NCBI GenBank assembly: GCA_951406725.2
Contig: OX597825.1
Span: 69,750,001 to 69,814,000, forward strand
Source of the DNA: Octopus vulgaris
Lineage: Eukaryota
Direction: 5' to 3'
Length of the DNA: 64,000 nt
Shown here: piece after piece, positions 1 through 64,000 of the stretch
Position numbering within the stretch: position 1 is the stretch's first letter
Layout: each line of letters opens with the position of its first letter
Notes under the pieces: model-generated
The model's input: the letters and a program-made list of their open reading frames with translations, nothing else
Database searches by the model: none
Told to the model about the DNA's origin: nothing
Program-made: the position numbers and the translations under genes

Positions 1-221
1 GAATATTGCCAGATTCTGAGCAGGTGAGCAAACTACAAATTGTCAACGAGCAGAAATAATTAATTCAGTTAGCGAACTACTGCTATAATCTGTTGCCGTA
101 ATATGTGCAGGTGAGATATTTCAGCTAGCACTGGACATTATTGCTTTGGGCAAGTCTCCTGACCAGATGACGATGAACAAATAATTTCAGTATATTGATA
201 TCAACTTCCTACCTTGTTATA

Positions 222-806
222 TTGGTTTCAAATTCTTGCACAAGGCCAGTAATTTCGACACTAGTGTTTAACTGGTGCCTATTTTATCGACCCAGAAAGG
301 ATAAGTGGAAGCACTCCGTCGGTTACGACGACGAGGGTTCCGGTTGATCCGATCAACAGAACAGCCTGCTCGTGAAATTACGTGTAAGTGGCTGAGCACT
401 CCACAGACACGTGTACCCTTAACGCAGTTCTCGGGGATATTCAGCGTGACACAGGGAGTGAAAAGGCCGGCCCTTTGAAATACAGGTACAACAGCAACAG
501 GAGGTAAGAGTGAGAGAAATTTGTGGTGAAAGAGTACAGCAGGAATCACCACCATCCCCTGCCGGAGCCTCGTTGAGCTTTTAGGTGTTTTCGCTCAATA
601 AACACTCACAACGCCCGGTCTGGGAATCGAAACCGCGATCCTACGACCGCGAGTCCGCTGCCCTAACCACTGGGCCATTCCGCCTCCCCAGAAAGGATAA
701 ATAACAAAGTCGACCTCGGTGGCATTTAAACTCAGAACATATAGATTGATGAAATGCCGCTAAGCCCTTTGCCCATCGAATTAACGATTCTGCCATCTCG
801 CCGTCT
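222..806 (-). mobile_element. SINE family B (Meta/MESC-like core), degenerate, interrupted by a family A SINE
   Basis: ggtgcctattttatcgacccagaaaggat...aaagtcgacctcggtggcatttaaactcagaac is the reverse complement of the family B body seen at 40724 and 60853. Confidence 0.75.
305..686 (-). mobile_element. tRNA-derived SINE family A, full length
   Basis: Minus strand starts with an A box (TGGCCCAGTGG) and B box (GTTTCGATTCC). Near-identical copies at 30806 and 59578. 14-bp TSD cccagaaaggataa at 291-304 and 687-700. Confidence 0.9.
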
Positions 807-1239
807 TCTTCCTGTCTAGTGATGTTAATCAAACTTAGTCAACAAGCATATATGGAGGTTATCCTCTGTACAAGAGCATTAATCCTAATATAACACAGAT
901 GCATTGTACGATAGCTTGGCTACATCACACAAGTCTTTTAATCCACGTTAGATCCCCAAATATCGTAAAATATTAAAATATTTTCTTAGAGAAAATTTGA
1001 GATCTCACCTCCATATATTAAACAACTACAACCTATTATTAAAATTACTGTTGAAATCCAATAGTTATGCATGTAACATATACCGAATGATGGGATTAGG
1101 CGCAGCTGCGTGGATTCTGACGATTTGGCACGACTGAGTAGACATAGAGCCTGTTTTGGCAACACTACATTAAGGCGGTGGAAGCGAAACACACTCATAT
1201 ACACATACGCACAAGAGCAGAAATATTTACATACAGTTC

Positions 1240-1271
<32 letters not shown>

Positions 1272-1758
1272 ATGTGTGTGTGAGAGTGTGTATGTGCGTG
1301 TGTGAGTAAAACTGAGAGAGAGAGAAAGAGAGGGAGGAATTGCAATTTATTGTAACGTGAGTATCATAAACATTTTCTCTCTTCCTCACACACATACAGA
1401 AATATACTCATGTACATAAATACACCGTACACAAGCATACACGCAGAGAGACAGTGAGCGAATGAAGAGAGAGAGAAAGGCGAGAGAACCATCAACATCA
1501 AATACGTTGCATCAAAACTGCTGCGCCAAATCGTCTCAAACCCAAAGATATACGACTTATATCATCATTACCGCTAAGAATTCTAGAGTTGTCTTTGAAA
1601 CTCTGGAATTCTAATTATTATCAAACGCAGTATTGGGGGGTGATTTGTGGGGGTTGGTCTATATGAGATGTAGATATTTTCGTCTGATGCGCGGTATGTG
1701 AATTTATTAAAATTAATGTACAGATTAACGGAAAATGACAGGAGATGGGAAATTCTAG

Positions 1759-1763
<5 letters not shown>

Positions 1764-1835
<72 letters not shown>

Positions 1836-1864
1836 TGTGTGCGTGTATACATATATATATGTAC

Positions 1865-1899
<35 letters not shown>

Positions 1900-1942
1900 T
1901 GTATGTAATATATATATATATACGTATATATATATGTATATA

Positions 1943-1976
<34 letters not shown>

Positions 1977-2009
1977 AGTGTATGTAATATATATATATAT
2001 ACGTATATA

Positions 2010-2066
<57 letters not shown>
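1764..2066. repeat. Compound (TA)n/(TG)n microsatellite
   Basis: Direct reading; representative of dozens of such tracts in the window. Confidence 0.95.
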
Positions 2067-2069
<3 letters not shown>

Positions 2070-2559
2070 ATTATTATTGAATCGGAATAGTCAAAGGATA
2101 TTAAACTCACCAGAACATCACTCGGTATTTTGTCATATCGAAATTCTTTTATCTTATAAAGATGTCGTTTCATTTCAGGATTCAGCTGGCAAAATATTTA
2201 TAAATTGTCTATGCTAATAAATTCTCTGATGTGACATGTAGAAAGTTACTCGTTTTCTTTGATCATGTATATAGTAAGATGCTTTAATGGGAAAATATAC
2301 ATAGCATGCATATATTAGTTGAGCATGATGCGTATAACTGTTTGTTCAGTCAAAAGAATCCCATTAAATATTGCGACCATTATTTCTCAAGCACCACATG
2401 TGCGGATCATGGCAAGTTTCGAAACGTGGTGCAAGTTTCATAAAGCGTAACGATGGCGCTGATATAGTAATTTCAATGGATATCCAGGTAACCCAGTTTA
2501 GTCTACAGGCTTCTTCATAAAACTTTCCACCGTGGTCGTGTATATAACTGTATAATACT

Positions 2560-2746
2560 GGCATAGGAGTGGCTGTGTGGTAAGTAGCTTGCTTACGAAC
2601 CACATGGTTCTGGGTTCAGTCCCCCTGCGTGTCACCTTGGGCAAGTGTCTTCTACTATAGCCTCGGGCCGACCAAAGCCTTGTGAGTGGATTTGGTAGAC
2701 GGAAACTGAAAGAAGCCCGTCGTATATATGTATATATATATATATT

Positions 2747-2777
<31 letters not shown>

Positions 2778-2993
2778 GTGTGTGTATACGTTTGTGTGTC
2801 TGTGTTTGTCCCTCCAGTATCGCTTGACAACTGATGCTGTTGTGTTTACGTCCCCATAACTTAGCGGTTCAGCAAAATAGACCTATAGAATAAGTACTAG
2901 GCTTACAAAAATATGTCCTCGTGTCTATTTGCTCGACTAAAGGCGGTGCTCTAGCATGGCCACACTCAAATGACTGAAACAAGTAAAAGAGTA
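2560..2993 (+). mobile_element. SINE family C (tRNA-like head, CORE-like segment, internal microsatellite)
   Basis: gtggctgtgtggtaag...gtcaccttgggcaagtgtc...(TA)n(TG)n...aaatgactgaaacaagtaaaag; copies at 37948, 39876 and 60349. Confidence 0.88.
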
Positions 2994-3409
2994 TACGTTT
3001 GCTCCATGTTAATATCCCGGGGCAGGTAGGGGTGGTGGTGGTGTGGAGTTCATTTCTTATTTGCCATTGAATTAGACATTGATATTATCTTCTTTCTCAA
3101 ATGTTTAAAATGTTATTGCAAAGTTAACAAAGAACGTATTAGCCATCAGAATGGAAACGTACGTGTGTATAAAACAAGGACGATATGTTGTTCAATAAAA
3201 GGTGAATACGTTAGGCAAAGACCAGTGTTATATCTGGGTTGAGCATTACTTCTAGACATGAAAAGAACTTTCATATATATATTGGCAAAAACATCTGCTT
3301 CCTAGCATTAAAGTGTGTTTTTATGTATGTATGTATGTATGTATGTATGTATGTATATATGTATGTATATATGTATGTATGTGTGAGTGTATGTGTGTTG
3401 TGCACGTAT

Positions 3410-3450
<41 letters not shown>

Positions 3451-3758
3451 ATATATATATATATATATATGTATGTTTTGACGTCATAGGGATGACTATG
3501 TGTGTTTATATATTGGCATGCTTTGTTTTGCATATGAATAATTACGCACAAAGATTCGACCTAAAGGGGAACTATAGCCAATGAGATAATTGCTTACTAT
3601 GTAATTAAAATATATTTATAACAACATTTATTCCACTAACTCTATTAGCGTTGCTATGGTTCTTCTACATTTTTCCAAACACATTTACATAGACACATAT
3701 GTAGATAGACAGATAGACAAATATATATATATATACACACACACATATATATATGTAT

Positions 3759-3802
<44 letters not shown>

Positions 3803-4204
3803 TGGCGTTTGGTTTTTGATTGTACTCACCAGAAAGAAAGTGGTCAACAAAATTAGATTTTATTGATCTCAGCGAAATTTCTTTAACGCCTACCCAACGC
3901 TCTCTTTCTGAAACTAATTTTGAAATCAATTTTAATTTTTTGTGGGATATTTTTTATCTTCGTTATTTATTTCATCTTTTAAATTTCACTGGTCATTTTT
4001 CTTTCATCTCGGCCTCATAAATTCCGCGAGTTTTAGAGGCGAAACAGGCAAAACTTCATTAACAAATATGAATTTTAAGCATTATTATGGAATGTAGCTG
4101 GGGATAAGAAACTCCCCACAACAATGTTGTATACTTTACTGGCCAAATGATTTAAATACGTTATGTATTCATTGTTCTCTCTCTCTCTCTCTCCCTCACT
4201 CTCC

Positions 4205-4253
<49 letters not shown>

Positions 4254-4254
<1 letters not shown>

Positions 4255-4642
4255 TAGCAGTATCGCCCGGCGTTGCTCGGGTTTGTTTCGACCCGCTGGA
4301 ATTGGAATATTTGAAAAGTAAAAATTTTGCATTATGTAGCTTGTTATTCTCTTCAAGTGAATATTTTTCTGGTTGAAATACACCAAAAAGTGGCGACACA
4401 GTAGTGAAAAAATTGTAAAAAGTAGGGATTTTCATAGTAAAAAACACCTTTTTGATGTAAATAGTTTTTGGTGTTAACATAGTCCGATTTGAATTTTATC
4501 TTCTACGGAAGGAAGAGCAACCCTTCTTCTATCATACTCTCAAATTTGGTCAACTTCCACCGCAGGGTCTCGGAGGAGATAGTGTTAGTTGAAGGCTACC
4601 AAACCTGGCGCTCACAGACAACTTCAGCTTTATATATAGAGA
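4254..4642 (-). mobile_element. Non-autonomous Helitron-like element, family H1
   Basis: Minus strand begins TC(TC)TATATATAAAG and ends with hairpin cccgagcaacgccggg then CTAG; no TSD; copies at 11674, 18566 and 27693. Confidence 0.75.
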
Positions 4643-5506
4643 TATAACACACACACATTAATACACATACATACACACACACACACACACATGTATGTAT
4701 GTATGTATGGATGTATGTATATATGTACATCTGTCCACTTCTTGCCATATTTTTATCCTTCAATTCCTACACACACACACACACACAGACACACACACAC
4801 ACACACATACACACACATGCGCGCACACACACAGACACACACAGACCTTCTTAGCTTACAATTTCTTTCTTTCAACAATTGACAACTGAAGTACGCTCGC
4901 AAATTAATACAACGAAAACTTAGCGACAGAAAGTAAATTAAAAACCAATTTACCTTTTCTGTTGAGTTATCATGGCAATTCGACCGCCTGATTTCCTTAA
5001 ATCCGTCTCTTTTCTTCAACTGAACTTACTTCCAATCGTTTCTTAAAGTCCTTTGTGAAATCTAGGAGTGTTTCCTTTTGTTCTTTCTCGAGAAAGTTTT
5101 GTTTCCTCGACACTAAAAACTAATGGGAAGTAGACAACAGTCCCAGTACATTTGGTGTAATAGTGTAACTCATAATGTGAGCGGCTAACATCTACTCACC
5201 ATATGTCAGTGAATTGTTGGTGTGTGTTTGAAAATGTGTTCGAATGAGGAAGTGAATTGTGTTTGGCGCCTTTTTTACTAATAACAAACACACACGTGTG
5301 TGTGTGTGTTTGAGTGTTTGTATGTAGTTGTTTGAAACGTTTGTGTTTGTCACTGTCATATATATGTATATGTTTGCGTGTCTATGTGTGTGTGAGGAGT
5401 AAATTGTTATGTATTTATTTGTTTCTGTTTCCTCTGTTTCTTTTGTTGAGGAGTGGTTTGCAAAGAGAAAGTATATATATATATGTTTGCGTGTCTATGT
5501 GTGTGT

Positions 5507-6044
5507 TGTGAGGAGTAAATCGTTATGTAATTTTGGTCTCTGTTTCCTGTCTGTATTTTTTTAGTAGTGTTTTAAGCTACACTTGCAAAGAGAAAGTAGG
5601 AGAAAGTGTGGTAATAGAAGGAGTAAAGCATTTGAAATGAGAGAGGGAAATCGTAAAATATTGAGGTTTCTCGAATTTTTGCTTAATTGGGGGTCAAATT
5701 GAAAGAAATTTATATACCATGACACAGTGGAATGTACTTCGAAAAATTATAGGTAAATTCTAATTGAAGAAATTGTGTGAGGAGTAAATCGTTATGTATT
5801 TATTTGTTTCTGTTTCCTCTGCATTTTTTTTTTGAGTAGTGTTTTAAGGTACACTTGCAAAGAGAAAGTAGGAGAAAGTGTGGTAATAGAAGGAGTGAAG
5901 CAATTGAAATGAGAGAGGCAAATCGTAAAATATTTAGTTTTCTCGAATTTTTGCTTAATTGGGGATCAAATTGAAAAAAATTTATATGCCATGAATCAAT
6001 CGAATCTACTTCGAAAAATCATAGGTAAATTCCAATTGAAGAAA
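5507..6044. repeat. Tandem duplication of about 269 bp (2 copies, plus a partial copy at 5370-5472)
   Basis: gaggagtaaatcgttatgta at 5510 and 5779, both running to aattgaagaaat. Confidence 0.85.
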
Positions 6045-6491
6045 TACTATATTGTACAATTGTATTAAAAAGAAACATAGTCACAGGCAGAGTAAATCTG
6101 CCTTTTATCTTAAGATATATATATATATACTACATTAAAAATAGACTTCGGTCTTGTTCGCATGCAATGTTTCACAGCCAAAACGACAGATAAATGGAAA
6201 TTACTTTGAAAGTAAAGTAACCCTGAAGTGTGAATATAAACAGAATAAAACATGTTTTGCGCAAATTGGACGAGTGGTTATTGAGATATGCTGGGGCACC
6301 GACGTGAAGAAATTTCAATCAAATGTAAAGGCTCCAGTACTTATTTTCTTGTAACTTGAGCTTGGGCAAGGGCGCTCTATTCGTTTGCAGAACCGCTAAG
6401 TTACAGGGACGTAAACACACCAATACGAGCCACGGTGGGGGACAAACCCAGACACAAAGACAAACACATAGATATATATACTATCTATCTA

Positions 6492-6554
<63 letters not shown>

Positions 6555-6718
6555 AAATCAAATGGCGATAAAATAAAAATAATTATAATCGCTGGTATTA
6601 CTAACACAAGCCATATATTTTTCATATATCAGCACATTAAGGCGAAATATGTGCTAGGAATACAGAAGCTTGATAAATTAAGTGAAATGAAGATAAAAAC
6701 ATTTACTAAACCGGTAAT

Positions 6719-6790
6719 TCTCAGACTGCAGTTTCTTTCTTTTCAGCAATAAAGATAATTTATCTGCTCAGGGAGAATTCTTCAGTGAGA
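6719..6790 (-). ncRNA. Type I hammerhead ribozyme motif, canonical core
   Basis: Minus strand tctca-CTGAAGA-[ttct...agaa stem II]-GAAAC-TGCA-GTC-tgaga; 5-bp stem I, palindromic stem III ACTGCAGT, GUC cleavage triplet. Confidence 0.8.
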
Positions 6791-6905
6791 CCCTGTCTTT
6801 CTGGGATCCTAACTCACTAGAAGCATGTGCTTCTAATGATTTACTCTCCCTAACTAATCATATCACTGCGCAGACTCCGAACGTCCCGACAAAAAAATAT
6901 ATATA

Positions 6906-7950
6906 CTAGCTAGTGTACCCGGTAATTCCCAGCAGTAAAGATATTCCATTGAAACGCCTTATTACTTTCATTATAACTGCCACAAAAGTTATATTTTCAA
7001 TAACGAAAAAGTGCAGAAAACTGTCAGTAGGAGGGAAAGATTTTGGAGGTTGGCGAGAGAGGTTTTCGGAGTTTGCGAGAAAGATTGCCAGAGGTTGGTG
7101 AAAGAGGTTGTCAGAGGTTATTCTGCTTAGCGAAGGCATCTGGGAAATGTATAACTGCTGTCATTCAGAGAAAAACTATTATTTTACCGTGAGAAAATGC
7201 TGCGGAAGTGTTAAGTGAAATTTGGCAATAGAGGATTGGATTCCCGCTATGGTTACGTGAAGCCACTACAAATACGTTATAGAATAAAAAATATGATCTA
7301 CTATCATGAAAAAGTGTAACTGAAATTATCGGAGTAATGGGCATTGAAAAATATATGTATGTATAGAAATGCATGAATGAAGTCTTTAAGGTTTAAGATT
7401 CAAATTAAGGAAGTGCAAAAATAATGTTTAGCAGTTCAAAACAGTGAGTAGTGAAATGCAGAATTAGGTCGGCTGATAGTGAGAATCAAATATTGATCGT
7501 TTCGTAAAATCTGCAGGTTGTATGGGTTATTTCTCTTGAGTTGTTTAATTAAAATATTAGTAATATGTAGTAGATATAAGGATCCATTGAAAGGGACCTA
7601 TTGTCGAATTTTTAAACAGTCTAAGTATGTGTACGAGGTTTCCAGATATGAGTTCTATTCACGTGTCAAATAAAGAATAAAAGTGATATTGTCTGCAAAA
7701 ATTAGAAATAGGACACAAAAAGATCGATATTCAAGGTAATGGAACATAAACAATAAATGGGTTACTTCCCTTGAGTGTTTAAAAATATTGTACACGTGCT
7801 ATGGGTTATATCCGTTGGGTGTTTTAAAAAATAGTGATATGAGGTAGATATAAAGGTCCCTTCCAAGTCCCTTCCAGAGGCTGCATTATCGATTTTTTAA
7901 CAATGTAAGTATGTCACGAAGTTTCCAGACAAGAGTTCTTATCATGTGTC
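6906..7950 (-). mobile_element. Possible Helitron-like relic with an internal duplicated block
   Basis: CTAG terminus next to a TA run at 6906; similar blocks at about 7520-7670 and 7800-7950. Confidence 0.35.
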
Positions 7951-8118
7951 AAATCTCATTAAAATCAATAAAATGTTGTAGGAGGAGTTAGCTAACAACG
8001 CCACAAGCAAACACACACCGATTTTCCATATGTTTAGTAAACATATGCATATATATATATATATATATATATGTCTGTCTTTCTCGCCCCCCTCTCTGTC
8101 GCTCTGTTTCTCTCTCGT

Positions 8119-8159
<41 letters not shown>

Positions 8160-8333
8160 GGTGGCTATACCAGAATAAGGTGCTATTTTTAGCACTAGAG
8201 TTAACCACTTAACGGTAACTCTCTTATATTTACGTACAAATTTGTATTGTCTCCCTGGTTTTTATGTGCTAGGCCACTTGGTGTTAAACTGATGGTATTA
8301 TTAAATTAATATCTAATTTTTCACCCTCATTTA

Positions 8334-8394
<61 letters not shown>

Positions 8395-9158
8395 TTATGT
8401 ACACACACATATGAACACTACTTTCTCATATAGCAGAGTTTTGTAAGTTAAAACACCATAGATTATATTCTTCATTCCCAGCTTACCAGGACAACTTATA
8501 CCCCCATAGATAGATACTATATGATGTATGCGCTGATGTCCACTCATGATTAACCCATGACATGAATATATAATGTAATCACGACTGTAGCACTTAATAT
8601 ATCATCTCTGTTTTATTACGACGATATCCGTCTCATCCGAAGAGAAGAATCTTTATCTTGCAGGCGCATGGATACCCCCTCTCTCTCCCTCTTCATCTAT
8701 GTGTTTAATGTGCTTTAAATTCTATAATATACTAAATTTATGATATATACCAATATTGAAAATGTCTGTAACCTCATACTAAATGATATATCATATACGT
8801 GAAAAGATATCAAACACAATAAGATATATAAAGAAGATCATAAATACAAAATTAATAACAAAGAGTTTGTGTATGAAACGAATATAATATAAAGTAATTT
8901 AATAGTTTTCTGCATTTCAAATAGATACTGCTGTGTGCTATCTTGATACCGTATACCTATATATGATTTTCACAGCAAATATTTGATTTGATGATAGATA
9001 ATGAAAGTTGAAGGGCTGTTAAGTTCGATATATTTCTTATAATTATCTTATATCCTTTGGTGCTTTACTTGCGCGAAATAGATCTCGGTCGAGAATATCA
9101 CATATTCGTATATTGCACCGTCTCATACCATAACTAGTAATAAATCATACAGGCATAT

Positions 9159-9199
<41 letters not shown>

Positions 9200-9210
<11 letters not shown>

Positions 9211-9406
9211 CTTGTGTCTGTATTTGCCCCCCTCACCACCATCGCGTGACAACCGATGTTGCTGTCTTTTCGTTCCCGTAACTTAGAGGTTCGGCAAAAG
9301 AATCGATAGATTCAGAAGTCCTGGGGTCAATATATTCGTTAAAAAAGCGGTGCCTCAGCATGGCCGCAGTCAAATGGGAGAAACAAATAAAAGAACAAAA
9401 GAATAA

Positions 9407-9410
<4 letters not shown>
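9200..9410 (+). mobile_element. SINE family C, 3' half
   Basis: gacaaccgatg...cgtaacttagaggttcggcaaaag...cagcatggccgcagtcaaatg. Confidence 0.8.
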
Positions 9411-9442
<32 letters not shown>

Positions 9443-9821
9443 CGCATCTCCAGAAACATAACTACACATACACTTATATAGTACATATATATGTTTGTAT
9501 GTGTGTGTGTATGTGTGTGTGCAAATATCTTTTGGTATAGATTTATTCCACAGTGTTATTACACTATCGAGGACTTCGGTTGCTTTATTGCATTTAAACC
9601 CAATGGGATACATACATGTCTCATATGAATAGATACATACGTGCATACATACATACATACATACTTACATACTTCGCCCAATACAAACGCCCAATACAAA
9701 CGCATGATGGTAGGGTTTTGTAATACTGTTTCTTTTGGGTTGTAATATTGGAGCGCTTGAAACCTAATATCTCGATGATGTATTTATGTATTCCAATAAA
9801 GGAATTTGACCTACGAAAATC

Positions 9822-9951
9822 TAGTTCTATATTTAAGAGATGAGGAATTATGTACATTATTTACATTATTCACATTTGACGGACATATGGCGTAGTGGTT
9901 CAGAGCACGGGCTACTAACCCCAAGATTCCCTGTTCGATTCCAGACAGTGA

Positions 9952-9982
<31 letters not shown>

Positions 9983-10137
9983 GATAATAAATGCAATAAC
10001 ATCGATAAATACCTTAGGAATGAGAACTTAGGTTCGAAATTTCCCCAAGCCACCTGATGAAGGCTGCAAGGTATATCAGCTGAAACGTTGTGTTAACAAG
10101 ATAAGGACAAATATTCGTCAAATGTAAATAATGTAAT
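9822..10137 (+). mobile_element. tRNA-headed, hammerhead-tailed short retroelement with inverted terminal copy
   Basis: A box TGGCGTAGTGG 9888-9898, B box GTTCGATTCC 9933-9942, (AAT)n spacer, hammerhead 10051-10092; 9853-9886 is an inverted copy of 10111-10135. Confidence 0.72.
10051..10092 (+). ncRNA. Minimal type I hammerhead ribozyme motif
   Basis: cac-CTGATGA-a-ggctg...cagct-GAAAC-GTT-gtg; palindromic AACGTT stem III of the dimer-cleaving type. Confidence 0.75.
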
Positions 10138-10231
10138 TAATCTGTCATCCATTTTGACTTACGTCATATTTTGCTCATATAGAGCACTAACTAGGTACGC
10201 TGTAAAAAGGTTTCCCTTTTTTCTCACTATT

Positions 10232-10280
<49 letters not shown>

Positions 10281-10457
10281 ATTATGCTTATAATTATAGA
10301 ATATTTGTATAACGTTACCTTAAATGTTCATTTTAACGTACCGAACTAACTGGTAAATATATTAATTATTAATTAATTATTGATTAATTAATTAATTTTA
10401 CCCTTTTATGATATATCTATATATATATACATATGTGTGTGTGTGTACAGACGTATT

Positions 10458-10494
<37 letters not shown>

Positions 10495-11089
10495 TGGTCG
10501 TCCCTCAGGACACCCAAACGGGTTTCGGCTGCGCATACTATATGAGTCACAGGACGCTGTTTATAATATTCTCTTCTTGGTCTATTACAATACTTTTTCC
10601 TCCATATCAAAATTAATACCAACATTGAAATTATGAATTATATATCAGTTCTCCGCATCATATACAATAATCCATCACTTTCCATATAATGATACCCATA
10701 TAACCCACATTTTAAACTCATGATATTAGCACGCTTCTTTATTAAAACATAATATCAGTATAAATTCAATCCATAGATCTCTCACATTTTAAATTATAAG
10801 ATTGAAAAACTTTAATACCAAAGTTTATAGAATAATCTGTAATATTTCATTGTTAAAATGGAATATTCCTATATTCCAATTTTATACACTCATAACCATT
10901 ATAATTACTCTTTTGTTTTCAGCAATTTACTTAATAACCCTGTATATATATTTTTTCTATGTAACCCACATTTTTTTAATAAAATGCTATTACAAGCATT
11001 TATCTTTTATTTTCTAAAATCTTATAGACCAACATCAACAACTATTGAAACATTCAACTTATCTACATATATGCACTGTAAAACTCCAC

Positions 11090-11143
<54 letters not shown>

Positions 11144-11520
11144 GTATTATCCACAGATCTTATAAATATATTTCTCTAGTAAATGAAATGGTAATTTGTT
11201 TCTCATAATAAAATCCTCAGGGGAAAAAATTAACCACACGAACAAATGGAGATTACTAGTTATTACAATTGTACTTTAGAAATGTCTAACGAATTATAAA
11301 CTACATATTTTTTCAATTTTTTTCACATAAAAACGTAAATTCCTCTCACAAGTAAGTGCACTATAATTTATTATATACCTAATACTTTTTCTTTGAACAA
11401 TGGAAAGTATATATAGGCCATTGAAATAATAAATAATATGTGTTATAACTTTTCTCTGAATTACATTCTAAAATAATATCGCAGTATAAAATATAAAATA
11501 ACTCTGTCCTCTTTCTCTTT

Positions 11521-11612
11521 TATTACTTCCGTCTTAGCGAAGGCGGTAGTATTGTTCTCAGTCGTATTTGTTTGTTTGACCGTGAACAAGATCTCTCAAG
11601 ATGTTTGGCCAC
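11521..11612 (+). mobile_element. Possible Helentron/HINE-like terminal fragment
   Basis: tattacttccgtcttagcgaaggcggtagta hairpin followed by (gttt)n, resembling DINE/HINE-type ends. Confidence 0.35.
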
Positions 11613-11673
11613 GTGACTGGCACAAACCCATGAGATTTTGTGATCTGTTTTATTATTACCCATGCGGGCCAAC

Positions 11674-12053
11674 ATAGAGCTGAAGTTGTCTGTGTGAGTG
11701 TGTGGCAGGTTTGGTAGCCTCCGAGACCCTGCTGCGCAAGTTGACCAAAATTGAGAGTATGATAGAAGAAGGCTTGTCCTTCATTCCGTAGAAGAAAAAA
11801 TTCAAATCGGACCATGTTAACACCAAACATTATTTACATCAAAAAGGATCTTTTTTTCTATGAAAATCCCTATCTTTTACGATTTTTTGACTGCTGTATC
11901 GCTATTTTTCGGTGTATTTCAACCAGAAAAATGTTCACTTAAAGAGAATAACAAGCTACATAATGCCAGAATTTTTACTTTTCAAAAATTACAATTCTAA
12001 AGGGTCGAAAAAAAAAACAAACAAACCCGAGCAACGCCGGGCTACACTGCTAG
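11674..12053 (+). mobile_element. Non-autonomous Helitron-like element, family H1
   Basis: Reverse complement of 4254-4642; ends cccgagcaacgccgggc-tacactg-CTAG followed by t. Confidence 0.75.
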
Positions 12054-12281
12054 TTATTGAAATAACCGGGACTGAGTAATAAATATAACGCCGTCATCCG
12101 CGTTCTTTTCTTTCCCTGCGTTTATAACCTGCAAAGAATGCACCTTCTCATAATCGCTACAGTTTTCTAGATTTACTGTTTGTATTCAGCATCTCTCAAT
12201 TTTGTTTTTCGATTAACAGAGTACTTATGATGTAATTATGATATATATTTATATTCTGTTCTTCCCGATTTATATTTTTAG

Positions 12282-12426
12282 GGCTTCAATGAAGTTGAAA
12301 AACATCTCCGTGATAATGGAATATGTATAGCCCGAACAGAGAAACTTCTTAAGGATTCTGGTGTGGCTGGGACTGAAGCCTACGATAAGATTGTTGACAA
12401 TCTCAAATTGAAATCAAATGCACGGG
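12282..12426 (+). CDS. Internal coding exon of a class C GPCR (metabotropic glutamate receptor-like, mangetout/mXR-like), Venus flytrap domain
   Basis: Pyrimidine tract plus AG at 12280-12281 and GTAAGT donor at 12427. Translates GFNEVEKHLRDNGICIARTEKLLKDSGVAGTEAYDKIVDNLKLKSNAR(G), with the mGluR-type ICIA..EK and KIV..L....NARG motifs. Confidence 0.9.
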
Positions 12427-12838
12427 GTAAGTTGAATTTTTAACTAATGCATTTTACCATAAAAAAACATGTGCGCGTGTGTATGTGTGTGTGTTTGAAT
12501 CAGTATTATGCAATCTGGCAATTCTTTTACATGGAATTTCGCCAGCATTTCTGAACCAAGGCCCTGAAGAAATTGTATACATAGATATGACTTGCTTATC
12601 AATGAAATTTTTGTTTTTTTTAATTTGTTACATTATATTATATTTTACAGCATATTATATCATTATATCATAATGTAATAAATTGTTAGATTGTCAATTA
12701 TATTTCTCTATTTAGTTTATTGTTTGTAATTTGTATTTATACTCCTATTTCTGTGGGATTCAACTGCCGTACCAGTGAATTGGACGTTTTACCCCCCTTT
12801 GAAGGAATCATTTTACCTTCGTTTGTTATACCTTCGTT

Positions 12839-12877
<39 letters not shown>

Positions 12878-13179
12878 GTATTACTATAAAGTCAGAACTA
12901 CCATAATAAACGTTTTGATTTAAAAGTGCATTTTGTCCACTGAATATGAAATCATATGATCTGCTGCTGAATCTGGTTTTAGAAGGCCCGCTGCGAGAGT
13001 GGCATTCCCTCGCGTTCGGTACAATATGTTTATTATGTTAGTTTTGATTTTAAGAGTCCATCCTAGCGTGAGGCAAAAGGGAATAATTAATAATTGTTTC
13101 CCTTATACGGTTTTTCCTGCTAATTACTTGATAATTTCTGATAAAGATTTTATCCTATTTTTAAATTGCATATTTTATG

Positions 13180-13217
<38 letters not shown>

Positions 13218-13269
13218 TATATATATATATATATATATTTGTATATGTATACAGAAAGATAAAGAGACT

Positions 13270-13750
13270 CATACAGAAGTCATTTTTTACTCCATGCATA
13301 GAGGAAAGCATATGCGAATAGTCGTTGCGTATGGAATAACCGATGCCATAGTTTCTGCTGTAAATATACTCTACATAAATATGGAAGCTCAATTTCTCTC
13401 TCCTGATGGTGATACTGACGGTTCTGATATCCAATTAGGTGTCCTTCAGGATTGCGCATTGACATATATTTTCATAATCACTCTGGTGTATGCATGCTAT
13501 TGAACAAAATCTCCGTTTTACGACGACACAAAGGAGGTGTTAGCGAAACCTGTCACCTGTCATGTGTGGTACAGATTTTGATGAAAATACAGCTCTTTCT
13601 AGCTACTGTTGAGAGAAACAACTCGCGGAAGACACAACAGAAGAAGTCCTGCTCCTCAAAACTTCCTCGATTAATTCTCAGACGATACAAACGTGAGCAA
13701 GAGGAACTTGTGTAGAGCAATGGAAACTCGTGAATTGTGGAGAGACTGTC
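13270..13750 (+). mobile_element. Degraded RTE/RTEX-type LINE reverse transcriptase fragment
   Basis: HRGKHMRIVVAYGI...SPDGDTDGSDIQLGVLQD...YIFII resembles RT motifs (SPDGDT..F....GVLQGD.LAP.LFII); internally deleted. Confidence 0.7.
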
Positions 13751-13769
13751 AGAAATATGAGACCGTATC

Positions 13770-14178
13770 TTTTACTTGTTTCAGTGATTAGACTGCAGTC
13801 ATGCTGGCGAACTGCCTAGAATCAATTTTAGCTGAATGAATCGACCCAAGTACTTATACTTTTTAAAGCCTTCTACTTATTCTATCGGCACTTTGGCCAA
13901 ACCGCTAAGTTACTGGGATGTAAACACATGAGTATCTATCGACAAGAGGTAGTGTGGGATAAACTCAGACACAGCCACACACACACACATATTTACATAT
14001 ATATATCGTTAGCCACTATACACATTTTCTCTCTCCTTGTTTCTCTCTTTGTTTTTTTCTGTAGAAGAGCGTAGGCTCGAAACGTAAAATACTTTTTTCT
14101 ATTCCTGAGCGTTATACTAATACATCTGTTTGTTTTGTACACCATCTGTCTTCGTCTTTTGTTTCTTTCGTAATCTCT

Positions 14179-14214
<36 letters not shown>

Positions 14215-14343
14215 AGGCTTCTTTCAATTTCCGTCTACCAAATCCATTCACAAGGCTTTGGTCGGCCCGAGGCTATGGTAGAAAACACTTCAAGGAAGAC
14301 CCGAAGCCATGTGGATGGGAAGCAAGCTTCTTAATATACAGCC
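13770..14343 (-). mobile_element. SINE family C, degenerate, with a hammerhead-family element inserted in its internal microsatellite
   Basis: 3' half at 13770-13990 and 5' half at 14215-14343 flank 14005-14180. Confidence 0.7.
14005..14180 (+). mobile_element. About 180-bp (TA)n-associated element with variant hammerhead at 14055-14090
   Basis: ttt-CTGTAGA-a-GAGC-gtag-GCTC-GAAAC-GTA-aaa; copies at 33685 and 42975, relative at 56655. Confidence 0.75.
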
Positions 14344-14345
14344 TT

Positions 14346-14407
<62 letters not shown>

Positions 14408-15498
14408 CATATTTAAAATATGTGTGACCTCATATCAACATGAGATGATAGCCGATACATTCAAGCAGAAATATTATGAAGGACACTAATTGGATTTCAA
14501 AAACCTCCATATCACCATCGTGGGAGAGAAATTGAGCTTCCATGACTCAATCTATCAAAATATAAAATATAAGAAAGATAATAAAATTAGAAGATAGAAA
14601 TATTAGAAAAAAAGGTTGTCTATTTTTTTATAAACAATTCAGCATAATTTTCTTTTGAAAACAGCTTAGCTGGTGTTATGAAAGTAATATGAAGATGTTT
14701 CATTTCCGCCAAACCGCTCGAAACATTGCAGCTGTTGATTGAGAGATAAGTAGGCTGTTTATTAGAGAAGACCTCTCTAAGAACAATACAGCTAAATACA
14801 TTTTGATTAGTGTGTAGAGGTTTCTAGTACAGGAATCTTATGTGAATTAGTCTAATAATTACAACATTTTCGTTTCGTACAGGCTTTTCTTTTTATGTTT
14901 GAATTGTTTAATTTGTCTGTTATACAACTGAATCGAAAGATCAAGTCTAACTATGTAATGAGTAATTACTTTGTGATACAATCATGTTATTTAGTTTGCT
15001 GTATGTAACAATTTGCTTTGCTAAAGACTAATCGTTTGTCAAGTCTTTGCTAAAATCACCTGCGAACAGCAATCAAAATAAATAGTCAAAATAAACAAGC
15101 AGTACACAAATCTATAAAGTAGGTATTTTTTTTCTCGTTTCGTTCATGTCTAAAATCTCGAATGTCTGTAATTGAAGTCATTTCCAAAGGTATTTACGGA
15201 ATAGAAATGCAGTAAAAAAAAAAAAAAAAATATCGAAACTCGGTGAAAGTCTAATCTTCACCTAAGACATTTCTTTTGCAGTTCACATCAGTACATAACG
15301 TGCTTTACATAATTGTACTGGTACAATACCTGATTTTTAACCTGCGTAAATAAGGTAAATAATTCTTTTAATGTGTTTTTCGTACATTATTCAAGAAAAA
15401 AAATTAGTCGGATTAACTCTTATTTCCGTGGAGAAATTAGTCGGATTAACTCTTATTATTTCCGTGGAGAAATATATATATAACTATACATGTACATA

Positions 15499-16950
15499 CA
15501 GGGTTCAATGTGTAAATTGTCGCCCTTTATGTTTTTTATTTCGCGCAACTGTATTGCTTCTTTTTGATTTTGTCGACTACACAGTACAGGAGGGTCTGAT
15601 GGGCACCGTCTGTGAGGAAAAAAGGGCACCCTGACGCAATTCACACTGCCAGTAATTTGGAAATGACATATTTTACTGCTTGGCATTCGCGACGAAATCT
15701 CCAGTGAAAATATTTCAGAGTGTTTTGGTGTCAATCTGAAGACAGCGCAATCTGAGGACATGTACTGAGAGTAATAAAAATCAAACATCCAGTCCACATC
15801 ATGGTGTTTCGAATGATCACTAGTGATGGCGACGTTATGCCTCCATTCCTCTTCCCATTCGGCCTCATTCTCAACACGGAGTCCAACATCAAGTGCTAGA
15901 GAGGTAGTGCTGCCCTGGGTCAAGAGGGTGGCTGCTGGAAGACTCTATGTCTAGCAGCAAGACGTGGTACCATGCCACACACGCAAGATAACCCAGTCAT
16001 GGCTGTCAGACAATTTCTACGACCACATCATCCATAACATCTGTCCACCTAACTACCCAGACTGCAACCACCTTGATTATCATGTATGGGACGCAGTTGA
16101 GCAAGAAACCAACAAAACTCCTTGTAACACCAAAAATGAACTGAAGGCAAGGATTATGGTAGCATTCACTAAATTAAACAAGAGGGCCGTATAAAAGAGT
16201 TGCAGGAGACTCCGAAGTCTTCAGGAGGTTGTGGTCTTCTTCTTCTTCTTCTTCTTCTTCTTCTTCTTCTTCTTCTTCTTCTTCTTCTTCTTCTTCTTCT
16301 TCTTCTTCTTCCAATCAGGACTCATGCCATTAGCCACAAAGAATAATCTCTAATTCGAACCTACTCTAAGCTACTAAGAATGCGTGCAGCAACTTGAAGA
16401 TCCACCCACCACACGCGATAGACTGGCGGTTGAACGGGCGCGAAAGCTACGTTGTTATCCTCATTTCGTAAACGGTGGCTTTTAACAAGTGGAGAGCTGA
16501 ACCATCCTGGGGTACAGAGGCTTCGCAATCTAGACTAGGGTCTGAAAATTTGCCACATCATAGTGGGTTACACCATGGTTCCTCTGCTTTGTAGGAAGAA
16601 AGAGTGAGAGAAAGTTGTGGTGAAAGAGTACAACGGGGTTCACCCAACCAACCACCCTGTCGGAGACTCGTGGAGCTTAGGTGTTTTTGCTCACTAAACA
16701 CTCACAATGCCCGGTCTGGGAATCGAAACCGCGTTCTTACGACCGCGAGTAAGCTGCCCTAACCACTGGGCCATTGCGGCTCCACGGAGGTTGTGGTTGA
16801 AGCCAATGGCAATTTTATTGAATAGATTTACTCTTTAGTATTGCAAGACATTTTTTAATGTAATTTTGGTAAATATAACTGTTAAAATGAGATGTCAGTG
16901 TTATTTACATTTTTGTGTAATGTACACAGAAATATATTCACAACACCCTG
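15499..16950 (+). mobile_element. Tc1/mariner superfamily maT (DD37D) transposon relic
   Basis: Ends CAGGGT...ACCCTG. Transposase remnants HIMVF...GDVMPP and QQD-(37 aa)-D in PPNYPDCNHLDY; stops and frameshifts. Confidence 0.85.
16236..16785 (-). mobile_element. SINE with family A head/core but a different 3' tail ending in (GAA)n
   Basis: 16594-16785 matches family A; 12-bp TSD ggaggttgtggt at 16224-16235 and 16786-16797 inside the maT transposase. Confidence 0.85.
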
Positions 16951-17714
16951 AATTATATATATGAAATACACTTGTTTACATCACTAACGTGTTGACCAGT
17001 TATTTAATCGACATAACGATCTAAACGTCGTCAGATATTTTGATCGATATATCTTGAATTCCTTCCAAGCAGAACAGGAATATTGCATTTTTCATTTCTA
17101 CGTGACACTGCCTGTTAACCAGAATATTATAGCGCTGACCGAAAGACCAGACATCGTACAAGAGGAGACCCTAATGTCTTGTTATTGATTCTCACTTAAA
17201 CCAGCATAGTAATAGAATACCAAAAGCTAGGGATCAATGCATTCGTGTGGATGACCTTCATAATAATTGCAGTTGAAGTAGAAAATTAAGATTTCACTGC
17301 CACAAAAGATGCAATGAAGTTCTTCCACAAATGTTGTGAGAGGCATGACTGCAAAATTAGTTGGATACCTGCTAAAGGAGGTAGCTGCAATAAATGATTA
17401 ACTGGCAATATATTCTGCATCCGGACTTGAATAACTTTCCGATTACGTGTGATCGCTTAACGTAGCGTATGTACTACATGGTTGTATGTAACTCCCCCTC
17501 TCTCTCTATCTATCTAGAGAGATAGATAAATACATATATAGAGAGATAGATAAATAATACATGTATACTCACAAATATACATGCATACATAATACATAGA
17601 TATACTTGTCATATCAAATGTTGATTGTCTACTTAGATTGTCACACTATGCTGAAGTGAAACTTTCGATAGACTGGCTAACTTTTGGGATAATAAACACA
17701 CGCACACTGACAAA

Positions 17715-17765
<51 letters not shown>

Positions 17766-17768
<3 letters not shown>

Positions 17769-18038
17769 AAATTTAGAGGACTGACCACTAAAGGTGGACA
17801 GCCTATACGCTAAACATAGACCTCAAATCACCATTACTACGAAGAATGTGTTCTCAAGAAAAATCTCAGCAAAAATCATCAGCGATTTTACGTATAGGTT
17901 TAGCATATAGGCTGTCCACTTTTAGTGGTCAGTCCTCTAAATTTTGTATGTAAAAAGATTGTTAATCTTCGGATTTTTAAAAAATATGCTAGGTCACTGG
18001 TTTTAATTGATTAATATCAATTTCTACCCTTATCTAAT

Positions 18039-18040
<2 letters not shown>
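17766..18040. mobile_element. TA-flanked insert with 50-bp inverted repeat (Penelope-like end)
   Basis: 17766-17815 is the reverse complement of 17898-17947 with 2 mismatches; lone CTGATGA on minus strand at 17876-17882. Confidence 0.6.
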
Positions 18041-18091
<51 letters not shown>

Positions 18092-18111
18092 TTTTATACG
18101 TGCATTGCATA

Positions 18112-18154
<43 letters not shown>

Positions 18155-18565
18155 GACTATACATATAACAGTCTATACATAGTATATAATATAATTTACA
18201 TATATGAAATATGTGTCTGTATAGGTGAGTGTACGTATGTATATATGTATGTATGTACATATGTACGAATGCATGCATTTATGTATGTACAAGTTGACCA
18301 GGCAGAATCATTAACACGACAGGCAAAATGCTGAGCACATTTCTCCGTCTATACGCTATGAGTTCAAATTACAACGAGGTCGACACTATCTGTTACCTTT
18401 CATCCTTTCCCGGTAAATAAAAATATGTACCGGTTGAACACTTGGGTGGATGTCATCAACATACCGCCTCTTCGAACGTGCTGGTCTTGTGCCTAAAATT
18501 TGAAACTAGCACACAGTCACACACGGACACACACACTCGTGTGTATATACATATATACATATATA

Positions 18566-18804
18566 CTAGCAGTATCGCCCGGCGTTGCGGTTTGTTTAGA
18601 CCCTTTAGAATTGGAATTTTTGACAAGTAAAAATTTGGCAGTATGTAGCTTGTTATTCTCTTTAAGTGAAATACACCGAAAAATGGCGACACAGCAGTCA
18701 AAACATCGTAAAAAATAATGACTTTCATTGAAAAAAGGCACCTTTTTTATGTAAATTTGAATTTTTTCTTCTACAGAAGGAAGAGTTAACCTTCTTCTAT
18801 CATA

Positions 18805-18810
<6 letters not shown>
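18566..18810 (-). mobile_element. Helitron-like family H1, partial
   Basis: ctagcagtatcgcccggcgttgc matches 4254. Confidence 0.75.
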
Positions 18811-18841
<31 letters not shown>

Positions 18842-19281
18842 GAAAAAACCCTCCAGGCTACATACCGAAAATTCATTTCTTTGCCGAATTTCTACAATGA
18901 TTACGGCGATTCGCTTTTATTTCTTGATTTTTTTTATTTTTCATGCAATTTACGCATGCTTGCACGCGTGGTGAACACAGTTCACGTCAAACAGCTGACT
19001 GAGTAAAGTTCACTATTCAATGCATGGGATAAGGCCTAAACAAACACATTATCGAGTTTTGCACTTGCGAGATGAATTTTTGGAACAGAAATAGCGCAGT
19101 TCAATTTTCCTTCGCCTAAACTTTAAGTGACCCATTTTTGATGGTTCTACGATTTGTTGACTAGGATGAGATTGCCAGGAAGTTAAACACACAGACACAC
19201 AGACACACAAGTTGAGTTTTATATATATAGATATATATGTACGTATATATATCTACGTATATATATGTACGTATATATATG

Positions 19282-19312
<31 letters not shown>

Positions 19313-20065
19313 ATATATATGTAGGTATGTATGTATATATGTATGTATGTATATATGTATGAATATATATGAATGTAAATATATATGTATGTATGTATAT
19401 ATGAATGTAAATATATATGTATGTATATATATGTACATATATGTATATATGTATATATATATATATGTGTGTGTGTGTGTATATATATATGTATATATAT
19501 GTGTATATGTATATATATACATGTATATATATATATATATATATACATGTACACATGTATATATAAAGAGAGAGGGGGAGTTAAAGAGAGCGAGAGTCAA
19601 TTTCCTTTCATTATTGAGTCTATTATTGTGCTTATTCTAAATAACAAAATGTTTAGCATCAAATTTATTCAGTGTTTTTACGGCGATTTCAATACGCAGT
19701 TGCGGATAGATTCTAATAATTGCATGTCTTCCCATTTTAAACTAGACTTGTATTTCATTTGCTGTATGTATTCAAGTTTCTGTATTTATGAGGTGTTGAC
19801 GTGTTAAGATGTCAGTAGCTAGTATCTCATGTTCTAACAGCTGTCGGTGTCAAACGTATCAAATATATTTGAATTATTCTTTAAATTTTATTGGATTTAT
19901 GACTATGAAACCTTGCTTTCGCGTGTAATGTGATTTATTTACAGTTGCATAACAATTCTATTCAACAAACATTTTCCATTGTAGATAAAATTATGTAAAA
20001 AGTTTTGAATGAAGCGGTGAATGAATGTCATTTTATTGACTTCGTTGTGAATTACAATAAAAATA

Positions 20066-20668
20066 GTGCGGTGATCTGGCAGAAACGTTAGCACACTGGG
20101 CGAAATGCTTAGCAGTATTTCGTCTTTCACTACGTTCTGAGTTCAAATTCCACCGAGGTCGACATTGCCTTTCATCCTTTCGGGGTCGATTAAATAAGTA
20201 TCAGTTATGCACTGGGGTCGATGTAATCGACTTAATCCGTTTGTATATCCTTGTTTGTCCTCTCTGTGTGTAGCCCCTTGTGGGCAGTAAAGAAATAGGT
20301 ATTTCGTCTACCACTACGTTTTGAGTTCAAATTCGCCGAGGTCGACTTTGCCTTTCATCCTTTCGGGGTCGATTAAATAAGTACCAGTTACGCACTGGGG
20401 TCGATATAATCGACTTAATTTGTCTGTTTGTCCTTGTTTGTCCCCACTATGTTTAGCTCCTTGTGGGCAATAAAGAAATAAGAAACATTAGCATGCCGCT
20501 AATTTGCGTGCCGTCCGTCCTTATGTTCTGAGTTGAAATACCATCGAAGTCGACTTTGCTCTTCATCCTTCAGGGATTGATAAAATAAGTACAGTAAGTA
20601 CCAGTCGAGCACTGGGTTAATGTAATAGACTTACCCCTTCACCGAAATTGCTCGCCTATGCCAAAAAT
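20066..20668 (+). mobile_element. SINE family B multimer (head, two 184-bp units, then a degenerate third copy)
   Basis: gtatttcgtc at 20115 and 20299; junction aagaaatag/gtatttcgtc. Confidence 0.85.
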
Positions 20669-20678
20669 ATGAAACTAT

Positions 20679-21020
20679 CTTGAGACCCCCTTCGGTCACG
20701 ACACTGACCATGGGATTGCACCTAGAAAGTTACCTTCCCACGCAAATGTCCGGGCACGGTTGTTTATAGAAGACCAGCAGTCGCCCATGCATACCGGCCT
20801 CCCCTCTCCACGCCACTAATGTTATCCAAGGGAAAGACAAAGACCGATAGAGCTTGTCACCTGTGACGTTGCAACTCATTTCTACAGCTGAGTGAACTGG
20901 AGCCAAAGTGAAATAAAGTGTCTTGCTCAAGAACACAACACGCAGCCCGGTCCGGGATTTGAGCTCACAACCTCCCGTTCGTAAGCTCGACGTTCGAACC
21001 ACTGATCCATGCGCCTTCAC
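20679..21020 (-). mobile_element. tRNA-derived SINE family D (V-domain-like core)
   Basis: Reverse complement of 43746-44086; TSD atgaaactat at 20669-20678 and 21021-21030. Confidence 0.88.
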
Positions 21021-21806
21021 ATGAAACTATTGTTAACTACAATAAAGTGGTGAGCATGTAGAAGCGTTACTATGTCAGACAATACGCTTAGAGTATTTTA
21101 TTCCGTCTTTACCTTATGATTTCAAGTTTAGCAGTGTTAGGCTGAGTCTTTCATCATTTCGGAGTTGATAAAATAAGTACCAGTAAAATACTGGGGTCCA
21201 TTTACTCAACCTACACTTCCCAACAAATTTCAGTCTTTGTACATCAAGCTTTTTTCTTTTATTCTTTTATTTGTTTCAGTCATATGACTGTGGCCATGCT
21301 GGAGCACAACCAGTAGAAAACTTTATGAAATTTAGAAAAAAGTGTCGAGATGCTAGACTCGTTAGAACGCAGGGCAAAATGCTTAATGCTATTTCTTATG
21401 GTTTTATGTTCTGAGATTAAAAACCACCGAGGTGGACTATGCCATTCATCAACTTCTGAGAGTGATTTATTTCATCGATCCTTAAACTGAAATGACAGAA
21501 ATAAAATTGTTCACCTGTAACTCAGGTATCCTTTCTTAATTTACATTATTGAACCACAGCCAACACTGGTAATCAAATGATGGTGTAAAGGCTCAGGCAT
21601 AAACAAAGACACACGCTTGCATACACATGCGCGCGCATGCATATATATTTACAAATGAACTTCCACCCATTATCTGTCTTCCATATTTAATCACAAAGAA
21701 TTAAGGCTATATTGGAAGATTAGTCCAAAGTGCTACGCAGTGGGACTAAACAATATGTGTGTGTGTATTTGTGTTTCTGTGTGCATATACATGTATGTAT
21801 GTACGA

Positions 21807-21846
<40 letters not shown>

Positions 21847-22460
21847 TAAATTAGAGATAAAACCACTATTAGGCAAATCAAACAATGAAAAACATAAACC
21901 AAAACATAAAAATAAACATAATTAATATAATATACAAAATATATAAAATATAAAATTTAAAATTTGAATTATTTAAATTTAAAATTTTTAATTTATATTT
22001 ATAAATTTTATATTTTTTAAATTTTAAATTAATAAATTTTTAAATTTTAAAATTTGTTTATTTAATTTTTTTTTTAATATATATAACTATCAAAAAGTAT
22101 TAAAAAGTTTAATATAAGATATATATGTATGAGGTATGTGTGTGTGCGCGTGTACGTGTGTATGTATGTGCGTAAGCGTATAAGCGTTCACCGTGCATTG
22201 GTTATAGAAAATTGTCTAATATTGGACCAAATAAGCCCTCGAGAAAAAGAAAGGGTATTAGAATGCACAGGAACTGAACCCGCACCCATTATTTCCTCAC
22301 ACGTACTAACACCAACTTTTGCCGTCGAGGGCTAATTATACTCCAATATTAGACTATTTTCCATAGCCAATACACGGTGAATGCTTATAAGATTAAAGCT
22401 TTAATTATTACATAATATTCACTCGTCAACGTTACTTAATTTAACGCATAATACATACAC

Positions 22461-22540
<80 letters not shown>

Positions 22541-23489
22541 GTTTGTATACTGGCATATAAATTGTTTGAAGTTTTTCTAGGAAAAGAAGACGGAATGCTA
22601 TCGAAGTTTATACGTCTTATTCTTTTGTGAGTTGTTCTGTGACGTTCTAGCGCCAATCTTAGTTTTGCACGAATATATATTTTACTCACGGGTACACACG
22701 CACAAACTCACACATATATGAAACCATTGGTATGCGTGTAAATAAAACGAGAAGCGTAGAACATTAAATAACAAGATGGACATAGACGATAAACGCATGT
22801 ACACACACCATACATAATATTTAAGGACAGGACAGCATATTGCTCTGATTAAATGGAAATAGCAGCATGACGTATGCACTTCAATGTTTGCTTAAGTGAT
22901 AATTGCGATTACATGTGTATTATAATTACGCGCTACGGTACGGGGCTATCAGCTTTCAGTCTTGCATAATGACATAATGGTAACCGAAGTCAACAAATGC
23001 TGCTCCGTGACGAGTAATTCCATATCAGCATTTCATGAGCATACATAAATATTTCAAAAGAAATCCGAAACGATTAGAGAGACATGCATATGCATATTAT
23101 TGCATATTATTACAATTGCAAATGCCGACAATTTACAGCAATCTATTTTGTGTAAAGGAGATTTCCATCACATAATCAGGCTTACTGTAAATAATAACCT
23201 GTTTTTACAACTCATCATTGCTTCTCGGTCATTTTCTACACGACCTTTTTTTTTCCAGGTAAATATTAGACAAATGTAAACAGAATAATAATCATTTAAT
23301 CAATATCATTTCAGCACAACGATAATTTCCTTTCCGAGAGAAAAGATCAAACGCTCAAACATTACAGATTCATGGAAAATACCCACACGTGTGTATTTGA
23401 GAACATTCAACGGCGGTTTATGCTTGTCTATGCATTCAAGACATTATGCCTCAAAGGACAGCAAAGCCTGCTTATAATTCAGGAAAAGA

Positions 23490-23990
23490 CGCGGCATTTC
23501 CTCTGCCTTTACATTCTGAGTTCAAATTCCACCGAGGTCGACTTTCAACCTTTCAACCTTTCGTGGTCGATGAATTAAGGACCACTTACGTACTGGGTTT
23601 GTTCTAATCGACTGTTTTCCTCTACCCCCAAAATTTCGGGCCTTGTGCCTAGAGTAAAAAGAATATATCGATATAAAAACGAAGGCGGTGGGCTGGCAGA
23701 AACGTTAGCACGTCGAGGGAAATACTTAGCAGGGTTTCGTCTGTCTTTGCGTCCTGAGTTCAAAACCGCCGAGGTCGTCTTTGCATTTCATCCTTTCATG
23801 GGTCGATAAACTAAGTACCAGTTACGTACTGGGTTCGGTCTAATCGAATGGTCCGCCTCCTCCCCAAATTTCGGGCCTTGTGCCTAGAGTAGAAAAGAAT
23901 ATGCCGATATAAAAACAAATGCGGGCCGACCTAATCGACTGGCCCCCATCCCCAAAATTTCGGGCCTGGTACCTAGAGAAGAAAAGGATA
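23490..23990 (+). mobile_element. Cluster of SINE family B copies with the alternative tail (ccccaaatttcgggccttgtgcctagagtagaaaag)
   Basis: Three tail copies, each followed by gatataaaaac. Confidence 0.8.
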
Positions 23991-24234
23991 TAAAAACGCC
24001 ATGTTAAAAATTCAAGAAACGTAAAATGGGATGAATAATATGGCTGTGTGATGAAATCCCTTCGTTTGCAAACGATTCACTGTAGTCCGATCACATCCCG
24101 AAGAAATTTACTATGATTCCCTTCTAAAATATCCTTCGATGAACTCATAATTCTTCCCTGAAATTTGGTTGATAGAAATCATCCTTCGTTTATTACACAC
24201 ACACAGTCATATGTATGTAACTGTGTTTCTGTAC

Positions 24235-24276
<42 letters not shown>

Positions 24277-24447
24277 TTCAAATTACGATGAACATAAACT
24301 AACAAACGAAGTTTGCTTTAGAAGCGTTGAGATGTCTTAGAAAGTTAAAGAAGTGATTTTAAAGTTTCAAACGCAGGATTATGCTAATACTGTAGCCTGA
24401 ACGAGATAAGCTACCCCTATTTTGCAGAAACTAGTGTTGGCGGCCGG

Positions 24448-24480
<33 letters not shown>

Positions 24481-24508
24481 CACATACATACACACACACA
24501 GACACACA

Positions 24509-24622
<114 letters not shown>

Positions 24623-25469
24623 TGAAATGGCTATATTTCAAAGCAAGAACGCACAAAGTCACAAATAATATCCTACAAATATTGGTTTAAGAACTCATTG
24701 AATAGAAAGATTCGAACGCTACCCTGTTTATGTTTACACTAACTGATTCAAAGGCGTCGGGCAGCCTCGATTTTTCTATACGGTAGGTTTTCTCATAAAT
24801 TATTTACACGCTATAATTTATTGAACCTACATCTTCTCTAGATATTGTAGGACGTTTGCCAGTAGACTAACACCGTCCAATGAAATTCTCTATCAATTTC
24901 AGAAGGTTTAATCTTAGTATCTAGGACTGTGTGTTGTTAGCACACTATTAATTTATGAACTTCGAGGGAACGCGAGATAATTGTAATAAGAAAGAATCAC
25001 ATCATCGAAATCTTGAAGCAACAATACAATGCACAATCAATTCAAAACCTTGTGAATAAATAAGCATTATGTTTGACAGAATAATCTGAATGCTAAAGGA
25101 TTAATACCATACAATATCCATTTAGGCCATCATTGCCGCTTTTTCAATTCGTTATTTTAAGACTTAACAAAATGCGCAGAAGTCCAATGTTGCCGGTTTC
25201 TTCAACTGACGTTCGTCTCTCATTGAAATCTATTTCATCACGATAATGTTAGACATCAATATTTGCATCATTAAGTAAATATCTCCGTGGTGGTAACTTG
25301 GCAGCATCGTTTGCGCGACGGACAGAAAAACACATCATCCACTGTTTATTCTGACTCTAAATTCTACGTTTGAATCGCCCCGGTGTCAGCAGTGCATTCT
25401 ATCTGTCCAGGAATTATACAATAAATTAACAGTCAAGAATTTCGGTGAAGATTAAATTAGAAATAATGT

Positions 25470-25680
25470 TTCCAGATTTTGGGACAAGGACAGCAATATC
25501 ATGGTGGGGCTAAATCGAGTATGTCGATACATGTCTTCAACAGGTACTTATTTCAGCGACCTCGAAAGGATGCAAGGCAAAGTCGACCTCGGTAGAATTT
25601 GACTCAGAAAGTAAAGACAGATGAAATGTCGGTAAGAATTTTGCCCGGCATACTAACGATTCTGCCATCACGCCGCCTTT
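25470..25680 (-). mobile_element. SINE family B, degenerate
   Basis: ggtacttatttcagcgacctcgaaaggatgcaaggcaaagtcgacctcgg. Confidence 0.75.
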
Positions 25681-25891
25681 AAATATAAAAAAAAATTAAA
25701 AAATCGAATTATGTAAGTGTGACACGAACCTGCATTACCTGTAAATGGGACAGATGTTCTACCATTAGACCATTGCAACCATTCAATTTTGGTCTCTGTT
25801 TTAGAAACGATTTTTCTAACTAACCAGGGTAACCGTCATTGACATCATGAGAAATTAGAAAGTTAAAGCTACGAATAATAGTGCGTAAATA

Positions 25892-26483
25892 TTCCTTTCT
25901 ACTCTAGGCAGAAGGCCCGAAATTTGGTGGGAGGTGGCCAGTCGATTAGATCGATCTCAGTACGCAACTAGTACTTAGATTATCCATCCCCGAAAGGATA
26001 AAACGCAAAGTCGACCTCGGCGGAATTTGAACTCAGAATGTAGAGATAGACGAAATACCGCTAAGCATTTCACCCTGTGTGCTAACGTTTCTTTTCTGCT
26101 CTAGTCATAAGGCCCGAAATTTTGGGGGAGGAGGCCAGTCGATTACATCGACCCCAGTACGCAATTGGTACTTAATTTATCGACCCCGAAAGGACAAACG
26201 GCAAGGTCGACCTCGGCGGAATTTGCACTCAGAACGTAACTACAGACGAAATACCTATTTCTTTACTACCCACAATGGGCTAAACACAGAGAGGACAAAC
26301 AAGGACAGACAAACGGATTAAGTCGATTATATCGATCCCAGTGCGTAACTGGTACTTATTTAATCGACCTCGAAAGGATGAAAGGCAAAGTGGACCTCGG
26401 CGGAATTTGAACTCAGAACGTAGCGGCAGACGAAATACCGCTTAGCATTTCGTCCGGTGCGCTAACATTTCTGCCAGCTCGCG
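25892..26483 (-). mobile_element. SINE family B trimer mixing two tail types
   Basis: Three bodies; gacgaaatac ends at 26254 and 26438 (184 apart); the same fixed junction at 26254/26255. Confidence 0.85.
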
Positions 26484-26891
26484 TATAAATATTGAGTTCG
26501 TAAAACAATTTTAATGGCAAAGTCTAAGGCTTAGAGATTCATTCTTCAAACAAAGTTCTGGAACTTTCTAAATTCTTACAACGTTAACATTATATCTACA
26601 TACCTTACCAGAGCATTTGATTAGTATACTGTTTTGAGTAATTTGATATTTTAGATAGCAAAATATTTATAATGTCATAAAAATGTTTAACTAAATTGAA
26701 GTTAAACATTTTCTTAAAATGTCGTAGGAAAGAAACTTTACAAATGAGAAAAGTGTGAACTTCCTAGACTTTCTATATATATATTGTCATTTTTAAAATA
26801 AATAACTTTACTGGTGGTAAGTCAACGCAATTATCAAGAAATGTACACAATTATATTACATCTACATATTTATATATCTTATCTACCTATA

Positions 26892-27602
26892 TGCCTTTTA
26901 AGTGCTGTGGTTTTACTGAGATCTCCCTTTTAAGTAGAAAGAATAGCCATAACTCTTTGACTGCTATTTCTAAACTCGGTGTGTGGTGAGGCAAATTGTT
27001 GCTAAACCCTTAATTACTTAGTATTACTTAAACCTTCCTCGAATGGGGCTTTTACACGCCGAAATCTACTTGGTGAAATTAATGATTATTCCAAATTAAT
27101 TAATTTCACCCTATATTATTACTGATAACCATATTTCATCCCAGTAAATAACCACAACATCTTATCCTGGCAGCACGCTGGTGGGAGGAGGTTGGTGACA
27201 CAAACTTTCATTCACACTTTGAATTTGGTGATACTGGTAACGGCTTAAGCTCGCTCTGATACCATGAGTTGAGGTGATGTCTTCTAGTACCTCCAAATTT
27301 AATATACAATTATTCATAATTGTAGATTCCTACGCTGATGAGAAAAATAGTTGGGTAAGACATAATTATCTAATTTTTATGCTTTCCTAAGACTTAATTT
27401 CGAAACGTACGTCCGTAGGTGACTTAATATAGAATGATTGTCGTCATTGCTTTCTCTTTTGCCTGCGTTTGCCTTTTAAGTGCTGTAGTTTTACTGAGAT
27501 CTCCCTTTTAAGTAGAAAGAATAGCCATAACTCTTTGACTGCTATTTCTAAACTCGGTGTGTGGTGAGGCAAATTGTTGCTAAACCCTTAATTACTTAGT
27601 AT
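26892..27602 (+). mobile_element. 578-bp hammerhead-bearing unit with 133-bp terminal direct repeat (retrozyme or Penelope pseudo-LTR-like)
   Basis: 26892-27024 equals 27470-27602 with 1 mismatch; hammerhead at 27329-27419; TA-rich flanks. Confidence 0.82.
27329..27419 (+). ncRNA. Type I hammerhead ribozyme motif, canonical core
   Basis: cctacg-CTGATGA-gaaa...tttc-GAAAC-GTAC-GTC-cgtagg; 6-bp stem I, G-C closing stem II, palindromic ACGTACGT, GUC triplet at 27411-27413. Confidence 0.88.
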
Positions 27603-27629
27603 ATGCATATACATACATACACCTATATG

Positions 27630-27692
<63 letters not shown>

Positions 27693-27694
<2 letters not shown>

Positions 27695-28066
27695 CCGAAG
27701 TTGTCTGTATGTGGTACTAACACTATCTCCTCCGAGACCCTGCGGTGCAAGTTGACCAAAATTGACAGTATGATAGAAGAAGGGTTGCTCTTCATTCCGT
27801 AGAAGAAAAAAATTCAAATCGGACCATGTTAACACCAAAAATTTTTACATCAAAGAGGTGCATTTTCTTCTATGAAAATCCCTATATATTACGATTTTTT
27901 GATTGCTGTGTCGCCGTTTATCAGTGTATTTAAATCAGGAAAATTTTCACTTAAAGAGAATAACAAGCTACATAATGCAAAATTTTTACTTTTCAAAAAT
28001 TCCGATTCTAAAGGGTCGAAAAGAAGAAAAAAAACGAAAAGAAAACATACCCGGGCTATACTGCTA

Positions 28067-28067
<1 letters not shown>
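27693..28067 (+). mobile_element. Non-autonomous Helitron-like element, family H1
   Basis: Colinear with 11674-12053; ends ctgCTAG followed by t. Confidence 0.75.
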
Positions 28068-28109
<42 letters not shown>

Positions 28110-28189
28110 TATAAACACGCATACACGCACACAAACTCACAAAGTCACACACGCACATATATATATTACATACGTATATATGCGTGTAT

Positions 28190-28460
28190 AAGGTTGTGTA
28201 GTTTGAAACTTCATTCCCAACTACCTGGTTTACGCTTCAGTCCCGCTACGTGTCACCTTCGGTAAGTGACTTCAACTATAGCCTGCGGCTGACCAAAGCT
28301 TTGTTTGTGGATTTGCCAGACGGAAAACGAAAGGAGCCCGTAACGTACCAGGTCAGCGAATGTGACCGATAGAATAAATCCAGTCTTAATAAACAGGACG
28401 TGGGTCGATTAATTCGAGTTAAAAGTGGTACCCCAGCAGGGCCGCTGTTCCACAACATCT
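28190..28460 (+). mobile_element. SINE family C, degenerate
   Basis: ttcagtcccgctacgtgtcaccttcggtaagtg...gaccaaagctttg...gacggaaa. Confidence 0.65.
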
Positions 28461-28541
<81 letters not shown>

Positions 28542-28544
28542 CAG

Positions 28545-28670
28545 GTAACTGAGACAACGTGAGATAAAGTGTTTTGCACAAGAACAAACGCGCCGCGCTG
28601 TATTGGAATCGAATCCACGATCAAACAATCTTGAGTGCAACGGTCTAACCCCTAGGCCACGCGACTTCAC
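28545..28670 (-). mobile_element. tRNA/V-type SINE head fragment (D/E-like)
   Basis: gtgttttgcacaagaacaaacgc...ggaatcgaatcc...ctaacccctaggccacgcg. Confidence 0.65.
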
Positions 28671-28756
28671 ACACACACACATGTATATGTACGTACGTAT
28701 GTATATGTACGTATATATATATATATATATATACATATGCATATACATATAAATAC

Positions 28757-28792
<36 letters not shown>

Positions 28793-28811
28793 GTATATAT
28801 GTATGTATGTA

Positions 28812-28851
<40 letters not shown>

Positions 28852-28980
28852 TAAAAAGAATTCCAACCTTGTCTGATTTTCACGTTTTATTTACAATCTT
28901 ATAATGATATATTATAAGATAATATATTATAATTGAATAAAATAAAATGAAATAGTAGAATGTTAAATGTTCATTCTGAT

Positions 28981-29025
28981 TGAACTAGTACTTTCATGCA
29001 TTGAATTCTGCAATCTTCGGGTTCA
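28981..29025 (-). ncRNA. Minimal type I hammerhead motif (U4C core variant)
   Basis: Minus strand tgaac-CCGAAGA-t-tgca-gaattcaa-tgca-t-GAAA-GTAC-TA-gttca; 5-bp stem I, palindromic AGTACT. Confidence 0.68.
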
Positions 29026-30805
29026 TGTAGTAGTGTTGACAGTCATGCTTCACAATTTTTGACTGTAGCAAGATGATTGATTCTGTGCTATGTATGTATG
29101 TATGTATATATATATATATATATATATGTATTTATATATACATACATATTTTTCAGTTGCTTTCCAAACCAAGATATGTAAACACAGGCCCGTGGTAAAG
29201 CCACAATTCATTGTTTGTAAGTATTGACTTGCAGGTCACATTTTCTTTCGTGCTGCAGGTCCTTTAAGGTGCTAAAGTATTGTGGGAGAAACTATTCGAT
29301 CCCATTATATACGCATCTACAACGGAAATTATGTTCTCTTGAGAATAAGAAACTTTCGAATTTTTTTAGTGAAGCGTGTGATGTTCAGCCGGATGGAATT
29401 TACTCCAAAACGAATGTCTCTCCTATGACGAAAAAAACGCAGCTTTCTAAGATTCAATCGTCCAATTATAATTTATTACATTGCTGACAGTTATTCTATA
29501 TTTGTTTGGTTTACATAAATGTAGATTTTGTTCATTTGAAAAACTCCCGATACTGAACGAAACTGCTTGAAATAATCTTGAAGCGTAATTGCGGTGTGTG
29601 GTGTAACGTGAAAGAAAATTGGAGATCTTGGATGGAAATGGCTTGGGTTGCAACAGAGCCTAAAAGAAAATGGCTTAGACTGCAACAACACGTAGCAGAA
29701 ATGGTTTGGATTGCAACATAGCGTGCCATGGAATGTTGAGATGTCTTCATTTCTGAAAATATTTAGACTACACTTATGATGAAATCCTTCCACACTTGCA
29801 TAGAGAAAACGATTATTATGAGAGCGTCTAACTGGTTAATCTAACTTCTAGAAATATCAGCTAAATATTATTCAAATCATACATGCTTGTTTAAAAAAAA
29901 TAAACGAAAATCTTGAAGATGGTAATCCATAATCGTGAATGCACTATATATAGAAATGAAGAAATGTTCATGATTATACGCCCTTGATTAAAGGTCATCT
30001 ACATGAGTTGCTGTGTTTGCCAGAAAGACTGCTTCAATGTTGTTAATTCGTGGTGATATATTTGAAGTGTAACTGTACCTTAAGAGAGGAGAAATCTTCT
30101 AATGACTTGTAAAGCAACACTTAAACAGAATAAAAGGAACATACTTCTCCCTGGCGGTGTATCAATTATTATCACTCCCATTTATTGTGGCTTTTGATTG
30201 GTTCTTTAATTGTTGCTGTTGTTTCGTTTTATGTTAAGTTTGATAAAATGAAACTCATCAACAAACTACATCCTAGCCACGATTATCACATTTTATTATT
30301 TCAACGACTACAAGATGCGGATCTGGCAGAATCGTTAGCATCACCGTACATGCACAGTGGCATTTCTTTCGGCATTACTTTATTTTCCGTGTTCTAATTC
30401 CGCCAAGATCGACTCTGAATTTCATGTTTTGAGGGTCAATGTAATCACCTAGCCACTCTTAGCCGAAGAGTCATTCCATTGACGGTTATTAGAAAGGATT
30501 ATTTCAATGATTATTTCAATGTGTCCTTCCTACTTCAAGTAGTTTATGATTGAAAGGAAATTTGCATAATTTTTCTAGTATGCATGGTGACTACGTAGAA
30601 ACTACAACGCAGTACAGAATACACTCATAGACTTAACCAACGGTACGGGATAGACAGATGTAGGCGCAACAGTATCTCCGTAAACAAGAATAGGGTCATC
30701 AGCTAATACAGTTTCGGGCTTGAATTGCGATTTAATAAGTGACTAAGCAGAGGTTTCCATGTTGGCTAATCTATCAACTACAGAGCGGATAGAACACTCT
30801 GAGAT

Positions 30806-31206
30806 CTTTTTTTCTTCTTCTTTTAGCACCCCGTCGGTTACGACGATGAGGATTCCGGTTGATCCGAATCAACGGAACAGCCTGCTCGTGAAATTAACGT
30901 GTAAGTGGCTGAGCACTCCACAGACACGTGTACTATTAATGTAGTTCTCGGGGATATTCAGCGTGACACAGAGAGTGACAAGGCCGGCCCTTTGAAATAC
31001 AGGTACAACAGAAACAGGAAGTAAGAGCGAGAGAAAGTTGTGGTGAAAGAGTACAGCAGGGATCACCACCATCCCCTGCCGGAGCCTCGTGGAGCTTTTA
31101 GGTGTTTTCGCTCAATAAACACTCACAACGCCCGGTCTGGGAATCGAAACCACGATCCTATGACCGCGAGTCCACTGCCCTAACCACTGGGCCATTGCGC
31201 CTCCAC
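30806..31206 (-). mobile_element. tRNA-derived SINE family A, full length
   Basis: Matches 305-686; A/G-rich tail; 12-bp TSD acactctgagat at 30794-30805 and 31207-31218. Confidence 0.92.
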
Positions 31207-32199
31207 ACACTCTGAGATAACCAAGCATTCAATACTCTGAGCAACAAAATTGTATTTATTAGTGCAGTGCAAGTCGAAGAAAATGTTTTTGTGATTCCCT
31301 TGCACTATGAGAGATTTTGGCGTAGTTAACATTCTTGCAAGCATTCATGCTGTATCTCAATTTTCGAAATTCCTTCCTTCCTGTCACATGCATCGGATGG
31401 CATGTAAAGAATCATGGATACTAACTTCCTTTCAGATTAAAAGATTAAACTATTCAAGAACAGAAATTATGAAACGATATGTTAAAATTCAATTCTATTG
31501 TTATGAGTACAGAGGAACTTAAAACGAGAGTGCTAGTAAAAACTTTCCCAATATATCTACTGCAGGAAAAATAAAAATGAATTACAATTTTTCTTATATT
31601 TATAAGTAAAAGACCTGGTGCAGATTATAAATACTTTTGCACATTGTTACTTTATTCATGAGAATTATATAGAATTATTAAATGTAGTTGTATGTCTTTA
31701 GGGAAATGAAACCTTCATATGTTTTAATCTATTTCAGTTATTTGTATTTATTTGATATGACTAATATGGACCACCATTAATACGAGACACAAATAATTCC
31801 AATAACTTCAATTAGAAATTCTATTACTAGTCTTATTATCTTCATATATTTTTAAATGTCATTTATTAATAGAGTTGAACCATAACGAAGACGTTTCTTC
31901 GTAGCCTTTTAGAGGAAGTATTTCAAGAATTTTAAGTAATTTTTTTTTTTATCTGGGAATTGTTTTCGCTCATTCCCTGAACCAGTAATAGAACATAAAA
32001 GCAATCACTACAAAGTAGCAATAATATGGTTAGATATATCGAGCTTCTAATGTTTCCACCTCACAGCGAAGTGAACTAATCGTAGAAAGAATATTTAATG
32101 ACAAAATACATAGCAAGCAAGATTCAAAAAATTTGGATAGGAGTTCGATATACTGCATCGGAGTGTGAGACATTATAAACGCGTGTGTTTACCATTCCT

Positions 32200-32592
32200 T
32201 GTATAAATTTGATATATACTCCTTTCTGCCATTGGAGTGCGGTCGTGGTCTGGCACCACCTTAGTCGTACAAATCGATGCCACTACTTAATATTTTTTTT
32301 AAAGTTTGGCACCTATTATATTGGTATCTTTTGCCGAAATGCTGAATTACTAGGACGTAAACCTACCGACACTGGATTCAAGTGCTGAAAAAACAAACTC
32401 TGACAGAATTACACACACTCACACACGCGTGTATCTATATATGACGGGCTTTCATACCGTTTCCGTTTACCATATTCATTTAAAAAGTATTGATCGGCCG
32501 GGACTGCAGCAGAAGTCACATGTCCAGGTGTCCGCGCAATGTGACTGGGCCCCAAAACCTTGTGGGTACAAAATGAGTTTCTTAACCACATA
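32200..32592 (-). mobile_element. SINE family C, degenerate
   Basis: accaccttagtcg...ttttgccgaa...atatgacgggctttc...tttccgtttacc. Confidence 0.6.
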
Positions 32593-33591
32593 TTCATATG
32601 TGTACTTATTTCATGGTTTAATGACGTAATTAATAAAAGTAATTAAGATCTATTCTAAATTTATCTTTTAACCTCACTGAAACTCTATAATTTTCTACAT
32701 TTCAGCAGTCCTTAGACTGTCGTAGTAACACATCTGCCTTTGGGAAGAGATTGTTTTCGTCTCGCGACGACCATTTTTTTGTTTCTGGAGTAAATTACTG
32801 AGCGGGTCTACTCTTTCACACAATACAACATACCTGACTCTAAGAGAGAGAGAGGGGGGAAGGAGAAGGACAGTTAGAGAAGGAGAGTGAGAGAGACAGA
32901 TGTTGTCAAGCGATCTTGGGGGGACAAACACAAGCACACACACACACACACACACACACAACACTCACACATATATATATATACAGAACACAACACCAAC
33001 ACATATATATATATGTTTCCGTCTACCAAATCCACACACAAGGCTATGGTAGAAGGCACTTGCCCAAGGCATTGGTTCAATTGACTTACTACTCCTTAAC
33101 TGGTACTTATTTTGTCAACCCTGAAAGGATGAAAAGCAAGCCTGGCCTTGGTAAAATTTGAACTTGGAACGCGAAGACAGATGAAATACTGCTGGCATGC
33201 TAATGATTCTGCCAGTTTATGTATGTGTATGTATGTGTCTGTGTATATATCTGCATGTGTATGGATGACTATTTATATACATGTGTACGTATGTATGAGT
33301 ATATCCATGCATGTGTGTATATATATGTATATATGCGTGTGCGTAGATAGATATATGTGTATGTATGTGTATGTGTGTATATATAAATATGTATGTGTGT
33401 ATGTATATATATATATATATAAGTATAAATACATGTATATATACATAGAGAGAGATGTGGGTACATGTGAACTGGAGGGGATATGTATGTGTGGGTGTGT
33501 ATATATATATGTGTATGTATGTATATATACATGTGTATGTGTTTGTAAGTTTGTATGTGTGTATATATGAATATGTGTATACATATAGTTT

Positions 33592-33622
<31 letters not shown>

Positions 33623-33684
33623 ATGTATGTATACATATATATGTCTATGTATATATGTGAGCGTTGCATTATTTTTGTATATAT

Positions 33685-33858
33685 GTAACCACTACACACA
33701 TTTTTCTCTCCTTGTTTCTTTCTGTGTTCCTTTCTGTAGAAGAGCGTAGGCTCGAAACATTAATGACTTTTTCAATTCTCGAGCGTTATACTTATACATC
33801 TGTTTGTTTTCTACACCACCTGTCTTCGTCTTTTGTTTATTTCGTGAATTCTTCCCCT
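33685..33858 (+). mobile_element. About 180-bp element with variant hammerhead (33730-33765, decayed stem III/I)
   Basis: Copy of 14005-14180. Confidence 0.75.
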
Positions 33859-33865
33859 ATATCTA

Positions 33866-33958
<93 letters not shown>

Positions 33959-33988
33959 GCGAGAAAGAAGCAACAAGAATGGATAGGT

Positions 33989-34079
33989 TTTTAGTACAAT
34001 CGTTTCATACAAGGACAGGCTTTATTAAAAGTTGCAAAAATTACAGCATATAAACGTGTCCTGTACTCATCAGCTAAAA
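33989..34079 (-). ncRNA. Type I hammerhead ribozyme motif (inverted copy)
   Basis: Reverse complement of 34251-34341. Confidence 0.8.
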
Positions 34080-34250
34080 TACATGTGAGTTCTCTAGACA
34101 TCCTATTGGTTGAGGCTATACTCATGAAGTAGATAATTAAGTAACATAAACAGATTTCCAAAGTTCATTAAAGTTCTTTAAAGATGATGTACAGTCTTAT
34201 CACAGAATTTTAAAAAAGTTTTAACAGCATCACAGAGAAGGTGACATGTA

Positions 34251-34341
34251 TTTTAGCTGATGAGTACAGGACACGTTTATATGCTGTAATTTTTGCAACT
34301 TTTAATAAAGCCTGTCCTTGTATGAAACGATTGTACTAAAA
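34251..34341 (+). ncRNA. Type I hammerhead ribozyme motif, canonical core, long stem II
   Basis: ttttag-CTGATGA-gtacaggaca...tgtccttgtat-GAAAC-gatt-GTA-ctaaaa; 6-bp stem I, 10-bp stem II with one bulge, GUA triplet at 34333-34335. Confidence 0.82.
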
Positions 34342-34485
34342 ACCTATCCATTCTTGTTGCTTCTTTCTCGCTTATAATCACCCCACATTATTGTATTGTT
34401 AAAACAGTATAGTTTTTTTGGTGCATCTAAGTTAGGTACCATATTCAAGTAAATTCATTTAAATTAACTTGAATCTTTATTGCTT

Positions 34486-34529
<44 letters not shown>

Positions 34530-35100
34530 GAGAGAGAGAGAGTTTGCGTGTGTGTGTGTATGAGAGAGATGCATATATACTTTAACACTTCTATCAACAA
34601 ACATTTTTAACAAAAAAACATGTATTTTACACCTCATTAACATCACCACCACAGAAATCGAAAACCTAGAAAATTACTAAAAGAAAGAATTTGGAAAAAA
34701 ACATCTGGTCATTAGATTTCAGACCAAAGGTCATCTATTCAAATCACGTCACAAACACTCCTGTAACACTCCACCACCTCCCAACTCTACCCTTAATCTA
34801 GTATCTTGTGTTGACCATTCACTACATTCTTTCAGCTATCATTCAGCAACAGTCTTTCATTCCCACGATGATTAACAAACCCGAAAACCACCCGAAACAC
34901 ACCTAAATCCTATATATAAATCACAAAGCCCCAAAACTTCGGATTTTTTTTATAACGAAAGTGAGAAATTTCTCCCCAAAAGTTAACGGGGAACTTACTA
35001 GATCTATGAAATAAAACTTCATTTATTAAAAAATGAAAAAAAAAACAATAAATTAATCTTATTAGAACTACCAGTGGAGTCATTCTTATTCTTTTTTCTA

Positions 35101-35151
<51 letters not shown>

Positions 35152-35225
35152 TACACACACATATATATATATATATACACATATATATATATATACATAT
35201 ATATATATGAATATATACATATATA

Positions 35226-35263
<38 letters not shown>

Positions 35264-35277
35264 TATATACATATATA

Positions 35278-35318
<41 letters not shown>

Positions 35319-37947
35319 TTGCATGAAGATAGATAATTATCTGTGAAATGTTATTATCATCAGGTAGGTGTAATAACATTTCACAATATAACTGATATTC
35401 ATCTGCAATTTAGATTGACTCCCAAATTTTCGATTTTGTCTTTGATAGAATTTAAGGCTTCGAACTTTTGAAGAATTATTAGAATCTCGGTAAAGTATGT
35501 TGTGTTATGCTTTCTAACACTTTACTTTCTGTCTTCAATTTCCACTGAAGTTGACTTTACTTTTCATTTTATTTGCGATGCATAAATTGAAGTACCGACG
35601 AAGTGACGGTGCGGTTCAATGGAACCAACAACTCGCACTTCTCTTAAATTTGATGGCCTTCTGCTTGAATAAGAAACAATTTTTTAATAACATTTTTTTA
35701 ATATTATCCTAGTACAAATGCTACTACGTATTATATATTACTCAGTAATTAGAAAGAAGTAAATGATATACATTATCTCTTAAACATTTATATTGAACAA
35801 TCGATTAGTGTGAAAAAGAAATTCAATATAAAGTCTGGCATATACTGTATTGATGTATGAAAAATATAGCTTCAAGAAAACAGAGTCTTATGCAAAACGG
35901 TACATTCATATTAAAAGAGCGCAATTATCTTCTAAAGATATTGAATATTAAAGAACTATTGATATATTAACACATATTTGTTCCCAATATATACAAAAAT
36001 GAAACGCCAAAACGTGTAAATCTGATGAGGGATAATTGGAGTCGTATATCTTACCACTTGCTGTTTTTCTATTGCAAATCGATCTAAAGAAAATAATACC
36101 GTCGGTATTGGAAGAGTTAATAAGGTGCAAAGCATAAAACAATTCATTGGAAATAAAATATATTTTCTTTTAATTTCTTGTTTTGTTTTTTTTTTGTCTT
36201 TGTCTTTGTCTTTGGCTATTTAACTCTACTTTCTCAATTTCTCAGATAGTTTCAGATTTTCATCGGCAATTCTATACCATTGATTTCAAGCGCAAATAAT
36301 CTTCTGTTGTTTTCTCTGCAGCACATTTTAAATCATTTTCCAAGCAAAACAAAACTATGATTAGATTTGCTGAAATCTCATTATCTCTTCTTTGGTAGGC
36401 TAGAGCATGTTTTCTATTGCTCATATTAGTGTCAGTGGTTGTGGTGATGGTATAAGTGGTGATGTGACAGTGGTGGTGGTGGTGGTGGTGGTGGTGGTGG
36501 TAGTGTTGGTGGGTATGATGAGCTGAGGATTTATTTTCTCATTTGATACTATTGTTCACGTTGTTATGCTGAATTCAGTTTCTCATTCGATACGATGTTT
36601 TTATTACGGTAAAAGATGCATTCCATGCTGCAAGTTGTCCGGAGCAACAGACAAAAGGCAAAAAAAAAGAAGAAAAATGAAAGAGAGAAAAAGAAGAGAA
36701 AACTATTTTCCTAAAAGAGACAGTTACTCTTTGTTGAGATTTTCGCATCCCCTAGGCTTATTAGATCGTATCTCTGTCACACAAAACCACTGGCTAATTC
36801 TATCTTCTTCCAGACTTTTACCATATTCCCCATAAATCAACCTCTATAACATAACCACTCTCTTTCAGGCTTCCCCGCTCCCAATCCCTCCCTTTCTCTC
36901 TCTCTCTCTCCTTCTTTGACCTTTGTTTTCCTTCATTGCTATCCGAATTCTCTCATTTCACTCATTCCCTTCATAACTGTTACTTAACCGAAAACTTCTA
37001 AACCGGCATCAATTTTTTTTGGTCTTCCTCACGTGACGGAAGACAATGTCCCCTAAACACCAAAGTCCTCAACATTGATGGCAAATGAACTTAGTGTATG
37101 TTTTTATAAAACTTCTCAATGGAATAATTATCATAGACACAAAAATTCTCAATTTCCTCTGATTTAGGATTAATTAAATCTCAACCGTATCACTTTGTAT
37201 CAACAAATAGGGAAAGACATCGCTACAAGGCAGTATGGAATTATTAACAAACAGTTGATTGCTGTTTGGAAAACGGTATATTTTATTACACAACCTAGTG
37301 CACTGCAAAATTTTATCACAAACGTTGTTGTATTTGTTGTAGTTGCTGTTGTTGCTGTTGCTGCTGTTGTTGTTTTTATAATAAACTCTGTCATATGATA
37401 TCAACCGTTATTGAATTAAAAACAGAACAGTCATCGGTGAAATGTGTCGAGATATTTTGATAATGTCAGAATGTCAGCAGAATGAATAATATATGAAATT
37501 TACTGAATTGGAACACTGGGTGCATTTTTTAATAGCATTTTTATATTTGATTAATGTGCCGTAAAACACACCAGAGAAAATTGAATACACAGATTTTCAT
37601 CAATCAATAACTGGCGTCAAGATTAGCGGAAAAAGCAATACAAGCGCCTGGTTAATTTTAGACGTAATAATTAAGTATAAATTTTATTGAAATGTCGATT
37701 CATCTGAGTTTATTATTATTGTAACGTTAGTACTAACTTAGTATTAACATTTTATACTTTCTCAAAGACCGAAGATGTACTGAGTATGTTAATAATAATT
37801 TCAATAAGCAAGAACGCCAAAAATGTATGCAATACAGTTTGAAAATTATCATGCTTTATGTATATACATAAATATATATATATACATGTGTATATACATA
37901 TGTATATGTATATATTATATATAGTATATATTCAGTAAATATATACT

Positions 37948-38103
37948 ATGGCTGTGTGGTAAGTAGCTTGCTAACCAACCACATGGTTCCGGGTTCAGTC
38001 CCACTGCGTGGCATCTTGGGCAAGTGTCTTCTACTATAGCCTCGGACCGACCAATGCCTTGTGAGTAGATTTGGTAGACGGAAACTGAAAGAAGCCTGTT
38101 GTA

Positions 38104-38162
<59 letters not shown>

Positions 38163-38380
38163 ATGTGTTTATGTGTCTGTGTTTGTCCCCCTAGCATTGC
38201 TTGACAACCGATGCTGGTGTGTTTACGTCCCCGTCACTTAGCGGTTCGGCAAATGAGACCGATAGAATAAGTACTGGGCTTACAAAGAATAAGTCTCGAG
38301 GTCGAGTTGCTCGATTAAAGGTGGTGCTCCAGCATGGCCGCAGTCAAATGACTGAAACAAGTAAAAGAGTAAAAAGAGTA
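37948..38380 (+). mobile_element. SINE family C
   Basis: Colinear with 2560-2993. Confidence 0.9.
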
Positions 38381-38398
38381 TACTCTTTACTCTTCAAT

Positions 38399-38437
<39 letters not shown>

Positions 38438-38619
38438 TTATCTAGTTTCAGCTCACGAGCTGTGGCCATGCTGGGGCACCGCCTTTCAGTGTTGGTACAT
38501 GATTTTACTTCACGAATGCTTTTTAGCAATTGCCATTTGGTGCATGAGAGAGTTTGATGCAGTTGCCCTCATCTGCCCCTCCTGCCGTGAAGTTGGTTCA
38601 TCTGGGATACCTGACAGAA

Positions 38620-39605
38620 AGAGATCCAGTTTTATCTTGTTTGGTCATGTTGAATCTTGCCCTTCGTTAATAGTTTCTTTAGGTTATGTGGTTGCTTTTT
38701 GCTTAAAATAAGTGCTTGATTTGTTATTATGTTTTGTAATTTTTTACTGTTTTATGATTGGTAAATTTGTTTTGATGATGTTAAAATGTTTTGGCGATAC
38801 GGATTGGGTGTTACTAGGAATGGTATTGTGTTACTAGGAATGGTATTGTGTTACTTTGATGGGTTCGTCTTTTTCGTGTTGCACTAAATTGTTCTGATTG
38901 TATATCTTTTACACAATGTAGGCTATTTTCTATAAGTAGGGGAGGGTAATTTTGCTTAAGCAGAAATACTTTGATTTCTATAAATTGTATGTTTCTGGTG
39001 CTTGGATCGTTGACAATATTACAAATTTTCTTGGCTAGACAGAACGCGATGTTGCGTTTTTTGTGTTGTGTGGCATTATTTGAAATTTAGCTACTGGTGT
39101 GTATCTGTGCTTTTGTAATAAACATCAGTTGTGATTGTGATGTTGATTCTAATTACCATTATGTCAAGGAATGGTAACTGCGTGCTGTTTATTTCTTTTG
39201 TGAATTTGAGACTAGGGTATTGTGAATTTGAGACTAGGGTATAGATTATTGAGGAAGGTGCTGAATTCTTCCAAATTTTCTAGGGAATGGGTCCAAATTC
39301 GAAAACAGTCATCGAGGTATCTTTTCCATTTGTCCTCTACATGTCTTTCAATGGTCATGCCTTAGTTCTCTTCAACTTTTTTTTTATGTAGGTTTAGTTC
39401 CAATTTTCCCAGTACTGAGTTCGCGAAAACTGGAACAAAACGCGTCCCCATAGTTGTACCCCGAATTTGGAAGTATTTTGTCTTTTTCCGTTGAAAAAGG
39501 AATGGATTGTTTTCGAGGATGAGATGGACCGCGTCTAGTACGAAGGTTACTGTAAATCTACTGGGGATAGCTTCTCTACGTTTCTCAACTCGATATTTTA
39601 TGGCA
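38620..39605 (-). mobile_element. Penelope-like element reverse transcriptase relic
   Basis: Minus strand LILENNPF...YFQIRGTTMGTRFVPVFAN, KWKRYLDDCF, LPFLDIMV, TDVYYKSTDT: PLE-type RT motifs; stops present. Confidence 0.85.
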
Positions 39606-39612
39606 TATATTG

Positions 39613-39821
39613 GCAGCGAGCTGGCACAAATGTTAGCACGCCGGGTAACATTCTTAGCGGTATCTTGTCTGTCCTTACGTACTGAGTTCAAATTCCGCCG
39701 AGGTGAACTTTGCCTTTTATACTTTCGGGGTCGATAAATTAAGTGCTAGTTGCGTACTGGGGTCGATGTAATCGTCTGGCCATCTCCCACCATAATTTCG
39801 GGCTTTGAGCATAGAGAAGAA

Positions 39822-39822
<1 letters not shown>
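39613..39822 (+). mobile_element. SINE family B monomer, alternative tail
   Basis: ggcagcgagctggcacaaatgttagcacg...ctttcggggtcgataaattaag. Confidence 0.8.
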
Positions 39823-39853
<31 letters not shown>

Positions 39854-39875
39854 ATGTATTATATTAACATGTATA

Positions 39876-40078
39876 TTCTTTCCTTTATTTGTTTCACTCA
39901 TTTGACTGCGGCCATGCTGGAACACCGCCTTTAGTCGAAAAAATCGACCCCGGGACTTATTCTTTGTAAGCCTAATACTTATTCCATAATTGGCTTTTGC
40001 CGAACCGTTAAGTTAAGGGGATATAAATCACACCAACATCGGTTGTCAAGCGATGGTGTGTGCATAAACACAAACGTA

Positions 40079-40167
<89 letters not shown>

Positions 40168-40330
40168 GACGGGCTTCTTTCAGTTTTCGCCTACCAAATC
40201 CGTTCACAAGGAGTTGATTGGCCCGAGGATATAGCAGAAGCCACTTAAGGAAGATGCCAGGCAGTTGGACTGAACGCGGCACCATGTTGTTGGTAAGCAA
40301 GCTACTTACCACAGAGCCACTCCTGCGCCT
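39876..40330 (-). mobile_element. SINE family C
   Basis: Reverse complement of the family C consensus, including the internal microsatellite. Confidence 0.85.
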
Positions 40331-40723
40331 ATATGTATATATGTGGTCCAGCATAGCCGCAGTTACGTAACTGAATCGTCCTTGATTTGGGATAATTTTA
40401 AGTTGCCGCAAACAATGCAAAATAGCATGATTTAGATTTGCTTTGTCTAAGCATATTGATTGGTTGTTTAGGACAAATGATATTCTTTAAAGACATGTTT
40501 AATAAGCAGAACGCAGTAGGTGACTCATTTATGCATTTACTACTCTATTTAAGTACCTATTGTATCTAAGTTGAATTTTAGATTTCAAGAGAGGTAATGA
40601 ATCTTTCCCACAATAGCGTAAAATATATATTTGCAAGAAAGAAAACCGAAGTAGAGCCAAAATTGTTGCCAAAATAAATGGATAAATGAATTAAATTAAT
40701 TACGACGAAAATAATATCTTACA

Positions 40724-40948
40724 AGGCGGCGAGCTGGCAGAAACGTTAGCACGTCGGGCGAAATGCGTAGCTGTAGTTCTTCTGCCGTTACGTTCCGGGT
40801 TCAAATTCCGCCGAGGTCGACTTTGCCTTTCATCCTTTCGGGGTCGATAAATTAAGTACTAGTTACGCACTAGGGTCGGTGTAATCGACTTAATCCGTTT
40901 GTCCGTCCTTGTTTGTCCCCTCTGTGTTTAGCCCCTTGTGGGTAGTAA

Positions 40949-40951
<3 letters not shown>
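40724..40951 (+). mobile_element. SINE family B monomer
   Basis: aggcggcgagctggcagaaacgttagc...gcctttcatcctttcggggtcgataaattaag...gccccttgtgggtagtaaaga. Confidence 0.88.
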
Positions 40952-41036
<85 letters not shown>

Positions 41037-41712
41037 GAGAAAAAAAATAGTAACTTACGCTCTTGACCAATTTACAGCTGATGCAAATTTATGCAAGTAT
41101 ATATGCTAAGATGTTTTGTGGAAAATCCACATTCTACTCCTGGGTTATGAACCGTCAGAGCTCTCTGTATGTATATAAAATGATATACATAATTATGCAA
41201 AAATTGCTGTAGAAATCAGCATGATACAATTACCGAGTGTTGGAAGCGGTTTTCAAAACAGTAAATTCACCTTGTCACTGAAAAATAACTATGAAATCGC
41301 CCATAATTGTATTGAAATTGCTGCTATATGTACTTTGGTGAGAGGAAACCCAGTGATGTTTCTGTAATGAATTGATATTATAATAATAATGCCAATTAAT
41401 TAAAACCACCTGTGTCGATTGCACCTCAATTCTTTAATTTTAATGAGTCGTCACCAGCACAAAAAATGCAAAATAATTACAAACAATGATACACTGCAAG
41501 TACAGGTAAACTTGTATGCTTATGTATATATGTTTTGTAAAGTACATTCTAATGGAATTAGGTATTCGTTATTAACTTAAAATATTGCCTGCTCTCAGGG
41601 ACACAATCTTCATCAGCTCTTGACTCGATATACATACCTACCTACAAACATACATACCTACCTACCTACATACATATATATCTACATATATATATATCTA
41701 CATATATATATA

Positions 41713-41750
<38 letters not shown>

Positions 41751-41947
41751 TGAGAAAGTAGGTGTGTGAAAGCACGTGGTTGAATATACAGAAAATAGTA
41801 AAAAGTATATTATACTTTTCATTGGATGAAAAAAATTTATAACATTCTTCAGACATAATGACTCAAAAATATATTTTTTAACCTTTTAAAACAAGCCTTC
41901 TGTAGTTATTTCACTTTTTACTATTTTCTCTCTCTCTCTCTCTCTCT

Positions 41948-42014
<67 letters not shown>

Positions 42015-42810
42015 TATATATATACATATATAAATATACATATATACATACATACAGTTACGTATGTTGCTGTCTTTGTTATTGTTGTGTATGTGTGTGT
42101 ATCTGTGTGTGTACATCTTTGATACTTTTTTCTAACCTTAATATATTGGTGTATGTGTATAATGAAATAACAGCGATATTGAATCCATACAGTGGGCGAT
42201 GCATATCAGCGCTGTTAAACTACATGTTTAAGTGTTATTGGGGAATATAATGATGCCACACCATTTTTGTTATGAATTCAAATTTCAGTGATTAGGCTTG
42301 ATTCTCGTACGGGAGGCATGCGATGAGGAGAATAAAATACCAATCAATAATTGACCGACGGTGAATAAAATCGATTTGTACAGGTTTCCCACAACATAGA
42401 CATCTGCGTGATTCTCGACCTGTTGGAGGAATCGATATTGGTTTGAATGAATTTTCAAACAGGAAGCATATACATATTATTTTCCTTCACCTCAGAGTTT
42501 TTTTCTTTTTATATTAGCATCTTTAGTGTTTATATTTTCTCCCATATAGCTTTTCTTCACATTTGTTTCTGTTTATACTTTATCCCAAGAGAACAATGAT
42601 TATGAAAAACAATGATCATGAGTACACCGATCAAGGCCCTCCGTTCTTTTCTTTCAGTCTTTGTAAAGCATTGGTTCACAATACACGTACAAATTCACTA
42701 ATTGGACACAACATCAGCGTCTCATCCTGGGATCATTGAGTCTACTGCGGTGAACCTGGGTACATCAAATTTCGTTTCAGTATTTCATTTCATATCTATT
42801 GCTGAAACTG

Positions 42811-42863
<53 letters not shown>

Positions 42864-42932
42864 GCGAGAAAGAAGCAACAAGAATGGATAGGTTTTTAGT
42901 ACAATCGTTTCATACAAGGACAATCGTTTCAT
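42864..42932 (-). mobile_element. Fragment of the 33959-34371 hammerhead family
   Basis: gcgagaaagaagcaacaagaatggataggtttttagtacaatcgtttcatacaaggaca is identical to 33959 onward, and is also in a TA tract. Confidence 0.8.
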
Positions 42933-42974
42933 ACATATATATATATATATACATATCATGAGACGCCATGATAG

Positions 42975-43152
42975 ATCGTTAGCCACTACACACATTTTTT
43001 TCTCACCTTGTTTTTTCTGTGTCCCTTTCTGTAGAAGAGCGTAGGCTCGAAACGTAAAAGACTCTTTCTATTCCTGAGCATTATACTAATACATCTGTTT
43101 GTTTTCTACACCACCTGTCTTCGTCTTTTGTTGTTTTTTTCGTAAACTCTCC

Positions 43153-43154
<2 letters not shown>
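42975..43154 (+). mobile_element. About 180-bp element with variant hammerhead at 43025-43060
   Basis: cttt-CTGTAGA-a-GAGC-gtag-GCTC-GAAAC-GTA-aaag. Confidence 0.78.
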
Positions 43155-43196
<42 letters not shown>

Positions 43197-43745
43197 GTGT
43201 GTGCGTGTGTGTGTCTGTGTGTGTGTATACACGAAGAAAAAATGTAAGTTCAAAAGTAATGGGAGAGAGCCATACAATCCAAATCAAACACCTAAGAACA
43301 AAACCCTTTATGAAACTGAGTCAAACTAAAAATCTATAAGACTGTCACACTGAAAACTCACCACTACAGAATTAGAATTGTCGTTAATAGCAGGTCATCG
43401 AAAGGGCGAGTTTGTGTGTTTTTTTATTATTTGTGAGTGGTTCACACTAGCTGGGGAGCTCAGATACTGACGTGAGTTATCTCTCCACCCCACCCAGCTA
43501 CTGTCAGAACCGATAATCTTTTATTTGAAGTATCATGAAAGTGAATGAAAAAGTGAATGCAACACTAACCGACAGTACTAAAATTTGGCTTTAAAACACT
43601 TAAAGAAACAATAGAAAATGAAAGAAAACAGTAAATATGGTGGAAATGTCATGCTCAGAAAAAAATGCTGAAAACATGTCAAATAAATTTTTCAAACCAC
43701 AATTTTCACTGCTAAATGCTATATTCAGAATGTTACTGCTAAATG

Positions 43746-44086
43746 TGAAGGCGCATGGCTCAGTGGTTAGAGCGTCGAGCTTTCGGTCGTAAGGTTGTGA
43801 GCTCGAATCCCGGACCGGACTGTGTGTTGTGTTCTTGAGCAAGGCACTTTATTTCACGTTGCTCCAGTTCACTCAGCTGTAGAAATGAGTTGTGACGTCA
43901 CTGGTGCCAAGCTGTATCGTCCTTTGTCTTTCCTTTGGATAACACTGGTGACATGGAGAGGGGAAACAGGTATGCCTGGGTGACTGCTGGTCTTCCATAA
44001 ACAACCTTGCCCGGACTTATGTCTAGGAGGGTAACTTTCTAGGTGCAATCCCATGGTCATTCATGACCGAAGGGGGTCTTTACCCT
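43746..44086 (+). mobile_element. tRNA-derived SINE family D
   Basis: A box TGGCTCAGTGG, B box GCTCGAATCC, gttgtgttcttgagcaaggcacttta core; TSD ttactgctaaatg at 43733-43745 and 44087-44099. Confidence 0.9.
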
Positions 44087-44732
44087 TTACTGCTAAATGC
44101 TTAGAAAAAATACTAGATCTAGCATTAAAAATGCAAAGCTAAACTGGCAACACCAGTTAATCTATTACAGGATATCAATCTGACAGAGCCGTCGGGTTAG
44201 CAGGGTATAATAATATTTCTTGTAGTTTTCTACAACCTGGGTCCAAACCAGGTCTGGCGGAACTTTGCTTGGCGTGCTTTTGGGTTCGCTAAATAAAATA
44301 CGACCTACATACTGAGGCTAAGGAGAGTGGTAAAAGAAAATGGTTCATATCACTGTCCCACCACCGTTTCAGTATCTCTTAACTTATGCAACCAAATGCA
44401 GGTTCTCTGGCCGAATATTAAGTATTATTAGCACGGTGTGCTGACAGAATCGAGAGAGCGATGGGAAACAATTACTTTGCCGTATTCGTTCTATGGTCTT
44501 TACGTCCTGAATTCCTTTTCTGCTAAAGACGACTTTCCCTTGCGTCTTTTGGGTTTAAAAAAATAAGATAGATAAGTACTGGAGCTGATATTATCGATTA
44601 TTCCTGACCCATCACAATGTTTAGCTTTGTGCGAAAATCATATACAATTATCCCACAAGTGATAGAGAATGGAAGTTCCGAATACAAACTATGAAGTCAT
44701 GTGGGAAAGTGTGATAGCAAAAAAAAAATGTT

Positions 44733-44779
<47 letters not shown>

Positions 44780-45927
44780 GGCAGCAGCAGCAGCAGCAGC
44801 ATTGTTAGCGATAGCAACGACAGTGAAAGTAGGTAGAATACGATGATGATAACAAAACGAATATCGCTTTAGGAGTGGTAGCCGAAGTATAACTAACATA
44901 ACCGATAAACACAAGGGTGATGTGGGATGGATGGTGCTGAGGATAATTAGAATTCTTGGGGATCTTATAATCCGACGTGCTAGCGCATAAGAAATATAAG
45001 GTTAATAGGTGTGGGTGGTCCTCAAGGAATTATATAGCAAAAAGCTAAATTAATGGAAGATTCTAAAGTAGGTACTTAATTATTTATTTAAGATGGCAAT
45101 GTTGAAAGGACGCAGAGTTGAGAAAATGGAATAAAGCAAAATTAAAATAGATTCAGGAAATCAAGCACCGAGACAAAAGCGAGCGATAGAAATAAAGATT
45201 ATATTATGAATAATTGTGTGAAAAGGAAAGAATAAATGCTTAATACTTAGTTATTTATTTACAGGGCTAAATAATAGAAGTCACTCTATTGGAAAGGTGG
45301 AGAGATGGCAAAATATACTGAATGAATTAAAGCCGTAAAATCCTGCTGAAAGCTAAACAGAATTCTGCATCAGGAATTTAGATAAATTGAACAAGTGAGA
45401 AAAAAGTAAAATAAAATAAAATAATGTTAATTGTCGTTCACATTATATGAATATATAAACCCTTAAGTGACCGCAGGAGAACGGTTTTCTAGAATTGCCT
45501 CCGCTGTCGACGTTCACAGAAAGCCCCAAGCAAAAGCACACGGACTATGGACCAACTGCACTGCCAAATGTAACAAATATACTTATTTAATATTTAATAG
45601 TTACGCGTATATTAAATACGAGAAAAACGCCCCCCGTCCACTGGACGGTGCTGAATCATATCTGCTGAATAAAAAGCAATCAGTATTTTCTTTTCATTAA
45701 AAAATAATTGAGCATACCTTTATTTCAATAAAATTTTGGGTTTTGTTAAACGAAGTTCAGGCAAAATAAAACTTCTTGAGGAAACAAATAGTCCTTCCTT
45801 CATGCCAAGTTTGAAGAAAATATCTCTTTTGCACCTTACGTTTTGGTCTCTTAAATATTCTGCATTTTGTGGAATTGTTTCAAGCTACCCGGCTTTTTTG
45901 CGCAAACTGCACGTGCGTTTTTCTCGG

Positions 45928-46044
45928 GTACAGATGTACTTGCGCGTAGAAATGTACTCGCGCGTACAAATGTACTTGCGCGTACAAATGTACTTGCGCG
46001 TACAAATGTACTTACGCGTACTAATGTACTTGCGCGTACAAATG
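45928..46044. repeat. 18-bp minisatellite (aaatgtacttgcgcgtac), about 6.5 copies
   Basis: Direct reading. Confidence 0.9.
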
Positions 46045-46123
46045 CACGTTGCCACGGATTTATAGATCGCATTTTCACCTGGAATCGATTTTTGTAATGT
46101 TTTCAAGACTTATGTACGCCCTG

Positions 46124-46353
46124 ATACCTATTTCTTTACTACCCACAAGGGACTATACACATAAGGGACAAACAAGGACAGACAAACGGATTAAGTCGAT
46201 TATATCGATCCCAGTGCGTAACTGGTACTTATTTAATCGACCCCGAAAGGATGAAAGGCAAAGTCGAACTCGACGGGATTTGAACTCAGAACGCAGCGGC
46301 GGACAAAATATCCCTAAGCAGTTCGCCCGGCGTGCTAACGTTTCTGCCAGCTC
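46124..46353 (-). mobile_element. SINE family B monomer ending 4 nt past the multimer junction
   Basis: atac/ctatttctttactacccac at 46124; tacgccc flanks both sides. Confidence 0.85.
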
Positions 46354-46997
46354 TCTGCCTTCATACGCCCGTCGGTATCTACATGTCAAATTTGAGCACA
46401 ATCGGTTGGACGATGTCTAAGATCCTAGAAGACACACACACAGACGGACAGAACGGATTTTATATAATAGATTTAATAGTTACGTGTGCATGTGTGCGTG
46501 CGTGTATGCGCACGCGTGTCCCCGTGTTTAAGGGTAGAATGGTCCACTGGTTAAGAATTTCGCTTCCTTCCAATACAAACACTCGACTCCGAGGATGCAA
46601 CAACTAAAGTGAAGGCAGCACTAGCACTCGGCTTGTACTCATTTTCTTCCGAGAACACTAGAGCAACGATAAGGCATGAGCCTTTCGCACGAACACAACG
46701 CAGCACAGAGTGTAGAATTTGAAACCACAATCCTATAATCAAGAGACCGATATCCTAAAGCCTACACCACCTGCTATCACATACGCTCAAATACATACAC
46801 ATGCGTGTGAGCACAATTACATATCTTTGATTAAAAACATTTATTCTCATGTACCCTGGCGTGGTTTACTTCGTAAGACTGGAAACATCCATTTCTGCTC
46901 GTTGTATTAGTCTGCCTCATAGCCAAGTATCTTCTTCGAGCAAGAGCTGAAGATTGTACATTGTGCGAAACGGTGATTTATATTAAGAAAATAATAA

Positions 46998-47244
46998 ATG
47001 TGCCCTTTTAAAGCCTAGCCAGGCTCATGGGCCCAGTTTCCCGGTTTCTATGGCGTATGTGTTCCACAGCTGGTCGGGACGACAGTCCATCGCAGCGTTA
47101 CTCATTTTTGCCAGCTGAGTGGACTGGAGCAACGTGAAATGAAGTGTTTTGCTCAAGAACACAACGCGTCCCCGGTCTAGGAATCGAAACCATAACCTTA
47201 CGATCGTGGTGCTGACACCCTAACCACTAAGCCACGCGCCCCCA
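46998..47244 (-). mobile_element. tRNA-derived SINE family E (shares core with D)
   Basis: cagctgagtggactggagcaacgtgaaatgaagtgttttgctcaagaacacaac...ctaaccactaagccacgcg; imperfect TSD cggtRatttaYatta. Confidence 0.82.
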
Positions 47245-48497
47245 CGGTAATTTACATTACTAATACAAAATGCTAAGCTATAAGTGGATTTGAACTATCA
47301 CAAGATGCTTTTCATTGGAGATCCACAAGACAATGTAGTCATGAATGAATGTATAAACAAACGAATACATAAATATAGTTTGACATTTTTCTAACCTGTC
47401 CTTAACAGAGGGAGCTAAACAAACTAAAATAGTAAAAGCACTTTTGAGAGTGATTCCGATTTTCCTCCGCTAGGAGAATGAAAATACGAATAAGTGACAT
47501 TAACAATGAAGAAATATTTATTCTGTGACTCTAATCTAGTGTCTCTGTAGGAAACATGTAGTCTGGATATGCTATAAATTTATAGCAAAACACATTTTCT
47601 ATCTAACATGTCCTTTGAGTTGAATCGATATTACTCACCTTAAGCAAACAGTAGTCAGGTAATAATTACTGTATCGTTCTTAAGGCATGATTTACTCCAT
47701 TCTGTAATTTCTGTAAACATCGTTATTCTTTATTTCAGGTCATATTGTGTGCCCGAATATATTGTGAACGATTAATGTTGCGAAAAACATTGAGAACTAT
47801 CTTTCAGCAGGCCCAATAACAAACGCCTGAAATTTATAGAACATCGAATAAACGAAGCCTTTTCAAATAATAGCAATTCTTCTGCTGAAGTCGTTATGTG
47901 TTTTACGTTTAAATATTTATATTATCCGTGTATCTTCCTCCGACATGTCAAACGATATTATTCTGCCTACCGTCATGTATTATTCACTACAACGATAATG
48001 ACAAACAACCTTCTGTTTGCGAGATTTCATAGGCAAATAGCATGCTTGGTAGTTCTTTTTTTTATTAATGGTTTTCTCATGATGAAATGTCGAACGTACT
48101 ATGTCTAAACACGAAAAATTGCTAAATACAAATGCTAAGCTTTGTTTGGTCTGCAAACTCTTAAAGTTCCTTGAATAATATACATAGGCATTTAGACGTA
48201 CAATAGGATAAAATTTTAGGTTTCTGATATGTTATCGGAAACACTTTGACAAGTTAGTAGTGAATGCTCAAAATTGATCCATGAATACAGAAAATGCCTC
48301 AACAAAGGAACACAAAAGGTACACAGGGATATGTGCAGGAATTGCGGGCTGGAGTGTACCGATACTTGGTAGGAGTACTAGCCCGCGCCTGTTGCACAGA
48401 ATGATGTATTTCAAATCACGTGCAATATGACAATCTATATAGATAAGAAGCTGCAACATAATCAACCAGATTTCACTCTTCTCTGGAGAATAGATCT

Positions 48498-48795
48498 CCA
48501 TTGAAATAGCGGTAATTGAAGATCTGAACATTTGAAAGACAGATTAATCAGAAAGCTGAAAGTTATCGAGATATTCCAATTGAGTGAAAAATATTTATAG
48601 AATCGCAACGGTGACTCTGATGCCCGTCGTGATTGCTGAACTAGGAACCAAAGCCTGGCATGAGAATTAAGAACTCTCGGACTTCAATGGAAAGTACAAA
48701 GTTGGCGGCCATACTTGGAACAGCAAATGCAAATAAGAAAAGTTTGCAAGAGGGAGCTGTGAGATGACATAGTTAACCCTGAATATCAAAACGGG
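48498..48795 (+). mobile_element. Decayed 3' end (restriction-like endonuclease region) of an R4/Dong-type LINE
   Basis: Remnants IEIAVIEDLNI, MPVVIAELG and AAILGTA, followed by (CTA)n/(TAA)n. Confidence 0.55.
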
Positions 48796-48868
48796 TGACA
48801 ATCACACTACTACTTCTACTACAACTACCACTACTACTGCTGCTGCTGCTGCTGCTGCAGCTGCCACT

Positions 48869-48913
<45 letters not shown>

Positions 48914-48988
48914 GCTACCACTAAAACCACCACCATCACCACAACTACTACTACTACTACTACTACTAATAATAATAATAATAATAAT

Positions 48989-50660
48989 GAAAGTGTTAGG
49001 AAAAATGCCGAATTGGAATTGTCCAGGACCAGGTTTAGTTCAAGGGTACTGGCTAAATAAATTTAGTAGTTTACATGGGAGTCTGAGGGAACAATTTCAG
49101 GATTGCCTTGATAAAAGAATGATATCAGATTGGATGACTAGAGGGAGGACAATACTCATTTTGAAAGATAAGAACAAGGGTAATACAGCTAGTAACTATA
49201 GACCAATCACTTGCTTACCATCAGTATGAAAATTGTTAACAGGAATGCTTTTAGAAAGCATTTACGAGCACTTTGACAACCAGAATTTACTGTCAGAAGA
49301 ACAGAAAAGTTGCAGGAAGAAGGCTAGACGAACGAATGATCTATTATACATAGACAAAGCAGTTCCAAATGAATTAAAAGCTAGAAAGGAAAATCTAACA
49401 ATAACATAGATAGATTATAGGAAAGACTATGACATGATCCCACGCACTCATAGATAAATGAATGTTTGTGTCTATTAAGTATAGCAGACGACACAAGAGA
49501 ATTAATTAGCTGTAACGAAGAAGTGGAAAGTAGATCTCACACAGGTGATATACTCTTCAGGAATGTTGATATCAAAAGAGAAATTTTCCAGGGTGACTTT
49601 AATGTTTATCTTATGTTAGATCCCCCTCAGCTTAGCAGAAATAGTAAGAGAAAATTTACCATTGGCTCTACATGGATGATCAGAAACTGTTTAGTAAGAA
49701 TGAAACAGAGAGTGAGAGAGAGATATTCCTTAATACAGACTGTAAGACTCTTATGCAAAGATATAGGCATGGAATTTGGCATAGATAAATGTGCAATATT
49801 AGTCATGAGAAGGCAACAGGTAGTAAAAAGAGAAGGCATCCAAATACCAGATGGCGAGACAATAAAATCATTGAAAGGAGAAAGTCATAGGTATCTAAGA
49901 GTATTAGAATCTCACAAGGTACAAACTATAGAAATTAAAACGGAAATTGAGGGATACGTCAGAAGTCTGCGGAAGCTGATGAAACCAAAACTAAATGGCC
50001 AGAACCTAGTGAAGGGTGTAAATACTTTGGCAGTATCATTCCATATATACTCAGCAGCTTTTGTAGATTGGACAACAACTGAACTAGCAAAGCTAGACAG
50101 AAGAACTAGGAAGAAATCCAATGTAAATAAAGAACACCATCCACGAGTAGGAGTAGCAAGATTATACTTACCCAGAAAGGAAGGAGGGAGAGAGTTGATA
50201 TCAGTAGAAGACTGCATGGAGTTAGCTAGAGTAGATATAGGCTCCTACGTAGGTAATAGCGAAGTAAGTTTTTTATTTAAATCACAAGACATAGGGAAAC
50301 CAAAAACGCAAACGAAGTCAAAAGCCTGAAAAAAGAACAGACATTACCTAACTGGCAGGAGAAGGCGTTGCATGATAGATTACCAAGGATAGTTGTCGTA
50401 AATAGTATTAGTGAGGCGTGGTTATGGTTGCAGAAAGAAAAGCTGAAAAGGAAGACAGGGAGTTTGTTAGTAGCAGCATAAGATCACGTATTTGGGACTA
50501 ATTGGATAACAGCCAAGATAGACAAAAGCCAAGTAGATTCCCAATGTAGGTTATGCAAGTTAAAAGAAGAAAGCGTTACTCATATAGTAAGCGAATGTAG
50601 TATGCTGGCACAGAAAGAATACAAGAAAAGACATAACAACCTAAATAAAAGACATGACAA
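48989..50660 (+). mobile_element. R4/Dong-clade non-LTR retrotransposon, 5'-truncated and decayed
   Basis: KMPNW..PGPG.VQGYWL, GRTILILKD, NYRPITCL, DIGMEFGIDKC, RLYLPRKEGGR and CCHC knuckle CRLCKLKEESVTHIVSEC; (TAA)n on both flanks. Confidence 0.88.
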
Positions 50661-50707
50661 CTTTGATGGCATGCACTGTTCTCTCACTCAATAATAATAA
50701 TAATAAC

Positions 50708-50778
<71 letters not shown>

Positions 50779-51672
50779 TAATAATAATCTTGTCCATTAC
50801 GGTCACAAGGACTGACTTGAACACTGGGGTCGATATAATTAACCTATCAATTTCCTTGAAATGGCTAGTCTTACATCAAAATTTGAAACCATTATGAATC
50901 TAACATTTCTCTCTGCTGTTGCTCATAGCCTTATGTGTGACTATCAAAGCTATCCCAAATTGATAGTATATATATACATACGCGTGTGTGTTTGTGTGTG
51001 TTTGTGCGCATCTGTGTGTTTGTAAATGTGTGTGTATGTTTGCATGTATCCTCGTATGTATACTGGAAGGTGTGTGTCTTTGAGATACACAGCGTGTAAT
51101 TAGCTTCATAACCAAGTAATCTCACATTTCATTTATTTATTTATGTATTTATTCATTTATTTATTTGCCATGGTCTAGGAAAGTTAATGATTTATTTTCC
51201 GCTTGAATGCCAAGTGAAGGATATTTTTTTATTTTTTTATCACACTATGTTATTTTAACTTTTCACATTTTTTTTAATGTTTCCTAATCGGAACGCAGAA
51301 TCCGCCATCTTACTTTATTTTCTTAACAAATACAGAATTCTTTTTTTTTCCTCCAGTTCGTTCATCCGCAATTTTTCAAACTATATTTCACGGATGTTTT
51401 AGTATTTATTATTAATGTAATAATTACAAGCAATATCGGAGTTAAATATTGAACCCACGTATGAATTTTATCAAATAAATATTATCATCGACACAATGGG
51501 GGATTGACAGACTGGAAAAATATCGTATCTAGTTATATCGACTTTTCCTCAATAATGATGAAAGGTGAGCTAAACGGAGAGAAGTTAATAACACAATTTT
51601 TCAGATGTTACCTATGTCTCACAATGTACTTGGTTCGAGATTTGGTTTAATGTGTTTCGTTATCTCTTACTC

Positions 51673-51729
<57 letters not shown>

Positions 51730-51749
51730 GTATATATATATATATATAT

Positions 51750-52022
<273 letters not shown>

Positions 52023-52229
52023 GTATATATGTATGAATTGAATATTATGTTTACGCAGTGTTCCTGCTCGCCTAACTCCTTGCTCTAAAATATCTCTTCC
52101 TCAAAAGAATGAGGAGTGTGCGATGTAATTAACTATTTGTTAAGAATTTCATTGAAAAGGGACTTTCGAAAATTTCATGCAAGTGACACAGTAATTGTTT
52201 AAATGTCAATAGCGACTATACACATATAT

Positions 52230-52264
<35 letters not shown>

Positions 52265-52320
52265 GTATATGTGGTTGTGAGTATGTGTATGCACGTGTGT
52301 GTTTGTGTGTGTCTATTTGT

Positions 52321-53139
52321 GTGTTCGGCCTAAATGTGAAAGTTTGCACTAGACGAGAAAAATAGCACAATATCCCATCCATAAATACAAGTATTTCTAA
52401 AAAATCAGAAATTATCAATTAGATGATGTTTGGAAGATAACTATTGAATCAGAGTAACTGCCCTCTGTTTCCACCACAGTTTCAAGACGGCTTCGGAACC
52501 TACCGCATGCGTTCCTCACTATCCGTCACAAGGTCTTTGAAAACCACCTTAACTTCTGCCACCTGGTCAACCGCACTGCACACTTGGTAATCTAAGGGAT
52601 TACAATCGGTGGAGATTAGGAGGCCAGAAATTGGGGTTGCTGAAGTTGTGGAAATTCTATCATAGCAACCTATGACAAATTCCAGAGGTATTTCAAGCAG
52701 CCGAATCCTGCTGCCATACATATGGACATCTCCAGCAAGAGATTGATCACAGACTACAGCAGCTTTGCATAGGCGTCTGAATTAAAAAGAAGCTCTGTTC
52801 AAAGATGTTGGGTTGAACTATGGCATGTGTTCGCAGTCAGAACGCCTGCTGTCACTTGATGCTGGCCACGACTTCCTAGTTTCCTTGCTGCTGTCCATGT
52901 TATGTATTACAGCCTTTGCATTGTTCACAGGGCTTTGAGCAGCAATGATACTGGTGTGTTGACATCCGGTGCGTATGATCATAATACGGGTAAATCTTTT
53001 CCAATATTCATGTGGTTTTTATTCCTCCATATCAACTCACATTTTCTGAAGTACGTCTTTAAACCGTAATGCTCTCCAATGCCCTTCAAGTTTGATACAT
53101 ATAAATCGATAAGAATCGTTAAATTTAGCCCGAAAACCT
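52321..53139 (-). mobile_element. maT-like Tc1/mariner relic
   Basis: Minus strand DCNPLDYQVCSAV motif; imperfect TIRs gtgttcggcctaaat / atttagcccgaaaac. Confidence 0.65.
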
Positions 53140-54857
53140 TCTATAAATATAAGTGTTCCAAAATCTAAGTGTGAAAAACCCTGCAAAAACTGGTGAACGT
53201 AATGGAATCTTTACATTCACCAGTTAGATAGATGGCCATAGATAGATAGATGGCCATTAAATGAAAATGGCCATCTATCTATCATACTAAATGTATATAT
53301 ACCGTTGAAACGGAAGTTTCTGTTGAGTTTTTTCTGAGAGAAAACTTTTTGATAGTTATGCTTGTCAATTAATCTAACCTCTGAGCTTCATTCGTGGTTT
53401 TTACAACCGTCTTTATACATTGTTATCTCCTATAATACCAGTAAACATATCGGAGGTTCCTCTACTGCTTATAAAGCTTAATAAATCATACACTGTCTGA
53501 TATGTGTTTCCACAGCCATAACTTTACTTTCGCTCACCCATAATCCTATTTGATACTAAACATGCAAGCACTAATATATTTGTATTTCTGATATAACTAC
53601 GATAGTTTATAAGAGTAGAATCACAAAACTTTCCAAATAAAATGTTATTAACTCGAAGAGGTGCCATTTAACTTGAATCTCTATCAGTTTCTGCAATCAT
53701 TAAACGTGTACTTATTTAACCTAGGCATTAACTATAATTTTCAAACCATGATAATATCAGGTAGAAAGTAAATTACTTTATGATACTAATCACATAATGA
53801 ACCTACTTTTTGTTATTACTAAACTTTCATTATTGACATTATACACGTCCTCATAGCACCTGTAATTAAATAAAGATATTCAGATTTCAAACATTTTGTG
53901 TTGGTGAGCGAATCGAAAGCGAGTTCGTCGGTATTTAATTAGAATCTGTGCAAAATTTAATGGGATTAAAGTGAAATCGTTTGGCAGAATGTTTATACAA
54001 TGAATGACGCATGGAAGAATGTAATGTATTTAATTCTAATGAATAATTATTTAAGAATTTACTGGGAGGAATATAAATTTACATTTTCCATAAAAAACCT
54101 CTCGTTATATGTGTGTTTATGTGTGTGTGCATGTGTAGGGCACTAGACTAAAAGCATTAAAAGCATTGAGGTATTGCCTATCGTTCATTCACATGTAAAC
54201 CGCAGGGGAGTAAACTGACAATGTTGTTCACCACGGATTATTTACTTCGGTTTCCTGTACTTTGAGTTCGAATTATGCCGACGTCTAGTTGACTTTTATC
54301 TTTCGGCACCCATATAATAAAAGCGTCAGCTAGAATGTCAATTTGAAGTATGTTAAGCGTCAGATGAGCCGCTATTTAGTATTTGGACGCGTCTGAAAGG
54401 ATTAGAGACAAACACTTTCCTTTCTGGTCAATCTCTCATCAACTTCAAGTATCACTTGAAAAGGAAAGTTAGAGTAGAGAGGCAAGCTTTGTCTCGCGAA
54501 TGTTTCAAAACAAGATGGGTGAATGTAGCAAGGATGGCACGTATGAATGACGAAGCCACCTTGAAATTTTAAACAGAGTTACTAACTTGCAAATAAATGT
54601 GTTAACATGTGACATTATTGACCGAGGTTACCTTGGCCTTTTCCGTAGGCTTTTCTTTCTGCGGATAAAACTTATCTGCTTCCCCCTTTACAATTTACAT
54701 CATGACATTTCTGTGATACACGATCCCTATTGATCGTTTTTTTTTACAATCCCTTTTGATCGAAATCCTACCCACCACTTTTCCCCACCAAAAAGAAAAG
54801 CACTACTTTGTAATTTATCCCCTCTGTGTTCAGCCCTGCGTGGCTAATAAAGAAACA

Positions 54858-54952
<95 letters not shown>

Positions 54953-55122
54953 GTCTGTCTGTCTGTCTGTCTATTTATCTATCTACTTACCTATCTACTT
55001 ATCTACCTACTTGTCTACATACCTACCTACCTATTTGCTTGCTTATCGTCTTACCTTCCTCCTTCACTTCATCCCTCCCCCCTCCCTACCTACCTACCTA
55101 CCTAACTACCTACTTAACTACC
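54858..55122. repeat. (TATC)n/(TACC)n tetranucleotide microsatellite
   Basis: Direct reading; source of the YLSI-repeat ORFs. Confidence 0.95.
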
Positions 55123-55370
55123 TAATTAACAAGGTAACTAACAATACGATGGACTACCACATAGCCTCCATCTACCAACTTCACTCACAAAATATGCATT
55201 TGCTCTAAGTGCTGTGCAGTTGAATGCAACCAAAACAACATATAAAACTACCATCTTGACCACCCTGCCATGGTTGCACCTATACACCTATACTTACACA
55301 TACAACACACACACTAACATACAAAAGCACACACATATATATATTACATATACATATACATTGTTGTAAA

Positions 55371-55743
55371 CTAGGGACGGTCATTAAGCGAATTATAATT
55401 ACACATACGCACTGATTCAATTACAGTCCTTTATACTTAGTCAATTGGTTAGCTGTCTAGCAAACAAACTTATCGAATGTTTGTTTCATTTGTTAGTTAA
55501 ACAAGCGATCAGTTATTTGTCAAAGGTCTTTCATCGCTATTCTGAACAGACCCGGAGGAGGGAAGACATGTCATTGATAAGGTCATGAATACCAATGAAA
55601 GAACTTTCACAGACAACTGCTCAACACTTTAACCTACAGATTAAACAAACGTTCGATTAGTTAGTTGGTGAGGCCACGGACCGATTGACTAATAATGAAG
55701 GAATGAGACTGAACTATTGTGTGCGTTTATTGACCCTTCCTAG
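55371..55743. mobile_element. Old foldback/MITE-like element (long imperfect palindrome)
   Basis: Three nested complementary arm pairs, e.g. cagttatttgtcaaaggtctttcat versus atgaaagaactttcacagacaactg. Confidence 0.65.
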
Positions 55744-56047
55744 ATACAACAAGATTTGTTTCAACACGAGATCACATCAATGGTCTTGTGAACCAAATAC
55801 AAAACGAAATGTATACGTATATACGTACGAACATACGTACTCCACTCCACACAGACACACACACACACACATATATATACATATGTATATATATATAGGT
55901 GTATATATATGTGAGTGTATCTGTATTTGTGTGGCTATATAAATATGTGTGTGTATATTTATATGTATATATATATATGTATGTACATCTTTATATATAT
56001 ACATATATATATATAAAAATATATATATGTATACGTATATATATATA

Positions 56048-56159
<112 letters not shown>

Positions 56160-56521
56160 ATATTGACGTATTTGTGAATATCTATGTAGATGCGTACTTC
56201 ATCCATTTTTATAGATATACAAATATATAAATATCATTAATGTGACATTTCATATACAAATACAAATAGAGTGATTACCATTCATACGAAAAATACAAAT
56301 CACAAGAGAGCTATTTCGGCAATAATAATACAGTATATCATAGTTAAACATTTATTTTCAGAAAGAGATAGAGCTTAAATAACTTCAATAAACGCAGTAA
56401 AAGAGAAGCATGAATTAATACTCAATGAAAGATGTTATGTGACACCACATATGGGAACAAGACTGTAATTTATTGTCTGAATGTTGTGTTTTGTATTAAG
56501 CGATTAATTGTACATTCTAAT

Positions 56522-56832
<311 letters not shown>

Positions 56833-57066
56833 ATATATATATATATATATATATACATACAAATGTGTGTGTGCGTGAGGGCGTCCATGTGTATGTCTTA
56901 ATTTCGTATTTTCGAGTGTAAGCTTGACCTTTAATACCAGCGTGTAGATGCTGATTCTTTTGATATGTGCGGCCACACTTTTTCTGTAGATTACAACTAT
57001 CTGGGAGTCTGTCAATCTGTACTGAATATGTAGCTCTCTCTCTCCCTCACCCTATGCATGTATCTA

Positions 57067-57121
<55 letters not shown>

Positions 57122-57125
57122 CTAA

Positions 57126-57217
<92 letters not shown>

Positions 57218-57244
57218 GTCTGTCTGTCTCTCTGTCTCTCTCCC

Positions 57245-59431
57245 GTCTGTCTTGATAGACAATGGGTCGCGCCAAGGGTGGGGCCTACTTTGATGATGAG
57301 CAGCGTCTGCTGTGACTGAACAGTCCAATTCCAGAGTGGCAGTCCCTGGTACAGTTGCTGCACACGAACATCGATGGGTACGTGTGGGGTGTTGCTGCAG
57401 TTGTCCTCCTCCTGTCCCGCCTGTCCGACCGCAGCTGTGCTCTCCTTTCCTCAGCCATGGAAACACCTTTCCTCACTGTCCGACGCCAGGCAGAGCGGTC
57501 AGCAGCTGTTACCTCCCACGTGTCCACACAGATGTTGGCAGTCCTCAGGTGGCGCTTGCACACATCCCTGTATCGTAGCTGTGGACGTCCCTTGGGTCGG
57601 GATCCCGTGGTGAGTTCGCTGTACAGGCATGCGACCGTCCTGCATGCGGAGGACGTGTCCGAGCCAGCGCAGTCTTCTCCGCACGAGGAGGGCATGCATG
57701 CTTGGCATATTAGTCTGTTTTAGGATGACTCCGTTTGGTACTCGGTCCTTCGAGGAGATGCCAAGGATCCGTCGAAAACACCGCATGTGGAAGCCGCTGA
57801 GGCGGCATTCTTGCCGGGTGTATGTTGTCCAGCTCTCGCTGCCGTAGAGTAGGGTGCTCAGCACGCAGGCTCGGTACACTGCGATCTTGGTGGTTATTGT
57901 GAGCATGTTGTTTTCCCACACTCTCCTGGAGAGCTTAGCCATGGCAGCAGCAGCCTTCCCAATCCGTCTGTTCAGCTCCGGCTCGAGGGACAGGCTGCTG
58001 GAGACCGTCGATCCCAGGTAAGTGAACACGTTCACCACCTGCAAGCTGTGGTCGCCGACACTGATGCTGGGGACCCCTCCGACGTCCTGGCCCATGATCT
58101 CTGTCTTTTTCAGGCCGATGATAAGGCCGAACTCTTGGCAGGCATCCGCCAGGGAGCTGACCAGCCTCTGGAGACCCGGCTGGTTGTGTGATGTTAGGGC
58201 GGCATCGTCAGCAAAGAGGATCTCTCTGATCAGCACCTGACGGACTTTGGTCTTAGCTCTGAGGCGCGCAAGATTGAACAATTCACCATCAGCCCTGGTG
58301 TGGAGGAACACTCCGTTGTCGGACGTTCTGAAGGCATAGGACAGGACAAGGGAGAAGAAAATTCCGAAGAGCGTCGGCGCCAGAACGCAACATTGTTTCA
58401 CTCCACTCTGCATGGGGAACGACTCCGAGGGCGATCCGTCAAACTGCACTGTTCCCATCGTGAAAGGAAACATACCGTCGTAAAAGGAGGTGATGAGTTT
58501 CAGCAGTCTGGGAGGGCAACCTATCCTACCCAGGAGCGCAAACAGCCCCTCCCTGCTGACTGAGTCGAACGCCTTAGCCAGGTCGATGAAGGCCACGTAT
58601 AGGGGCTGTCTCTGTTCTCGACTCTTTTCTTGAAGCTGCCTGAGTGAGAAGATCATGTCGATTGTAGACCTCTCTGCCCTAAAGCCAGACTGAGACTCGG
58701 GGTACACACGCTCTGCAAGCATTTGCAACCTCTTCAGGACCACCCTGACAAATGCCTTACCGACAGTGCTGAGCAGTGATATGCCCCTGTAATTATTACA
58801 GTCGCTTCTGTCCCCTTTGTTTTTATACAGTGTGATGATGTTTGTGTCACGCATATCCTTAGGGACAGAGCCCTCCTCCCAGCACTGATAGAGCAGCTCG
58901 TGGAGATGGCCCAGAAGGGCTGGCTTCCCGCACTGGATGACTTCTGCGGGGATGCCGTCTTGCCCTGGTGCCTTGCCCCGAGCGAGTGAGTCAATTGCTT
59001 TGCTCAGTTCTTCCTTTGTTGGAGGCAGGTCAAGCTCCTCCATGACAGGCAGAGCAGGAATGCCGGCGAGGGCAGACCTGGTGACCACATTCTCAGTGGA
59101 GTAGAGGTTCTGGTAATGCTCGACCCACCTCTCCATCTGCTTCGCTTGGTCCTTGATGACCTCGCCATCCCTGGACTTCAGTGGAGCAACCTTGCTGACA
59201 GTGGGCCCGAATGCTTTCTTTATCCCCTCGTACATCCCTTTCAGGTTACCACTGTCAGCACAGCACTGGATGTTCTGGCATAAGTTCTGCCAGTAGATGT
59301 TGGCGCAACGTCTGGCCGTCCTCTGGGCGTCGCTTCTGGCTGTTCTCAGAGTAGCCAGGTTCTTTTCTGATGGGTCGCGCTTATAGTTGACCAGTGCTTC
59401 CCTCTTGGCAGCAATGACAGGCTCCATCTCA
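57245..59431 (-). mobile_element. RTE-clade LINE, 5'-truncated, near-intact RT ORF with one frameshift near 57630
   Basis: KAPGQDGIPAE, NYRGISLLS, AFIDLAKAFDSV, LFADD, FTYLGS, RLRWLGHV; the second frame continues LYSEL..GSRPKGRPQLRY to a C-terminal Cys/His motif; short 3' UTR into a microsatellite. Confidence 0.95.
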
Positions 59432-59577
59432 GGCAGGTGAGCTTCTGCCTGTCTGTCTATATATATATATATATATATAAAACATATGTACGTATATTTT
59501 CATAGGTATATAAATGTCCGCATATATGTGTGGTTGTATATGTATATGTGTGTGCGTGTTTATGTATACATATCGTG

Positions 59578-59952
59578 GCACTCCGTCGGTTACGATGACG
59601 AGGGTTCCAGTTGATCCGATCAACGAGACAGCCTGCTCGTGAAATTAACGTGCAAGTAGGTGAGCACTCCACAGCCCCCTGTACCCGTAATGTAGTTCTC
59701 GGGGAGTTTCAGCGTGACACAAAGTGTGACAAGGCTGGCCCTTTGAAATACAGTTAAACCAGAAACAAGAAGAAAGAGTGAAATTTGAGGTGAAAGAGTA
59801 CAGCAGGGTCCGCCACGACCCCGCTCCCCTGCCGGAGCCTCGTGGAGCTTCAGATGTTTTCGCTTAATAAGCACTCGCAACGCCTGGTTTGGGAATCGAA
59901 TCCGCGCTCCTACGACTGTGAGTCCGCTGCCCTAACCACTGGGCTATTACTC
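59578..59952 (-). mobile_element. tRNA-derived SINE family A, more diverged copy
   Basis: Colinear with 305-686. Confidence 0.88.
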
Positions 59953-60348
59953 CTTCACACACACACGGACACACACAAACACACGCACACACATATATGC
60001 ACAGTCCGTGTTTGTGTGCTGTATGTGTGTGTGCGTGCGCGTCTGTGTGTGCAGCAGGCTCTTGTGCACAACGTTGTAAATTAAGCATTTAGAATTGTTT
60101 GAACATGTATAGTATGTTTGAGGCATATCTGACCTGGCAAAATGCAGTTTTCCCAGCGGTTTATTATGAAGAATATTCTGGCTTTGAGTGATAGGTTTCA
60201 AAGCCTGAAAATTCATGTTTTGGGGTTTTGCTGGAATGATTAGTGCAGTCTCGTGTTCCACAAGAGAGACAATACCGAAGTAAATCGAAGTTGGTTATAC
60301 CTGCCTTACAGAAAGCCTATGTCTCAAACTGATTGTAACTGATCCGTA

Positions 60349-60442
60349 TATAGGAGTGGTTCTGTGGTAAGTGGCTTTTTTACTAACCACATGGTTCCTG
60401 GTTCAGTCCCACTGCGTGGCACTGTGTGCAAGTGTCTTCTAC

Positions 60443-60483
<41 letters not shown>

Positions 60484-60688
60484 ATTTGTATGTCTGTGTT
60501 TTCCCTCCAACATCGCTTGACAACCGATGCTGGTGTGTTTATGTACCCGTAACATAGCGGTTAGAACCGATAGAATAAGTACTAGGCTTACAAAGAATAA
60601 GTCCTGGGGTCGATTTGTTCGACTAAAGGCGGTGCTCCAGAATGGCCGCAGTCAAATGACTGAAACAAGTATAGAATAAAACAATAAA
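60349..60688 (+). mobile_element. SINE family C with internal deletion
   Basis: Head and tail match 2560-2993. Confidence 0.85.
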
Positions 60689-60853
60689 ACACACATATGA
60701 ATATGAGACGATCGATCTTCAATCAGCGGCTCATGAAGGAAGATGCAGGTGGTTGGTAAAATTTTCCTTTGTCTAAAGGCACAAGGGCTGAAATTTGTGG
60801 AGTGGTTGATAGTTAATTACATCGACCCCTGTCCTCGATTGTTGCTTGTATTA

Positions 60854-61823
60854 AGGCGGTGAGCTGGCTCAATCGTTAGCACGCCGGGCGAAATGCTCAG
60901 CGGTATTTCGTCTGCCCATACATTCTGAGTTCAAATTCCGGCGAGGTCGACTTTGTCTTTCATCCTTTCGGGATCCATAAATTAAGGACCAGTTACGCAC
61001 TGGGGTCGATGTAATCGACTTAATACCTATGTCTGTCCTTGTTTGTCGTCTCTGTGTTTAGCCCCTTGTGGGTAGTAAAGAAATAGGTACTTCGTCTGCC
61101 GCTACGTTCTGAGTTCAAATTCCTCCGAGGTCAACTTTGCCTTTCATCCTTTCGGGGTCCATAAATTAAGGACCAGTTTAGCACTGGGTTCGATGTAATC
61201 GACTTAATCCGTTTGTCTGTCCTTGTTTGTCGTCTCTGTGTTTAGCCCCTTGTAGGTAGTAAAGAAATACGTATTTCGTCTGCCGCTACGTTCTGAGTTC
61301 AAATTCCGGCGAGGTCGACTTTGCCTTTCATCCTTTCGGGGTCCATGAATTAAGTACCAGTTACGCACTGGGGTCGATGTAATCGGACTTAATCCGTTTG
61401 TCTGTCCTTGTTTGTCGTCTCTGTGTTTAGCCCCTTGTGGGTAGTAAAGAAATAGGTATTTCCTCTGCCGCTACGTTCTGAGTTCAAATTCCGGCGAGGT
61501 CGACTTTGCCTTTCATCCTTTCGGGGTCCATGAATTAAGGACCAGTTACGCACTGGGGTCGATGTAATCGACTTAATCCGTTTGTCTGTCCTTGTTTGTC
61601 GTCTCTGTGTTTAGCCCCTTGTGGGCAGCAAAGAAATAGGTATTTCGTCTGCCGCTACGTTCTGAGTTCAAATTCCGCCGAGGTCGACTTTGCCTTTCAT
61701 CCTTTCGGGGTCCATGAATTAAGTACCAGTTACGCACTGGGGTCGATGTAATCGACTTAATCCGTTTGTCTGTCCTTGTTTGTCCTCTCTGAGTTTATCC
61801 CCTTGTGGGTAGTAAAGAAATAG
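60854..61823 (+). mobile_element. SINE family B pentamer: 49-bp head plus five 184-bp units within one TSD
   Basis: Units start at 60903, 61087, 61271, 61456 and 61640; TSD attgttgSttgtatta at 60838-60853 and 61824-61839. Confidence 0.92.
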
Positions 61824-61889
61824 ATTGTTGGTTGTATTATCCACCACGAAAGAAAAAAAAAAGGTAAAATCTACAACGGCAGAATATGG

Positions 61890-62072
61890 CTTGATATTTT
61901 GGGGGCAGTGGAGAGAGAGAGAGACACTTGATTACTTAGAGTCTATTACTTGACTGGTACTTATTTTATCGACCTGGAACGGGTGAAAGGTAAAGTTAAC
62001 CTCAAAGGCACAAAAGAAATGCCGCTAGACATTTTATCCAACGCACTACCGGTTTTGCCAGCTCGCCGACTT
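61890..62072 (-). mobile_element. SINE family B, degenerate
   Basis: gactggtacttattttatcgacctggaacgggtgaaaggtaaagttaacctc...tgccagctcgccgac. Confidence 0.7.
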
Positions 62073-62752
62073 AGTTCCAGATAGAATTACGATGAATAAT
62101 CAAATTCTATATTGAGAAAGACAAAGGAAGAGGGAGAGATAGAGAAAGAAAATCCCATAGAGCGAATTCCCAGTGCTGTCATATTTTCTCAACAAGAAAA
62201 TATTATATAGCTCGGAGGAGACTCGTTAATCTTATGAACAATAAATTCTATACGCGTTTTCTATCATCGTCTGTAATTATTTAACATAGCTTTAAGATAT
62301 ATATTCATTATTTCTTGAAATCATTTCCCATTTTACTTGAGGATTTCAAAAGCTTTATTTTGTTTATATTATCCAGCTAAAAGAGAAATATCACTTAATT
62401 ATTAATTCATCCCGTACACCGTTCTCTATGTCAGTACTCAATCCAAATTCGTGCCTTTTTTTTCTTATTTCAATTACTTCTCTTGTCTCAGTTTAATTGC
62501 AGTTATTGAACCTTGTGATATTTCTCGAATGAACTTTCGTAGCACGATCCAAATGAAATCCTATGTTGCCTCACAGCATGTCGACAATATTAGCTACATT
62601 TCCATTAAAATGTATCCTAATGATTGAAGTATAAAAAGAACATTTTCGAGAGTGATGTTCGCGGACACAATGCCTTTGCTCAGAGATATGCACAGTATGG
62701 AAGCTGACCTTGAAGGAAAGCAGTATCAACAATAATTTTAGCATTAAAGGAT

Positions 62753-62855
<103 letters not shown>

Positions 62856-62879
62856 TAGATATATACATAGATATATATA

Positions 62880-63095
62880 AGGCGGTGAGTTGGCAGACTC
62901 GTTAGCATCCCGGCGAAATGCTTAATTGTGTTTTGTCTGCCGCTGCGTTCTGAGTTCGAATTCCGTCGACGTCGACTCTGCCTTTCACCCTTTCGAGGTC
63001 GATAAATTAAATACCAGTTAAGTACTGGGCTCGATGCGATCGACTTACCTCTTCCTCCAAAATTTTTGGCCTTGTGTCTATAGCAGAAAAGATTA
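62880..63095 (+). mobile_element. SINE family B monomer, alternative tail
   Basis: aggcggtgagttggcagactcgttagc...ctttcgaggtcgataaattaaataccag. Confidence 0.82.
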
Positions 63096-64000
63096 AAGGA
63101 TACATATGCTGTCTCTTTTCGTTTCCTTAACATACTATAAACAATGGCAGATTAGGAGAACATATAGAGCAAAAGATAAAATAGCCGACAAGGATTAATA
63201 ACGTGTCAGTCAATATTTCTTCGGGTAAGAATTACGCTGTTGTATGTTTTGAGTTCAAATCACACCGAGTTTCATTTGATACTCATTTTTCATCATCATC
63301 AACCCAGGACATTACTGTCTCGATTCCCAGTTTACATAGGGCCGGATGTCTAATTTCTATCGTGTATAAGCGACTGAAATCGGAACAAATTCCCTGAACG
63401 GGAAGCCAGTGGGTAGCATAGTTATTCATTTACAGTCGGGTGGACTGGAGTAAAATGAAACGGAGTGTTTTGCTCAAGAACTCAACACACCGCCTGGTCT
63501 GTTGCAGGAACGGAAACCACAATGTTATTCTTGTGTGTTCAATACTTTAACTACCAGGCCAACACCTTCGCATTCTTCTCATGCATCCGGGGTAGATACA
63601 ATACTTTCCAACCAAGTACTGGTGTTCATGCGATAGAGTACTTTCGTATCTTGAGTAGATATTATTGCTATAACAGCAATTCAGTGTGTGTGGGAGCAGG
63701 ACATATACTAATGAAATACTTTTATATCCCCTCCCCAAATTTACGAACACGTACTTGTTCAAGAAATTGAATTATATCCTCAGTCTAGTTGTATGTAGCT
63801 GAACCGAGTTAATCCATGAACCAACTGGTTTTCACATTCATAACCAACGCAAGGCCCTAATTAACATCGGTCACCGTGATAGATATAGCAGTTAAATCTT
63901 CCACGAATTAAACCTTATCATCTAATGATAATCAGTAGTTGATACTTCAGAATGAACCTTCTGAAACACTTGAGTTTTATACACTGTTTATAAAAATAAT

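Follow-up and report, generated by a model that had tools for sequence, protein, structure and literature searches.

The analysed window is a 64,000-nt stretch of the Octopus vulgaris genome (assembly GCA_951406725.2, contig OX597825.1, positions 69,750,001 to 69,814,000, forward strand). Near its left end it carries a short composite repeat, which an earlier note, made from the letters alone, had described as a tRNA-headed SINE borrowing the terminus of a Penelope-like element (PLE). The features of this copy, and of a second one, are as follows (window coordinates).

9823..9889, minus strand: inverted arm, truncated on its 5' side, which comprises the final 67 nt of the pseudo-LTR tail up to the long 3' end of the family
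9878..9881, no strand: overlap of about 4 nt at the joint of inverted arm and head (window sequence compared with family copies)
9881..9953, plus strand: tRNA-like head in tRNA register (+1 = 9881), a piece of the PLE pseudo-LTR
9888..9898, plus strand: A box (sequence, and a PWM built from the genome's own tRNAs)
9933..9942, plus strand: B box, 45 nt past the A box (sequence and PWM)
about 9956..9994, plus strand: (AAT)n tract of variable length
9995..10137, plus strand: tail, made up of the PLE ORF's 5' leader and opening codons, with the family's short 3' end at about 10135
10020..10022, plus strand: first in-frame ATG of the PLE ORF, the frame being broken at codon 4 in this copy
10049..10094, plus strand: minimal type I hammerhead, decayed, with core at 10054-10060 (whole core span 10054-10089)
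10062-10066/10077-10081, plus strand: hammerhead stem II, with the predicted cut after 10089
51865..52025, plus strand: second copy, with head from tRNA -6, a small internal deletion, a long (AAT)n tract and then the letters of the short 3' end

The two boxes and the end of the head at 9953 lie within the tRNA-like head first reported at 9888-9953, and the (AAT)n spacer described after it is present as well. The inverted duplication noted between 9853-9886 and 10111-10135 is a real inverted arm, but its true extent is 9823-9889, a segment that shows 95.5% identity to tail positions 121-187 of a copy with the full family tail (L023). The right end (10108-10141) is matched by 9856-9889 alone, at 85%; the outer ~35 nt of the inverted arm correspond to the optional long end of the family, which is missing on the right side. 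This copy is thus laid out with its long end on the left (9823) and its short end on the right, and no clear target duplication was found around it. The overlap at 9878..9881 is likely a microhomology joint, judging from the sequences that meet there. The second head at 51865 also exists as reported, with 93% identity over 102 nt including the AAT tract; that copy has no tail, which was probably lost by deletion.

The tRNA character of the head was supported by two measures. The A and B box score of the 250 nt upstream of the hammerhead was equalled by 7 of 10,000 shuffles, and a profile of the genome's own tRNAs gave three heads 11.6-15.5 bits, with shuffled targets reaching at most 8.2. ARAGORN and Rfam made no tRNA call on the head. 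When heads were aligned to 26 tRNA sequences of this genome, which cover few isotypes, Arg-TCG was the best match for three of four heads and no single parent could be named; tRNA-Thr was discarded as a parent when its motif search returned no matches. A cluster of seven tRNA-Cys-type genes plus pseudogenes within 3 kb was also seen at another locus (L256).

Exact-motif searches of the 2.8-Gb genome, in which all controls gave 0, returned 2794 matches for the hammerhead core, 3772 for the long 3' end and 4793 for the head start, which points to about 10^4 insertions by our own estimate allowing for ~5% non-CpG divergence. Among the central arms of 68 loci picked on the head, the tail follows within 400 nt in 55 and within 1300 nt in 61; in most of the 13 far or unlinked arms, the (AAT)n tract is where a different repeat or a break is found. 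An unrelated tRNA SINE and a PLE fragment might have been nested by chance, as the tailless copy at 51865 and the seven of 68 arms with no tail within 1300 nt would allow; however, 61 of 68 arms are linked, the gaps mostly hold other repeats that entered at (AAT)n, and the head occupies a fixed place in a PLE, so that such nesting can be regarded as excluded for practical purposes. Head and tail are one mobile unit, as the earlier note had proposed.

In many copies, other elements that end in AAT have inserted at the (AAT)n tract. Two LINE-like 3' ends, putatively of the Dong/R4-like type, were found inside it, one in L006, L021, L194, L201 and L240 and the other in L010, L236 and L248. An abundant non-coding repeat of ~580 nt, which ends in (AAT)n (L110, 1621-2200), also enters the tract, and its last 53 nt occur in the window at 50660-50712. 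Elsewhere in the window there are stop-free frames of 666 codons (57502-59499, minus strand) and 291 codons (49454-50326, plus strand), presumably pieces of RTE-like and Dong/R4-like LINE ORFs, respectively, as well as a tandem run with a 184-nt period (60833-61869), which belongs to another dispersed repeat family.

Because the head follows a PLE stop codon and the tail runs into a PLE ORF, it is nearly certain that head, (AAT)n and tail constitute the pseudo-LTR of a Penelope/Poseidon-type PLE of the same genome. The order of this element is ORF with its stop, ~30 nt, tRNA-like head, (AAT)n, ATG, hammerhead and ORF again. An RT motif of the Penelope/Poseidon type, used as a query, had 127 exact matches in the genome (control 0), and the 100 matches listed form one family. 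A head on the same strand was present downstream of this motif in 19 of 30 loci; 17 of the 19 lie ~1.0-1.2 kb past the motif and ~30 nt past the stop codon, and (AAT)n and the tail usually come next. Of 40 ORF-start loci, 24 (one of them the query's own) carry the tail ahead of the ORF, and pseudo-LTR tandems were seen in these 24 loci and in L134. The tail is thus shared with an ORF-bearing PLE, and the tail, whose 3' part is the start of the PLE ORF, is not a conventional LINE 3' UTR. The notion of a SINE that borrows a PLE terminus has to be given up in this form, since the tRNA-like head sits inside an autonomous-type PLE (19 of 30 loci).

The start of the PLE ORF aligns with an intact 847-aa protein (P0004; 39% identity over 198 aa, E 6e-36), and the alignment takes in the residues encoded by the hammerhead. 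The RT domain was recognized as RVT_1 (E 4e-9) on a natural frame of the family. Natural C-terminal frames read CxC..YKGET..EEH..ADH, which corresponds to the motif of CCHH-type GIY-YIG domains; the Pfam GIY-YIG model had no match on two such frames and gave E 0.23 on P0004, so this assignment is one by motif. The column-majority frame is open for at least 806 codons, no intact copy of the ORF was seen, and ORF pieces are ~84-89% identical to one natural copy. According to the linker-finger criterion for the Penelope/Poseidon clade, as given in the accessible part of PMC8557442, a CX2-5CxxC finger is absent from the family and from P0001 and P0004, while it is present in another PLE family of this genome (L111). 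An RT tree, built without named clade references, separates the two families.

The second family is young (L111, 1439-3784, and many GIY-YIG matches) and has many intact 781-aa frames; it carries the linker zinc finger and a hammerhead variant of U3 type, and its ends run into (AT)n. This abundant family, found through GIY-YIG, was rejected as the partner of the window copy, having a different hammerhead and no tail match in 30 loci. The window also contains a decayed RT fragment of another PLE (38659-39619, minus strand), which matches L111 at 24-40%. A local tandem derived from the PLE (G000:C2:16238331-16239098) repeats its stop-to-head junction motif six times, at intervals of 150 nt. The idea that the PLE 3' UTR goes back to an inverted head copy, left as a relic, was dropped, as its score was not above shuffles, and no relative of the family was found in viral contigs.

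The hammerhead of the family fits the 'minimal' PLE type in having an extra base after A9, a palindromic 15.2-16.2 and a short stem I, traits that we compared with the available description in PMC4209133. As for the window motif, first placed at 10051-10092, the core (10054-10089) and the minimal PLE traits are there, but the copy is decayed, with G10.1-U11.1 in place of G-C and one mismatch in stem I. Rfam detected no hammerhead in the window copy, and the window monomer did not fold as one (z +0.65). In the family, the core is intact in 24 of 62 copies from a set not picked on the core. The first two pairs of stem I are kept in 16 of 16 cells (the family and seven relatives), in a comparison where stem II was part of the search rule and two further mis-anchored rows were left out. 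Among the first 100 matches listed, close pairs of hammerheads numbered five and were on opposite strands.

The ends of the copies provide information on how they were made. In 198 arms not picked on the 3' end, two 3' end classes lie ~35 nt apart (85 long, 99 short, 14 other). The back-to-back pairs (n = 104) combine one long with one short end in 90 cases, two long ends in two and two short ends in two, ten being unclear, and the long-short combination was also found in 54 of 64 inverted pairs from sets not picked on the 3' end. The inverted copy can thus be read as a PLE insertion signature, as had been suggested for the window. A direct repeat of at least 8 nt flanks 55 of 104 inverted pairs, in comparison with 1.8% in shuffled pairings, and the target duplications are mostly 7-13 nt long; target duplications and inverted ends, formerly posed as alternatives, therefore occur together. 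An inverted partner is present in 80 of 106 head-reaching arms. Within the 90 pairs, the short-end arm reaches further 5' in 51, the long-end arm in 23, both equally in 15, and one pair could not be scored. Given the former 51 pairs, fold-back copying of the partner cannot in general account for the long arm, and two separate primings per insertion would fit better.

At the 5' side, 75 of the 106 distinct head-reaching arms, which were not picked on the head, end by BLAST at -9 to +20. Exact reading of 55 arms with an anchorable A box (picked neither on the head nor on the upstream end) placed 46 ends at -7 to +7, while nine arms enter the PLE body; an apparent cluster at -13 to -19 proved to be an artefact that arose when fold-back junctions were aligned. 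Of the 55 arms, 12, counted among the 46, fold back at a small palindrome that spans the head start. In the whole genome, the 4793 matches of the head motif face 837 for a PLE body motif ~25 nt upstream (5.7 to 1), a ratio that is approximate because the two patterns differ in degeneracy. As to long copies, the upstream pseudo-LTR reaches the head start in six; three stop there (+4, -1 and -6) and three run through the upstream head into the end of the previous ORF (-60, -65 and -300), so read-through RNAs or tandem joins exist. A seventh upstream pseudo-LTR ends inside the head.

The simplest reading of these ends is an RNA that starts ~6 nt before tRNA +1, together with some multi-unit read-through RNAs. 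The palindrome at the head start could itself cause RT stops and is a real rival cause. An RNase P-type cut at +1 was rejected as the source of the 5' ends, because many non-inverted arms keep templated bases at -1 to -5. Three raw RNA-seq runs of a related species showed no pile-up of starts or ends at the head or the cut site; these runs are unstranded, with reads mostly <95% alike, and are uninformative on promoter or cleavage. Among the records listed as containing the family, none was of RNA type.

On the basis of the genomic sequence, we consider it probable that the tRNA-like head marks the RNA start and acts as the internal promoter of the PLE, presumably for Pol III. A promoter of this kind would explain the thousands of short copies beginning exactly at the head. 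T-runs were examined as Pol III terminators. TTTT is absent from the PLE sense strand over 2692 column-majority positions (mean of codon shuffles 2.8, P 0.03), while the second PLE family of the genome, a control of equal T content, contains eight TTTT and three TTTTT; the absence of TTTTT itself is uninformative (P 0.6). The stop-to-ATG spacer of ~150 nt, filled by head and (AAT)n, has no T-run, compared with 6-10 in each of three relatives' spacers. Of 34 ORFs of relatives, five are free of TTTT, all of them shorter than 480 codons, and none of eight longer than 690 codons is; three of these eight have only 1-2. Two long relative ORFs with only 1-2 TTTT have no detected A and B boxes. T-run absence is therefore a weak, suggestive signal of Pol III.

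A and B boxes were also detected between the stop codon and the hammerhead of one relative (L308), a PLE with a 918-codon open frame, at a score reached by 0 of 10,000 shuffles and in one of 18 pre-hammerhead regions of relatives. On this metagenome contig (2756-2986), the boxes lie 56-57 nt apart and are followed by AAT repeats. The relative was spotted after the fact, its 2.8-kb unit has two TTTT, and its head scored 6.4 bits in the whole-tRNA profile test, which is not above shuffles. It stands on a separate branch of the RT tree, and tRNA promoters may have been captured more than once among PLEs. A strong tRNA match in another relative (L331) lies where the ORF body belongs and was set aside as a separate insertion.

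Alternatively, the head may be a passive remnant, left when a tRNA or SINE long ago inserted into the pseudo-LTR of a PLE transcribed by Pol II, with the pile-up of 5' ends produced by RT stop or fold-back at the palindrome or by a coincident Pol II start. The 12 fold-back junctions among 55 arms, a predicted hairpin across the head start (calculated without a shuffle control) and the read-through copies are in line with this. So are the PLE promoters mapped in the literature surveyed, which concern two elements, Penelope and Chlamys, and are both internal and of Pol II type with an intron (PMC2377424 and PMC8557442, in the parts available). Nevertheless, most ends are found at -7 to +1, beyond the stem's 3' side, and this also holds for arms whose junction is with unique flank or with tail sequence; the T-run-free spacer and the A and B boxes at the same place in L308, on its separate RT-tree branch, likewise speak against a relic. 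We regard this explanation as rather improbable.

Returning to the internal tRNA-like promoter, the strongest form of this reading would be an autonomous PLE in which a captured tRNA promoter drives Pol III transcription of the whole element, whose 2.4-kb ORF has been cleared of T-run terminators and whose own two-site priming yields SINE look-alikes. As a prediction from sequence, this full form seems possible, falling somewhat short of an even chance. Pol III RNAs are uncapped and usually short, and the translation of a 2.6-kb RNA is therefore unexplained.

A further explanation, compatible with an internal promoter in the PLE, is a true SINE partner: solo head and tail copies would be transcribed by Pol III, mobilized in trans by the PLE protein and form lineages of their own. 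Heads exceed the upstream PLE body by 5.7 to 1, which is above one short product per long one, and CpG changes are fewer in short copies (~0.20 versus 0.25-0.28 in long ones, P 0.03), a deficit that may also reflect methylation or age. In addition, 38 of 90 pairs have a long-end arm that extends at least as far 5' as its partner, which would allow some solo copies to contain both priming sites. On the other hand, the sole clear linked variant set occurs in both long (10 of 51) and short (12 of 96) copies at one site, and non-CpG divergence is equal (0.053 versus 0.049, P 0.7); these common variants and equal divergence also tell against the borrowed terminus of the earlier note. No short-only variant set or lineage was found in a small sample of 107 short and 53 long copies, and a search of 1.41 Mb of loci from this genome, chiefly ones selected through the PLE family, gave no family with the head on another tail. 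According to the accessible sections of PMC11167929, the template of Anolis Poseidon needs ORF sequence to +172, beyond the priming sites, which solo copies do not contain. Overall, a SINE partner appears unlikely, though less so than a passive relic.

For the internal-promoter reading, we propose the following mechanism. The tRNA-like segment, which separates successive ORF copies, would be the internal promoter, from which RNA would start ~6 nt before tRNA +1. By analogy with Anolis Poseidon, as far as described in the available text of PMC11167929, the protein would nick both strands of AT-rich DNA and prime one cDNA per internal site, and the two cDNAs would be joined through short overlaps into back-to-back arms. 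Short copies are likely cDNAs primed by the PLE enzyme inside the ORF start and extended to the 5' end of the RNA. With the RNA start set and the priming site varying, priming in the first pseudo-LTR would give the 300-nt 'SINE', while priming in a downstream pseudo-LTR would give long copies; each copy that reaches the head would regenerate the internal promoter. The window copy would then be a dead short product of the PLE.

Much of this architecture has precedents, which we compare here as far as the accessible portions of the cited papers describe them. PLE pseudo-LTRs, inverted arms, one-sided tails and non-autonomous PLEs have already been described (PMC8557442). The octopus layout agrees with that of Anolis Poseidon, whose ORF has its start inside the hammerhead and whose 'tail' is the stretch of ORF that separates two internal sites of RT initiation (PMC11167929). 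The octopus family shares with Penelope/Poseidon PLEs (Anolis PAc, PMC11167929; D. virilis, PMC2377424) a single ORF with RT and C-terminal GIY-YIG-type domains, pseudo-LTR tandems, inverted truncated arms, an optional 30-40-nt tail at one end, a minimal hammerhead overlapping the ORF start and, for its probable promoter, an internal position. Unlike Penelope, whose internal promoter is Pol II-like with a 75-bp intron (PMC2377424), the octopus pseudo-LTR has a tRNA-like A/B-box segment of full length together with (AAT)n, and ~80% of head-bearing octopus arms start at this segment, which sets them apart from known Penelope/Poseidon PLEs.

Similar to tRNA-derived SINEs, the octopus unit is short and high-copy and has a tRNA-like 5' head with A and B boxes, and at least 8 nt of target duplication accompanies 55 of 104 insertions; it differs in lacking a LINE-derived or simple-repeat 3' end and in being, as a whole, a piece of an autonomous element. 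The SINE-like SMalpha and Sjalpha of Schistosoma carry hammerheads (PMC8490949), and SMalpha, judged from descriptions, resembles the octopus unit in having one in its body; the back-to-back arms with unequal ends distinguish the octopus unit from tRNA-derived SINEs including these two. TRIMp3 elements (Cassandra, Helenus and Ajax; PMC10886601) likewise hold a Pol III promoter of small-RNA-derived type inside a terminal repeat, but they are non-autonomous LTR elements with PBS and PPT, while the octopus tRNA segment lies in an ORF-bearing PLE. Their layout of direct LTRs around PBS and PPT without coding sequence is absent here, the octopus repeats flanking a PLE ORF or forming inverted arms. 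In the same paper it is argued that autonomous elements, including the partners of TRIMp3, must use Pol II. Animal non-LTR retrozymes, which were proposed to be PLE derivatives (bioRxiv 10.64898/2026.07.22.740005; PMC7761336), are short non-coding hammerhead repeats related to PLE pseudo-LTRs, as the octopus copies are; they form head-to-tail tandems whose units each carry a type I hammerhead, whereas octopus copies are dispersed and mostly back-to-back, and their available descriptions mention no tRNA head.

What is new here is that a PLE of autonomous type contains a tRNA-like A/B-box segment. A full-text literature search, in the passages it returned, gave no tRNA-derived segment in the pseudo-LTR of an ORF-bearing PLE, while a Repbase, Dfam or SINEBase entry may exist; the O. 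vulgaris repeat annotation, in the text passages and supplement available, reports no such tRNA-bearing PLE. Such copies are probably annotated as unclassified SINEs. The family also supplies genomic statistics for the PLE mechanism, with long and short ends paired in 90 of 104 cases and duplications of 7-13 nt; such pairing would result if the two nicked strands did not share a priming site but each used its own of the two internal sites known in vitro. If true, a tRNA promoter in an ORF-bearing PLE would blur the divide between SINEs and autonomous elements, would raise the question of how an uncapped 2.6-kb RNA gets translated, and would open a direct path by which PLE-dependent SINEs could arise.
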